Source: Cetorhinus maximus
Taxonomy: Eukaryota
DNA: 64,000 nt
Assembly (NCBI RefSeq): GCF_964194155.1
Contig: NC_135890.1
Coordinates: forward strand, 23,188,001 to 23,252,000
Reading direction: 5' to 3'
Part shown: one piece after another, positions 1-64,000 of the stretch
Numbering within the stretch: the first letter of the stretch is position 1
How the letters are laid out: each line of letters begins with the position of its first letter
The notes under the pieces: model-generated
What the model saw: the letters and a program-made list of their open reading frames with translations, nothing else
The model's database searches: none
Told to the model about the DNA's origin: nothing
Program-made: the position numbers and the translations under genes

Positions 1-3000
1 TGTGGGTGTACCTACACCACATGGACTGCAGCGGTTTAAGAAGACAGCTCACCACCACCTTCTCAAGGGCAATTAGGGATGAGCAATAAATTCTGGCCCA
101 GCCAGTGAAGCCCACATCCCATAAATGAATTTTTAAAAATCAATCTCACTGATAATCCTCAATCTGTCTCTAATAATCCACAAATTGTGTCCCTGATGCT
201 CCTCAATCTGCCTCTGATAATCCTCAACCTGTGCCCCTGATAATCCTCAGTCTGTCCCTGATAATCCCTGATGTTGTGGTGGGATCACTTCCATTCTATG
301 GTGCTCTGAGTCATGATCACTCCCCCTCTAGGCTGCTGTATGGGATCACTCCCAGTTAAGGTGCTGTGTGGGATCACTCCCAGTCTAAGCTGCTGTGTGG
401 GATCACTCCCAGTTAAGGTGCCGTGTGGGATCACTCCCAGTTAAGGTGCCGTGTGGGATCACTCCCAGTCTATGGTGCTGTGTGGGATCACCGTCAGTTA
501 TGGTGCTGTGTGGCAAGGTCATTAACTTAGTGAAAGTTTTAGGTTTTACAAAGTGTAACAATACAGCAAAGGAGGATGCAGCTGTTCCAGTGGTGTCCTG
601 CTGGTGGCACTGCTGAGATGACTGACTGTATCTCATCATCACCATCTGGAGGCCCCTACTGGTACTGCACCTGCTCTGAGTCAGAATTCAGAGACTTTTG
701 GCAGCTGGCCATTCAGCCCATCATGCCTGTAACACTTCACTGAAAAAGACATAAAAGGCAGTCATGATTGTATCCCCCAGTGTTATTCCCCGTCGAGCAT
801 ATATGGTTCATTATGCAGCTGTCACGTTGGCTGCTGTTTTTCCTACATTACATCAATGACTAGACTTCAAAAGTCATTGATTGTCTAAAATACGTTTTGG
901 GAAGCACTGAACTTGTGAAAGGTGCAGAAAAAAAGCACATCTCATTTTCACATTACATTAATTCACCTTCCATTAATAGTATCCCTGATAATGCTCATTC
1001 TGTCTCTGATAATCCTCAATCTGTCTCTGATAATCCTCAAACTGTCTCTGATAATCCTCAAACTGTCTCTGATAATCCTTAATCTGTCTCTGATAATCCT
1101 CAAACTGTCTCTGATAATCCTCAAACTGTCTCTGATAATCCTCAATCTGTCTCTGATAATCCTTAATCTGTCTCTGATAATGCTCATTCTGTCTCTGATA
1201 ATGCTCATTCTGTCTCTGATAATGCTCATTCTGTCTCTGATAATCCTCCATCTGTATCGTCCAGAAAATGAACTGGACTAGTGGTATAAATACATTGGCT
1301 ACCTACACCACATGGACTGCAGCGGTTTAAGAAGGCAGCTCACCACCACCTGTTCAAGGGCAATTAGGGATGGGCAATAAATGCTGGCCCAGCCAGCGAA
1401 GCCCACATCCCATAAATGAATTTTTAAAAATCAGTCTCGCTGATAATCCTCAATCTATCTCTAATAATCCACAAACTGTCTCCCTGATGCTCCTCAATCT
1501 GCCTCTGATAATCCTCAACCTGTGTCCCTGATAATCCTCAATCTGTCCCTGATAATCCTTGATGTTGTGCTGGGATCATTTCCATTCTATGGTGCTCTGA
1601 GTCATGATCACTCCCCCTCTAGGCTGCTGTATGGGATCACTCCCAGTTAAGGTGCCATGTGGGATCACTCCCAGTCTAAGCTGTTGTGTGGGATCACCTT
1701 CAGTTGTGGTGCTGTGTGGCAAGGTCATTAATTTAGTGAAAGTTTTAGGTTTTACAAAGTGTGATAATACAGGATGTGAGGATGCAGCAGTTCCAGTGAA
1801 GCCCTGCTGGTGGCACTGCTGAGATGACTGATATCTCATCATCACCGTCTGGAGGCTTCTACTGGTACTGCGCCTGCTCTGAGTCAATTCAGAGGCTCAC
1901 AGTTTGGCAGCTGGCCATTCAGCCCATCGTGCCTGTAACACTTCACTGAAAAAAACATAAAAGGCAGGCATGATTGTATCCTCCTGTGTTATTCCCAGTC
2001 AAGCAGATATGGTTCATTACGCAGCTGTCACATTGGCTGCTGTTTTTCCTACATTACATCAGTGACTAGACTTCAAAAGTCATTGATTGTCTAAAATGCA
2101 TTTTGGGAAGCACTGAACTTGTGAAAGGTGCAGAAAAAAAGCACATCTCATTTTCACATTACATTAATTCACCTTCCATTAATACTATCCCTGATAATGC
2201 TCACTCTGTCTCTGATAATCCTCAATCTGTCTCTGATAATGCTTATTCTGCCTCTGATAATCCTCAATCAGTCTCTGATAATCCTCAATCTGCCTCTGAT
2301 AATCCTCAATCAGTATCATCCAGAAACTGAACTGGACTAGCCGTATAAATACTGTGGCTACAAGAGCCAAACAGAGTCTAGGAATCTTGTGGTGAGTAAC
2401 TCAGCTCCTGATTCCCCAAAGCCTGTCCACCATCTACAAGACACACGTCAGGAGTGTGATGGAATACTCCCCACTTGCCTGGATGAGTGCAGCTCCCACA
2501 ACACTCCAGAAACTTGACACCGTCCAGGACAAAGCAGCCCACTTGATTGGCACCACATCCACAAACATTCACTCTCTCCACCACCAACGCACAGTAGCAG
2601 CAGTGTGTACCATCTACAAGATGCGCTGCAGGAATTCACCAAGGCCCTTTTGACAGCCCCTTCCAAACCCACGACCGCTATCATCTAGAAGGATAAGGGC
2701 AGCAGATGGATGGAAATACCACCACCTGGAAGTTCCCTCCAAGTCACTCACCATCTTGACTTGGAAATATGTTTCCGTTCCTTCACCGCCGCTGGGTCAA
2801 AATCCTGGAACTCCCTTCCTAACGGCACTGTGGGTGTACCTACACCACATGGACTGCAGCGGTTTAAGAAGACAGCTCACCACCACCTTTTCAAGTGCAA
2901 TTAGGGATGGGAAATAAATGCTGGCCCAGCCAGCGAAGCCCACATCCCATAAATGAATTTTTAAAAATCAGTCTCGCTGATAATCCTCAATCTGTCTCCA

Positions 3001-4990
3001 GCAGCTGTTCCAGTGGTGTCCTGCTGGTGGCACTGCTGAGATGACGGACTGTAGCTCATCACCACCATCTGGAGGCCTCTGCTGGCACTGCACCTGCTCT
3101 GAGTCAGGATTCAGAGACTCACAGTTTGGCTGCTGGCCATTCAGCCCATCGTGCCTGCAACACTTCACTGAAAAAGACATAAAAGGCAGTCATGATTGTA
3201 TCCCCCTGCGTTATTCCCCGTCGAGCATAAATGGTTCATTACACAGCCGTCACGTTGGCTGCTGTTTTTCCTACATTACATCAATGACTAGACTTCAAAA
3301 GTCATTGATTGTCTAAAATGCGTTTTGGGAAGCACTGAATTTGTAAAACGTACAGAAAAAAAGGCACATCTCATTTTCACATTACATTAATTCACCTTCT
3401 ATTAATAGTATCCCTGATAATGCTCATTCTGTCTCTGATAATCCTCAATCTGTCTCTGATAATGCTCATTCTGTCTCTGATAATCCTCAAACTGTCTCTG
3501 ATAGTCCTCCATCTGTATAATCCAGAAGCTGAACTGGACTAGCCATATAAATACATTGGCTACAAGAGCCGGTCAGAAGCTAGGAATCCTGTGATGAGTA
3601 ACTCACCTCCTGATTCCCCAAAGCCTGTCCTCCATTTATAAGGCACAAGTCAGAAGTGTGATGGAATGCTCCCCACTTGCCTGGATGAGTGCAGCTCCCA
3701 CAATACTCTAGAAACTTGACACCATACAGGACAAATCAGCCCGCTTGATTGGCACCACATCCACAAACATTCACTCCCTCCACCGCTGACGCACAGTGGC
3801 AGCAGTGCGTACCATCTACGAGATGCACAGCAGGAACTCACCAAGGCTCCTTCAACAGCACCTTCGAAACCCACGACCACTACCATCTAGAAGGACAAGG
3901 GCAGCAGATAGATGGGAACACTACCACCTGGAAGTTCCCCTCCAAGTCACTCACCATTCTGACTTGAAAATATATCACCGTTCCTTCACCGTCGCTGGGT
4001 CAAAATCCTGGAACTCCCTTCCTAACAGCACTGTGGGTGTACCTACACCACATGGACTGCAGCGGTTTAAGAAGGCAGCTCGGCACCACCTTCTCAAGGG
4101 CAATTAGGGATGGGTAATAAATGCTGGCCCAGCCAGCGAAGCCCACATCCCATAAATGAATTTTTAAAAATCAGTCTCGTTGATAATCCTCAATCTGTCT
4201 CTAATAATCCACAAACTGTCTCCCTGATGCTCCTCAATCTGCCTCTGATAATCCTCAATCTGTATCCCTGATAATCCTCAATCTGTCCCTGATAATCCCT
4301 GATGTTGTGGTGGGATCACTTCCATTCTATGGTGCTCTGGTTTATGATCACTCCCCCTCTAAGCTGCTGTGTGGGATCATTCCCAGTCTATGCTGCTGTG
4401 TGGGATCACTCCCAGTTGTGGTGCTGTGTGGCAAGGTCACTAATTTAGTGAAAGTTTTAGGTTTTACAAAGTGTGATAATACAGGATGTGAGGATGCAGC
4501 AGTTCCAGTGAAGCCCTGCTGGTGGCACTGCTGAGATACTTTCTGTAGCTCATCACCACCATCTGGAGGCCTCTACTGGTACTGCACCTGCTTTGAGTCA
4601 GAATTAAGAGGCACACAGTTTGGCAGCTGGCCATTCAGCCCATTGTGCCTGTAACACTTCACTGAAAAAGACATAAAAGGCAGGCATGATTGTATCCCCC
4701 TGTGTTATTCCCCGTCGAGCATATATGGTTCATTACGCAGCTGTCACGTTGGCTGCTGATTTTCCTACATTACATCAATGACTAGACTTCAAAAGTCATT
4801 GATTGTCTAAAATGCGTTTTGGGAAGCACTGAACTTGTGAAAGGTGCAGAATAAAAGCATATCTCATTTTCACATTACATTAATTCACCTTCCATTAATA
4901 GTATCCCTGATAATGTTCGATCCCTCTCCCTGAGAATGCTCTATCTGTCTGTGTTAATCCTCAATCTGTCTCCCTGGTAATCCTGAATCT
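1..4990 (+). repeat. Tandem array of four ~1.1-1.5 kb composite units (LINE 3' end + 21-bp and 28-bp minisatellites + unique segment + Deu-SINE tail); continues off the left edge
   Basis: cctacaccacatggactgcagcggtttaag recurs at ~11, ~1302, ~2839, ~4042. gctggccattcagccc recurs at ~704, ~1910, ~3132, ~4626. Units are separated by ctgataatcctcaatctgtct arrays. Confidence 0.92.
2320..2965 (+). mobile_element. LINE (CR1/Jockey-group) RT 3' fragment
   Basis: Translation MMEYSPLAWMSAAPTTLQKLDTVQDKAAHLIG, followed by the family tail attagggatgggaaataaatgctggccc...cccacatcccataaatgaat. A second copy lies at 3522-4170. Confidence 0.85.
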
Positions 4991-5084
4991 GTTCCTTTGA
5001 TAATTGGTGTGCCAACTGCACTGTTACATAAATCAAGAGCCAAACTCTTAAAAATTAAGATGTGGAGAGCACTCCATTGCACTC

Positions 5085-5530
5085 CTGACTTTTGCCTTAT
5101 TGATGGTGGACAGGCTTTGGCGAGTCAGGAGATCAGTTACACACTGTAGAATTTCCCTCCCCTAACCCCGACTCCCACCACCACCACCACTCTGCTCTTG
5201 AAGCTACAGTTTTATATAGTTGGTCCAGTTAAGTTTTTGGTCAATGGTAACTCCCTATGATGTTGATGTCAGGTGATTCAACAATGGTATTTCTTTTATT
5301 GGAGGTGGCCATTGCCTGGCATTTGTGTGGATGAATGTTACTTTCCACATATCAGTCCAAGCCTGAATGTTGTTCAAGACATGCCTCATGTGGGCATGGA
5401 CTGCTTCAGTATCTGAGGAGCTGCGAATGGCACTGAACATTGTGCAATCATCAGCACTGAAGGAGGTAAAGGATGTGTGGAGAGTTACAGGGATCTGGCA
5501 TCTACCTGACCATGTGGAAAATTGCCCCAG
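5085..5530 (-). mobile_element. Degenerate LINE RT fragments (same family)
   Basis: Minus-strand translation ADDCTMFSAIRSSSDTEAVHAHMRHVLNNIQAWTDMWKVTF, the RT FADD region. Confidence 0.75.
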
Positions 5531-5604
5531 TATGTCCTGTCCACCAAACCCAGGACAAACACAATCTGGCCAATTACTGCCCCATCGGTCTGCTCTCAAT
5601 CATC

Positions 5605-5900
5605 GATATGGCAGCTGGTGAAATTTAAATTCAATTAATGAACCTGGAATATAAAGTCAGTCACAGTAATGGTGATTGTGAAATGATCATCGATTGTCGT
5701 AAAAACCCACCTGATGCCCTTTAGGGAAGGGAATCTGCCATTCTTACTCATATGGGCCTACATGTGACTCCAGACCCACAGCAACGTGTTTGACTCTTAA
5801 CTGTCCTCTGAAATGTTCAGTTCAGTGGCAATTAGGGATGGGCGACAAATGCTGGCTTTATCAGTGACGCCCACATCCCATGAAAGAATAAAGAAAAAGA
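5605..5900 (+). mobile_element. SINE body and tail (family sharing the LINE 3' tail)
   Basis: Ends ggcaattagggatgggcgacaaatgctggc...cccacatcccatgaaagaataaagaaaa. The body matches the minus-strand copies at 20198, 28856 and 61500. Confidence 0.75.
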
Positions 5901-6659
5901 ACTAAATATTCCTTTGAATAATAAGTGCTGTGGTGGAAAGTAATGCCCCCCCCCCAAAACCCACCCCCACCGAGAGGGTGCCTGAAAATACCAGTGCTGG
6001 CTGATGGGTCAACTCCGAGGTGCTATTCCCAGCACCAGAGTGATGGGGGGGAGGGGCAGCGATCCCACCCATCTCCCGGTTAATGCCCGTTAAAGTACTT
6101 AAACAGCTCATTAAAAGTTCATTGGGGGTCAAAGTTCCGATTTTGAAGGGGCGCATGTGTTGAACATGCTCTCTGTTGATGGTGAGCTGAAGGGAGGGGA
6201 ACAGGGTGGGAAGCCAGTCATGGCTGCCTTGGAAATAAGAGGGTCAGGGGCACATTTGGTAAGAGGGTGTTGCTGGTGCTGGTCAGGCAACAGGGAGAGG
6301 GGAAAGTCATCTCCTGGACATTGAATGGAGGCATCAACCCCTGGCATTATGGGGGGCATAAAAGCATTGGGAAAGACTGCCAAGGACAACAGAGTGGCCA
6401 TCGGTCCACAAGCTAGGCTGCAGCTGGCAATGGGAGCATGCCTGTCAGATTATGTGCCCCATGACGATGAGGGAAGGGTGGAAACCTGAGCAGCAGGGGG
6501 GCATGGGAGACGTAAGAGGCATCGGAAGGACTCAGAGGCCATGTCCCCAACACAGGATCGACTGCCAAAGATGGAGCTACCTGGAGACGACAAAGACCCA
6601 GTGCTGGAGGAGTCTGTGATTCTGCAGGCAGATGGTGACAGGAATCTGTGCCCTTGTCA

Positions 6660-6925
6660 CCGAAGATATCACACTTCAAAATGCACAGAAGATCCCAAGA
6701 GGATTCACGAGGTCGAGACGGCACTAAGAGGGGACACAACCAGGCTTCTTGAGTGAGGTCAAAGATCCTGGATTTCCATTCTGGAATGCGGATTTCTCAG
6801 TTGATGGCCATCTCACACACATTAAGTTGGACACGGGTGCCAGTGTTGCGGTCCTACTGCACAAGGAACCATGGCTAAGAGATTTCTGGCTATGAGCAAC
6901 TGACACCACTTTATGGGCCCCGTAC
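6660..6925 (+). mobile_element. Gypsy-type gag/aspartic protease fragment
   Basis: Translation RIHEVE..., then FLSEVKDPGFPFWNADFSVDGHLTHIKLDTGASVAVL. Retropepsin LDTGA motif at 6827-6841; frameshifted and stop-containing. Confidence 0.75.
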
Positions 6926-7018
6926 ATGACCCCACTCAGCTCACACGCACGCCTGATATCTTTCCCATTTGGCCTGGCATGTGCCTTGCTCACAGTCTCT
7001 CCATCTGTCTTTATGCAA

Positions 7019-8233
7019 GACAATCGAGAGGAGAGGTCCCAGACCAGGGGTGGAATGCCGGACATCAAGGTCACCACTTCATTTGAGAGTCAAGCGTTGG
7101 AGCTGGCCAGAGAGGACGTGGGCCATTCCTGAGGTGACGGTGAGATTGGTGGCAAGCATCCACATGAGGATCCTGCACCACCCATCATCCCTCTGTCAAC
7201 GCTACTCTGAATCCACTGTTCCATGTGTAACGCCGCTGCCAAGCACTAATAACCTGCAGTTTCTCTCCTAGGCACACCTGCCACACCACCCTCAGCCAAC
7301 CGTCGCCCCGACCCCAGTGCCGAAAGCACCTCGGATGAGGACCAACAGGGCAGCACCGTTGAAGACCCATCATGTTGCTCACCCACACCCTCCACCAGCG
7401 CAGCAACGAGATCTCGGCAGGACCGAGATGTAGAGCAGCCTCGGGTTCACTATCTGGTGAGCGCAGCACCCAATCTGCTCCATAGCGGGCGGAGGCAGGG
7501 ACATCCGAAGTCACTGGCACTTGGAGGACTGCTGGAGGCAAGGAATCTGCTGAGCCCAAGTCAGATGATGAGACTCTGGACTCTGTCCTTGAAACAGTTG
7601 TTGGAGCTTCCAGGGCAATCACGGGAACATCAGGAAGGGATGTCTCTGCACTCCTCAGATTGCAGGGCACGATGGAGGAGTCCGTCCGTCTTCAGGCTGA
7701 GGTGATAGCAGCAGCATGTCGACACACCGAGGTCAACACTGGTAGCATGGCGGCCACCATGGAGGCTTTGGTCCAGGACATCGGTCCTGTGCTGCTACAT
7801 GAGCTGAACTCCATTGCTGACGCTATAGTTTGCCTCCGACTGTGTCAACGTGGGAGAGGTGTAGGGCAGCTCAATCTCACTCCTACTTCCCCTTCCCCTC
7901 AAGGAATCAGCCTGGGGCCATCGGGCACCCATAGGGAGGAGGACCAGCAGCTTGACACCCTGGGGCCATCCACCCAGGTGGATGGGAATGTCCAGCCAAT
8001 CCAAATCCCCTCTTCCTGTGACCCCCATAGCTCCAGCCCCACAGACCGAGGAAGGAGCACCACAGCAGGATACTGAAAGCAGGCCGGGGCCCTCGAGGTC
8101 TCGGCCCTCCAGAGGACGTCCACCAAAGCATCACAGACAGGATGTAGCAGTCAGCAGGCTGCCTCCACCTCCGTTGTGGATGTCGGGGGAGCACCAAGAT
8201 GTGGCGGCAGGGTTAGGAAGGTTAAGAATAGTA
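7019..8233 (+). pseudogene. Harbinger Myb/SANT-like accessory gene, downstream exons (degenerate)
   Basis: DNREERSQTRGGMPDIKVTTSFESQALELA exon, then an acceptor tttctctcctag at 7271 and a low-complexity tail (PGPSRSRPSRGRPPK...GRVRK). Confidence 0.65.
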
Positions 8234-8940
8234 GATGCACAGCCTGGGCATGGGTGTTAATCACTTGTTCATAACGTTCACTGTTGTAAATAAATTCCCA
8301 AGAATGTCTCCTTGCCTATGGCTCCTTGTTCTGATGAGCAGTGTTTGAGTCACTCAGATGTGAAACCTTGGTTACTAAACAAGATAAAGGCAGATGTCTC
8401 AGTCCAGGGCCTCTTCCCTGTGCAGTGTGTAAACTTCAGACCAAAGTGATGTTCCGGCTTCACACTCACTGGACACATTAGTGATGCCTGCACCTCGATG
8501 GTGCTGGTCATTGCTGCCAGAATGTCCTGGGCAGGTGTCACAGAGTTCCGTCATTCTCTCTCTGTGCTCTCAGCATCTTTGAGGTGGGGTTGGCCCCCCA
8601 ATCTCTTCAGCATTTGTGTCCAGTGATGCTGTGCTCCTGAAGGGGTCAGGTGCTGAAGCCTGACAAAGGATCAGGTGCATTTAAAGTTTCATGGCTGCGT
8701 CTCCATGATATGACCCTGATCACAAAGACCAAGCGAGCTGCCCTCGGCCAGACAGGAGTCAGACATTCACAGAGGCTATGTGAAGATCTATGGAGTGTCC
8801 TCACTGCATTTCATCAACATCTTCCTGGAATCTGCTGCGTCTCCATGACATGAGCCTGAGCACTGAGGGTATGTGCGCTGCCATCAGCCACACAGGAGTC
8901 AAACGTTCATAGATGTAAGGTGAGGATGTCAGGACTGTCC

Positions 8941-10140
8941 TCACTGCATCTTGTCATCATCCTCCATGAATCTTGCGGCTATGAGAACCTCCTGAGCGTG
9001 CCTGCCTCACTGCCGGCATCCTCGCCTTCGAGGACCTAATCACCGCCATCCCCTTCGACGTTCTCCTCATCGGAGGATACATGCAGCTCCTCCATCTCCT
9101 TCTCAGCCAGGTCCTCCCCCCTTTGCAGTGCCAGGATGTGGAACACTCTGTGCCACAATGATGTGCAACACCCTCTGGGGACTGTATTGCAGTGCTCCAT
9201 CTCCACCAGACCTGTCAAGGCACCGGAACCTCATTTTCAAAATGCCTATCATTTGCTCCACCAAAGTCCAGGCAGCAGCATGAGCCTCGTTGTACCGTCG
9301 CTCCACTGCAGCCTGAGGCTGCTGCATGGGCTGCATCAGCCACTTTCTCTGCAGGTAGCCCTTGTCCCTGAGGAACCATCCCTGCATTGTCTGTGGACCC
9401 GGGAAGATGTCAGGGGTCTGAGACGTGCTAAGGATGTAGGAGTCGTGACACTCCCTGGGAATCCTGCGCAGGCCTGTAGGATGTGTTTGTGGTGGTCGCA
9501 CACCAGCTGAACATTCAGTGAGTGGAAGCTCTTGCGGTTGACTGCTTGTTGTCATGGAGATCTAAGTGCCACGTGAGTGCAGTCGATGGAATTCTGCACC
9601 TGTGGAAAACCAGAGATCACTGCAAATCCCTGCGCTCTTGCTTCCTGGCTTTCCTGATCTCGGGCGAAATGCACAAAGTTCTGTGCCTTTACGAAGATGG
9701 CGTCCGTGACCTGGATACATTTGTGCCTGGAGGTCACCTGTGGAGCCCTGGGAGGAGCCACTGGTGTAAAAATTGAATGCTGTGGTCACTTTCATGGCCA
9801 CTGCCAGTGGATGCCCTCCATGCCCCTGTGATGGCAAATCCTGCAGCAGGTGGCATATGTGACCAACCAGTTCCCTAGACATGCGCAGTCTTTGGTGACG
9901 CTAGTTCTCAGTCATCTGCAGGAATGACAAGCGCCACCTATGAGCCCTGGGTAAATGAGGCACCTACGAGCGACGGCTCTCTGTGGATCTTTAACTGTGT
10001 GTGCAGGAGGCCCTGCCGCACCTTCATCTTGAGGGTGGTGCTCCTCCCATCGGCAAGCCAGGTGCCTCCGTCGCTCTTTTCTCCTTCTTCTCTGCTCTCT
10101 GTAAGCCATGAGGCTTAACCGCGAAATCACCAGGTTCCAT
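8941..10140 (-). pseudogene. HARBI1-like Harbinger transposase, frameshifted
   Basis: Motifs [47 protein letters not shown] and VEQMIGILKMRFRCLD, spread across several frames. Confidence 0.9.
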
Positions 10141-11369
10141 GATCCTGATGTTCTCCTCCTGCAGGATCAAAGAAAGAGATGCGTAGGTTAGCGTATGTGT
10201 CCTAAGCAAATCTCTTGGTTAACTCTCAAGGCCCTTTCACACATGCCAGAGAGTGCTGGCCATCACTTGGCCCGTGTGTCGTGCGCTCATTGGCTGTCCT
10301 AAACCCCACCCACCTCTGCCCCACTCCACTTGACCGATTAGCGGCAGCTTCAGCCACTGGACTCCATGCTGTGCTCTCAGCTCAGGTGCAGGCTTTCTCC
10401 TAACCTGCACTGCAAGGCTGCGCTGCTAGCTTGAACCATGAGGGATACTGGTTCAAACCTTAATAAAGACATTGCAAGGGGCTGTGAACACTTTCATCGT
10501 GACTGCACCATGACCACCTTTCGCAAGGGGATTATACAACTTGCCCAGTCGTCCAATTGCTCTGCAGCCTCCTAAAATGCACATTAATTTGCAGTCTGTG
10601 CCTGAGGGTGAAAAGTTCTGGAGCATTTGGTGGCACATTCATGCTTTTGAGTTGCTTGAGTGGGCAGAAATGCTTCCGAGGCCTGACTCCAAGCCTGTCA
10701 ATGGAGTTACAGCTGAACGGACTCAGCTGCGGAGGAATGCTCACTTTTGACAAGTTTTTGCAAGTGTGTGGCCACTTCCCTTAATCCCTCTTTGCCCGCC
10801 TCCCCCCCCCCGGCCCTGGCTTGTGCTTATATACTTCCTTCCGTCTGTGCCACCATGCACACCCCACCCGCCCCCCATGCCCCACTACCCCCACCCCCTA
10901 CCCGTCCGGCAATGCACTGAGAGCCAATCAGGAAAAAGCAACTTGCCTGTCCCCTGGTGAATGTGCGACACCACTCCCTTGATGTCCTACGGGTGATCCT
11001 CACAAGCGCTGCACAAGGTTGTGTGCACTCACCTCCGAGTTCCCCTCGGAGTTCAGCTCACCAGGTGCACGCCTTTTAAAGGCAGTCGTTAAGACACGTC
11101 ATTCTGAAGTCATGCCGAGGTAGGAGGTATATCTGGGGGGATGGTTCCAGCCTGCGGCCACAATGATGAGTTGCAAATGCATCAAAATTAAGTCTCTGAC
11201 GTTGGACAGCAGGAAATACAGGCTGCCATTGACGAACGGAGCGTACTATTGCAAATTTCTATCACGACAGCGTAAAACCGATTTTTGGCCTTTACTATCC
11301 TGTCTGCTCACGCCCTCCATGATGCCCACTGCCAATGGGAGCGGAAAATACCAGCCTGGCTCTCACATG

Positions 11370-12969
11370 GGTACAGTTCCACAAACACTGACTCTCACTG
11401 GGGTACAGTTCCCAAACACTGACTCTCACTGGGGTACAGTTCCACAAACACTGACTCTCACTGGGGTACAGTTCCACAAATACTGACTCTCACTGGGGTA
11501 CAGTTCCACAAACACTGACTCTCACTGGGGTACAGTTCCACAAACACTGACTCTCACTGGGGTACAGTTCCACAAACACTGACTCTCACTGGGGTACAGT
11601 TACATAAACACCTACTCTCACTGGGGTACAGTTCCACAAACACTGACTCTCACTGGGGTACAGTTCCACAAACACTGACTCTCACTGGGGTACAGTTACA
11701 TAAACACCTACTCTCACTGGGGTACAGTTCCACAAACACTGACTCTCACTGGGGTACAGTTACATAAACACCTACTCTCACTGGGGCACAGTTCCACAAA
11801 CACTGACTCTCACTGGGGTACAGTTACATAAACACCTACTCTCACTGGGGTACAGTTCCACAAACACTGACTCTCACTGGGGTACAGTTCCGCAGACACT
11901 GACTCTCACTGGGGTAATGTTCCACAAACACTGACTCTCACTGGGGTAATGTTCCATAAACACTGACTCTCACTGGGGTAATGTTCCACAAACACTGACT
12001 CTCACTGGGGTACAGTTCCACAAACACTGACTCTCACTGGGGTACAGTTACATAAACACCTACTCTCACTGGGGTAATGTTCCATAAACACTGACTCTCA
12101 CTGGGGTAATGTTCTACAAACACTGACTCTTACTGGGGTACAGTTCCACAAACACTGACTCTCACTGGGGTACAGTTCCACAAACACTGACTCTCACTGG
12201 GGTACAGTTCCACAAACACTGACTCTCACTGGGGTACAGTTCCACAAATACTGACTCTCACTGGGGTACAGTTCCACAAACACTGACTCTCACTGGGGTA
12301 CAGTTCCACAAACACTGACTCTCACTGGGGTACAGTTCCACAAACACTGACTCTCACTGGGGTACAGTTACATAAACACCTACTCTCACTGGGGTACAGT
12401 TCCACAAACACTGACTCTCACTGGGGTACAGTTCCACAAACACTGACTCTCACTGGGGTACAGTTACATAAACACCTACTCTCACTGGGGTACAGTTCCA
12501 CAAACACTGACTCTCACTGGGGTACAGTTACATAAACACCTACTCTCACTGGGGCACAGTTCCACAAACACTGACTCTCACTGGGGTACAGTTACATAAA
12601 CACCTACTCTCACTGGGGTACAGTTCCACAAACACTGACTCTCACTGGGGTACAGTTCCGCAGACACTGACTCTCACTGGGGTAATGTTCCACAAACACT
12701 GACTCTCACTGGGGTAATGTTCCATAAACACTGACTCTCACTGGGGTAATGTTCCACAAACACTGACTCTCACTGGGGTACAGTTCCACAAACACTGACT
12801 CTCACTGGGGTACAGTTACATAAACACCTACTCTCACTGGGGTAATGTTCCATAAACACTGACTCTCACTGGGGTAATGTTCTACTAACACTGACTCTTA
12901 CTGGGGTACAGTTCCACAAACACTGACTCTCACTGCGGTACATTTCCACAGAAACTGACTCTCACTGGG
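11370..12969. repeat. 32-bp minisatellite (ctctcactggggtacagttccacaaacactga)n with a 768-bp higher-order duplication
   Basis: About 50 units. Variant markers tactga (11481/12249) and cgcagac (11891/12659) are each exactly 768 bp apart. Confidence 0.95.
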
Positions 12970-13116
12970 ATCGGTGCCTATGCCCATCCTCGGTCAGGTC
13001 TGACACTGCTTGCATGATAGGACAGCATTGTCATTGGGATAAGGAAAGCTCAGTGGGATTTGTTGCTTTATGTCAGCAAAGATCTGCATATGTATCTTCC
13101 AGTATGGAGCACAAAC

Positions 13117-14400
13117 ATAACCGTACCCACAATCACACCAATACCCACAATCATATCCATACCCACACATACTCATACCCACACATACCCATATCCACAC
13201 ATACCCATATCCACACATACCCATACCCACAATTATACCTTCACCCACGCATATCCATACCCACAATCATACCCATACCCACACATACCCATACCCACAA
13301 TCATATCCATATCCACACATACTCATATCCACACATACCCATACCCACAATTATACCTTCACCCACACATATCCATACCCACAATCATACCCATACCCAC
13401 ACATACCCATACCCACACATATCCATACCCACACATATCCATACCCACACATATCCATACCCACAATCATACCCATACCCACACATACCCATACCCACAC
13501 ATACCCATACCCACACATACCCATACCCACACATACCCATACCCACACATACCCATACTCTCAATCATATCCATACCCACACCCACACATACCAATACCC
13601 ACACATACTCATACCCACAATCATACCCATACCCACACATACCCATATCCACACATACCCATACCCACACATACCCATACCCACAATCATACCCACGCCC
13701 ACACATACCCATACCCACAACCAAAGCCATACCCACACATACCCATACCCACAGATACCAATACCCACAGATACCAATACTCACACATACCCATACCCAC
13801 AATCATACCCACACCCACACATAACCATACTCACACATACCCATACCCACATATATCAACACCCACACATACCCATACCCACACATATCAATAACCACAC
13901 ATATCAATACTCACACATATCAATACCCACACATACCCATACCCACACATACCCATACCCACACATACCCATGCCCACACATACCCATGCCCACACATAC
14001 CCATGCCCACACATACCCATTCCCACACATACCCATACCCACAATCATACCCACGCCCACACATACCCATACCAACAACCAAAGCCATACCCACACATAC
14101 CCATACGCACAGATACCAATACCCACAGATACCAATACTCACACATATCCATGCCCACAATCATACCCACACCCACACATAACCATACCCACACATTCCC
14201 ATACCCACACATACCCATACCCACATATATCAACACCCACACATACCCATACCCACACATATCAATAACCACACATATCAATACCCACACATATCAATAC
14301 TCACACATACCTATACCCACACATACTCATACCCACAGATATCCATGCTCACACATACCAATACTCACACATACCCATACGCATAATCATACCAATACTG
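13117..14400. repeat. Low-complexity (cacacatacccatacc)-type tandem repeat
   Basis: Degenerate ataccc/cacac units. Generates spurious His/Thr/Pro ORFs. Confidence 0.9.
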
Positions 14401-14496
14401 ACGCAGACACATACACTCCCAAATACATAGATAAACACACACCTACAGACACACACACACCATATTTGATCCTGAATTGTTTCCGACATCACTTAC

Positions 14497-14609
14497 TGAC
14501 TGGAACCTTTGTGAGCATACAGACTGAACCAGATGTCATACAGCTGCTGTTTGAATTCCTCCTGGTTCACTTTTGCCCTCCCCTTCTCCACTAAATACCT
14601 GTGAGCAAT
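14497..14609 (-). CDS. endouc: EndoU coding exon 4 (IAHRYLVEKG...YAHKGSS)
   Basis: Acceptor cccttgtcttctcag|att; donor ca|gtaagt; 113 nt. Confidence 0.88.
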
Positions 14610-14793
14610 CTGAGAAGACAAGGGAAGAAACTTTAGAAGCTGGAAAGGCCAGTGGCCCCAAGAGGTCCAACCCTTTCTGGTATATTGACCCCAAGCACCC
14701 AACATCTCACCATTTACTTCAATCCCACCCACACCCACACACTTCGCCCTATCCATCAATGCCAGCCTCTAACCGTGTACACTGTAATGGTAC

Positions 14794-14915
14794 CTGAAGC
14801 ACCAGAGTTTCCATGACAACATCCAGAAAGGTGTGGATCTCTCACTCCTCCTCAGGGATAATGATCTCCGGTTCTCTTGTGTCAGCTTCATAATTATCCA
14901 ATAGGGAAATGAAAG
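14794..14915 (-). CDS. endouc: EndoU coding exon 3, contains in-frame TGA at 14842-14844
   Basis: Acceptor tcctttaacag|ct; donor cag|gtacca; FISLLDNYE motif; 122 nt. Confidence 0.88.
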
Positions 14916-15169
14916 CTGTTAAAGGAATCACAAATCTGCCTGATTTGCCTTGTGTCAACTGGTGTAGGTCTGGGTGGGTGTTCCACCCAGAGGTCTGACA
15001 TTCAATATGAAAGAATATTGATATCATTGAGATGGGGGAATAGACGGAGAGAGTATCGGGGATGGGTTATATAGGGAGGGATTATTGGGGTAAGCACTTA
15101 AAGTTAATTTAATTTAACTTAATTTAATCTAATTTAATAAAATTTATAGAGTGGCAGAGGTTAGCACAC

Positions 15170-16277
15170 AGGGAGAGTGAAGGTTAGAGAGAAATTAACA
15201 CAGAGCGAGGGTTGGAGACAGAATAACACACAGAGTGACGGTTAGGGAGAAAATAACAGAGTAATAGATATAGACAGATTAACACAGAGTGAGGGTTAGA
15301 GAGAGATTAACACAGAGTGAGGGTTAGAGAGAGATTAACACAGAGTGAGTGTTAGAGAGAGATTAACATAGACTGAGGGTTAGAGAAAGATTAACACAGA
15401 GTGAACGTTAGAGAGAGATTAACAAAGAGTGAGGGTTAGAGAGAGATTAACACAGAGTGAGGGTTAGAGAGAGATTAACAAAGAGTGAGGGTTAGAGAGA
15501 GATTAACACAGAGTGAGGGTTAGAGAGAGATTAACAAAGAGTGAGGGTTAGAGAGAGAGTAACAGAGTGAGGGTTAGAGAGAGATTAACACAGAGTGAAC
15601 GTTAGAGAGAGATTAACAAAGAGTGAGGGTTAGAGAGAAATTAACAGAGTGAGCGTTAGAGAGAGATTAACAAAGAGTGAGGGTTAGAGAGAGATTAACA
15701 GAGTGAGCGTTAGAGAGAGATTAACACAGAGTGAACGTTAGAGAGAGATTAACATAGACTGAGGGTTAGAGAGAGATTAACAGAGTGAGCGTTAGAGAGA
15801 GGTTAACGCAGACTGAAGGTTAGAGAGAGATTAACAAAGAGTGAGCGTTAGAGAGAGATTAACACAGAGTGAACGTTAGAGAGAGATTAACATAGACTGA
15901 GGGTTAGAGAGAGATTAACAGAGTGAGCGTTAGAGAGAGGTTAACGCAGACTGAAGGTTAGAGAGAGATTAACAAAGAGTGAGGGTTAGAGAGAGATTAA
16001 CACAGAGTGAGGGTTAGAGAGAAATTAACAGAGTGAGCGTTAGAGAGAGGTTAACGCAGACTGAATGTTAGAGAAAGATTAACAAAGAGTGAGGGTTAGA
16101 GAGAGATTAACACAATGTGAGGGTTAGAGAGAGATTAACACAACGTGAGGGTTAGAGAGAGGTTAACACAGAGTGAATGTTAGAGAGAGATTAATAGAGT
16201 GAGGGTTAGAGAGAGATTAACACAGAGTGAACGTTAGAGAGAGATTAATGCAGAGTGAGGGTTAGAGAGAGAGATTA
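15170..16277. repeat. 26-28-bp minisatellite (agagtgagggttagagagagattaacac)n
   Basis: About 38 purine-rich tandem units. Confidence 0.93.
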
Positions 16278-16452
16278 AAATGGGAAAATGAGAGTAAATG
16301 AGAATAATTTGGAAGGAGTGATATTTAGAGAGAGGGTATTTTGAAGGAGGAAGTTGACGTATGAAATGAGAAATTGAGGAAGGAATCCATGTTCGAGTTT
16401 TGTGTGTGTTTAGGTTTGATTTGGCAGAATGTCCTTTCTGACTCTGGGCTTT

Positions 16453-16948
16453 AGAATCACAGAATCACAGTGCAGAAGAGGCCCTTCGGCCCATCAAGTC
16501 TGCACCAACACGTGAGAAACACCTGACCTACCTACCTAATCCCATTTACCAGAACTTGGCCCATAGCCTTGAATGTTATGACGCGCCAAGTGCTCATCCA
16601 GGTACTTTTTAAAGGATGTGAGGCAACCCGCCTCCACCACCCTCCCAGGCAGCGCATTCCAGACTGTCACCACCCTCTGGGTAAAAAAGTTTTTCCTCAC
16701 ATCCCCCCTAACTCTCCTGCCCCTCACCTTGAACTGATGCCCCCTTGTGACTAACCCTTCAACTAAGGGGAACAGCTGCTCCCTATCCACCAGGTCCATG
16801 CCCCTCATAATCTTGTACACCTCGATCAGGTCGCCCCTCAGTCTTCTCTACTCCAACGAAAACAACCCAAGTCTATCCAACCTCTCTTCATAACTTAAAT
16901 GCTTCCTCCCAGGCAACATCCTGGTGAATCTCCTCTGCACCCCCTCCA
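16453..16948 (-). mobile_element. CR1 LINE 3' fragment
   Basis: LEGVQRRFTRMLPG...LGLFSLE and RKNFFTQRVVTVWNALP, ending in an (attct)-type tail. Confidence 0.9.
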
Positions 16949-17449
16949 GGGGTTGAATTTTCCCAGCCTTGAGGAGACGGGTTTGGATGCCCGGAAATAA
17001 TGGGGAGATCAGGACGGTTTCCCAAAGCATTTCTGACTCCAGGTAAGTTTCCTAGGTGGCAGCCTTGATGTGAGGACAGGAACGTCTTATTGAGGCTTCT
17101 AAGTGAGCTATTCACCCCATTTTGCAAGGGAATTGAAAGTTACTGAAGGTGTATGGGTCCCACAGAGCATCAGAACTCAGCAGCTCAAAGGAGGCAAGAG
17201 CACAGGAGGAGATCGTTGTTGCCTGAAATTGAGAGGCATTCAGTTGCGCAGAGTCTCCAAGCAGTGAGGCTCAGGGCTGCCATTGGAAGGGAGAGCTGTT
17301 TAAAGGGCTTGCTGTGTCGAAGGCCTGCTGCTAAGGCCAGTAAATAAGAGGTATTCCCACAAGAACCCTGCAACAAACTAAACCAATTCAATGGGGATAA
17401 GCCAGTGAGTGTCAAAGGCTGGAAAGGGAAATGAGTGCCCTGTATTCAG

Positions 17450-17727
17450 TGTAGTATAAGGCTCTGGCATATACAGGTTTGATGTGGGACTGAGTATAGT
17501 GCTGCCCACGCAGTGATGTAAGAAGGTGCATGACACAGACCCAGGGGTCAGTGTAGTATTGAGCAGAGACTGGTAAAGACTTAAGCATGAAGATACCTCC
17601 TGGCCTATACCCTTTACTGTACATGTGTAAATAGTTCTACTTGTTAATAAAGACTTACAGTTAACCTACTAAAGACCACAAAAACTTCTTTAAGCAACAC
17701 CGTTCTGTAACCAACATCCTCCCAACA
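17450..17727 (+). repeat. 5' LTR
   Basis: TG...CA ends; internal aataaa; shares the block gtaaatagttctacttgttaataaagacttacagttaacctact with the 3' LTR. Confidence 0.9.
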
Positions 17728-18619
17728 TGATGGCAACAGTAGGGGGTCAAAAACCCTCAACTTCGCAAAAATGTTGAAACAAACCAAAATGCTGGAAGGC
17801 TAAGAAAAACTTCAACAAAGCTTTCGGGCATAAAAGAAGCTTCCAAAAGAAGCAGAGGGCTCAGAGGAAAAATCGCCAGAGACTCCCCCAAGTAAAGGCC
17901 TGGAAGCTAAAGGCAGAGATTTTTACTGCAGCAGAAGACTCCATTGAATCTCTCTTGGAAGTCTAGTTTCAGAGCGCAGCGTCCACAGAGCCTGCAAGGA
18001 TGAGCTAAATCTTTTAATGCTCCAGGCTGCAGCTAATCCTGAGAACCTTTTCCCTAGCTCAGTGTTAGAGGCCCCGCTGAAGGTAAAGCCCGTCATTGAA
18101 ACCCAATTCCCCAATCTGAGCCCCACCACGTGACCTACATATTCACAAAATAAGAAAGAAGAATGAATTATTTAAATCTGTCAGGAACGTTGCGACTGTG
18201 CAGCTCAGGAAACAGCAAGCACAACTTCCGATTCAAACGCCTCGTTACTCGCCACGGCAAACCGCGGAACGAAAGAAGTCAGCGCACAGCCGATCCAGGC
18301 AGCCATTGGTCAGACCCTGCTTCAAGAAGTGCACCATTGCCATTTTGCGGAGCCAGCCAAAACCAGCAAGCGTGGGAAATTCCCTGGCCTTGAAATACAA
18401 GAAAAGCTCCAGAGAAAATTTTTAAAAATGGAAGGCAGAGCAAAAGAAAAGCCTCTAGTATAATTCTCCAAATTAAAAAAAAACCCTGGATGGCCGAAAC
18501 TTCTTGTTTTGAAGCTTTCATGCTGAGTTTAAAAGTTTGAAATAAAAAACAGCTACTGCACAGCTGTTCTTAAAAGGGCAACGACATTTAAAGCTGTAAC
18601 TACATAAAATCAAAAATCC

Positions 18620-18880
18620 AATTTACCAGGTCAGTTTGGATTTATCCAATGGGAAATAATGTGGCATCCTTGAGAAGTGACATTTCACATTACTGGAGTA
18701 CATCAGGTCTCAGTAAAAGATCAGAGGAAGCCCAGATTACGGCCTTTTTATATCGGAGGGGGGGGTTTGGTGATCTTGCAAATCATGTTATCCTAATGCA
18801 AGAGTTTGATAAATCCGCAACCAGCCTCAGGGAACTGTTAACAGCTTTGACGAATATTTTAATCTTCAAGCTAGGGAGAG
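18620..18880 (+). pseudogene. Gypsy gag N-terminal remnant
   Basis: HYWSTSGLSKRSEEAQITAFLY... then, after a frameshift, FDEYFNL. Resembles the Y..ASGL..KSEE.Q...LLY / F..YF pattern of Gypsy gag. Confidence 0.6.
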
Positions 18881-18981
18881 GCAAGAGGGCACTCGAGAGG
18901 TGGGGAGCCTTCCAGAAGTCCCAAAGGAATATCTATTTGAAGATCCCGACATGTTTCCAGAACTGCACCAGCAACTGGTAA

Positions 18982-19990
18982 TGGGACAAGGAAAGAGCCC
19001 TATGGCAGGCCAAGCAAGAAGAAACAGAAGTAAAATCAGAAAATGGTCGTATCAAAGCTGAACTGGAAGATTTGAAGCACAAAGTTCAAGCTGAGTATAT
19101 ACCTTTGAAAATGCATGATAACCTAAAGCCTTCAATGAACCAAACCGTTCAAGATCTGAACAGATAAATTTCAGAGACATCCCAAAGGTACCAGGAGAAA
19201 ATAATGAACCCCAATTCCACAGTTGGCGAATCTAAGCGGGAGTTGGGGAAACGCAACCAGCTGTACAGCCAGGCACAACAACAGGCAGATGAGGTACTCT
19301 TGTGGCCTTGAAAGACTCTGAAGAACCAATACATGCCTCTGGAAAAACACAGAGTTTAAAAAGCCATTGAATGCTACTTCAGGAAAAGCCATGTTGGGGC
19401 TATCAGCAGTGACAAAGCAATACGGAGTGACAAGCTGAACAAGGGATTAGACAGCTGAAAGAACAGCAAATTGTCCTTCAAGATCATATTCAAAAACAGT
19501 ACATAACCCTTCAGCAACATGACAGAATAAAGAGTACCTTGACCAGTAGAATGGCAGAACAGCAGAACAAACTCAATCAGATCCTGGTAAATTACAAGAA
19601 AACTCAAGATGAAGCAATTGAGCTTTGCAACGAAAAGGAAAACCTTCACACGCTACAAAGATCCCTCAGGTCAGTTTGTTCCTCTGAAACATTACGAAAT
19701 GAAACAAAATTAATTTAATGCTGCTCTGAAAGAACTGACAAACCAGTTTTCAGAGGAGGTTCAGGAGTGTTCAGTATTCCAGGAGGGAGCCAACAGATCC
19801 AAGAAAGAGACTGCAGCACTGAAGGAAACAGTTTGCACATGTGGAAGAAACGTTGGAAGAACATTACGTGTCCAAAGAGATATACGAAGAGACAAAAATC
19901 AAGAGCAAAGAACGGCAACTGAAGGTAGAAGTTCTCAATAAAGAGCATGAGGTGTTTCAAAAACAATTGGCAGAAGTGCAATTACAGAAA
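18982..19990 (+). pseudogene. uaca: Captured UACA-like coiled-coil fragment (degenerate)
   Basis: AEYIPLKMHDNLKPSMNQTVQDLNR*ISETSQRYQEK, LKNQYMPLEKH, QDHIQKQYITLQQHD, ILVNYKKTQDE and FNAALKELTNQFSE occur in the same order as the UACA coiled-coil repeats as recalled. Confidence 0.75.
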
Positions 19991-20029
19991 GTGAGCTTGA
20001 AGGATAGCACAGAAAATAGGTTCTGCCAA

Positions 20030-20800
20030 GGAAAACTGATCCACTCAAAAAATCAACTTCCATGTACAAATGATGAGTTTGTTAATAAAAAAAAAAGGAA
20101 CTGATGAGAACACTGGAGTCACTCACAGGAAGTAGAACACTTGAAAGAGGACTTGAAATGCTTAAATGATGAACTTGTACAAAAAAATTCAACAAAGCAT
20201 TTATTGCCCATCCCTAATTACCCTTGTTCAGAGGACATTTTTTAACAGTCAACCACATTGCTGGAGTCACATGCAGGCCAGACGAGTTAAGGACAGCAGG
20301 TGTCCTTCCCTAAAGGACATTAGTGAACCAGATGGGTTTTTATAACAATCGGCAATGGTCTCATAGTCATCATTAGACTTATAATTCCAAATTTTTATTG
20401 AATCTGCTGTGGCGGGATTTGAACCCAGGTGCCCAGAATATTACCCTAGGTCTCTGGTCTAGTGACAATACCACTATGCCACTGCCTCCACCACCACAGA
20501 ATCAATGACCAAAACCGATGAAATTGTTGAACTTTGTTCCAAACTGAACAACATGATGGACAAGATGCATAGTATGGAAGGGCAAATCCAGACTTCAAAA
20601 GCAGATAAGGAGAATTCTAAGAAATACGTTGAGGACTTAACAAATGAACTGAAAGAGTCTAAACAGCAGTCAGTGGCCAGGCAAAAAACATTCCGAACAG
20701 AACTGTATGCCCAGGTGAAGTTGTCAAACTTATATAAGAGTTCTGAAGAAAACTCTGAGATGAAGACGATTCAATTTACCAGATTAGTTGCTGAACCGAA
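20030..20800 (+). pseudogene. tpr: Captured nucleoprotein TPR N-terminal coiled-coil fragment, intronless, split by a SINE
   Basis: ELMRTLESLTQEVEHLKEDLKCLNDELVQKNSTK, then TKTDE...KYVEDLTNELKESKQQ...FRTELYAQVKLSNLYKS. Matches recalled TPR ([40 protein letters not shown]...FHNELNAHIKLSNLYKS). Confidence 0.82.
20198..20492 (-). mobile_element. tRNA-derived SINE inserted in the LTR element
   Basis: Minus-strand A-box tggcatagtgg and B-box ggttcaaatcc; tail attagggatgggcaataaatgc. Confidence 0.85.
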
Positions 20801-21371
20801 TGAAAAGACTCGTAAGCTCGAAAAACAACTAAAAAAGAAGAAAGTAATCAAAAATTTGGCTAAAATTATGAAACAGGTGCAAATGAATGTTCCATTATTG
20901 AAACGTAGACGTCCATCTACATCGAGACGGCCCACATGGCAAAAGAAGAGAAAGAAGCGCCAAGGAGACGAATACAATGTTTGTCCACCCCACATGAAAC
21001 AGTTTAGCGTAGCGGCAAACACCGATCAACGCAAAGGAATGGCAGACAAGGATGAAAGCATACCGAGATGCCAGCCCAAACTCCAAGCCAATGGGAAGAA
21101 CCAAAGCATACCACTCCCCCAACAGAACGGCGAACGAGATATGGAAGGGTTATAAGGCCTCCAGACCGCCTGAACCTGTAAGTTCCAGGACCTGAAGGGG
21201 GGAGACGGGGTTAATGAGAATGTCGTAATAGCGCTAATATAGTAATAGCAATAACGCAGTAATAGAAATAATGTGGCAACATTAATATAAATGTATGAAA
21301 CTGATAACAATGTAAGACATGAAGTAAATCAGTATAACTCCATATACATTGGATAAAGACTTGGGGGGAGG

Positions 21372-21629
21372 TGTAGTATAAATGTCTGGCACATACAGGG
21401 ATAATGTGGGACTGAGTAAAGTACCACTCACACAGTGATGTAAGAAGGCACATGACCCAGACACAGGGGTCAGTGTGGTGTTGAGCAGATGGTAAAAGAC
21501 CTAAGCATGGAAACAGCTTCTAGTCTGTTGATATGTAAATAGTTCTACTTGTTAATAAAGACTTACAGTTAACCTACTGAAGACTACGAAGACTTCTTTA
21601 AGAATTCTGTAACCAACACTCTCCAAACA
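21372..21629 (+). repeat. 3' LTR
   Basis: TG...CA ends, preceded by a polypurine tract. Confidence 0.9.
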
Positions 21630-22571
21630 CTGAGGTCACCTCCTTTAGTCAAGAGGAGAGTGAGAGAGATGAACTTCAAAAACCACATGGGAGGGACAGC
21701 AGAGGGCACAGGAGAACCAGTGGCATTGGGCTGTGCTGGCACCCACATGTAGATGGCGCAGAGGGGCAGGAAGACATGTGACATGCTGGAGGAGGAGCTG
21801 AGGCCACTGGGATATGGTGGACACCCATCGCCTGTGGCGGTGAAGGTGACTGCATTGTTAACATTTTAGCTTCAGGATCATTCCAGGGGTGAGCTGGGCA
21901 CATTTGTGGGAGCTCACAGTCTGCCGCCCATCTTTGCATCAAGCAGGTGATGGATGCCTTGATCGCAAGGGCAGGGGAAGACATAAAGTTCCAGATAGAT
22001 AATGCTAGTCAGGCGGGAGGGCAACCCACTTCACCCCTATGGTAGGACTCCCTCAGCTCCAGGGGGGTCATAGACTGCACATCTATGGCCATCAAAGTTC
22101 CCTGAGGGCAGACAAGTGCTTTTGTCAAAAGAAAGAGGCTCCATTCCCTCAATGTGTAGATCGTATGTGACCACCACAAAAGGATGCTTTAAATGTGCGC
22201 AAGGTCCCTGGGATGTTGCCATGGCTCTTTCATACTCAGTCACAGATACATCAATTTTTCATTCCACCAGAAAGGCTTTGTGGGTGGGAGGCAAGGGGCA
22301 GAATCATCCCAGATTTACACTAAGTGCGGTAGCGGGCAGGTAAAATGATGTTTTACCCGCCAGCCGCAATGGCGGCTTTTCACGCCGTATTGTCCCAAAC
22401 CCACTGCATTAATTATGCATTCCCAAGAAACGTGCTGTTTCCATGGTGAGGGGCTTTCATTCGCCCACCACACCATCACCTCGCTGCTTCATCGTGCCAG
22501 GCGCCATGTTTAAAGTGCAGCTGTGTGCACACATCTCAGTGCTTCCAGCCCACAACTGCTGCACAGAAGAG

Positions 22572-22807
22572 ATAGCCCTGAAAGGCAAAAAGACTAGAGC
22601 CCCCAAGTTCAATGACGCGTCCCACTTTTTGGAGACTCACCATAATGTCCTCTACCCCCATTCTGACCGCAGGATGGGCAGCAACATCACCAATCCAGCT
22701 TTAGGTGGATCCAGGAGGTGGTGGCAGCAGTCATCAGTGCCAACATCCTGCAAAAGATTAGAGCTACCCAGTGCTGTAAGAGGACGAATGATCTCCGTTC
22801 CGCCAGG
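22572..22807 (+). pseudogene. Harbinger Myb/SANT-like gene exon 1 (degenerate)
   Basis: ALKGKKTRAPKFNDAS...VAAVISANILQKIRATQCCKRTNDLRSAR, followed by donor gtaagt. Confidence 0.75.
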
Positions 22808-22986
22808 GTAAGTCATTCTTCTCATCACTCTCACTCACACACTCATAAACCCATCACATATCCACAGGGCCCTCACTCACTGCCAGTTCAAGGGACATCA
22901 CAATTCAATCTCCCACACGCACCTTCATTGTCCTCATCCCGTCCATGGGACCACTCACTACCCACACATGACAGACATACTTATCA

Positions 22987-23093
22987 TCGAAACAAAAACA
23001 GAAAATGCTGGAAAAGCTCAGCGGGTCTAGCAGCATCTGTGGAGTGAGAAACAGAGTTAACGTTTCAAGTCCGTATGACCCTTCTTCAGAGCT
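22987..23093 (-). mobile_element. Penelope-like terminal-repeat fragment with hammerhead-like core
   Basis: aaacagaaaatgctggaaaagctcagcgggtctagcagcatctgtgga... Related copies at 38232-38483, 41785-41920, 48250-48378 and 56590-56670. Family assignment is from recollection. Confidence 0.65.
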
Positions 23094-23760
23094 GTTCACT
23101 ATTGTCAATAAGCTCCCAAGAATGTCTCCATGCCTTTGGCTCCTTGTTCTGAATAGCAGTGTTCGTGTCACTCAGATGTGAAACCTTTCTGCACAAGATA
23201 AAGACAGGTGTCTCAGTCCAGGGCCTCTTCCAGTGCTTCAGATCAAAGTAATGGTTTGATCTCGCACTCCCTGGACACGTTAGTGATGCCTGAACCTTGA
23301 CTGTGCTTGTCATTGCTGCCAGAATGTCGTGGGCAGGCATCACAGAGTTCCACCTTTCTCTCTGTGTGCTCTCAGCACCTTTAAGGTGGGGCTGCCCCCA
23401 TCTCTTCAGCATTCGTGACCAGTGACGCTGTGCTCCTGAAGGGCTCAGGTGCTGAAGGTAGACAAAGGATCAGATGCTTTTAAAGCTTCATGGCTGCGTC
23501 TCTATGATATGACTCTGATCACAGAGCGCAAGCGAGCTGCCCTCAGCCAGACAGGAGTCAGACATTCACAGAGGCTATGTGAAGATGTATGGAGTGACCT
23601 TCACTACATGTCGTCATCATCTTCCTGCAATCGAGCAATTATTAGGGCCTCCAATGTGTCTCCGTGACAGGAGCATTATCACAGAGGGTATGTGTGCTGC
23701 CATAAGCCAGACTGGAGTCAAACATTCATAGATGCAATATGAGGACCTTATGGTGTCTCC

Positions 23761-24987
23761 TCACTGCGTGTTGTCATCATTTTCCACAAATCTAGAAGCT
23801 ATGAAGGCCTCCTGGACGCGCCTGCTTCCTCTGGCCAGTGCGATAGCCTCAGCGCTGTCACCCTTGTCTCCAAGGACCTCCTCCCTCTTAACCCCATCGA
23901 CGTCCTTCTCATCGGAAGAGACGTCCAGCTCCTGCATCTCCTCTTCAGCTAGCTCCACTCCCCGTTGCAGCGCCAGGTTGTAAAAGATGCAGAAGTCGAT
24001 GACGATGCGTGACACCCTCTGTGGATTATATTGCAGGGCTCCACCAGACCAGTCCAGGCACTGGAACCTCATTTTCAGAATCCTGATGATTTGCTCCACC
24101 AAGTTGCGAGTTGCAGCATGAGCCTCGTTGTACCTTCGCTCTGCTGCAGTCTGAGGCTGCTGCACGGGTGTCATCAGCCACGTCTTCTGCAGGTAGCCCT
24201 TGTCCCCAATGAACCATCCCTGCAGCCTCTGTGGACTCTGGAAGACGTCAAGGATCTGTGACTGACTGAGAATGTAGCAGTCGTGCACAATCCCTGGAAA
24301 CCGTGCGCAGACCTGCAAGGTGCTTTGTGATGGCTGCACACCAGCTGCACATTCAGCAAATGGAATCCCTTGCAGTTGACATAGTTGACTGCGTGTTGTG
24401 ACGGAGATCTGAGCGCCATGTGAGTGCAGTCAATGGCACCCTGCACCTGTGGGAAACCTGAGATCTGGGCGAATCCAATCACTCTTGCATCCTGGCTCTC
24501 CTGGTCCTGGGCAAAATGCACAAAGTTGTGTGCCCTCACAAAGATGGCATCCATGATCTCATGGATGCACTTGTGGGCGGAGGCTTGTGATATCCCATAG
24601 GGGTCACTTGTGGATCCTTGAAAGGAGTCACTGGTGTAAAAATTGAGTGCTGTGGTCACTTTCACAGCCACTGGCAGTGGATGCCCTCCGTGACGCCAAA
24701 TCCTGTAGTAGCTGGCAGATGTGCCCGACCAGTTCCCTAGACATGCACACTCATCAGCAACACCGGTTCTGGGCTAACTGCAGGAATGAAAGACCTTGGG
24801 TCTAGCTAGGCGCTGACCAGCGATGGCTCACTGTGGCTCTTCGGCAGCGTGTGCAGAAGCCCCTGCCACCCCTTCTTCCGGAGGGTGCTGCTCCTCCCTC
24901 TGCACAGCCAGCCACCTCAGTTACTCTCTTCTCCATCGTCTATGCTTTCAGTATGCCAAGGTATACAGCTAGTTCACCAGGCTCCAT
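23761..24987 (-). pseudogene. HARBI1-like transposase of copy B, frameshifted
   Basis: GFPQVQGAIDCTH, CARFPGIVHD, GWFIGDKGY, VEQIIRILKMRFQCLD. Confidence 0.92.
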
Positions 24988-25924
24988 GATCCTGATGTAC
25001 TCCTCCTGCAGGATGAGAGAGACTCGTGGGTTAGCTTTGGTGTACTAAGAACCTCGCCTGGTTAAGTCTGAAGGCCCCTTAACGCATTCTGGAGAGTGGT
25101 GGCCACCATTTGGATGGCTAGAGATTAGGACACTGCATGGCTGCCTGAAACTCCACCCACCTCCGCCCCACTCCACCTGACCAATGGGTGGCAGCTTTGC
25201 CCACTGGACTGCATGCTGTGCTCTCAGCTCAGGTGCAGACATTCTCTTAACCCGCACTGCAAGGCTGCACTGTTAGCTTGAACCATGGGCGAGACTGGTC
25301 CAAACCAGGATGATGACACTGCAAGGGGCTGTGAGCGCCTCCGCCAGTGACTGCTCCACAGCCAGCTTTAGCAAGGAGATTGTACAATGTGCTCAGTCAT
25401 CCAACTGTTCTGCGGTCCAATAAAATGCTCATTAGTTTTCAGTCTGTGCCCGAGGAGTGAAAAGCTTTCGAGTACTTGGCGGCACTTTGATGTCTCTGCA
25501 GTGCTTGAGTGGGCAGATAAGCTAGAGGCCCGACTCCAATCATACAATGTGGCTGCGCCTGAACTGTCTCAGTTGTAGAGGAATGGTCACTTTATACAAA
25601 GTGTACCAAATGCATGGCCGCTTCCGTCACCCACCACCACCCACCCCCCCTCAAAACCCCACACATGCTTGTGCGCTACCTTCAATCACAGGGCAGCCTT
25701 TGCCCCTCCCCCAAAAGTTGCCTCAACCACAGGGCAGGGCAGCCTTTTCCCCCACTGCCCCCCTGGTGTTGTGAAACCAATTGTTGGCCTTCTCACCATA
25801 TTGTCTGCTCATGCCACCGAACACACCAGCACCAGTGGGCACAGAAAACTCCCCCCAAGGGGTATCCACTGAAGATATGGCTGCAGACACTGGTGTACAA
25901 TGCCATCACTGAGGCACACGAGAA

Positions 25925-26255
25925 TTTTTTTGATTTATTCATTCAAGGGATGTGGGTGTCGCTGGCTAAGCCAGCATTTATTGACCACTCCTAAACGCCC
26001 TTGAGAAGGTGGTGGTGAGCTGCCTTCTTGAACCGCTGCGGCCTGTGTGGTGTAGGTACACCCACAGTGCTCTTAGGTAGGGAGTTCCAGGATTTTGACC
26101 CAGCGACAGTGAAGGAATGGCGACATATTTCCAAGTCAGAATGGTGAGTGGCTTGGAGGGGAACTTCCAGGTCGTGGTGTTCCCATCCGACTGCTGCCCT
26201 TGTCCTTCTAGATGGTAGCAGCCGTCCTTTTGGAAGTTACTATCTAAGGCACCTT
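25925..26255 (-). mobile_element. LINE 3' fragment
   Basis: Reverse complement of the same LINE tail seen at 2680-2960; T-run at 25925. Confidence 0.85.
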
Positions 26256-26839
26256 GGAAATACAACCACAGCCATTTAACAACAAGGGAAAACATTGAGC
26301 AGACCACTGGGCTTTTGATAAAGTACTTCAGATACTTAGACCATTCAGCAGGATCCCTTCAATAAGCCCCTTAGAGGGTTTCCTGTAAGGTGGTGGTATG
26401 CTGCGCTCTGTAAAACCTGGCACTGCAGGGAAGAGTGAAACTGGCCCCAGAAGGCTCTCATGATTGCATCCTCTCCTCCGAGGAAGAGGAGGAGGGGATG
26501 TGCAACATGAGTTGATGACCAATGGCTGTGACCAGGAGGTGACCCTGGCTGCAAAGTGCCAGAGAAATCTGAGACTCTCTCATTCACATTGGATACAGCT
26601 GATACTCCCCATGCTACCACTGGGTTCTTCAGCCCCCACTACTCTCGATGCCCTTGTGGCCAATGCCGGCTTGCCACACCAAAGTCACAGGCCCCAGGAG
26701 CAGACTAACCCAAGGCCCCTTTCATGTGCTCCAGCCCAATGCCCCAACATCAGTATGGTGGTAAGGCATAACTGCCACTGTCGCTTGTTCCTGCATACAT
26801 GTGCCATGCTCACCAGCTGGTACCACCTGTCCTAATTGA

Positions 26840-27850
26840 ACTTAAGGCCCCACCGAGATGAGAGTATCTGCGTTGGCGGAGGGTGCGCTAGATTGATGTG
26901 ATACTGCCTCCTCAGGTGGCACTTTTTCCTCTGAGGTCTCTTCTGGCACCAATGGCCTCTGCTCCTCAGCCTCCAGCATTGCCCTGTGGAGAGACAAGAG
27001 CGCAGTTAACAATGTCCCTATGCTCCTCCTTCCTACTCCCTCCACATGTTCCTGAGCGTCAGATAGTCATCATGGACCACAGAGGCACCACTGGCCAGTA
27101 AACTGAGGAGGAGTCCGGCTGCAACCAAGCCAGCTTCCACTGTATCTGGGCACCACACCCACTTCACCCTCAGTGACAACCTGTCCTGCTGCCACATTAC
27201 CAATCTCCGGTGCCTCCTCCTCCATTGGTATTAGCAGTGTGGTGTAGGGCACAAGACCTCCCATCCAGCTCTGCTCTCATGCATAGTGAGCGCTCTTCTC
27301 CTGTGAGGACACAAAGAAAGACTCTCACACAGCCCTCTTGCCCCTGCAATGTCAATAAGACTGGATCAGTTTTAATAGTCATCCGAGAACCACTGACAGG
27401 CCAGGTGTTTGCATTCACACACGCTTGGCAGTGGCTCCTGCGCAAATAATTGGCCATGGTGCTCTGGTATGATGCTGTTCATGGTCTTGAGGCACACATT
27501 GGTCTTTCTCGAGTCCCTGTGCATGGGTCTTCGCCACCACAGCACGTGTCATGGCCACTGTATTATACATGCAGGGCTGCCACCTTGCCATCATGTAGGC
27601 CATTCACCTTGCCAGCCTTCACAATGCCACTGAAGACCTTTCAGCATTACACCCATGTCCGTGCCACAGTCCCGTGGCTGCCAATCTCTTCGGTCACCTG
27701 CAGCCAGGACTTCTTTGTGACGTCTGTTGCTCTCCTCCTCCCATCATCTGGGAGGAATACCTGCCCCATTTCCCTCACCACCTGCAGGAGCACCTCCAGA
27801 GAGGAGTCACTAAACCATGGAGTGGCCCTTCCTTGCAATTCCTCCCACAC
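26840..27850 (-). pseudogene. Myb/SANT (trihelix-like) gene of outer Harbinger C
   Basis: RATPWFSDSSLEVLLQVVREMGQVFLPDDGRRRATDVTKKSWLQVTEEIGSHGTVARTWV. Confidence 0.78.
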
Positions 27851-28231
27851 TGCCTCCTGCTACACCCCTTCTTCAGCCTTCTCTGTGTGCAGCCAGTATG
27901 ACAGCTGCAGGTTGATCTTTAAAAACCCACCAATCGTAGTCAGCCACTTCTTCTCAGGCCTGCTGTTAATTGGCCGCATGTCACAAGATACCTCTAGAAG
28001 TCCCGCCATCCCCACATGGGGGCTCACAACCATGAAATGACCCCACCACTGGGATCATGACCCAACCTGGAAATTCCAACACTATGTCCCTAACTCCCTC
28101 TCACTGGGGCGAATCCTTGCTTGAGGTTGTGCTGTTAATTCTGCAGTTCCTGGGGCGGGGAGTCAGATTGCTGGGATGTGGGGTTTGAGTTGCCAGGACC
28201 AGTGCTTGAGATGGTGGGGTTCATACTGTAC

Positions 28232-28337
28232 CTGAAAATGTTTTCTTTTTGAAAACTTCATCATTCACAAAAAGGAACAATGGGGGCCCTGCCCCATCAT
28301 TAACGTTTGTGTTTGTCAACGTTTGTCCAGCCTGCCC
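28232..28337 (-). CDS. endouc: EndoU coding exon 2 (GQAG...KKTFS)
   Basis: Acceptor ttgttgcccacag|ggg; donor tcag|gtacag; 106 nt, phase 0 to 1. Confidence 0.88.
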
Positions 28338-28855
28338 CTGTGGGCAACAATAATAAAGAGAAATGAATCGCTTGTTGTATAAAACCATAGAAATTATGAG
28401 ACAGCAGAAGGCCAATCATCCCATTGCATTTGTGCTAACTAGCTTTTCAACTGGAGCTGTTCATTCTAATCCCACTTGCCTGCTCTGTTCTCATATCGCC
28501 TTGATATTCTTCCTTTTCAATCCCTATTCAATTCCCATCTAAATGATCCAGTGTCTCCTTCAGTAGCCCCTTGTGGTAAAGCAGCTCTTGTTTTAATAAC
28601 CCTGTGTGTGAGTCGGGATTTTCTAACTACCCACTTCATTAGTGATTATCTTCAGTCAAGCTTCATCACTTGTACATCCCCCCTGTAGCACAAAGCCTTT
28701 ATGAGAGCCCTGATTAATCTATTTTCAAATCCAACTACATTAACCACCATCCAGAAAATCTGGCACCAATGGAGACTTTGCGTTCTGAAGTTTCTCTGAG
28801 GAGAATAGCTGAATTTTCCCATTGAGAGGCCCTGACACATGATGGTGGATAGCTT

Positions 28856-29200
28856 TTTTTTATTCGTTTGCGGGGTGTGGGAATTGCTGGCAAGGCTAGG
28901 TCATCCCTAATTTCCCTTGAGATACAACTAGGTAACTTGCTAGGCCATTTGAGAGGGCCATTAGGAGTCAGCCACATTGCTGTGGGTCTAGGGTCACATA
29001 AGCCAGACCAGGTAAGCACGGCAGATTTCCTTTCCTGAAGGACATTAGTAAACCAGACAGGTTTTTACGACAATTCAATATTTTCATGATCACCATTACT
29101 GATACCAGCCTTTTTCATTCCAGATTTGTTTAATTGATTGATGTTAAATTCCCCAGCTGCTGTGGAGGGATTTGAGCTCATGTCTCTGGAATAATTCATC
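28856..29200 (-). mobile_element. SINE (same family as 20198-20492)
   Basis: agtcagccacattgctgtgggtct...aaggacattagtaaaccaga body plus a poly-T end. Confidence 0.8.
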
Positions 29201-29869
29201 CAAGTCAACTGTCAGTCTAGAGCCAGGTCCAGCGCAGGTCAGTCCAGGTTGGCTCGGAGTGTGCAAAGTGCTGGAGATCTGGCAAGTCAGGAAGCAAAAC
29301 TGTCCTGGTCGTAGGAGGAACGGAAGGGCAAGGAAGGTGAGGGGTTCCACAGTATTAAAATCCTTGATCAGAATGATAAGACTGTGCAATGAAGCCGGAT
29401 TTCAGCAAATATGAGGATCCAGGAATGAAGGAGAGGGTGGGACAGGGGAAGGGCGAGAGGATGTGGGACAAGGGAGAAGGGTGAGGGTAGCACAGGGGAG
29501 GAGGGTAAGGGTGGGACAGGGAGGATGGAGAGGTTGTTGAATGGGGGAGGAGGGAGATGGTGGGACAGGACAGGAGGGAGAGGGTGCGGAAGGGGGAGGA
29601 GGGAGCAGGTGCGGGATGAGGAGGAAGGAGAGGGTGTGGGATGGGGAATTAGAGTATAAGAGGAATAAGACAAAAAAGTTCAGAGAAGAACTGACCATTG
29701 TAGTAGTGATAAAATAGAGTTGGAAGGAAATCTAAATGAGTTCAGGAAAAGAAGAGAGGAGTGTCATTTGATCGGAGGTCATCAAAGGGAAGCTATGACT
29801 GGCACTTACATTGGCACCAGCATTGGCATTGACAAAAAATATCTAACAAGCAGTACTGGCATCAGCAGT

Positions 29870-32100
29870 TGCCCCAGCACCAATATCTACACCAGCCCCA
29901 GCACCGACACCTACACCAACAGCAGCACTGACACCTACACCAGAACCGGCACTGGCACCTACACCAGCACCGGCACTGACACCTACACCAGCACCGGCAC
30001 TGACACCTACACCAGCACCGGCACTGGCACCTACACCAGCACCGGCACTGGCACCTACACCAACACCGGCACTGGCACCTACACCAGCACCGGCATTGGC
30101 ACCTACACCAGCACCGGCATTGGCACCTACACCAGCACCGGCACCGACACCTACACCAGCATCAGCACTGGCACCTACACCAGCACCGGCACTGGCACCT
30201 ACACCAGCACCGGCACTGGCACCTACACCAGCACCGGCACCTACACCAGCACCGGCACTGGCACCTACACCAGCACCGGCACTGGCACCTACACCAGCAC
30301 CGGCACTGGCACCTACACCAGCACCGGCACTGGCACCTACACCAGCATCGGCACTGACACCTACACCAGCACCGGCACTGGCACCTACACCAGCACCGGC
30401 ACCGGCACCGGCACTGGCACCTACACCAGCACTGGCACTGGCACCTACACCAGCACCGGCACCTACACCAGCACTGGCACTGGCACCTACACCAGCATCG
30501 GCACTGGCACCTACACCAGCACTGGCACTGGCAGCTACACCAGCACCGGCACCTACACCAGCACCTACACCAGCACTGGCACTGGCACCTACACCAGCAC
30601 CAGCACTGACACCTACACCAGCACCGGCACCTACACCAGCACCGGCACCTACACCAGCACCGGCACTGGCACCTACACCAGCACCGGCACTGACACCTAC
30701 ACCAACAGCAGCACTGACACCTACACCAACAGCAGCACCGACATCTACACCAGCACTGGTATTGGCACCTACACCAGCACCGGCACTGACACCTACACCA
30801 GCAGCAGCACTGGCACCTACACCAGCACCGGCATTGGCACCTACACCAGCACCGGCACTGGCACCTACACCAGCACCGGCACTGGCACCTACACCAGCAC
30901 CGGCACTGGCACCTACACCAGCACTGGCACTGGCACCTACACCAGCACTGGCACTGGCACCTACACCAGCACTGGCACTGGCACCTACACCAGCACCGGC
31001 ACTGGCACCTACACCAGCACCGGCACTGGCACCTACACCAGCACCGGCACTGGCACCTACACCAGCACCATCACTGGCACCTACACCAGCACCGGTACTG
31101 GCACCTACACCAGCACTGGCACTGGCACCTACACCAGCACCAGCACTGCCACCTACACCAGCACTGCCACCTACACCAGCACCGACACCTACACCAGCAC
31201 CAGCACTGACACCTACACCAGCACTGGCACTAGCACCTACACCAGCACCAGCACTGCCACCTGCACCAGCTCCGGCACCGATACCTACACCAACAGCAGC
31301 ACCGACACCTACGCCAACAGCAGCACCGACATCTACACCAGCACCGGCACTGGCACCTACACCAGCACCGGCACTGGCACCTACACCTGCACCGGCACTA
31401 AAACCTACACTGGCACTGGCACCTACACCAGCACTGGCACCTACACCAGCACCGGCACTGGCACCTACACCAGCACCGGCACTGGCACCTACACCAGCAC
31501 CAGCACTGACACCTACACCAGCACTGGCACTGACACCTACACCAGCACCGGCACTGGCACCTACACCAGCACCAGCACTGACACCTACACCAGCACCAGC
31601 ACTGCCACCTACACCAGCACCGACACCTACACCAACAGCAGCACTGACACCTACACCAGCACCGGCATTGGCACCTACACCAGCACCGGCACTGACACCT
31701 ATACCAGCACTGGCACCTACACCAGCACCAGCACTGGCACCTACACCAGCACTGGCAACTACACCAGCACCAGCATTGACACCTACACCTGCACCAGTAC
31801 CAGCACTGACACTGATACCAACACTGACACCAGCACCAACATCGACTCCTACACCAGCACCAGCACCAATATTGATATCTATAGCTGCAATGGCACTGAT
31901 ACCTACACCAGCACCAGCACTGACACCTACACCAGCAACGGCACTGATACCTACACCAGCACCAGCACTGACACCTACACCAGCACCAGCACTGACACCT
32001 ACACCAACACAGGCATAACACCTACAACAGCCCCAGCACTGACACCTACACCAGCACTGGCACTGACAACGACGCCAGCATCAGCACCTACACCAGCACC
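29870..32100. repeat. 24/18-bp minisatellite (accagcaccggcactggcacctac)n in EndoU intron
   Basis: About 90 units. Unit lengths are multiples of 3, giving stop-free frames. Confidence 0.95.
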
Positions 32101-32471
32101 AGCCTGCTTCCCCCATTCAATACGATCATGATTCATCTTCTGCCTCAATTTCATCTTCCACATTATCCCCATATCCCTTAATCCCCTTAACATCCAAAAA
32201 AATCTATGTAGGCCCTACACCTGCAATGACACAGCAGGTCAAACGGTCTCTTCTGAGCTGAAACATTGCGATTCCAAGTCAACTTGCATTATTGAGAGCT
32301 TGGACTCTAGAGAATACTGAAGGATCAGACCAGAAATATCTTGTGTACATTGACAATCTCTTTCTTGCGCCTTTTCCAATCTTCTTGGAACAGGAACAAA
32401 ATCTGCTGTTTGGCATAAAATGATATTAGCGGACAATTCCTAAATAAACTTGGGGTTTGACTCTAACCTAC

Positions 32472-32570
32472 CTGAAGATTGATCTTGTAATCTATCCCTG
32501 GTTGAAGTCTGTTGACATCATTGTCCCACAGGACCTGAGCAATGTCCGATAGTTCTGTTATGTTTTCCAT
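32472..32570 (-). CDS. endouc: EndoU coding exon 1 (MENITEL...KINLQ)
   Basis: Acceptor ttttctgccctgttaag|aATG; donor cag|gtaggt; 33 codons. Confidence 0.88.
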
Positions 32571-32927
32571 TCTTAACAGGGCAGAAAAATACAGTTTGAG
32601 AAATGAAGCTGGACATTTGGGTGTGAAATTCACTATTGGGATTGAAGTCAATTCAAAGGAAAATGTGGCAAGGTGGAAAATGAGGCCTTCATCCATCACT
32701 ACTCTTTTTGTGCTTCAACTGAGGTTGAATTTCCCCCTCATAATTCAATAATGTGGAAATAATTTGCAAATGTGCAAAGCACACTCTCCCTTAACCACAA
32801 GGATAAATGCACCATGTTCCCAGCTCAATAACTGCTCAGCGCTCAGGTAGGGTGAAGCCTTGGAGCCATGATGCGTATCATTAATGTTAGGGTAGAAAAA
32901 AGTCCACTTGAACCTCCCCTTTGTACC

Positions 32928-33305
32928 CTAAGAACATAAAAAGTAAGGGTAGTAGGCCATTTGGCCCCTCGAACCTGCTCCGCCATTCAATAAAACCATG
33001 GCTGATCTGATTGTAACCTCAACTCCACTTTCCTGCCTGCCCCCATAAATCTCAACTCCCATGTAGATCAAAAATTTGTCTAACTCAGCCTTGAATATAT
33101 TCATTGACTCAGCCTTCACTGCTCTCTGAGGTAGAGAGTCCCAAAGGTTAACAACCCTCTGAGAAATGAAATTCCTCCTCATCTCCTTCTTAAATGGCAG
33201 ACTTCTTATTCTGAAATTTTCCCCCCCTCATTCTAGATACCCCCACAAAGAGAAACACCCTCTGTGTCAAGTCCCCTCAGAATCTTGCGTTTCAATAAGA
33301 TCTTA
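32928..33305 (-). mobile_element. CR1 LINE 3' fragment
   Basis: MRRNFISQRVVNLWDSLPQRAVKAESMNIFKAELDKFL. Confidence 0.88.
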
Positions 33306-33419
33306 TTGTGATTCTGGATCCAACTGCCCTGAATCCTGTTCTAGGCAGGAATTAACCCTTCACCAGTTTCAGTCTTGAGCAGCTTTCCTGTTTTCCAGTG
33401 TAACATCCCAGAGCGGGTA

Positions 33420-33620
33420 GTCCTTCCTCATTTCAGGAATCCGCCTTGTAGCCTTTCACCAGAGAACAATCATGGGTAGGAGCCTGATTTATTAATTGAC
33501 ACTGAGGCCAACTGTGGCATCCTTCTTGCTGCCTCTGCTGATATTGGGCAACTCAGCAGAGATGCACCCTTTCTGGCTTGTATACCTCCGTGCCACAATT
33601 GAAGGGTCCTATTCACAGAG
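33420..33620 (-). mobile_element. LF-SINE-like ancient fragment
   Basis: Reverse complement resembles the LF-SINE core ctgagttagctgatctcagc...acaattggcctcag. Similar pieces at 52170-52270 (+), 52780-52815 (+) and 56890-56940 (-). Confidence 0.55.
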
Positions 33621-33919
33621 CTGTTGGTGCTAATCATTTAATATCGTCACACAGCCCATGTACACACTCCGCTGCCGTGGCCTCTACATACTTATTTAAT
33701 CTCCTCACACAGACCCATGTACACTTGACCCCAAGGCCTTGCTAGAAATTATTTGCTGTGTTGGAGCTTGGGTTACGCAAAGACCCTCAAGTACTGAGTG
33801 GAGAGTGACATTGATGCTAGTAAGGGTTTGTGGAACCACTCTTCAATAAGGTCCTGCTGGGATTGCCCTGTGTGTTAAAGGGCTGCTGTTCATATTTTTA
33901 TACACATCCCATAGAGTTA

Positions 33920-35740
33920 TTTACAGATGAGAATGAGGATATTCAGCCTATTGAGTCCATGCTGGCTCTCTGTGGAGCAATTCAATCAGTCTCATTCCCC
34001 TGCTCTATCCCCACAGCCCGTTAAGTTTATTTCCCTCATGTGTCCATCCAATTTCCTTTTGAAATCATTCATTGTCTCCACTTTCACCAACCTTGTGGGC
34101 AGCAAGTTCCAAGTTGTTCTCACTAGTTGCATCAAAATGTTCTTCCTCACATCACCCCACACCTCTTGCCCAAAACCTTAAATCTATGTCCCCTAGTCCT
34201 TGTACCATGAGCTAATGGGAACAGGCTTTTCTTTGTCTACCCTTTCTGAAGCTGTCATAATTTTGTAACCCTCTATCAAATCTCCTCTCAGTCTCCTTTG
34301 CTCCAAGGGGACCAGCCCCAACCTATCCTTGTAGCTAAAATCCTTCATCCCTGGAACCATTCTGGCAAATCTCCTCTGCACCCTCTCAAAGACCCTCACA
34401 TCCTTCCTAAAGTGTGGTGACCAGAACTGGACTCAATACTCTAGTTGTGGCCTAACCAGAGCTTTATAAAGGTTCAGGATAACTTCCCTGCTTTTCAATA
34501 CCTCTATTCATGAAGCCCAAGATCCGACATGCTTTGCTAACTGCTCTCTTAATATATCATATCTCCTTCAAAGATGGATGCACAGGCACCCCCAGGTCCC
34601 TCTGTCCCTGCACACTCTTTAGAACTGTGCCATTTAGTCGATATTGCTCCTTCCATTAAAATTCATCACCTCACATTCTCTGTATTAAATTCCATCTACC
34701 ATTTGCTACCCATTCTGCTAGCCTACCTATGTCCCATTGCAGTTGATTGGTATAATCCTCATTATTTGCCACACTAAGTTTGGTATCATTGACAAATTTT
34801 GAAATTTTACACTGTATTCCAACTTATATCAAAAAAGCAGTGGGCTTTGCACTAAACCTTGGGCAACACCATTGTTCACCATTCTCCAGTCTGAAAAACA
34901 ACCATTTATCACAACTCACTGATTTCTGTCCTTAAGTCAATCTTTTACCCAAGCTGAGACTGTTTTCCTATCCCATGAGCATCAATTTTGTTAACCAGTC
35001 TTTTATGTGGTACATTGTTAAATGCTTTCTCATAATCCTTATAGGCAACATCCAACGCATTCCCCTCATCAACTTTCTCTGTTACTTCATCAAAAAATTC
35101 AATGAGATTAGTCAAGCCCGATCTGCCTTTAAATAATCCATCCTCATTCTTCTTAACTAGCTCCAACCTCTCCAAGTGCCTTTTGATGTTTCCCTGATTA
35201 TTGTTTCTAAAACTTTACCCACCCCAGATGTTAAACAGAGCAGGTAACAGTTACTAGCAATGTCCTTACACACTTATTTGGATAAGAGTGCCACATTTGC
35301 CACTCTCCAATCCACTGGCACCTCTCCTGTATCTATGGAAGATTGGAAGATTATGGCAATGGTTATCTCTATTCCCACTTCCATTAGCAACCTGGGATGC
35401 AAACCATTCACACGAGATGACTTATCAGCATAACCAGCCTTTCCAGTACATTGTTCCAATCAATTTTCACCTCTTCCATTACCTCTACCATCTCCGCATC
35501 TACCTATACTTTATCAGCTTCCCCTTTCTTAGTGGACATCAATACAAAGTACTTATTAAGTATTCTAGCTTTGCCCTGCACTTCTAAGCATGTATCACTT
35601 CTTTGTCCTAGTAGACTCCACAACACCTCTTTCTACCTGCTAACCATTTACATACTGGTAGGAGATTTTTAATTTCTCATTTATGGTAACTGCCATTCTA
35701 TTCTCATATTCTCTCCTACTTTCCTCTTCACTTCCCCTCT
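33920..35740 (-). mobile_element. CR1 LINE ORF2 fragment
   Basis: ERVQRRFARMVPG, KGRSGLTNLIEFFDEVTEKVDEG, DWRVANV motifs. Confidence 0.9.
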
Positions 35741-35833
35741 CAACCTTTTTGCATTTGAACTTTATCTCGCTTGAAGAATTCGCCTGACATGCATCTGTAA
35801 AAACTTTAACAGTTGCAGTTTAGAAAGTCTTAC

Positions 35834-36090
35834 CTTCCTTGATGCCACTTTTGGAGTAATGATTAAGGACTCCCCTTCAACGTACCAGTGCACCCACTCC
35901 CGTTTAGCTGTGCTCGGTGCTGTCAAGGTCCCACCGCCACCATATGTCAAGCAATCAGACATCTATGTGCTTGATGATTCCTGACCCTGCTGTCCTCTCA
36001 CTGTCTGTACATTGGTCAGCTTTTGTGCACCTTCCTTGACGTCACTATTTGACTGCCATTGTTAGCGTCCTTGGGAAACCAATAGGAGGC
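35834..36090 (-). promoter_or_regulatory. Putative EndoU promoter and non-coding first exon
   Basis: Strong minus-strand donor aag|gtaaga at 35834; perfect CRE TGACGTCA at 36037-36044; CCAAT boxes at 36011-36015 (-) and 36079-36083 (+); non-repetitive island between LINEs. Confidence 0.5.
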
Positions 36091-36839
36091 CTTCCCTTAC
36101 CATCTCCCTGAGAAGTGAGGACAATGGAAAGGGTTGGGTAAGGCGATTGATCGGCAGAAAGAACTCAGCCATGTCAGCACATCACAGAGCTCTTAAAACA
36201 AACAGTGGGGCCAGAACACAGAAAACCAGCCAGTCACAATCACCCACGCTTAGCCTCCCTGACCTCCAACCCCCATGGGCACAGAGCACAGGGATTACTG
36301 TCAGTCTCAGTGCTCACATTCAACTGTCCTCAGTATTCACTAAACTGTAAAGAGAAACAAAGGGTGCAAGATTGAGTAGCCTAGCACCGCTAGGCCTACT
36401 GCATGTTTCCGTGTGCGCAATGCGCCACTTTCTGCACTGCCCACACGGTGTTACTGAATTAAAATGGTGGACATGGATGCCTCCCTGCATGCGCCCGAAG
36501 GTCTTGCATGGGCATTTTCATGACTTAAGACAGCTGAATAGGCGGATACACCACGAAACTAAAATTGGTCAATGAATGTGCAGTTTTGTAAATCACCCGT
36601 GAAACAACAAACATTACGAAGTGAGATGGGGCCTGCTCTGGGGTTATTTAAAAGGTCACGCAACTGATTATAGGTGAGGTGTTTTTGTCTTATTTTTGTT
36701 AAGCTTGCTTTAGTTTGTGGAAGCGTTGTGGGTAAATTACTGAAGAAATTTGGAGGTTTTTGCTGCACATGAGTAGGGAGGAAGGATCAGTGCCTTACGT
36801 AGTGTCACACGTTCTGCAGCACGAGCAGGACATTTTAAT

Positions 36840-37555
36840 GTATTTGTTCATGTGATGTGAACATCGCTAGCTAGGCCGGCATTTATTGTCATCCCTAATT
36901 GCACTTGAAAAGGATGTGGTGAGCTGCCTTCTGGAAAAGCTGCAGTCCATATGTTGAAGGAACAGTGCTGTTAGGAAAGGAATTCCAGGATTTTAACCCA
37001 GTGACAGTGAAGAAAGAGCAATGTAGTTCCAAGTCAGGATGGTGAGTGGCGTGGAGGGGAACTTCCAGGTGGTGGTGTTCCTATGCATCTGCTGCCCTTA
37101 TCCTTCTAGGTGGTAGCAGCCGTCCGTTTGGAAGTTGTTGTCGAAGGAAGCTTGGGGAGTTGCTGCAGTGCATCTTGTAGATGGTACACACTGTTGTCAC
37201 TGTGCGTCGTTGGTGGAGGGAGTGAATGTTTAAGGTCATGGATGGGGTGCCAATCAAGCGGGCTGTTTTGGCTTGGATGAATGTTGAGCTTCCTGAGTGT
37301 TGTTGGAACTGCACCCTTCCAGTCAAGTGTAGAATATTCCTTCACACTCCTGACTTGTGCCTTGTAGATGGTGGATAGACTTTGGGGAGTCAGGAGGTGA
37401 GTTACTCCCTGCAGAATTCCCAGCCTTTGACCCGCTGTTGTAGCCACAGTATTCATGTGGCTAGTCCAGTTCAGATTCTGGTCAATGTTAACCCCCAGGA
37501 TGTTGATAGCAGGGGATTTAGCAATGGTCATGCCATTGAATGTCAAGGGTAAACT
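36840..37555 (-). mobile_element. LINE RT 3' fragment
   Basis: ILGVNIDQNLNWTSHM...LSTIYKAQVRSVKEYS. Confidence 0.88.
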
Positions 37556-38483
37556 GACAATCACATTCCTTTGTTTGAAGATCCTTGCTCTGTCTCCATT
37601 GCTGTTTCCGAGATTTTATCCCATTGCTCTGTGAGAATAGAAATTTCTTCTAAATCCTCGACCTGCCTGGAGTTTGTTCATTCTGAACCTGTGTCCTCCA
37701 GTCTGATACCCTGGTGTCATCTGTAACCTCTGACCCTCTCCATGCCTCATTCATCTGCAGTGTGTCCCCTTCAGTCCCATCTACCAACACAAACAAATAA
37801 GGCACTTCACCGGTGCACCATCAAACAAAAATTGATATCACGTTCATACAGCGCCTTTCCTGACTTCAGAACATCCCAAAGCATTTTACAGTCAATGAAG
37901 TATTTTTGAAGAACAACTAACAGTAATTGAAAAAAATACATCCATCAAATCAAACATGTAGAATCATAGAAATTTACAACATGGAAGAAGGCCATTCAGC
38001 CCTTTGTTTCTGCCCAGCCAACAAGGTGCCATCCAACCTATCCTTACTTTTCAGCTCTTGGATCATGGTCTTTTAAGTGTGGCACTTCAAATGCATATTG
38101 AAGTGTTTTTTAAATGTTATGAAGGTTTCTGTCTCTTACACTCTTGCAGGCAGTGCGCTCCAGATCCCTAACACCCTCCGAGTAAAAATATTTCTCCTCA
38201 AATTCCCTCTAACCTCCTATCCTGAATCTAAGCCAAAAACAGAATTACCTGGAAAAACTCAGCAGGTCTGGCAGCATCGGTGGAGAAGAAATCAGTTAAC
38301 GATTCGAGTCTTCATGACCCTTCGGCAGAACTGAAGCATAGTTAGGAGAAAGGTGAAATATAAGCTGGTTTAAGGTAGGGGGGCGGGGGGAGAGAGAAGT
38401 TGAGGGTGTGGTGATTGTGGAGATAAGCAAGCAGTGATAGGAGCAGATAATCAAAAGATGTCACAGACAAAAGGATCAAAGAG

Positions 38484-38683
38484 NNNNNNNNNNNNNNNNN
38501 NNNNNNNNNNNNNNNNNNNNNNNNNNNNNNNNNNNNNNNNNNNNNNNNNNNNNNNNNNNNNNNNNNNNNNNNNNNNNNNNNNNNNNNNNNNNNNNNNNNN
38601 NNNNNNNNNNNNNNNNNNNNNNNNNNNNNNNNNNNNNNNNNNNNNNNNNNNNNNNNNNNNNNNNNNNNNNNNNNNNNNNNNNN
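38484..38683. other. Assembly gap (200 N)
   Basis: Run of N. Confidence 1.
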
Positions 38684-38845
38684 ACTAGTCTTTTATACAG
38701 TTCCAGCATAATCTCCCAGCTCTTATATTCTATGCCTCGGCACATAAAGGACAGAATCCCAAATGCTTTCTTGACCACCTTGTCTTCCTGTCCAGTCACC
38801 TTCAGGGATCTGTGGACATGTGCTCCAAGGTCCCCCTGTTCCTCT
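38684..38845 (-). mobile_element. CR1 fragment
   Basis: EQGDLGAHVHRSLKV...VVKKAFGILSF..RGIEYKS. Confidence 0.8.
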
Positions 38846-39504
38846 ATAAGGGGCAAAAAGCTCGATTCCAAAAAGGAAAAAAACAGTAAAAACTGGGGAA
38901 AAAGAGTACTGGTCCGAATTGTTTTTCCTTCTGGGTTTGCCTTCCAATGCCCCCTTAAAGACCTCCAGCTGGTTACCCCCTACCCTCTGTGCCCACTGCG
39001 CACTAACCCCATCAGATGAGACCCGGCCTGGGTTCCCAGTGGATTTTCCTGCTCTCCAGCTGGAGAGGTTTGACTGGGATATAAATGTATTAATAACAGA
39101 CACAGCCCAAATGGAGAGGACAACAAAGTCCTTACTGACCCTGAACCTTATTTCTCCCCAAAAGTCGAGGGAAAGGTCATTCTGATGGGTGGGATCTGTC
39201 TCTCCCTGACCCACACCTCCCACCCCCACACCCCCCAACCCCCCCACCGGCTACCTGCACACCTCCCCCGGGCTGGTTGTATCTCCTTCTCCCTGGATAG
39301 GGCCTTCCCTCACCGGACAGGGACTTCCCCGGCTGGACAGTGTCTTCCCCACCCAGTCTATGCCTTGCACCTCTTCCCCCTTCCTTCACTGGATCTCCTT
39401 CCTACCCCTTCCCCCTTTTACTGGCTTTCCCCTGGGCTGGGCCTCTCTTTCTGTCCCTCCCCAGACAAGGTCACTGCTCCTATCCCTCTCCCAGGACAGG
39501 GTTT

Positions 39505-40270
39505 CCACCCCTCCCCCTCCCCTGGCAGGGACTCTGGCCCTCCCCCTCCCCTGGCAGGGACTCTGGCCCTCCCCCTCCCCTTCCCCTGGCAGGGACTCTC
39601 CCCCTCCCCCTCCCGTTCCCCTGGCAGGGACTCTCCCCCTCCCCCTCCCCCTCCCCTTCCCCTGGCAGGGACTCTCCCCCCACCCCCCCTCCCCGAGCAG
39701 GGTCTCCCTCCCCCCACACCCCCCCCCTCCCTCCCCCCACACCCCCCCCCCTCCCTCCCCCCACACCCCCCCCCCTCCCTCCCCCCACACCCCCCCCCCT
39801 CCCTCCCCCCACACCCCCCCCCCTCCCTCCCCCCACACCCCCCCCCCTCCCTCCCCCCACACCCCCCCCCCTCCCTCCCCCCACACCCCCCCCCTCCCTC
39901 CCCCCACACCCCCCCCCTCCCTCCCCCACACACCCCCACACACCCNNNNNNNNNNNNNNNNNNNNNNNNNNNNNNNNNNNNNNNNNNNNNNNNNNNNNNN
40001 NNNNNNNNNNNNNNNNNNNNNNNNNNNNNNNNNNNNNNNNNNNNNNNNNNNNNNNNNNNNNNNNNNNNNNNNNNNNNNNNNNNNNNNNNNNNNNNNNNNN
40101 NNNNNNNNNNNNNNNNNNNNNNNNNNNNNNNNNNNNNNCTCCCCCCCCTCCCCCCCTCCCTCCCCCCCTCCCTCCCCCCCCCTCCCCCCCTCCCTCCCCC
40201 CCCCCCCACCTCCCCCCCCCTCCCTCCCCCCCCCCCCTCCCCCTCCCCCCTCCCCTCACCCCACCCCTCC
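39505..40270. repeat. C-rich tandem/low-complexity tract spanning a 193-N gap (39946-40138)
   Basis: ccctggcagggactct units followed by (ctccctccccccacacccccc)n. Confidence 0.9.
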
Positions 40271-40379
40271 TGTACCAGGGTCTCCTTGCCCTCCCACCCC
40301 TCCCGTAGCAGGGTCTCCCTGCTTTCCCCCCCCCCCCATCTCCTTCCCCTACGGGAAGGGTCTCCCTGTCTCCCCACCG

Positions 40380-40620
40380 GGCAAGATCTCCCCACGGGTC
40401 TCGGCCCCTTTAAGGACCCTCCTTCCCCCCGCTCAGTCCGGGTTTTGCCCCCCCCCCCCCCCCCAGCAGCTCTGGGTCCGAATGCGGGATCGGTCCGGGA
40501 CTGAGCGGAGAGCAGCCGAAACTCGGAGTTGGTGCCGGCGGTCAGAGGACTGAGTCCGGCTCCCTTCAGGCTGTAGTTCCAGCCCTATACAACACCCGGA
40601 GTCCGAGCTCTCCCGCTCCT
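40380..40620 (+). promoter_or_regulatory. CpG-rich segment, candidate kcp promoter/5' exon
   Basis: Local CpG cluster ~500 bp upstream of the kcp ATG exon, which has its own acceptor. No donor could be assigned confidently. Confidence 0.4.
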
Positions 40621-41072
40621 CTCTCCTAACACCTTCCCTCCCTAAATCCACCTTTAACTCTTCTTATCTCCCTCCATCCCTTAAACTAATTCTCTTCCCA
40701 TCAAACATCTTCCCCCATCCCTTCTCTCCCTCATTCCCCCTTCCCTCTCTCCCCTCTAAGTCCTTCCTTCTTTTCCTCTCCTTTTCCCTTGCACCCCTGT
40801 TGCCTTCCCTCCTACACTCTCTCCCTCCTCCTGTTCTCCCTCTTCCCTCTTCCTTTTCCTCATTACCTCTCCTCCCCACCTTCTCTCTCCTTCCCCACCC
40901 TTTCTCCTTCTCCTTCCCTCCCACCTCCCCATGCCATGCTCCCGCTCCCCTCCTGACACTTTTCCTTCTCCCATTCTCCCTCCAGCTGCCTGCTGTCTCT
41001 GGATGTCTAACGAGGTTGTGATCAGTCAGGATTCTTAACTTTCGGCACCACTTGTGTTTTCCTGACTGCAGG

Positions 41073-41184
41073 ATGTGTTTCAGGCTGATAGTGTGGATCC
41101 TGGTTCAGGTACCTCTGCTGTCGTGGACCCTGGTTGGAACATCCTGGGCTGAGATATCCCAGCCGTACTACCACCAAGAGAATG
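41073..41184 (+). CDS. kcp: kcp exon: signal peptide MCFRLIVWILVQVPLLSWTLVGTSWAEISQPYYHQEN
   Basis: Acceptor ttttcctgactgcag|gATG; donor g|gtaagt, phase 1. Confidence 0.88.
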
Positions 41185-44100
41185 GTAAGTGTATCTTAAT
41201 AAATAGGAAACTGCTGTGACTGGCATTGGTATCCAAAGCGAAGAATGGTGGTAATGTTTTGGGTGGGGGCTCTGTCTGATAAAGGCTCTCTCTCTCTGAA
41301 GCCTTCATTGTAGGAGCTGAAGGCTGATGAAAGTCTCTATCCATGTGTTATCCATCTCTGCAGGTCTTTCTGTCTCTTTTAATCTCTCTATGTCCTTGTT
41401 TATCTTTCTGTCTTTCTTAGAGCGTCCCTTTGCCATCTCCCAATGTTCCTGTCCTTTTTTCTCTTACTCTGTCTTTCTCTCTCTCTCTGACAGACCTGCT
41501 TTGTACTTCCAACATTTTCTCTTTTAAATTCTAAACACTGATCTCCAAGTTTTCAATGTTGAACACTCAGCCCTCTTACACTTTTGAGTTGGTGACCAGA
41601 TTTCATTGCCAGTTCTGGAAAGAAAAGAAAGACTTTTGCTTATGTAGTGCCTTTTGTGACCACAGGACACACCAAAACACTTCTGAAGTTTAGTCTCTGT
41701 TGTAATGTAGGAATCACAGTAGCCAATTTGTGCACAGCAAGATCCCGTAAACAGCTGTGTGACCAGATAATCTTTTTGGGGATAAAAGCAAAATACTACG
41801 GATGCTGGAAATCTGAAATAAAAACAAAAAAATGCTTGAAAAACTCAGCAGGTCTGACAGCATCTGTGGAGAGAAAGACAAAGTTAATGGTTTGAGTCCG
41901 TATGACTTCTTCAGAGCTGTTCAGCTGCTCCTCAGAATCATTTTTGGGATGTTGAATATATATCAGGCGGGACATCTGGGATAACTCATCTGCTCTTCTG
42001 CAAAATAGTGCCATTGGGTCTTTTATGTCCACCTGAGGGGGCAGACGGGGCCTCAATTTAACGTCTCATCAGAAAGATGACATCTGTGACAGTGCAGTAC
42101 TCCCTCAGTATTGTACTGGAGTGCTAACTTTTGATTTCTGTGCACAAGTTCCGGAGTAAGACTTGAACCCACAAGCTTCTGACTCAGAGGATAGAAGGAT
42201 ACTAACTGAGTGACAGCTAACAGTGTTGAACTAATTCTGTATGGAAGGGGCGAATAATTCTAGTCAGTGTCAGTGCCCCCCGCCACCCCTTCCCCAATTG
42301 GTTTCACTGCCCCTCCTGTTGTTCAGGATCACCGGAATTCTCAGACATGTTGAGGTGGGGCATTTTTCCTAGTGTCCCCACTTCTGCTGACGACACTGAC
42401 TCTCTCTGTTCCTGTTCCTGTCTCTCTCTCTCTATCTGTTCCTGTTTTTTTCTCTCTCTCTCTTTCTATCTCTATCTCTCTGTCCACCCCCACTCTCTCT
42501 CTCTCTGCCCCTGACACACTCTCCCCCATTCTCCTTTTGTGTGTCTCTCTTATCTCCCTCTCCCTCTTGATCCCTTTCCAGCAGCTGTGTCAATCCGAGA
42601 TGCTTCCCTCTCTTCCTGCTCTCCTGAACAAGACAATGAAAGAATCTTTTTTTTTGTTCAATGTCAGCAACTCTCGGCTGACACTCATTCTGGCCCCTTC
42701 TCCTTTTTTCTTTCTGACTCTGAAACTTATGACTTTGTATTTGACTCATTCTCTATCCCTCATTTGGCTCCTTTCTTTTATTCAAGCAAACTTTAATTAA
42801 GACCTGAAAGATCAGCACAAACTTCACTTTGTGGATGAAAACTAAACAAAAGTGGGAGTACAGGGCCTCTCACACAGACACAGTTTGGGACTGCTTCATT
42901 CCGCGGTTTCAGTAGTCTGAGGGTGGAAGAGCAGAGAATTCATCCTGTGTCCAGTGAACTGTGGAGAAAAGCAACACATCGATTCTAGTAGGTTATCCCG
43001 TCAGTGCCTGGGTACAGTACTGGTGTGTTTAGGTCTCTCACTGTACAACACTGGGTTACAATATTGGTAGGGACAGATCAGTCACTGCATAACACTGGGG
43101 TACAGTACTGGTGGGTACAGGCCTGTCAATGTATAACATTGTGGTATAGTCAATGTATAACATTGTGGTATAGTACTGTGGGTTCAGGCCTGTCACTGTA
43201 TGACACTAGGGTACAGTATAGGTGAGTTCAGATCTGTTGCTTTATAACATGAAAGAACAGTATTGGTGGATTCACGTCTGTGCCTTCACAATACTGGGGT
43301 ATTGTACTGGTGGAGAGAGGTCTGTTACTGACACTGGGGTACAGTGTAGGTGGGTTCAGGCCTGTCGCTGTATGAAACGAGAGTACAGTACTGCTGGGTT
43401 CAGGTCTGTCACTGTACCACACTAGTGTATAATACAGGTGTGTTCAGGTCTCTCACTGAACACCTCTAGGGTACAGTACTAGTCGGTTCAGGTCTGTCGC
43501 TGTACATCATGGTGGGTCCAGGATTGTCACTGTGTAACACTTGGGTACAGCACTGGCGGGTACAGGTCTGTCGCTGTACAACATGGGCACAATAATATGG
43601 GTTCAGGTCTGTCACTGTGCAATACTGAGGTTCAATACTCGTGTGTCAAGGTCTGTCAACCTGCAACACTTGGGTACAGTACTGGTGGGTTCAGGTCTGT
43701 CACTGTATAACACTGGGGTGCAGCACTGTTGGGTGAAGGTCTGTCACTGTACAACTTTGGGGTATTAATACTGTGGGTTCAGGTCTGTCACTGTATGACA
43801 CTGGGACACAGTAGAGGTGAGTTTAGGTTTGTTGCTGTGTGACATGAAAGACAGTACAGATGGATTCAGGTCTGTCACTTCACAACACTGGGGTATTGTA
43901 CTGTTGGGGAGAGGTCTGTTACTGTTGACACTGGATACAGTGTAGGTGTGTTCAGTTCTGTCACTGTGTAACACTGGGGTACAATACTGCTGGGTCCAGA
44001 TCTGTCAGTGTACAACACTGAGGTACAGTGCTGGTAGTTAGAAGTCTGTCATTGTACTCAGCTGGGGTATAGTACTGCTGGGTTCAGATTTGTCACTGTA

Positions 44101-47100
44101 CAACATTGGGATACTCTACTGGTGAATACAGGTATATCAATTTATAACTCCGGGGTATAATACTGATAGATTCAAGTCTATAGCAGCTTAACATTTGGGT
44201 ACAGTATGGTGGGTCCAGGTCTGTCACTTCACAACACTGACGTTTTTTTTTATTCATTCATGGGATGTGAGTGTCGCTGGCTAGGCCAGCATTAATTGCC
44301 CATCCTTAATTGCCCTTGGGAAGGTGGTGGTGAGCTGCCTTCTTGAACCGGTGTGGTCCCTGTGGTGTAGGTACACCCACAGTGCTGTTAAGGAGGAAGT
44401 TTCAGGATTTTTGACCCAGTGACAGCAAAGGAAAGGTGATATATTTCCAAGTCGGGAAGGTGAGTAGCTTGGAGGGGAACGTCCAGCTGGTGGTGTTCCG
44501 AGGTGTCTGCTGCCCTTGTCCTTCTAGATGGTAGCGGTCGTGGGTTGGAAGGTGCTGTCTAAGGAGGCTTTGTGAGTTCCTGCAGTGAATCTTGTAGATG
44601 GTACACGCTGCTGCCACTGTGCGTCGGTGGTGGAGGGAGTGAATGTTTGTGGATGTGGTGCCCAATCAAGTGGGCTGCTTTGTCCTAGATGATGTCAAGC
44701 TACTTGAGTGTTGTTGGAGCTGCACTCATCCAGGCAAGTGGGGAGTATTCCATCACACTCCTGACTTGTGCCTTGTAGGTGGTGGACAGGCTTTGGGGAG
44801 TCAGGAGGTGAGTTAATCGCCACAGGATTCCTAGCCTCTGACCTGCCCTTGTAGTCACAGTATTTATGTGGCTAGTACAGTTCAACTCCTGGTCAATGGT
44901 AATCCCAAGGATGTTGATAGCGGGTGATTCAGCAATGGTAATGCCATTGAATGTCAAAGGACGATGGTTAGATTCTCTCTTGTTAGAGATGGTTATTGCC
45001 TTGCACTTGTGTAGCACAAATGTTACTTGCCACTTGTCAGCCAAAGCCTGGATATTGTCCAGATTTTGCTGCATTTGGACATGGACTGTTTCAGTATCTA
45101 AGGAGTCGTGAATGGTGCTGAACATTGTGCAATCATTAGCGAACATCTCCATTTCTGACCTTCTGATGGAAGAAAGATCATTGATGAAGCAGCTGAAGAT
45201 GGTTGGGCCTAGGACACTACCCTGAGGAACTCCTGCAGTGATGTCCTGGAACTGAGGTGATTGACCTTGACCAGCACAACCATCTTCCTAGGTGTGACTT
45301 TAACTAGAGGAGAGTTTTCCCTTTTATTCCCATTGAATTCAGTTTTGCTAGGGCTCCTTCATGCCACACTTGGCCAAATGCTGCCTTGATGTCAAGGGCA
45401 GTCACTCTCACCTCACCTCTGGAGTTCAGCTGTTTGAACCAAGGCTGTAATGAGGTCAGGGGCTGAGTGGCCCTGGCAGACCCTAAACTGAGCATCAGTG
45501 AGCAGGTTATTTCTACGCAAGTGCCACTTGAGAGCACTGTTGATGACCCCTTCCATCACTTTATTGATGATTGAGAGTAGACTGATGAGGCAGTAATTGT
45601 CCGGGTTGGATTTGTTCTGCTTTTTGTGTACAGGACATACCTGGGCAAATTTTCACATTACTGGGTAGATGCCAGTGTTGTAGCTGGTACTGGAACAGCT
45701 TGGCTAGGGGCGCGGCAAGTTTATGAGCACATCTTCAGTACTATTGTCAGGGCCCATATCCTTTGCAGTATCCAGTTCTTTCAGCCGTTACTCGATGTTA
45801 TGTGGAGTGAATCAAATTGGCTGAAGATATGTGATGCTGGGAACCCCTGGAGGAGGCTGAGATGGATTATCTGATCAACACTGTTACAAACCTTTTGCAC
45901 TGATGAGAATATTTGTGGATCCGCCTTTCAGTGAGTTGTTTAATTGTCCACCACCATTCATGGCTGTATGTGGCAGGACTGTAGAGCTTGGATCTTATCC
46001 GTTGGTTGTGGAACCACTGAGCTTGCTGCTTATGTTGTTTGGCACGCAAGTAGTCCTGTGTTGTAGCTTCACCAGGTTGACACCTCATTTGTAGTTATGC
46101 CTGGTGCTGCTCCCTGCACTTTTCCTTGGTGGTAATGGTAGAGTGGTACCACCTGCTGCAGACCCAGTCAGCAGCTATATCCTTTAAGACTGGTCCAGCT
46201 CAAACAGTAGTGGTGCTACTGAACCATTCTTGGTGATGTACATTGAATCCCCCCACCCAGAGTATATTCTGTGCCTTTGCCACCCTCAGTGCTTCTCCAA
46301 GTAGTGTTCAACATGGAGCATGGAGCTGATGTGGGGGGGTGGGGAGGGTGCTTTTGTGGTGGGACGGGATTTCCTTGTCCTTGCCTGATGCCATGAGACA
46401 TCATGGGATGTTAAGAACTCCCAAGGCAACCCCTTCCTGACCGTGTGCCACTATGCCACCACCTCTGCTGGATCTGCCCTGTTGTGGGGCAGGACATCAT
46501 TAGACTTTTTTAATTCCAGATCTGCCATGGTGGCATTCGAGCCCAGGTCCCCAGAGCACTATCCTGGGTCCCTGGATTGCTAGTCCAGTGACAATGCCAC
46601 TACCCCTCCGCCTCCCCTGCATCATACTGGTGGGGATAGCTCTGTCACTGTATGACTCTGGGGTACATTATAGATGGATTCATGCCTGTCACTGTATAAC
46701 ACAAGAGTACAGTACTGATGGGTTCACGACTGCCACTGTACAATAAGGAGAATAGAACTGGTGGGTTCAGATCTGTAACTGTACAACACAGGTACAGTAC
46801 TGGTGAGGACAGATCTGTTACTGTTTAACACTGGTGTAAAGTACTGGCATGTGCAAGTCTGTCATTATATAATGTGGCTACTGTACTGGCGGGTTCGGGT
46901 CGTTCACCATTTAACACTGGGGTACAGTACTGCTGGGTTCAGGTCTGTCGTTGTATAACACGGGTACAATAGCAGTGGGTTCATGTCTGTCACTGTATGA
47001 CATGGGTACAGTACTGGTGGGCACTGGTCTGTCGCTGTTTAACACTGAGATACAGCACCGGTGGGTTCAGGTCTGTAACTGTATAGCACTGGGGTATGGT

Positions 47101-50100
47101 ACTAGTGGGGACAGGTCTATTACTGTATAACCCCTGGGTACAGTACTAATTGGTTCAGGTCTACCAAAGTATAACATGGATACAGTAGTATTAGGCATAG
47201 GTCTTTCTTTGTATAACACTGGGGTACAATACTGGTGGGTACAGGTCTATCACTGTATAACATTTGGGTATAGTAGTGCTGGGTATGGACCTGTCCATGT
47301 AGAACACTTGGGTACAATACAGGTAGGTATAGGACTATCACTGTGTAACAGGGGTACAGGTCTCTGTCACTACACTTGGGTACAGTACTGGTGGGTACAG
47401 GTCTGTCACTGTATAACAGTGGGGTATAGTACTGGTGGAAACAGATTTCTGTCACTGTATAACACAGGTACTGTACTGGTATGTACAGATCTGTCACTGT
47501 ATAACACTTAGGTACAGTTCTGGTGTTCATTATTTTGAAGTAATATTAGTGCTTCACAAGTCTTCACCCTAGTCTCACCCAGTTGCCCAGTAAAGATTGT
47601 CTGTTTCTGCTGTGACGAGTGGCTCTCAGCATCACTCTGTCTCTCTACATGGGTCTTTATCAGGTGCAACTGTGCAAGTATTCACATTAAGAACTATAAA
47701 AAATATATTGAGTATGTTCTCTATCCCCATTAAATTATCCAATGAAATCATGTCAGTGCTGAGAAATGCAAAAGTTTTTACAACTGTCCCATCCATAACA
47801 ACGCAGGGAAAGCTGCACAAAAATCAGATATAGAGGAAATCTCCCTCTGTACTGCCCCATCAGTAACTCATAGAGCAAGTACAGCAGAAATCAGACCTAG
47901 AGTAAGGCTCCTTCTAAACTCCCTCTTTATCGTTCATAATACCACAGAAAACCACGCTGAATATGGAAGGACAGAGGAGGTCTAAGGGAGGGAATAAGAG
48001 GGGCAAAGTGTGTGTGTGAAAATAGATTAGTGGTTAATATGAAACCGAATCCATAAGTCTTATAAACACAAATAGTAAAAGAGTATCAAAGGAAGAATGG
48101 GGCTGAGTAGGGACCAAAAAGGAAATCTTCTTGTGGAGACAGAGGGCATGGCTGGGGTAATAAATGAGTGTGTTTACATCTTCACTAGAGAAGAGGATAA
48201 TAAAATAAGAATGTAAAAAATCGGAGCAGGACTAGGCCGTTTTGCAAAAGCAAGACACTGCAGATGTTGGAAATCTGAAATAAAAACAGAAAATGCTAGG
48301 AATACTCAGCAGGTCAGGCAGCATCTGTGGAGAGAAAAGCAGAGTTAGTGTTTCAGGTTGATGACCTTTCATCAGAATCATATTGCCCTGGAGTCTGCTC
48401 CACCATTCACTAGATTATAGCTGATCTTTGAGCTCAATCCCACTTTCCTACCCGATCCCCATATCCCTTGAGTCTCTCAGAATCCAAAAATCTATTGATT
48501 TCAGCTTTGAGGATATGCAACACATCCACAGCCCTCTGGAGTAGAGAATTCCAAAGATTCTCAACCCTTTGAGTGAAGACATTTCTTCTCATCTCAGTCT
48601 TAAATGATCAATCCTTTATCCTGAGACTATGACCCCTATTTCTAGAGTTTTCAGCCAAAACCTCTCAGCATCTACCCTGTCAAGCCCCTCAAAATCTTAC
48701 AATGTGATCACCTCTCATTCTTCAAATCTCCAGTTTATGGGCACCGTTTGCTCAACCTCTCATCATAGGACAACCCTCTCATCCCAGGGACCAATCTTCA
48801 CTGCACTGTCTCCAAGGCAAGTATATCCTTCCTTAGATATGGAGACCAAAACTGTGTACAGTACTCTAGTTGTGCTCTCCAAAGCCCAGTGCAATTGTAG
48901 CAAGACTTCCCTACTCTTGTATTCTAGTCCTCTCACAATTCAAGTCAACTGGCTGTTTGCCTTCCGAATTGCTTGCTGTACCTGCATGCTAACTTGCTAC
49001 ATTTCTTTTGTGAGGACACCTAAACCTCACTCTACATCAACATTTAAAAGTTTCTCGCCATTTTAAAAAATGTGCTTTTCAATTCTTCCTACCAAAGTGA
49101 ATAACCACACATTTTCCCACATTGTTCTCCATTTGCCGCCTTATTGCTCACTAACTTAATCTGTCTGTATCTCTTTGCAGCCTCTTTGTGTCCCCCTCGC
49201 AGCTTACTGTCCCATCTAGTTTTGTATCATTAGCAAACATGGATACTTTACTCAGTACCTTCATCTATGTCATTAATATAGATTGTAAAAAGCTGAGACC
49301 TCAGCACTGATTGGTGCAGTACTCCACTAGTCACAGCCTGCCACCTTGAAAATGCCCCACTTATCCCTACTCTTTTTTTTTCCATTAAGCGATCCTCTCT
49401 CCATGCCAATATACTACCCTCAATGTCATGAGCTCTTGCCTTGTGTTATTACCTTTTACGTGGGCACTTTGTCAAATGTCTTTTGAAAATACAAATACAC
49501 TGCATCCACAGGATTTCCTTTATTTACCCTGCTAGTTACATCCTCAAAAAAACTCTTAATAAATTTGTCAGATCTGAGTTCTCTTTCATAAAGCCATGTT
49601 GACTTTGCCTAATCAGATTATGATTTTCAAAGTGCTTTATTAATACTTCCTTAATAAAAATTTTTATCATTTTCCTGATAAATGATTTTAGGCTAATTGG
49701 CCAGTAGTTCCCTATTTTTTCCTTTCCCCCCTTTCTTGACTAGTGGTGTTGCATTTGCTGCTTTCTAATCCGTTAGGACCGTTCTGAATCTAGGGAATTT
49801 TGGACAATCACAACCAATGCCTCCATTATGCCTGCAGCCATCCCTGTTTGAGTTCTGGGATGCAGGCCATCGGGTTTAGGGGATTTGCCAGCTTTAGTCT
49901 CATTAGTTTCTCTAATACACTTCCTCTCCTGATATTAATTACCCTATGTTCCTCACTCTCATTAGTCGCTTGGTTCCCCATTATTCCAGCATGCTGCCAA
50001 TGTAGAAATAAAGGAGGAAGCAGTAGTCATAATGGATAAGGTAAAAATAGGTAAAGAGGAGGCACTTAAAAAGTTGTCAAAGTAGAGAAGCCACACAGTC

Positions 50101-53100
50101 TGAATGGGATGCAACTGAGGCTACTGAGGGTAGTAGGGGTGGAAATTGTGGAGGCTGTAGACACAATCTTCCAATCTACCTTGTAAGTGGGAATATTAAA
50201 GGAGTGTGAGAGTCCAAATATCAACAGCCCTGGTTTTAATGAAGGAGAGATGGATAAAACCCAGCAGCTGCTCACAAGTCAGCCTAACACTGGTGGTGGG
50301 AAAACTTTTTGAAACAATATTTCGGAGGCACAATTAATTGACGTTTAGAAAGGTATGGACTAATAAGTGAAAATCAGCAGAGATTTGTTAAGGGTTTATT
50401 AAGTTGGTTTGACTAACTTCATCAAGTTCTTTGGTGAAGTAATGTAGAAGGCTGATGTGCATAGTGCAGTTGATGTGTTTCTGGAATTTGAAAAGGTGTT
50501 TGATGAAGTTCCATGCAATAATTTGTTTGTTAGTAAAATTAGAGGCCATGGAATTAAAGGGACAGTGGCAGCATGGCTAAGGGACAGACAGCAGAGAGTA
50601 GTGGAGGATGGTTGTTTCTCAGACTGGGGGAAAGCTCTTAGTGGTATTCCCCAGGAGTCAATATTAGGAACATTGATCTTTTTGAAATATATTAATGACC
50701 TGGGCTTGGGTATAGAGCAACGTACACTCTGATTTTTTTTAGAGTGTGAGGAAATTTGTTTAAGTGCCCGACCCCTTTAATGTGCGGTAACTTAAAGGAG
50801 CCGACCTCTCCACAGGAAGTTTTGGTGCAGAATGTATGGTACATAATTTCAAAGTTTGCAAATGATACAAAATTCAGAAATGTTGTAACCAATTAGGTGG
50901 CTAGTTACAGACTTCATACGCAGAGGACATGGACAGACTAATGAATTGTCCAGGCACATGGTGATCAGACTCAAGTGATCACATTGGTAGGAAGAATGAG
51001 GAGAAACAATATGAACTAAATCAAACAATTTTAAAGGGGGTACAGGACCAGAAAGTCCGTGGATCAAACGTACACATATCTTAAGTTGAGATGGCTTTTT
51101 TATTAGAAAAAAGCAAGTAGGATCCTTGGTTTTATTAATAGAGGAATGGAGTACAAAAGCAAAGAAACTATGCAAAACCTTTACAAAACACTTGGCTAGG
51201 CCTCAGCTGGAGCATTGTGTTCAATTCCGGGCACCATCAGAAGGATGTCAAGGCTTTGGAAAGGGTGCAGAAATGATTTATTGAAATGGTACTAGGGATG
51301 AGGGACTTTAGCTATGTAACACACTGGTGTTATTCTTAGAACGAAAATTTGATAGCGATGATAGAAATCATGAAAGATTCAGTTAGAGTAAATAAGTTGA
51401 AAATTTGAGAATGTTTGCAGTGATAGAAGAGTCAGTAACTAGAGGAAATATTTGGCAAAAGAACAAGAGGAGAGATGAGGCGAATTTTTACTCAGCGATT
51501 TGTAATGACCTGGAATGCAATGCCCATGGAAGCAGATTTAATAGTAACATTCAGTGGGAAATTGGATAAATACTTGAAGAAAAAAGATTTACAGGACAAT
51601 GGTGAGAGGGCAGGGAAATGGGATTAATTAGATAATTCTACTAACGAGCCAGTGCATTCTGCTGAATGGCCTCCTGTGCTGTATCATTCTATGATTCTGT
51701 GATACGTTGTCCTATCAAATACTCCAAGGACAGGTTTAATACAGACTAAAGCTCCCATACATTGTCCCATCAAACACTTCAGGGGCAGCTACAGCATGGG
51801 TTGGATGCAAAGTAAAATCGCTTCAGCGCTGCACCATCAAGTACACTGCTGTCATTGATCAAGTTGGCTCTGAAGTGTTGGCACTGCACTAATGTTGGGG
51901 GAACTGGTTCTGGGAATGCTGAGGCCTAACTGTAATGGATTCTCCACATTACAACAGTGATGCTCTCCCCACCCCCGATTCAACTTAACACCAAAAGAGA
52001 AATGCCCCCATTCCACCCAATGTGTATGCAGATTAGCATTGTCCATGCTCCATCCATACCACGTTTTACCCATTGTGCTTAAAAACATACAGCAGTCATA
52101 GCCAAGAGCCCTTAACAATGTGGACAAAACACTGTTATTAGACCAGCACACAAGGGCTCTCTGCTTGATTGATCCAGGTCTGTGTTAAATTAGCTGATCT
52201 CATTTGGCCAGTAATCGAGGCTGTCGTTGACCTGAGTGCCCATGGTATAAAGAGGGGCAAGTCAACCCAAGACAGATGGTGTTGGACCTTGCGATGGAAC
52301 AGTTAGGGCACTGAGTAATTGCCCTTCACTCTCTGTTCAACAGTTGAACAGTTTCTAATGTATTTGTTAGGGAACCAAGGGCCAAACTCACAGTCATTGC
52401 CAAGAAATGTTCAGCCTCAATCAAAATCATGTCTGGATCAGGAATTTTCAGAAAGGCCAATTCTCCAGGCGATGCACAGCTGCTTGTTAGTGAGCTTTAA
52501 AGAAACACTCAGCTGAATTTTACACTGAATCTGAGCAACCTCAAATCTATTAATCAATTTTTTTCCCCCCTCCTCTTTCTAGCGTTCTTTCCCTTTCCAG
52601 TCCTTCTCTTTCTCTATTCTGCGCTTCCCCTCACGTTCTCCCTCCTCACTGCGCTGTCCCCCTCAGCACGCTCTCCTCCTCGGTGCACTCTCTCTCCCCT
52701 CCCCACTCCCCTGTCACTCATTCCTCTCCATCCACCCCCCCTACCCTCCCCCCAGAGCATTCAGTGCCTAGGCTTTATTCCCAGCCTATGCAGAGTTAGC
52801 TGATCTGAGGCGGATACCAAGCCACAGGCAGCCTGTTTTAGGGACTGCAGCCTGCCCGAAAGTAGTTGTCACCCCTTTTAAAACTGGAGATTTTGGAGAC
52901 TGGAGGAGAGTGAAGCGGTGATGGGTACTTCAATCCACACTTCCGTTTATAAACGGAGTCTTATGTCATGTGGTTTCTAGGGGTTCGAAATAATCACACT
53001 TTTAGATTCAAATGCTTGAGCTTCATCAAATGCATTTTTCAGATTGTACCACGTGCTGTGGACTAATCTATTGTTAGTTTGATAGAGAGACTGTTTTGAG

Positions 53101-56100
53101 CGATATAGCACTCTGGATACTTATGTTTGCATATGCATGAATATAGTTCCTTAATCATATTGGAATAATAAAGCAATATAATAAAGTCACACCTCCCTAT
53201 CTAATTCCCTTCATGATCCTATCTGTAAGGAGCCAGAGACTGACAAGATGAGGAAATGACCTTAAGTCAGTAAGACGGTTGCCATTGAAAGATATGATGT
53301 ATTTATTCCCTACCGTCTTTCCTTTGAACTTCTCAGAGGGCAGTGCAGATTGATGCTAATCATGTGTAGGTGGAGAGGACAACAAACCACCCAAATCCCC
53401 TTCCTGCACCACCCGCAGTCTCACACTGGAATTTCCTCTGAGACATGCCAGACTTTAGACCTGAATGTGCAAGTCAAGTTACATTGAAATTTTGTGCCAA
53501 TCCCATTAGAATGGGTATATATGAGCATAAACAGTCAGGGCCCAAGGAAACTCGCCTTTAGTATGAAAATTAAAGTTTCCACCCATTTATCCTTTCTCCA
53601 TGTACAAAGTAACACTGCATATTAAACAAGCTGCAATAGGGGGAGCATTACAATTTTCAATGTGACTTATAACTGAAGACAGAGCAGATTTTAGTGAGGG
53701 TCAATTAAAATATACTCTCAAAGCACTGCAATAAAAATTCAAAAAAGACTTTCCTGCTGAGCCTGAACATCTGGTGGTAATTTGGAGAGAGACTCGGAAC
53801 AAATGCAGGAAACTCGGGTGTGAGGCTCCATAACTTGAGGGCAGAGCAGCATGACGGGTGGAGAGTCAGTGGACTAAAGACAATGGATATTTGGGTGTGT
53901 TGCACTCACACAAGCAACACTGGAAATCTGCTAAACTGTGTAGTTGAGTTGCGCTTGGGTTTCTGGAGATTCCTGACCCTCTTGTCTGTTGAACTGTGCA
54001 GTCGAGTTGAGTTTGGGTTCCTGGGGCTTCCTGACCCTCTTGTCTGTTCGTTTTCTAACTGAGTTAGCGGAGTTCTGAGCCATTTAATCAGTCAGCAACT
54101 TGATGAAGCCAAGTAACTTCCTGCTCCCATCTATACAACTCACTGTCCCTCCTAACTTAGTGCCATCTGTGACTTGGATATCCAACTTTCCATTCCTTCT
54201 CTCAAGTCACCAATAAATATAGTGAAGAGTTAAGGAACCAGAACAGATACTTGGAGAACAACGCATGGCACGTCTCGCCAATCAAACAACTTTCCCTTTA
54301 TCCCTGCTCTTTATCTCCAAACTCCCAAGGAATTTCAAACCCATTCCACAAAGTGATGATGAACTCCAGGGACATCTATTTTTGTCAGTTATCTTTTCTG
54401 TTGAATCTTCTCAAATGCCCTCTGAAGTCCATAGTGACACCATCCACAGATACCCTCCTACCTACTTGTAGTGACCTGCTCAAAAAAATCAACTAAATTA
54501 GTCAGTCAATCTGTACACTTGACAAATCCACGCTGACTCTGGTCAGCTAGTACTTGTCCGAATGTTCAGTGACACTGTCCCTGATGATAGTTTCTAATAA
54601 CTCCATTGCCAGGATTAATCTCCTGTATCCTGCTGCAAACTACCTGGGATCAAAGTGCTTCACCTTTGCAGTTTGAGCTGTTCCACTTCTCCAAGGTCAG
54701 AGACTAACTCAAATGGCATTCGGGGAACTTATGAAACAATTCATTTTAGTTCATCGATTGTGCTCTTATTCATCCAACCACAGTTGGCTGCACAGTTGGT
54801 TATCAGGAAATCCTTGTGTGGAGAATAATGGGATGTCAATTCCTGCTCCATAATTCCAGCTCCAGGAAAAACACTTGAAGATTTTCCACAACTCTTCTCT
54901 TCTCCTGCCTCATGTGACACAGATTCAACCTCAGAACGAATGACCACTCTGCCCAGCTGGTCAAGCTGGGTCTGACCCTCATGTCAGAGGTCAGCAGGAA
55001 ATGGTACCGAATCACTGACCGGGGTTCTGTAATTGTGGGGTGGGGGCTGATAGGATGAATCTCCCATCTCTACTGTCTGTTGAGTTTTCTCATCTCAGCT
55101 GAGGGTCAACAAAGGTCCATTATTGGAGGGCAAACGAGTTGATAAATCACTGTCCAGACACTCCCAAAAAAAAAAAGCTGAGATATGAGAGGGAGCCTGG
55201 CCCCTTGGGCTGTACCCTGGTCAGAGTGTCGTTGGGAGGTGAAGAACATGGGGTGGCGGAGAACAAATAGACTGAAGATTTCTTCCCTGCCGCCCTGTCT
55301 GACAGCAGCTTGTATTTACTACAAACATCCGGTGCATTTTACGAGATTCTGGAGAGCCTGTTAGACTCCAGCTCTTGTGACAGGGCTACCGCTGAGAACT
55401 TTACAAGTTTTATTTGTATCTGGTCCCACCCTAAGCTCCCTGGGGAGTTGGGTGGGGAATGAAATTTCAGAGAGTCCGGGGAGGGGGTTGGGGTGTGGAG
55501 GGTGGAACTGGGAGAGTCTGGGAGCAATTGAAGGAGTGGGGGGCATTTGGGAATTTAGAACATCATTGAGAGCAGCTTGAGACACAGCGATTAAATCAAA
55601 GAGATTCAGCTGAATGGTGTCAGGAAGGGGGAGGTGGGGGAATGCAGACAGGAATGTTCTGGATGACTGGAATCTGTACACACTTACTCTTCAAGTGGTT
55701 TTTCATTCTAGCTTCGGAAAGAGCTAAAATCACAAGATAAATTGTTCTCATCAAATCACTCTGTTGCAGTTGGTGTTGCTCTCCCTCACCCGAACTCCCA
55801 TCCCACCCAAAACCCCAATCCCCATTCCCCCAAAACCCCAACCCGCATCCTACACTCCCCTCCCAAACCTCAATCCCCATCCTCCCCCCAAACCCCAACC
55901 TCCTTGTCCCCTAAACCCCATTTGCATCCTACTCCCCAAACCCCAATCCCCATCTTACACTATGCTGCCCCCTCCACAACCCCCAATCAACTCCCCCACC
56001 CCCTCCACATACCCCAATCTCCATGCTACACTTGGTGATGATGACATTAATGACACTATCTGATGGCCTTCAATTAATCACTTCAACTGATCTCCTATTG

Positions 56101-59100
56101 TTCTGACTATAACTGGGACCTGGATCTATTCCAAAACTCTCCAGAATGACCTCCTGCCTTCCACCCTCTGTGAACCTCAGCTCATCCGAAACTCTGCTAC
56201 CCCTATCTCCACTCCGCTATGTCCCGTTCACCTGTTGCCCCTGTGCTCGCAGGCCTACATTGGCTCCTTGTCTACCAAAGACTTGATTTTAAAATTGCCG
56301 TCCTTGTTTTTATTTCACTCCATGGCATTGCTGCTCTCTACTCTATAACCTCCTCCAATCCTACAACCCTCTTGAGATCTCTGCACTTTCTGCTCTGGAA
56401 TTTCCTCTCTAAACCTTTCTGCCTCTTTACTGCTGTATCCTCCAAGGTGCTCGTTAGAACCTGTTTCTTTGACCAAACTTTTGGTCACCTTCCTAATATC
56501 TCTTTCACTGTGAGTTATTCTTTGATAATGCTCTAATGAAGTGCCTTGGGATATTTGAGTTGGTTCAAGGCACTGTATAGAACATAAAAGTTGATGAAAG
56601 GTCATCAATTGGAAACATTCTCTCTCCACCAATGCTGCCTGACCTGCTGAGTTTGATGATGCTTTTATTCTGGAATCGGCCATATTTTTCTTCTATATAA
56701 ATGTAAGTTGTTGTTGTTGTTGTTGGAGCCCTTCTGTTCTGCAGCACTGACTCACTGGAACCTGGGAATACTTGGTCCTCTGGAAGCTCACCCAGATGCC
56801 CATCCTTCACGTGGTACCACTCAGCTGGGATGGTCTCCCAAGTTCTTCACACAGGGTATTATAATTTGAGGTGACCCAGGGTCACCGAGGCTAATTGGGG
56901 TGAACTAACTGGACATAGACTAGGATCCAAACCTGGCCCCTATGTGTGCAGTTACTCTCTGCTTTTTCCAAGTGAGTCTCTAAGGAGCTTGTTATTGCTG
57001 TTTTGGGACTGCTTGTAGGGTTTTTGTTGGCCTTGGTTGATTCTCTCTACCAGACTGTGACAATGTCCTGTGCTGTCTCTGGTCACTCCTGTCAATGTTT
57101 TTCCCTGTAGTGATTGACCTTCTGGAAGCCCTGAACATCACGAGATCTATAAAGGGAGTGAGCAGAAGTAAAGGTTTGGAGCCGGGGCTCCCAGCTTGGA
57201 AGTTCCGTAACCGTGTGCCACACCTCACCCTGCCACGGGATTATGCCATCTACTTCCTCACCTCCATGCAAGGGTCCATCGGCTTCCACTTTGTGGCAAA
57301 GCAGAGCAGGAACTCAGAGGGGACAGTGATCTCCTTCACCTCCCCCACCACCACCAAGAAGGACGGACGGCCACTTCTGCAACTCGTGTCCAGTACCAGA
57401 AGCAACCAGCTCCGATTGGATTACCGGACTGTCCACAACATGGAGCCAGCATCTATCATCTTCCCTGGAGGGACCCCTTTTGGCAACGGGCAATGGGGCA
57501 GAGTGGCCTTCAACCTGGAGGCTCAGAAGATAACGCTTTTCATCGACTGTGAGGAAGACATCATATTCGAGAAGAATATGGGCGATGATGTCATCAGTCT
57601 GATTCTCCCCATCGACTTGGAGATTCACTTCTCCAGTACTGTGGGAGACCGAGGCAGCAAGTTCACGGTAATGGCAGCACAAACTCACTCATGGGCTTTC
57701 CTCAACAGGGTATTAACCTATCTGTGTCATAGACACATTGGGCATTTATCATCTAGAAGTTCCTATGTCCACCTAGTTGACCTTGTACCATTCTGGTAGT
57801 CACACAATACACTGACAAACAAGTTGTTGACTAATCACAGCACTCAGTCTCTCTCAGTTAGTCTAAAACAGACCCAGACATGAGGTGAGGAAAACCCACG
57901 GTGGTGGAGCATGTGGTCAAAGTTTATGTTTCTCTCAAACACACTACAAGTACCACTCATCATGACTCATTCTTATTAAACTGGATTGCAAAATTCTGAA
58001 TGAAATCAGCCCAGTTTACATCTGACTGAATCAGCATTCAGTGTCCAGCCTAGTGATGTTTTACTGTTCCTTACTCCCTAATGTGGCACATTATTCCCTT
58101 AATGAGTGTGCAGGCGATCTTTCTCTCCACTGCTGTCCACTGATTGCTTTCTGGGGCAGTGAAGATGCTGAACCAATCCTGTGGGCTGACCTCCCATGGT
58201 ACTGATAACAGCACACGCTTACTCTCCCCAAATGTGTGAGGAATCTGCCCTGTGCAGGATTGAGCTACATATGCACACAGACACCAGGAAGATTCAGGTT
58301 CAAATACCACTTCGGCCACGGTACTGGGGACAACATCCCCATTCAGCGAGGAAACTGATGGCATAAATCAGTTAGATTCCATCTGCTGACTCTCTTTCCC
58401 CCCACTTTCCCTGAAGCTGCGAGCTCTCTTTTCCCCCACCTCCCCTGAAGCTGCGGGCTCTCTTTTCCCCCCACCTCCCCTGAAGCCGCAGGCTCTCTTT
58501 CCCCCCCCCCCCCCCCCCCACTCCCCTGAAGCCGCGGGCTCTCTTTCCCCCCTCCCCTGAAGCCACAGGCTCTCTTTCCCCCCCCACTCCCCTGAAACTG
58601 CGGGCTCTCTTTCCCCCCTCCCCTGAAGCTGCGGGCTCTCTTTCCCCCCTCCCCTGAAGCTGCGGGCTCTCTTTCCCCCCTCCCCTGAAGCCGCGGGCTC
58701 TCTTTCCCCCCTCCCCTGAAGCCGCGGGCTCTCTTTCCCCCCTCCCCTGAAGCTGCGGGCTCTCTTTCCCCCCTCCCCTGAAGCTGCGGGCTCTCTTTCC
58801 CCCCCTCCCCTGAAGCTGCGGGCTCTCTTTCCCCCCTCCCCTGAAGCTGCGGGCTCTCTTTCCCCCCTCCCCTGAAGCTGCGGGCTCTCTTTCCCCCCTC
58901 CCCTGAAACTGCGGGCTCTCTTTCCCCCCTCCCCTGAAGCTGCGGGCTCTCTTTCCCCCCTCCCCTGAAGCTGCGGGCTCTCTTTCCCCCCTCCCCTGAA
59001 GCTGCGGGCTCTCTTTCCCCCCTCCCCTGAAGCTGCGGGCTCTCTTTCCCCCCTCCCCTGAAGCTGCGGGCTCTCTTTCCCCCCTCCCCTGAAGCTGCGG

Positions 59101-62100
59101 GCTCTCTTTCCCCCCTCCCCTGAAGCTGCGGGCTCTCTTTCCCCCCCCTCCCCTGAAGCTGCGGGCTCTCTTTCCCCCCTCCCCTGAAGCTGCGGGCTCT
59201 CTTTCCCCCCTCCCCTGAAGCTGCGGGCTCTCTTTCCCCCCTCCCCTGAAGCTGCGGGCTCTCTTTCCCCCCCCTCCCCTGAAGCCGCGGGCTCTCTTTC
59301 CCCCCTCCCCTGAAGCTGCGGGCTCTCTTTCCCCCCTCCCCTGAAGCTGCGGGCTCTCTTTCCCCCCCCACTCCCCTGAAGCTGCGGGCTCTCTTTCCCC
59401 CCCCTCCCCTGAAGCTGCGGGCTCTCTTTCCCCCCCCTCCCCTGAAGCTGCGGGCTCTCTTTCCCCCCTCCCCTGAAGCTGCGGGCTCTCTTTCCCCCCT
59501 TTCCCTGAAGCCGCGGGCTCTCTTTCCCCCCTCCCCTGAAGCTGCGGGTTCCCCCAGCCCCCGACCCGCCAAAGTTGCTGGCTCTCTCCCATGTTGCCCT
59601 ATCTCCACTAGTATTGATGGCTTTTAGGGCCCAGGTTCCACAGGCACTTCTCACCCTGGTGCTTGCAGTCATATCTTATGAAGTGAATATCATTGGCCTA
59701 TCGATTGAGAGAGAATCAGAGCTGTGCGTGATCACATGGCACCCGATGTTCTGCATACGTTTCTCAGTGGATGTCCCTGGGCAGTAGTCAGGGCAGAATC
59801 CTACCTCTTTTTTTCCCTCACCATGGGGACAGTCCTGGGGCTTCTCACTACTCCCAGCACAGTGCACAGATCAAATTGCGTCCTTCCTGTTCCACGTGTC
59901 TGTGTCAGGGGCTCACCAAGTCATTAATATCTGTAATTATAGATTGACCGTCATTGGGTGTGTCCTTGTCTTCCTGTATTGAAATAGTAGACAGAGGAGT
60001 GTCTATGGATGCAGTTTATTGGGACTTTCGGATTCAATAAGGTTCCACTGTTAGCTAAAATGATGAAGTGACTCGTGATTTCCCACAAGGATCTAGTCAC
60101 TATGACTCAGTTCACACAATTGTCAGCCATCCAGCCAATCTCACCAGTAACACAAGAATTGATAGCATTGTTAGTACTGTGGACGGGTGCATAAAATTAC
60201 AAAGAAACATCAATGGATTAAGTAAGTAAGCAAAACTGTAGCAGATGTATTTCAAAGTTGGTCAGTGTAAGGTCAGTGCATTTTGCACCAAAGGATAGAC
60301 CTGAGTAATTCTCATATTGAAAAGCTAGGAGCAGTACCGGTGCAGAGAGATAAAGAGATTTAGAGATTCATGTACACGGGTCACTAAAATGTCACAGTCA
60401 GCTGCACAAAATAAATGAAAAGGCTAATGGAATGTCAGCCTTTATAACCAGTGGGCTAGAATATATAGGAGAGGAAACTTTGCTACAATTTTTCAAAGTC
60501 CAGGTTAGACCACATTGGGAGTACTGTTTATAGTTCAGGACACCACAGTTTAGACAGGACATATTGACCTTGGAAGGAATGCAGCATAGATTCGTCAGAA
60601 TATTACCAGGGCATCTAGGGTTAGATTACCAGGATAGTTTACATAAACTAGTCTTAGTTTCTCTGGAATATCAAAGGGTGATTTAATTGAGGTTTTTAGG
60701 ATTTTGAAAGAAATTGATCAGGTAAATGGAAGAAGAGTTTTTCCACTGGTTAAGAGTCTCAGACAAGGGGACATAACCTTAACTTAAAATCAGAGCCAAG
60801 CTATCCCAAGAGAAGTTAGAGATCATTTCTTTAGGCAAAGGGTGGTAGATGAGTGGAACTCTGTCCCAGAAAACGCAGTCAATGCTAACTCAATAAAGCA
60901 TTTGAATTCTAACTCTCACTTCAATCCAGGATTACTGCCAGACTAAGAATCTCTTTTCACTTTAGGGTTACTGGCAGACAGCAGAAATCTCCCCCAGTGG
61001 ATTCCTTCGCCGCCCATGGCATTGTGACAATCTACCAGGTGAGGAGAAGACTGTTTGTCCCTTACACACATGTGGCTCAGGTGCTGGGGTACAGTGGGTC
61101 ATATGGAAAGAGAAGGACGGGGTGAAAGCATGTGATGCGAGGAGGGGGAGCGCGTGCGGGAGGAGGGGAAGGGGAGAGCGTGCGCGGGAGGAGGGGAGGG
61201 GGAGAGCGTGCGCAGGAGGAAGGGAGGGGGAGAGCGTGCACAGGAGGAAGGGAGGGGGAGAGCGCGCGCGGGAGGAGGGGAGGGGGAGAGCGCACGCGGG
61301 AGGAAGGGAGGGGGAGAGCGCGCACGGGAGGAGGGGAGGGGGAGAGCGCGCGCGGGAGGAGGGGAGGGGGAGAGCGCGCGCGGGAGGAGGGGAGGGGGAG
61401 AGCGCGTGCGGGAGGAGATCTGCAGTCTGGAACTCGCAATTACAATAAACACACCACAGAATGATAAATGTTCTGTGATCAGAGTTCGGCTGTCTTAGAC
61501 TTTTTTATTCTTTCATGGTTTATGGACATCCCTGGCAAGGCCAGCATTTGTTGCCCATCCATAATTGCCCTTGAACTGAGTGGTTTGCCACACCGTTTCA
61601 GAGGGCAGTTAAGAGTCAACCACATTGCTCTAGGTCTGAGTCACATGTGAGCCAGATCAAGTAAGGATGGTAGATTTCCTTAAGGGACATTAGTGAACGA
61701 GGTGGGTTTTACAATAATCGACAATAGTTTCATGGTCACCATTACTGGGGCTAGCTTTTCAATTCCAGATTTTATTAATTGAATTTAAATTCCACCAGAT
61801 GCCATGGTGGGGGTCTGAACCGTTGTTCCCAGAACATTAGCCTGGGCCTCTGATTACAAATCCATTGACATTACCACTATACCACATCTACCCCAAGGCA
61901 GACATTATAAAATATTATAGGAATTGGTGTGAGTTATGAAATTCTCTACTCGATTAAGGGCCATATGCAGCCTGTTACAAGAGACACAGCTGGACCTAGA
62001 ACACTGAATCTAACATGGTGTGACCTAAACCCTCCTTTCATTGGGGCTTTGGGTGTGGGCAATGGAAAATATGCTTTCTCCAATTTTTACTTGCATTCAA

Positions 62101-63992
62101 TTTTCTATCTGCCCATGAACTGAAATGCAGAGTAAGGTCATTCCCCAGGCCACTGTTCCGGCACACTCCTAGGACAGGTACAGCATGGGTTGGAGACAGA
62201 ATAAAGCTCCCTCTACATTGTCCCGTCACACTGCCAGCACAGGTAGAGAGAAGGTTAGAGACAGAGGAATTCTGTCAGTCTGATACTGCACGAGTGGCTG
62301 ATGTAAGCAATCCTCTTGATGGGGAGAACAATCTTTTGAAATCTTCTACCCTGGTTTCTGTTAATTGCAACGTAAGATATGCATCAGACCACCCAACATG
62401 GGGAATGTATGGAGACCAGTCACACAGCCTGCATTTTCTTGGTTAGAGAGGAATTCCAGGCACTCCTGGGGGCCCCACTGAGTGTGCTGGGCCTGCAGAT
62501 AGGTGTGGCACTGTTTTATAACCGACAGTGAGTACAACATACTGTACAAGCACGTGCTAGAATTAATACTCCAGATACATCCTGCTGAATAAGCAGCTGC
62601 TCTGTACAATTGGTGTGTGATTCTGAGCCTGAATAATGACAGTTACAATGAGTGACCCTTACCCTGAATAAACAGCGACTCTACAGTTACACAGTGACTG
62701 ATCCTTACCCTGAATAAACAATGACTCGATACAGTTACAATGAGTGACCCTTACCCTAAATAAACAGTGACTCTATACAGTTACACAGTGACTGATCCTT
62801 ACTCTGAATAAACAATGACTCGATACAGTTACAATGAGTGACCCTTACCCTGAATAAACAGCGACTCTACAGTTACACAGTGACTGATCCTTACTCTGAA
62901 TAAACAATGACTCGATACAGTTACAATGAGTGACCCTTACCCTAAATAAACAGTGACTCTATACAGTTACTGTTTATTCAGGGTGAGGGTCACTCACTGT
63001 GTAACTGTGTAGAGTCACTGTTTATTCAGGATGAGGGTCACTCACTGTGTGACTCTATACAGTTACACAGCGAGTGACCCTTACCCTGAATAAACAGTGA
63101 CTCTGTACAGTTACACAGTGAGTGACCCTTACACTGAATAAACAGTGACTCTACAGTTACACAGTGAGTGATCCTTATCCTGCTGAATAAACAGTGACTC
63201 TGTACAGTTACACAGTGAGTGACCCTTACCCTGCTGAATAAACAGTGACTCTGTACAGTTACGCAGTGGGTGACCCTTACCCTGAATAAACAGTGAGTGA
63301 CCCTTACCCTGAATAAACAGTGACTCTTTACAGTTACACAGTGAGTGACCCTTACCCTGAATAAACAGTGACTCTTTACAGTTGCACAGTGAGTGACCCT
63401 TACCCTGAATAAACAGTGACTCTTTACAGTTACACAGTGAGTGACCCTTACCCTGAATAAACAGTGACTCTTTTAGTTACACAGTGAGTGACCCTTACCC
63501 TGAATAAACAGTGACTCTTTACAGTTACACAGTGAGTGACCCTTACCCTGAATAAACAGTGACTCTTTAGTTACACAGTGAGTGACCCTTACCTTGAATA
63601 AACAGTGACTCTTTACAGTTACACAGTGAGTGACCCTTATCCTGCTGAACCATCCTACAAGCTGGGGTGATATGTGCTGTTCAATTTGTTAATTGAATTT
63701 TTATCCATCAGAATGAAGGCAATTTGCTGTCCCTTTCCCAGGTTCCCTACCTTTGCCGTATTCCTTGGCTGAGGAGCGATATTCCGATTTGGATGAGGGA
63801 CTTCAATTCAGTGAGGATGTCTCCCCACGTCCATTGCCCTTGTCTGACAGCCACTACCAGCAACAGCAGAGTGATGCTGAGGATTCCCTGCTGAGCCACA
63901 ATCTACCATCCAGAAGCCCAGGGCAACGTTTGGAAAGGCTGGAGGAGATGGTGACCTCACTCAGCACAATGCTGGACATGCTCAAAGCTCAG
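41073..63992 (+). CDS. kcp: Kielin/chordin-like protein, 5' part (4 coding exons; continues beyond window)
   Basis: Spliced product: signal peptide + VIDLLEALNITRSIKGV...PAWKFRNRVPHLTLPRDY...GYWQTAEISPSGFLRRPWHC...SLPLPYSL...RLERLEEMV...MLDMLKAQ. Closely matches recalled Xenopus Kielin. Phases are consistent and there are no stops. Confidence 0.93.
41620..42220 (-). mobile_element. Deu-domain SINE (SacSINE1/AmnSINE1-like) interrupted by a Penelope-like fragment
   Basis: Deu core (atagtgccattgggtcttttatgtccacctgag...aacgtctcatc...gtgcagtactccctcagta), B-box and tail. Confidence 0.85.
42980..47525. repeat. Degenerate ~44-bp minisatellite (acactggggtacagtactggtgggttcaggtctgtcactgtata)n, split by a LINE at 44243-46620
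   Basis: Units visible at 43000-44240 and 46625-47525. Confidence 0.85.
44243..46490 (-). mobile_element. LINE ORF2 fragment (RT), ~2.2 kb, followed by a SINE head at ~46497-46615
   Basis: EVRVTALDIKAAF, MFANDCTMF and YKAQVRSVMEYSPLAW motifs; poly-T end at 44243. Confidence 0.92.
48050..51700 (+). mobile_element. CR1 LINE (+) interrupted by an antisense CR1 (48200-49990)
   Basis: SGIPQESILGTLIFLKYINDL and KFANDTK on +, with its upstream part at 48050-48200. An opposite-strand CR1 3' half lies in between. Confidence 0.85.
56165..56585 (+). mobile_element. L2 LINE 3' fragment
   Basis: PVLAGLHWLLVYQRLDFKIAVLVFISLHG motif and tgaagtgccttgggat...aaggcactgtata tail. Confidence 0.75.
57111..57667 (+). 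CDS. kcp: kcp exon: TSPN/laminin-G-like domain
   Basis: Acceptor tttttccctgtag; donor acg|gtaatg; 557 nt, phase 1 to 0. Confidence 0.95.
58388..59548. repeat. 31-bp CpG-containing VNTR (ctctctttcccccctcccctgaagctgcggg)n
   Basis: About 36 near-identical units in a kcp intron. Confidence 0.96.
59960..60905 (+). mobile_element. Old CR1 LINE fragment
   Basis: gttagaccacattgggagtactg, ttggaaggaatgcagcatagattc and ttcttaggcaaagggtggtagatgagtggaactc blocks. Confidence 0.8.
60966..61038 (+). CDS. kcp: kcp exon: GYWQTAEISPSGFLRRPWHCDNLP
   Basis: Acceptor cttttcactttag; donor cag|gtgagg; 73 nt. Confidence 0.92.
61140..61417. repeat. ~28-bp G-rich VNTR (gggaggaggggagggggagagcgcgcgc)n
   Basis: About 10 units. 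Confidence 0.92.
61500..61895 (-). mobile_element. Near full-length tRNA-derived SINE
   Basis: Same family as 20198-20492; head and LINE-like tail both present. Confidence 0.85.
62620..63648. repeat. ~46-48-bp minisatellite (agttacacagtgagtgacccttaccctgaataaacagtgactctttac)n with an internal inversion
   Basis: About 21 units; 62969-63050 is the reverse complement of the unit. Confidence 0.95.
63742..63992 (+). CDS. kcp: kcp exon: linker and coiled coil (SLPLPYSL...DMLKAQ)
   Basis: Acceptor ccctttcccag; donor cag|gtaggt; 251 nt. Confidence 0.92.
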
Positions 63993-64000
63993 GTAGGTGA

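Follow-up and report, generated by a model that had tools for sequence, protein, structure and literature searches.

The window analysed here is a 64,000-nucleotide stretch of the Cetorhinus maximus genome (contig NC_135890.1, positions 23,188,001 to 23,252,000), and its positions 17450-21629 hold a non-autonomous derived Ty3/Gypsy element rather than an autonomous LTR retrotransposon. Except for one late SINE insertion, all of the features described below lie on the forward strand. The element is bounded by two LTRs with TG..CA ends, one at 17450-17727 that contains an AATAAA motif (5' LTR) and one at 21372-21629 (3' LTR), which are identical at 220 of 257 aligned bases (K2P distance of 0.16). 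The 5' LTR is followed by a decayed PBS (17728-17737) matching 8 of the 10 bases of the family's TGGTGGCAGC, a sequence that is complementary to the 3' ends of host tRNA-Leu and that is matched over 10 bases in sister copies. A PPT was read from the sequence at 21363-21371. The TSD of the family is 5 bp long: at least four of the five bases match in 7 of the 10 copies with a defined end (8 further copies had no defined end), and only three match in the window copy. The PBS is followed by a long 5' leader (17738-18610), which is common to gag-protease and full gag-pol relatives. Domain searches of the element's ORFs detected no protease, RT, RNase H or integrase core, and a search against Rfam returned no match. 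The paired LTRs, the PBS and PPT and the missing enzymatic domains had all been proposed in a sequence-only reading of this DNA, and each was confirmed. We presume that the lineage belongs to the Mag-like/K02A2.6-like Gypsy clade, a label that is putative.

The interior opens with a gag capsid N-terminal domain (18611-18880, the start being approximate), which was identified from fold and sequence matches. What had been described as a gag-like N-terminus is therefore a genuine capsid domain. The top six VIA structure matches of this piece were all capsids (Arc, Copia and Ty3 NTD), with Z scores of 6.2-6.9, rmsd values of 2.7-4.0 and 67-77 aligned residues. In Atlas, the capsid piece of an older subtype scored 0.93-0.94 with gag families, and the window-type piece yielded no usable match as a query. 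The capsid piece also matches at 51% a full gag that bears a zinc knuckle and a protease. Foldseek found no match with the capsid piece, Pfam did not name it and PDB sequence searches returned nothing useful. The gag alignment was built from 18 natural fragments; the fragment of locus L019, which carries a stop, was left out. The capsid C-terminal domain, the zinc knuckle and the protease are all absent after this domain, which is followed by a linker (18881-19038) found in frame in the natural ORFs of four loci (L077, L082, L089 and L090).

Three pieces of host coiled-coil genes come next. The UACA piece (19039-19903) covers amino acids 716-768 and 798-1051 and presents an in-frame deletion shared across the family. 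It was matched by tblastn with an E-value of 4e-40 and at 75-81% to the host gene at the DNA level, and the natural ORF of a sister copy matched shark UACA at 54% (E = 2e-89). A ninein remnant (19921-20019) retains about 32 codons in the window and about 90 in older subfamilies. The match between UACA and TPR that defines it (19921-20011, 77%, E = 8e-14) was found with full HMMER, a word-based search of the middle segment having yielded nothing, and it raises to three the two captured genes counted in the sequence-only reading. The TPR piece is found in two parts. The first (20020-20197) represents amino acids 98-160, from part of exon 3 and from exons 4 and 5 with the introns absent, and the second (20511-20915) represents amino acids 218-308, 337-355 and a diverged remnant of 416-441, from spliced exons 6-10 and 12 with two shared deletions. 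The tblastn E-values are 3e-22 and 2e-11, and the DNA matches the host gene exon by exon without introns. The resemblances to UACA and TPR noted earlier are thus specific, and the TPR piece is of mRNA origin. The two TPR parts are separated by a later tRNA-type SINE insertion on the reverse strand (20198-20496), whose A/B-box-like head was read from the sequence. This insertion is private to the window copy, since it is absent from the 20 other copies compared, and about 110 bases of TPR disappeared with it.

Downstream of TPR, a basic patch and an element-derived stretch (20916-21055) are common to gag-protease sibling elements. The basic patch had been listed as a separate feature; it is present, but its start is the diverged TPR exon-12 remnant. 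The interior closes with an integrase C-terminal tail (21056-21181) that was delimited by comparison with full-length relatives and ends at the native pol stop. Its last portion (21131-21181), which reads RTRYGRVIRPPDRLNL up to the stop, matches the pol end of full-length relatives, as the proposal of a Gypsy pol tail had implied.

The element shows two hallmarks of an LTR-mediated retrocopy, namely intron-less partial mRNA in place of its internal ORFs and microsimilarity at switch points. Intron loss is seen for TPR and cannot be judged for UACA and ninein, because each of these two pieces sits inside one large exon. Four junctions display microsimilarity (raw counts of 13, 6, 5 and 6 of 7 bases) and one further junction has unassigned bases instead. 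None of the three host proteins matched, in any part, the spacer that precedes UACA or the one that separates it from ninein. It is hardly credible that this structure is a local accident, in which processed pseudogenes or genomic fragments ended up in one LTR element or generic coiled coils merely look like host genes. Pfam searches of the window's own ORFs, which returned only weak generic coiled-coil matches, are in line with such a scenario, but the matches at the DNA level to three individual host genes, the precise loss of introns, the absence of any visible poly(A) at the junctions and the presence of identical junctions in dozens of loci all argue against it. A survey of 82 loci refutes it: the matches are not merely generic and the insertion is not a single local one, the two outcomes that had been named as fatal to the sequence-only reading.

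All three host pieces were found in 44 of the 82 fetched loci, which establishes the propagated non-autonomous family that had been suspected; UACA was present in 56 loci, TPR only in 25 and no host piece in one. The genome probably contains several hundred copies. The LTR screen gave 3574 first-look candidates, 40 of which were scored. The window insertion is also present in two other species, catshark predicted proteins bear the same chimera, and in a third branch TPR is fused to another helical stretch. RT was present in 3 of 20 gag-CTD relatives. One full-length relative (L154) encodes RVT_1, RT_RNaseH, Integrase_H2C2 and rve followed by the shared tail, and its LTR and PBS are as in the window family; in L154 and L159, no env-like ORF or Pfam match was found between integrase and LTR. 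It is likely that full-length relatives with the same LTR copied the chimeric family in trans. The pol of L132 was also considered as a helper and was ruled out, as it belongs to a separate nested element.

The TPR piece was also found in a second, unrelated Gypsy family (family B, as opposed to family A of the window), where it is fused to that family's own protease. The gag and LTR of family B are unrelated to those of family A. Integrase lies upstream of RT in 4 of 20 gag relatives of family B (L170, L175, L178 and L185), the order by which the Gmr1 clade is defined in the available portion of PMC8220671, and the gag of family B presents a SCAN match. Family B is thus putatively of Gmr1 type, a label derived from the integrase/RT order and the SCAN match. 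The two internal TPR deletions are identical in both families, and eight residues of the TPR pieces are common to A and B and unlike both host sharks. In the TPR tree, the 31 family-A copies form one clade (support of 1.0) nested inside the family-B radiation. These identical deletions and the nesting of A inside B suggest that the TPR cassette likely moved between Gypsy lineages.

Along the host-derived part, the reading frame is kept at every one of 28 steps, and the same holds for 10 of 10 resolvable family-wide junctions; no family-wide stop was found, in agreement with the earlier proposal of a once-continuous frame. For five junctions outside this resolvable set, those joining gag to UACA, TPR to the tail (two) and protease to TPR and that of one A0 deletion, the frame rests on single-copy natural ORFs; one control with no junction likewise fell outside the set. 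Individual copies are heavily damaged, with a mean of 5.5 stops and 9 frameshifts (about 14 breaks), and the least-broken of 33 copies has 3 breaks. By hand scaling, roughly 5-15 breaks are expected on the element-only stem. Stops alone have little power, as about 0.6 are expected per segment. Micro-matches between these coding sequences fall in frame by chance in 46-83% of cases, a share that reaches 100% for 10-nt matches inside one gene. An in-frame junction consequently counts for less than odds of 1 in 3 would imply; at 0.6 per junction, the combined probability is about 0.006.

This null of 0.5-0.8 is one reason to consider that the cargo is neutral filler, i.e., that template switches between A-rich coiled-coil mRNAs often keep the frame by chance and that few master copies seed each burst, with no selection on the frame. 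Omega values of about 1 point the same way, as does the fact that host cargo is not required for spread, since the top 20 LTR matches include 10 solo LTRs and 4 gag-protease siblings without cargo. We nevertheless regard neutral filler as unlikely: the element-only branches are similar in length to the terminal ones, which accumulated 14 breaks per copy, and still none of the 28 steps shows a family-wide frameshift or stop. Moreover, the 182 private UACA indels include only 33 with a length divisible by three. Selection likely maintained the open frame during the spread of the family.

Selection appears to have acted little on the encoded amino acids. Omega of the host-derived part ranges from 0.4 to 1.3, which is near neutral (1.27 for UACA, 0.63 and 0.80 for TPR, and 0.40 [0.25-0.68] for ninein plus TPR). 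A within-family NG86 omega of about 0.6 was dropped as a sign of selection, since it rose to about 1 once transitions had been corrected for. Shared amino acid changes are more conservative (P about 0.02) and include fewer Pro/Gly. Overall, amino acid constraint on element-only branches seems weak, and selection most likely targeted translatability, not a specific protein. The gag/coiled-coil fusion claimed earlier is upheld as a once-continuous frame, a role of the fusion protein itself being hypothetical; the earlier reading missed the route of TPR through a second, unrelated Gypsy family.

A capsid domain joined to a coiled coil is the layout of Fv1- and TRIM-type restriction factors, which raises the idea that copies persisted or arose to serve the host as capsid-binding restriction factors. 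We find this very improbable, as every sampled copy is broken, within-family omega is about 1 and the copies, with their LTRs and TSDs, are scattered.

A real but lesser possibility is that the origin was the same and that the capsid/coiled-coil fusion protein was itself useful to the element, with the coiled coil standing in, as an oligomerizing stalk, for the lost capsid C-terminal domain, the nascent protein dragging its RNA to helper particles, centrosome or nuclear pore, and only helix character and length being kept. Each of the three cargoes identified is a long coiled coil from a scaffold protein, the join comes directly after the capsid N-terminal domain, and the third branch again joins TPR to a helical stretch. 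The omega of ninein plus TPR and the conservative shared changes also fit, with Pro/Gly at 0.9% versus 12% in TPR, although these counts come from about 15 codons. According to the available part of PMC7921559, human NIN mRNA reaches centrosomes via its nascent protein. In contrast, the omega of UACA exceeds 1, the cargo was deleted repeatedly and the capsid piece has an omega of 0.83 (0.46-2.06) between two chimeric subfamilies. Lower capsid values between older and younger subfamilies (0.13-0.22) were set aside: they come with a synonymous distance ten times that of the cargo and are thus probably the mark of a 5' swap from a full-gag donor.

The reading that we favor, with about an even chance of being correct, is a non-autonomous Ty3/Gypsy family whose entire pol and most of whose gag gave way to pieces of UACA, ninein and TPR in one frame, through serial template-switch capture and copying in trans, with the frame kept for an RNA-level reason. 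A Gmr1-type gag-protease element would have captured TPR mRNA, two in-frame deletions then shortening the captured piece. This cassette would have passed to a second Gypsy lineage, which acquired pieces of ninein and UACA, exchanged its 5' end one or more times and became shorter via further in-frame deletions. The captures were likely serial and mediated by template switching of reverse transcriptase. Ribosomes translating from gag to the native pol stop close to the 3' LTR might shield the unspliced RNA from nonsense-mediated decay, and translated RNA may stay where helper particles assemble. Long coiled-coil exons, which are A-rich, repetitive and rich in in-frame micro-matches, would make good open-frame filler, leaving the protein sequence free to drift. 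A broader and rather doubtful proposition is that sharks had long-lived parasite-of-parasite LTR elements that serially captured coiled coils of host scaffold proteins in frame (TPR, ninein, UACA and perhaps a fourth), handed them on between unrelated Gypsy clades and used a capsid/coiled-coil fusion protein to steer their own RNA in cis to helper particles, centrosome or nuclear pore.

Transducing retroviruses carry gag-onc fusions, have lost pol and need a helper. The shark family resembles them in its Gag-host fusion, pol loss and need for a helper, but no env (in L154 and L159) or infectious stage was seen, nor any sign that the function of the host pieces was kept. The available text of PMC4299795 mentions v-kit and RSV, and it describes crocodilian ERVs with 9 copies of a captured KIT-ligand and 6 of a captured nectin3. 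These are likewise ancient vertebrate LTR lineages spreading host mRNA across species; however, they are of retroviral class and carry one whole gene each, beside or instead of env, reportedly under purifying selection, whereas the shark Gypsy family carries Gag-fused fragments of three genes with near-neutral amino acids. LTR-mediated mRNA capture is therefore already known, from these ERVs and from maize Bs1. The latter, as covered in the accessible part of Tan et al. 2016 (PMC5131818), comprises exonic pieces of three host genes with switch points common to all copies, but it is a plant element of 1-5 copies and no cargo transfer between LTR lineages is mentioned there. The same source describes LTR-mediated retrocopies in animals, including a mouse retrocopy of four genes, in which partial mRNAs replace internal ORFs with microsimilarity at switch points, several parent genes can contribute to one chimera and secondary retroposition is possible. 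Those retrocopies are young, single- or few-copy loci, whereas the shark chimera is a family of hundreds that predates a split between shark orders and runs in one frame from capsid to the pol stop. Bdelloid LTR retrotransposons also swap accessory coding modules between unrelated retroelements (PMC5408684, in part), but as a separate ORF3 in autonomous elements; the shark module replaces pol and is Gag-fused. In cattle D-type ERVK (PMC10924933), trans-complemented defective elements similarly outnumber and ride on competent ones, and the portion available does not mention captured host genes. One further paper retrieved (PMC13343379) concerns, in the part available, CR1 LINEs and is not relevant here. 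Our literature search found no report of this family and no serial in-frame capture of host genes at comparable scale; it did not extend to supplements, Repbase or Dfam, where the family may already be catalogued.

The family preserves a dated, stepwise account of how LTR elements shuffled exons in a vertebrate: three genes were involved, family-wide rearrangements number at least ten, and a cassette likely passed between Gypsy clades. So large a sample is rare, and it allows one to ask whether selection keeps defective LTR elements translatable and why a single class of protein was captured on three occasions. The insertions are usable as phylogenetic markers. Finally, the hundreds of fragments resembling UACA, TPR and ninein can lead the annotation of shark genes astray, and catshark predicted proteins already include such fragments.

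The element at 17450-21629 of the window is bounded by a 5' LTR (17450-17727) and a 3' LTR (21372-21629), each beginning with TG and ending with CA and together identical at 220 of 257 aligned bases (K2P 0.16). In sister copies, the PBS TGGTGGCAGC lies immediately 3' of the 5' LTR and is complementary to the ends of host tRNA-Leu; the window's copy retains 8 of these 10 bases, and a PPT sits just ahead of its 3' LTR. This agrees with the sequence-only reading, as does the absence of any protease, RT, RNase H or integrase core from the window's element. The target-site duplication is 5 bp: at least four of the five bases agree in 7 of the 10 copies with defined ends (leaving out 8 further copies without a defined end), and three of five agree in the window. 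A SINE insertion (20198-20496), absent from all 20 other copies compared, is younger than the element. What we take to be the end of a CR1-like LINE lies just upstream (16848-17051, minus strand). Further along, a 24-bp tandem array (29887-32103) that reads as Pro/Ala/Thr repeats produced many spurious low-score TPR matches; other tandem arrays are numerous in the window (81 rows).

Two host genes, UACA and TPR, had been proposed as donors. Both matches proved specific, and a third donor, ninein, must be added. In one sister copy, a natural ORF of 321 residues matches shark UACA (54%, E 2e-89; all eight matches are UACA), another such ORF matches whale shark TPR (55%, E 2e-16), and the middle segment, which is longer in older subfamilies, matches stingray ninein (E 8e-11). 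All three genes were located in the 4.0-Gb host assembly. At the DNA level, 19039-19903 is 75-81% identical to host UACA and 19921-20011 is 77% identical to host ninein (E 8e-14), and the window matches host TPR exon after exon, spliced free of introns. The UACA and ninein pieces each fall within one large host exon, and an mRNA source is therefore proven for TPR only. Over the captured region, host UACA is identical to Carcharodon UACA at 325 of 345 residues, with lower values for six other elasmobranch proteins, which makes a lamniform shark the likely host. The spacers that precede UACA and separate it from ninein (window 18881-19038 and, in two other copies, L069:5090-5185 and L067:3349-3684) did not match the three host proteins. 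Short common words are found at the junctions. RT template switching onto co-packaged mRNA, as described in PMC5131818, yields exactly such anatomy, and the host pieces were probably captured serially.

The gag-like N-terminus noticed from the sequence is a genuine capsid domain. Pfam gives it no name, and Foldseek returned no match with a structure model built from 18 natural fragments (pLDDT 76); the six best structural matches of that model are all capsid domains (Z 6.2-6.9), and Atlas assigns the piece to retrotransposon gag families (0.91-0.94). Sibling elements with the same LTR share this capsid N-terminal domain (51% identity) and run on into a capsid C-terminal domain, zinc knuckle and protease; the chimera's gag ends directly after the shared domain. 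Siblings that share the LTR and tail of the window's element and retain gag, zinc knuckle and protease, without RT or host cargo, are abundant (L127, L133, L144, L146, L148-L166), and several have a Pro/Thr/Ser-rich stretch in common.

The chimera is a propagated family and not an accident, as the sequence-only reading had supposed. All three host pieces are present in 44 of 82 mapped loci and UACA in 56; 25 have TPR alone and one has none. Three genome searches gave 4294, 6058 and 1157 first-look candidates, figures that do not represent copy numbers. Of 40 listed tail matches, 19 were counted by hand as lying close to one of ~143 loci from one of these searches; as a hand estimate, this gives some 300 copies in the older subfamily by itself. 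UACA 694-1210 and 90 ninein codons are present in older copies, compared with UACA 716-1051 and 32 ninein codons in the window's subfamily. The best 20 LTR matches comprise 10 solo LTRs, three elements with UACA, four with a fuller gag and no cargo, one with a capsid piece linked to a different stretch and two with the tail only. Host cargo was found in none of 20 relatives with the capsid C-terminal domain, and RT in three. One relative, L154, combines RT, RNase H and integrase with the LTR, PBS, leader and tail of the window's family. The chimera's tail (21056-21181) is thus the end of pol, as had been read, and relatives of this type are candidate helpers by which the non-autonomous chimera could have been mobilised in trans. 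[quoted passage not shown]

Host-gene capture by LTR elements is already known, LTR-mediated retrocopies being described from fly, fish and mouse (PMC5131818). Maize Bs1 likewise combines three host genes but is described at 1-5 copies (PMC5131818), crocodilian ERVs with captured host genes are given at 6-9 copies (PMC4299795), and in rotifer elements the reported exchange between retroelements concerns ORF3 (PMC5408684). Among the papers that literature searches listed, none reports this shark family.

LTR-pair divergence has a median K2P of 0.18 (18 copies, 0.14-0.26). Contigs of two other organisms span the window's flank-LTR boundary (33 differences in 695 bases and 36 in 653), indicating that this insertion is older than those splits. 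UACA-spacer-ninein or ninein-TPR joins occur in four catshark predicted proteins; given vertical inheritance, the chimera would be older than the divergence of two shark orders.

The proposal that the element once held one continuous frame is supported. When anchors are measured within each copy, the spacing most often seen from one to the next is a multiple of three in all 28 steps from UACA 718 to TPR 420, and frame is kept at all 10 resolvable family-wide junctions (a count that excludes one control and the five longer tests). Natural ORFs span the gag-UACA join in four copies (L077, L082, L089, L090), and in L080 one continues from TPR as far as the native stop. None of the stops is common to the whole family among the compared copies, and those that recur most often lie at CGA codons undergoing decay. 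The mean load of a single copy is 5.5 stops and 9 frameshifts per 470 codons; the window's copy, rightly described as old and broken, has 2 stops and 10 frameshifts. Scaling the single-copy rate by hand, roughly 5-15 breaks would be expected on the element-only stem, against none seen. Two points weaken this evidence: chance alone puts 46-83% of micro-matches between these sequences in frame, and indels may be rarer in replicating lineages. Selection probably acted to keep the frame open; that the cargo was neutral filler seems unlikely.

The protein sequence itself is conserved weakly at most. Under a codon model, within-family omega is ~1 (0.92-1.15 in large groups), the value expected once copies have inserted. 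Along element-only branches, UACA gives 1.27 (0.71-2.94) and TPR 0.63 (0.41-1.12) and 0.80; the estimate for ninein plus TPR is 0.40 (0.25-0.68), a figure that owes something to an unusual omega of 2.0 within groups. Omega for the capsid piece is 0.83 (0.46-2.06) between two chimeric subfamilies. Its value of 0.13-0.22 between old and young subfamilies is accompanied by a dS of 0.67-0.85, against 0.06-0.08 in UACA, which points to a 5' swap and not to constraint within the chimera. Shared changes tend slightly towards the conservative (P about 0.02), and Pro/Gly occurs less often among them (small counts). A working capsid/coiled-coil fusion protein would explain why all identified cargoes are scaffold coiled coils, and human NIN mRNA is described as travelling by its nascent protein (PMC7921559); we nevertheless regard such a function as rather doubtful. 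The open frame runs as far as the native pol stop, which lies 190 bases ahead of the 3' LTR, and its residues drift, a combination that fits selection on RNA better than on protein, a reading in which we place about even confidence. An open frame would let the RNA escape nonsense-mediated decay.

A second family, with a longer, different LTR and a gag unrelated to that of the window's lineage, has its protease fused to TPR starting near TPR's beginning. Its autonomous relatives place integrase ahead of RT in 4 of 20 loci, the order described for Gmr1 (PMC8220671). TPR 309-336 and 357-415 are absent from both families, and eight TPR residues common to both differ from both host sharks. In a TPR tree of 50 copies with a single host outgroup, the window's lineage (31 copies) is monophyletic with support 1.0 and lies inside the second family's radiation. 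One of the two shared deletions lies on a 13-base repeat and could have recurred independently. The simplest reading is one TPR capture followed by transfer between families, in which the cassette would have passed between Gypsy clades. Two loci ~13 kb apart on opposite strands (L040 and L050, G000:C16) have TPR far more alike than any other pair, through local duplication or gene conversion. In a third large branch, a Gmr1-type gag-protease reads in frame into TPR (aa 1-34 and 104-238) and then into a helical stretch that is possibly a fourth capture (L167, L186, L187-L194; e.g. G000:C6:949000-955500). This branch has at least 150 scored loci among 1631 candidates; TPR is present in all eight loci fetched, and natural ORFs cross from protease to TPR in six of the eight.
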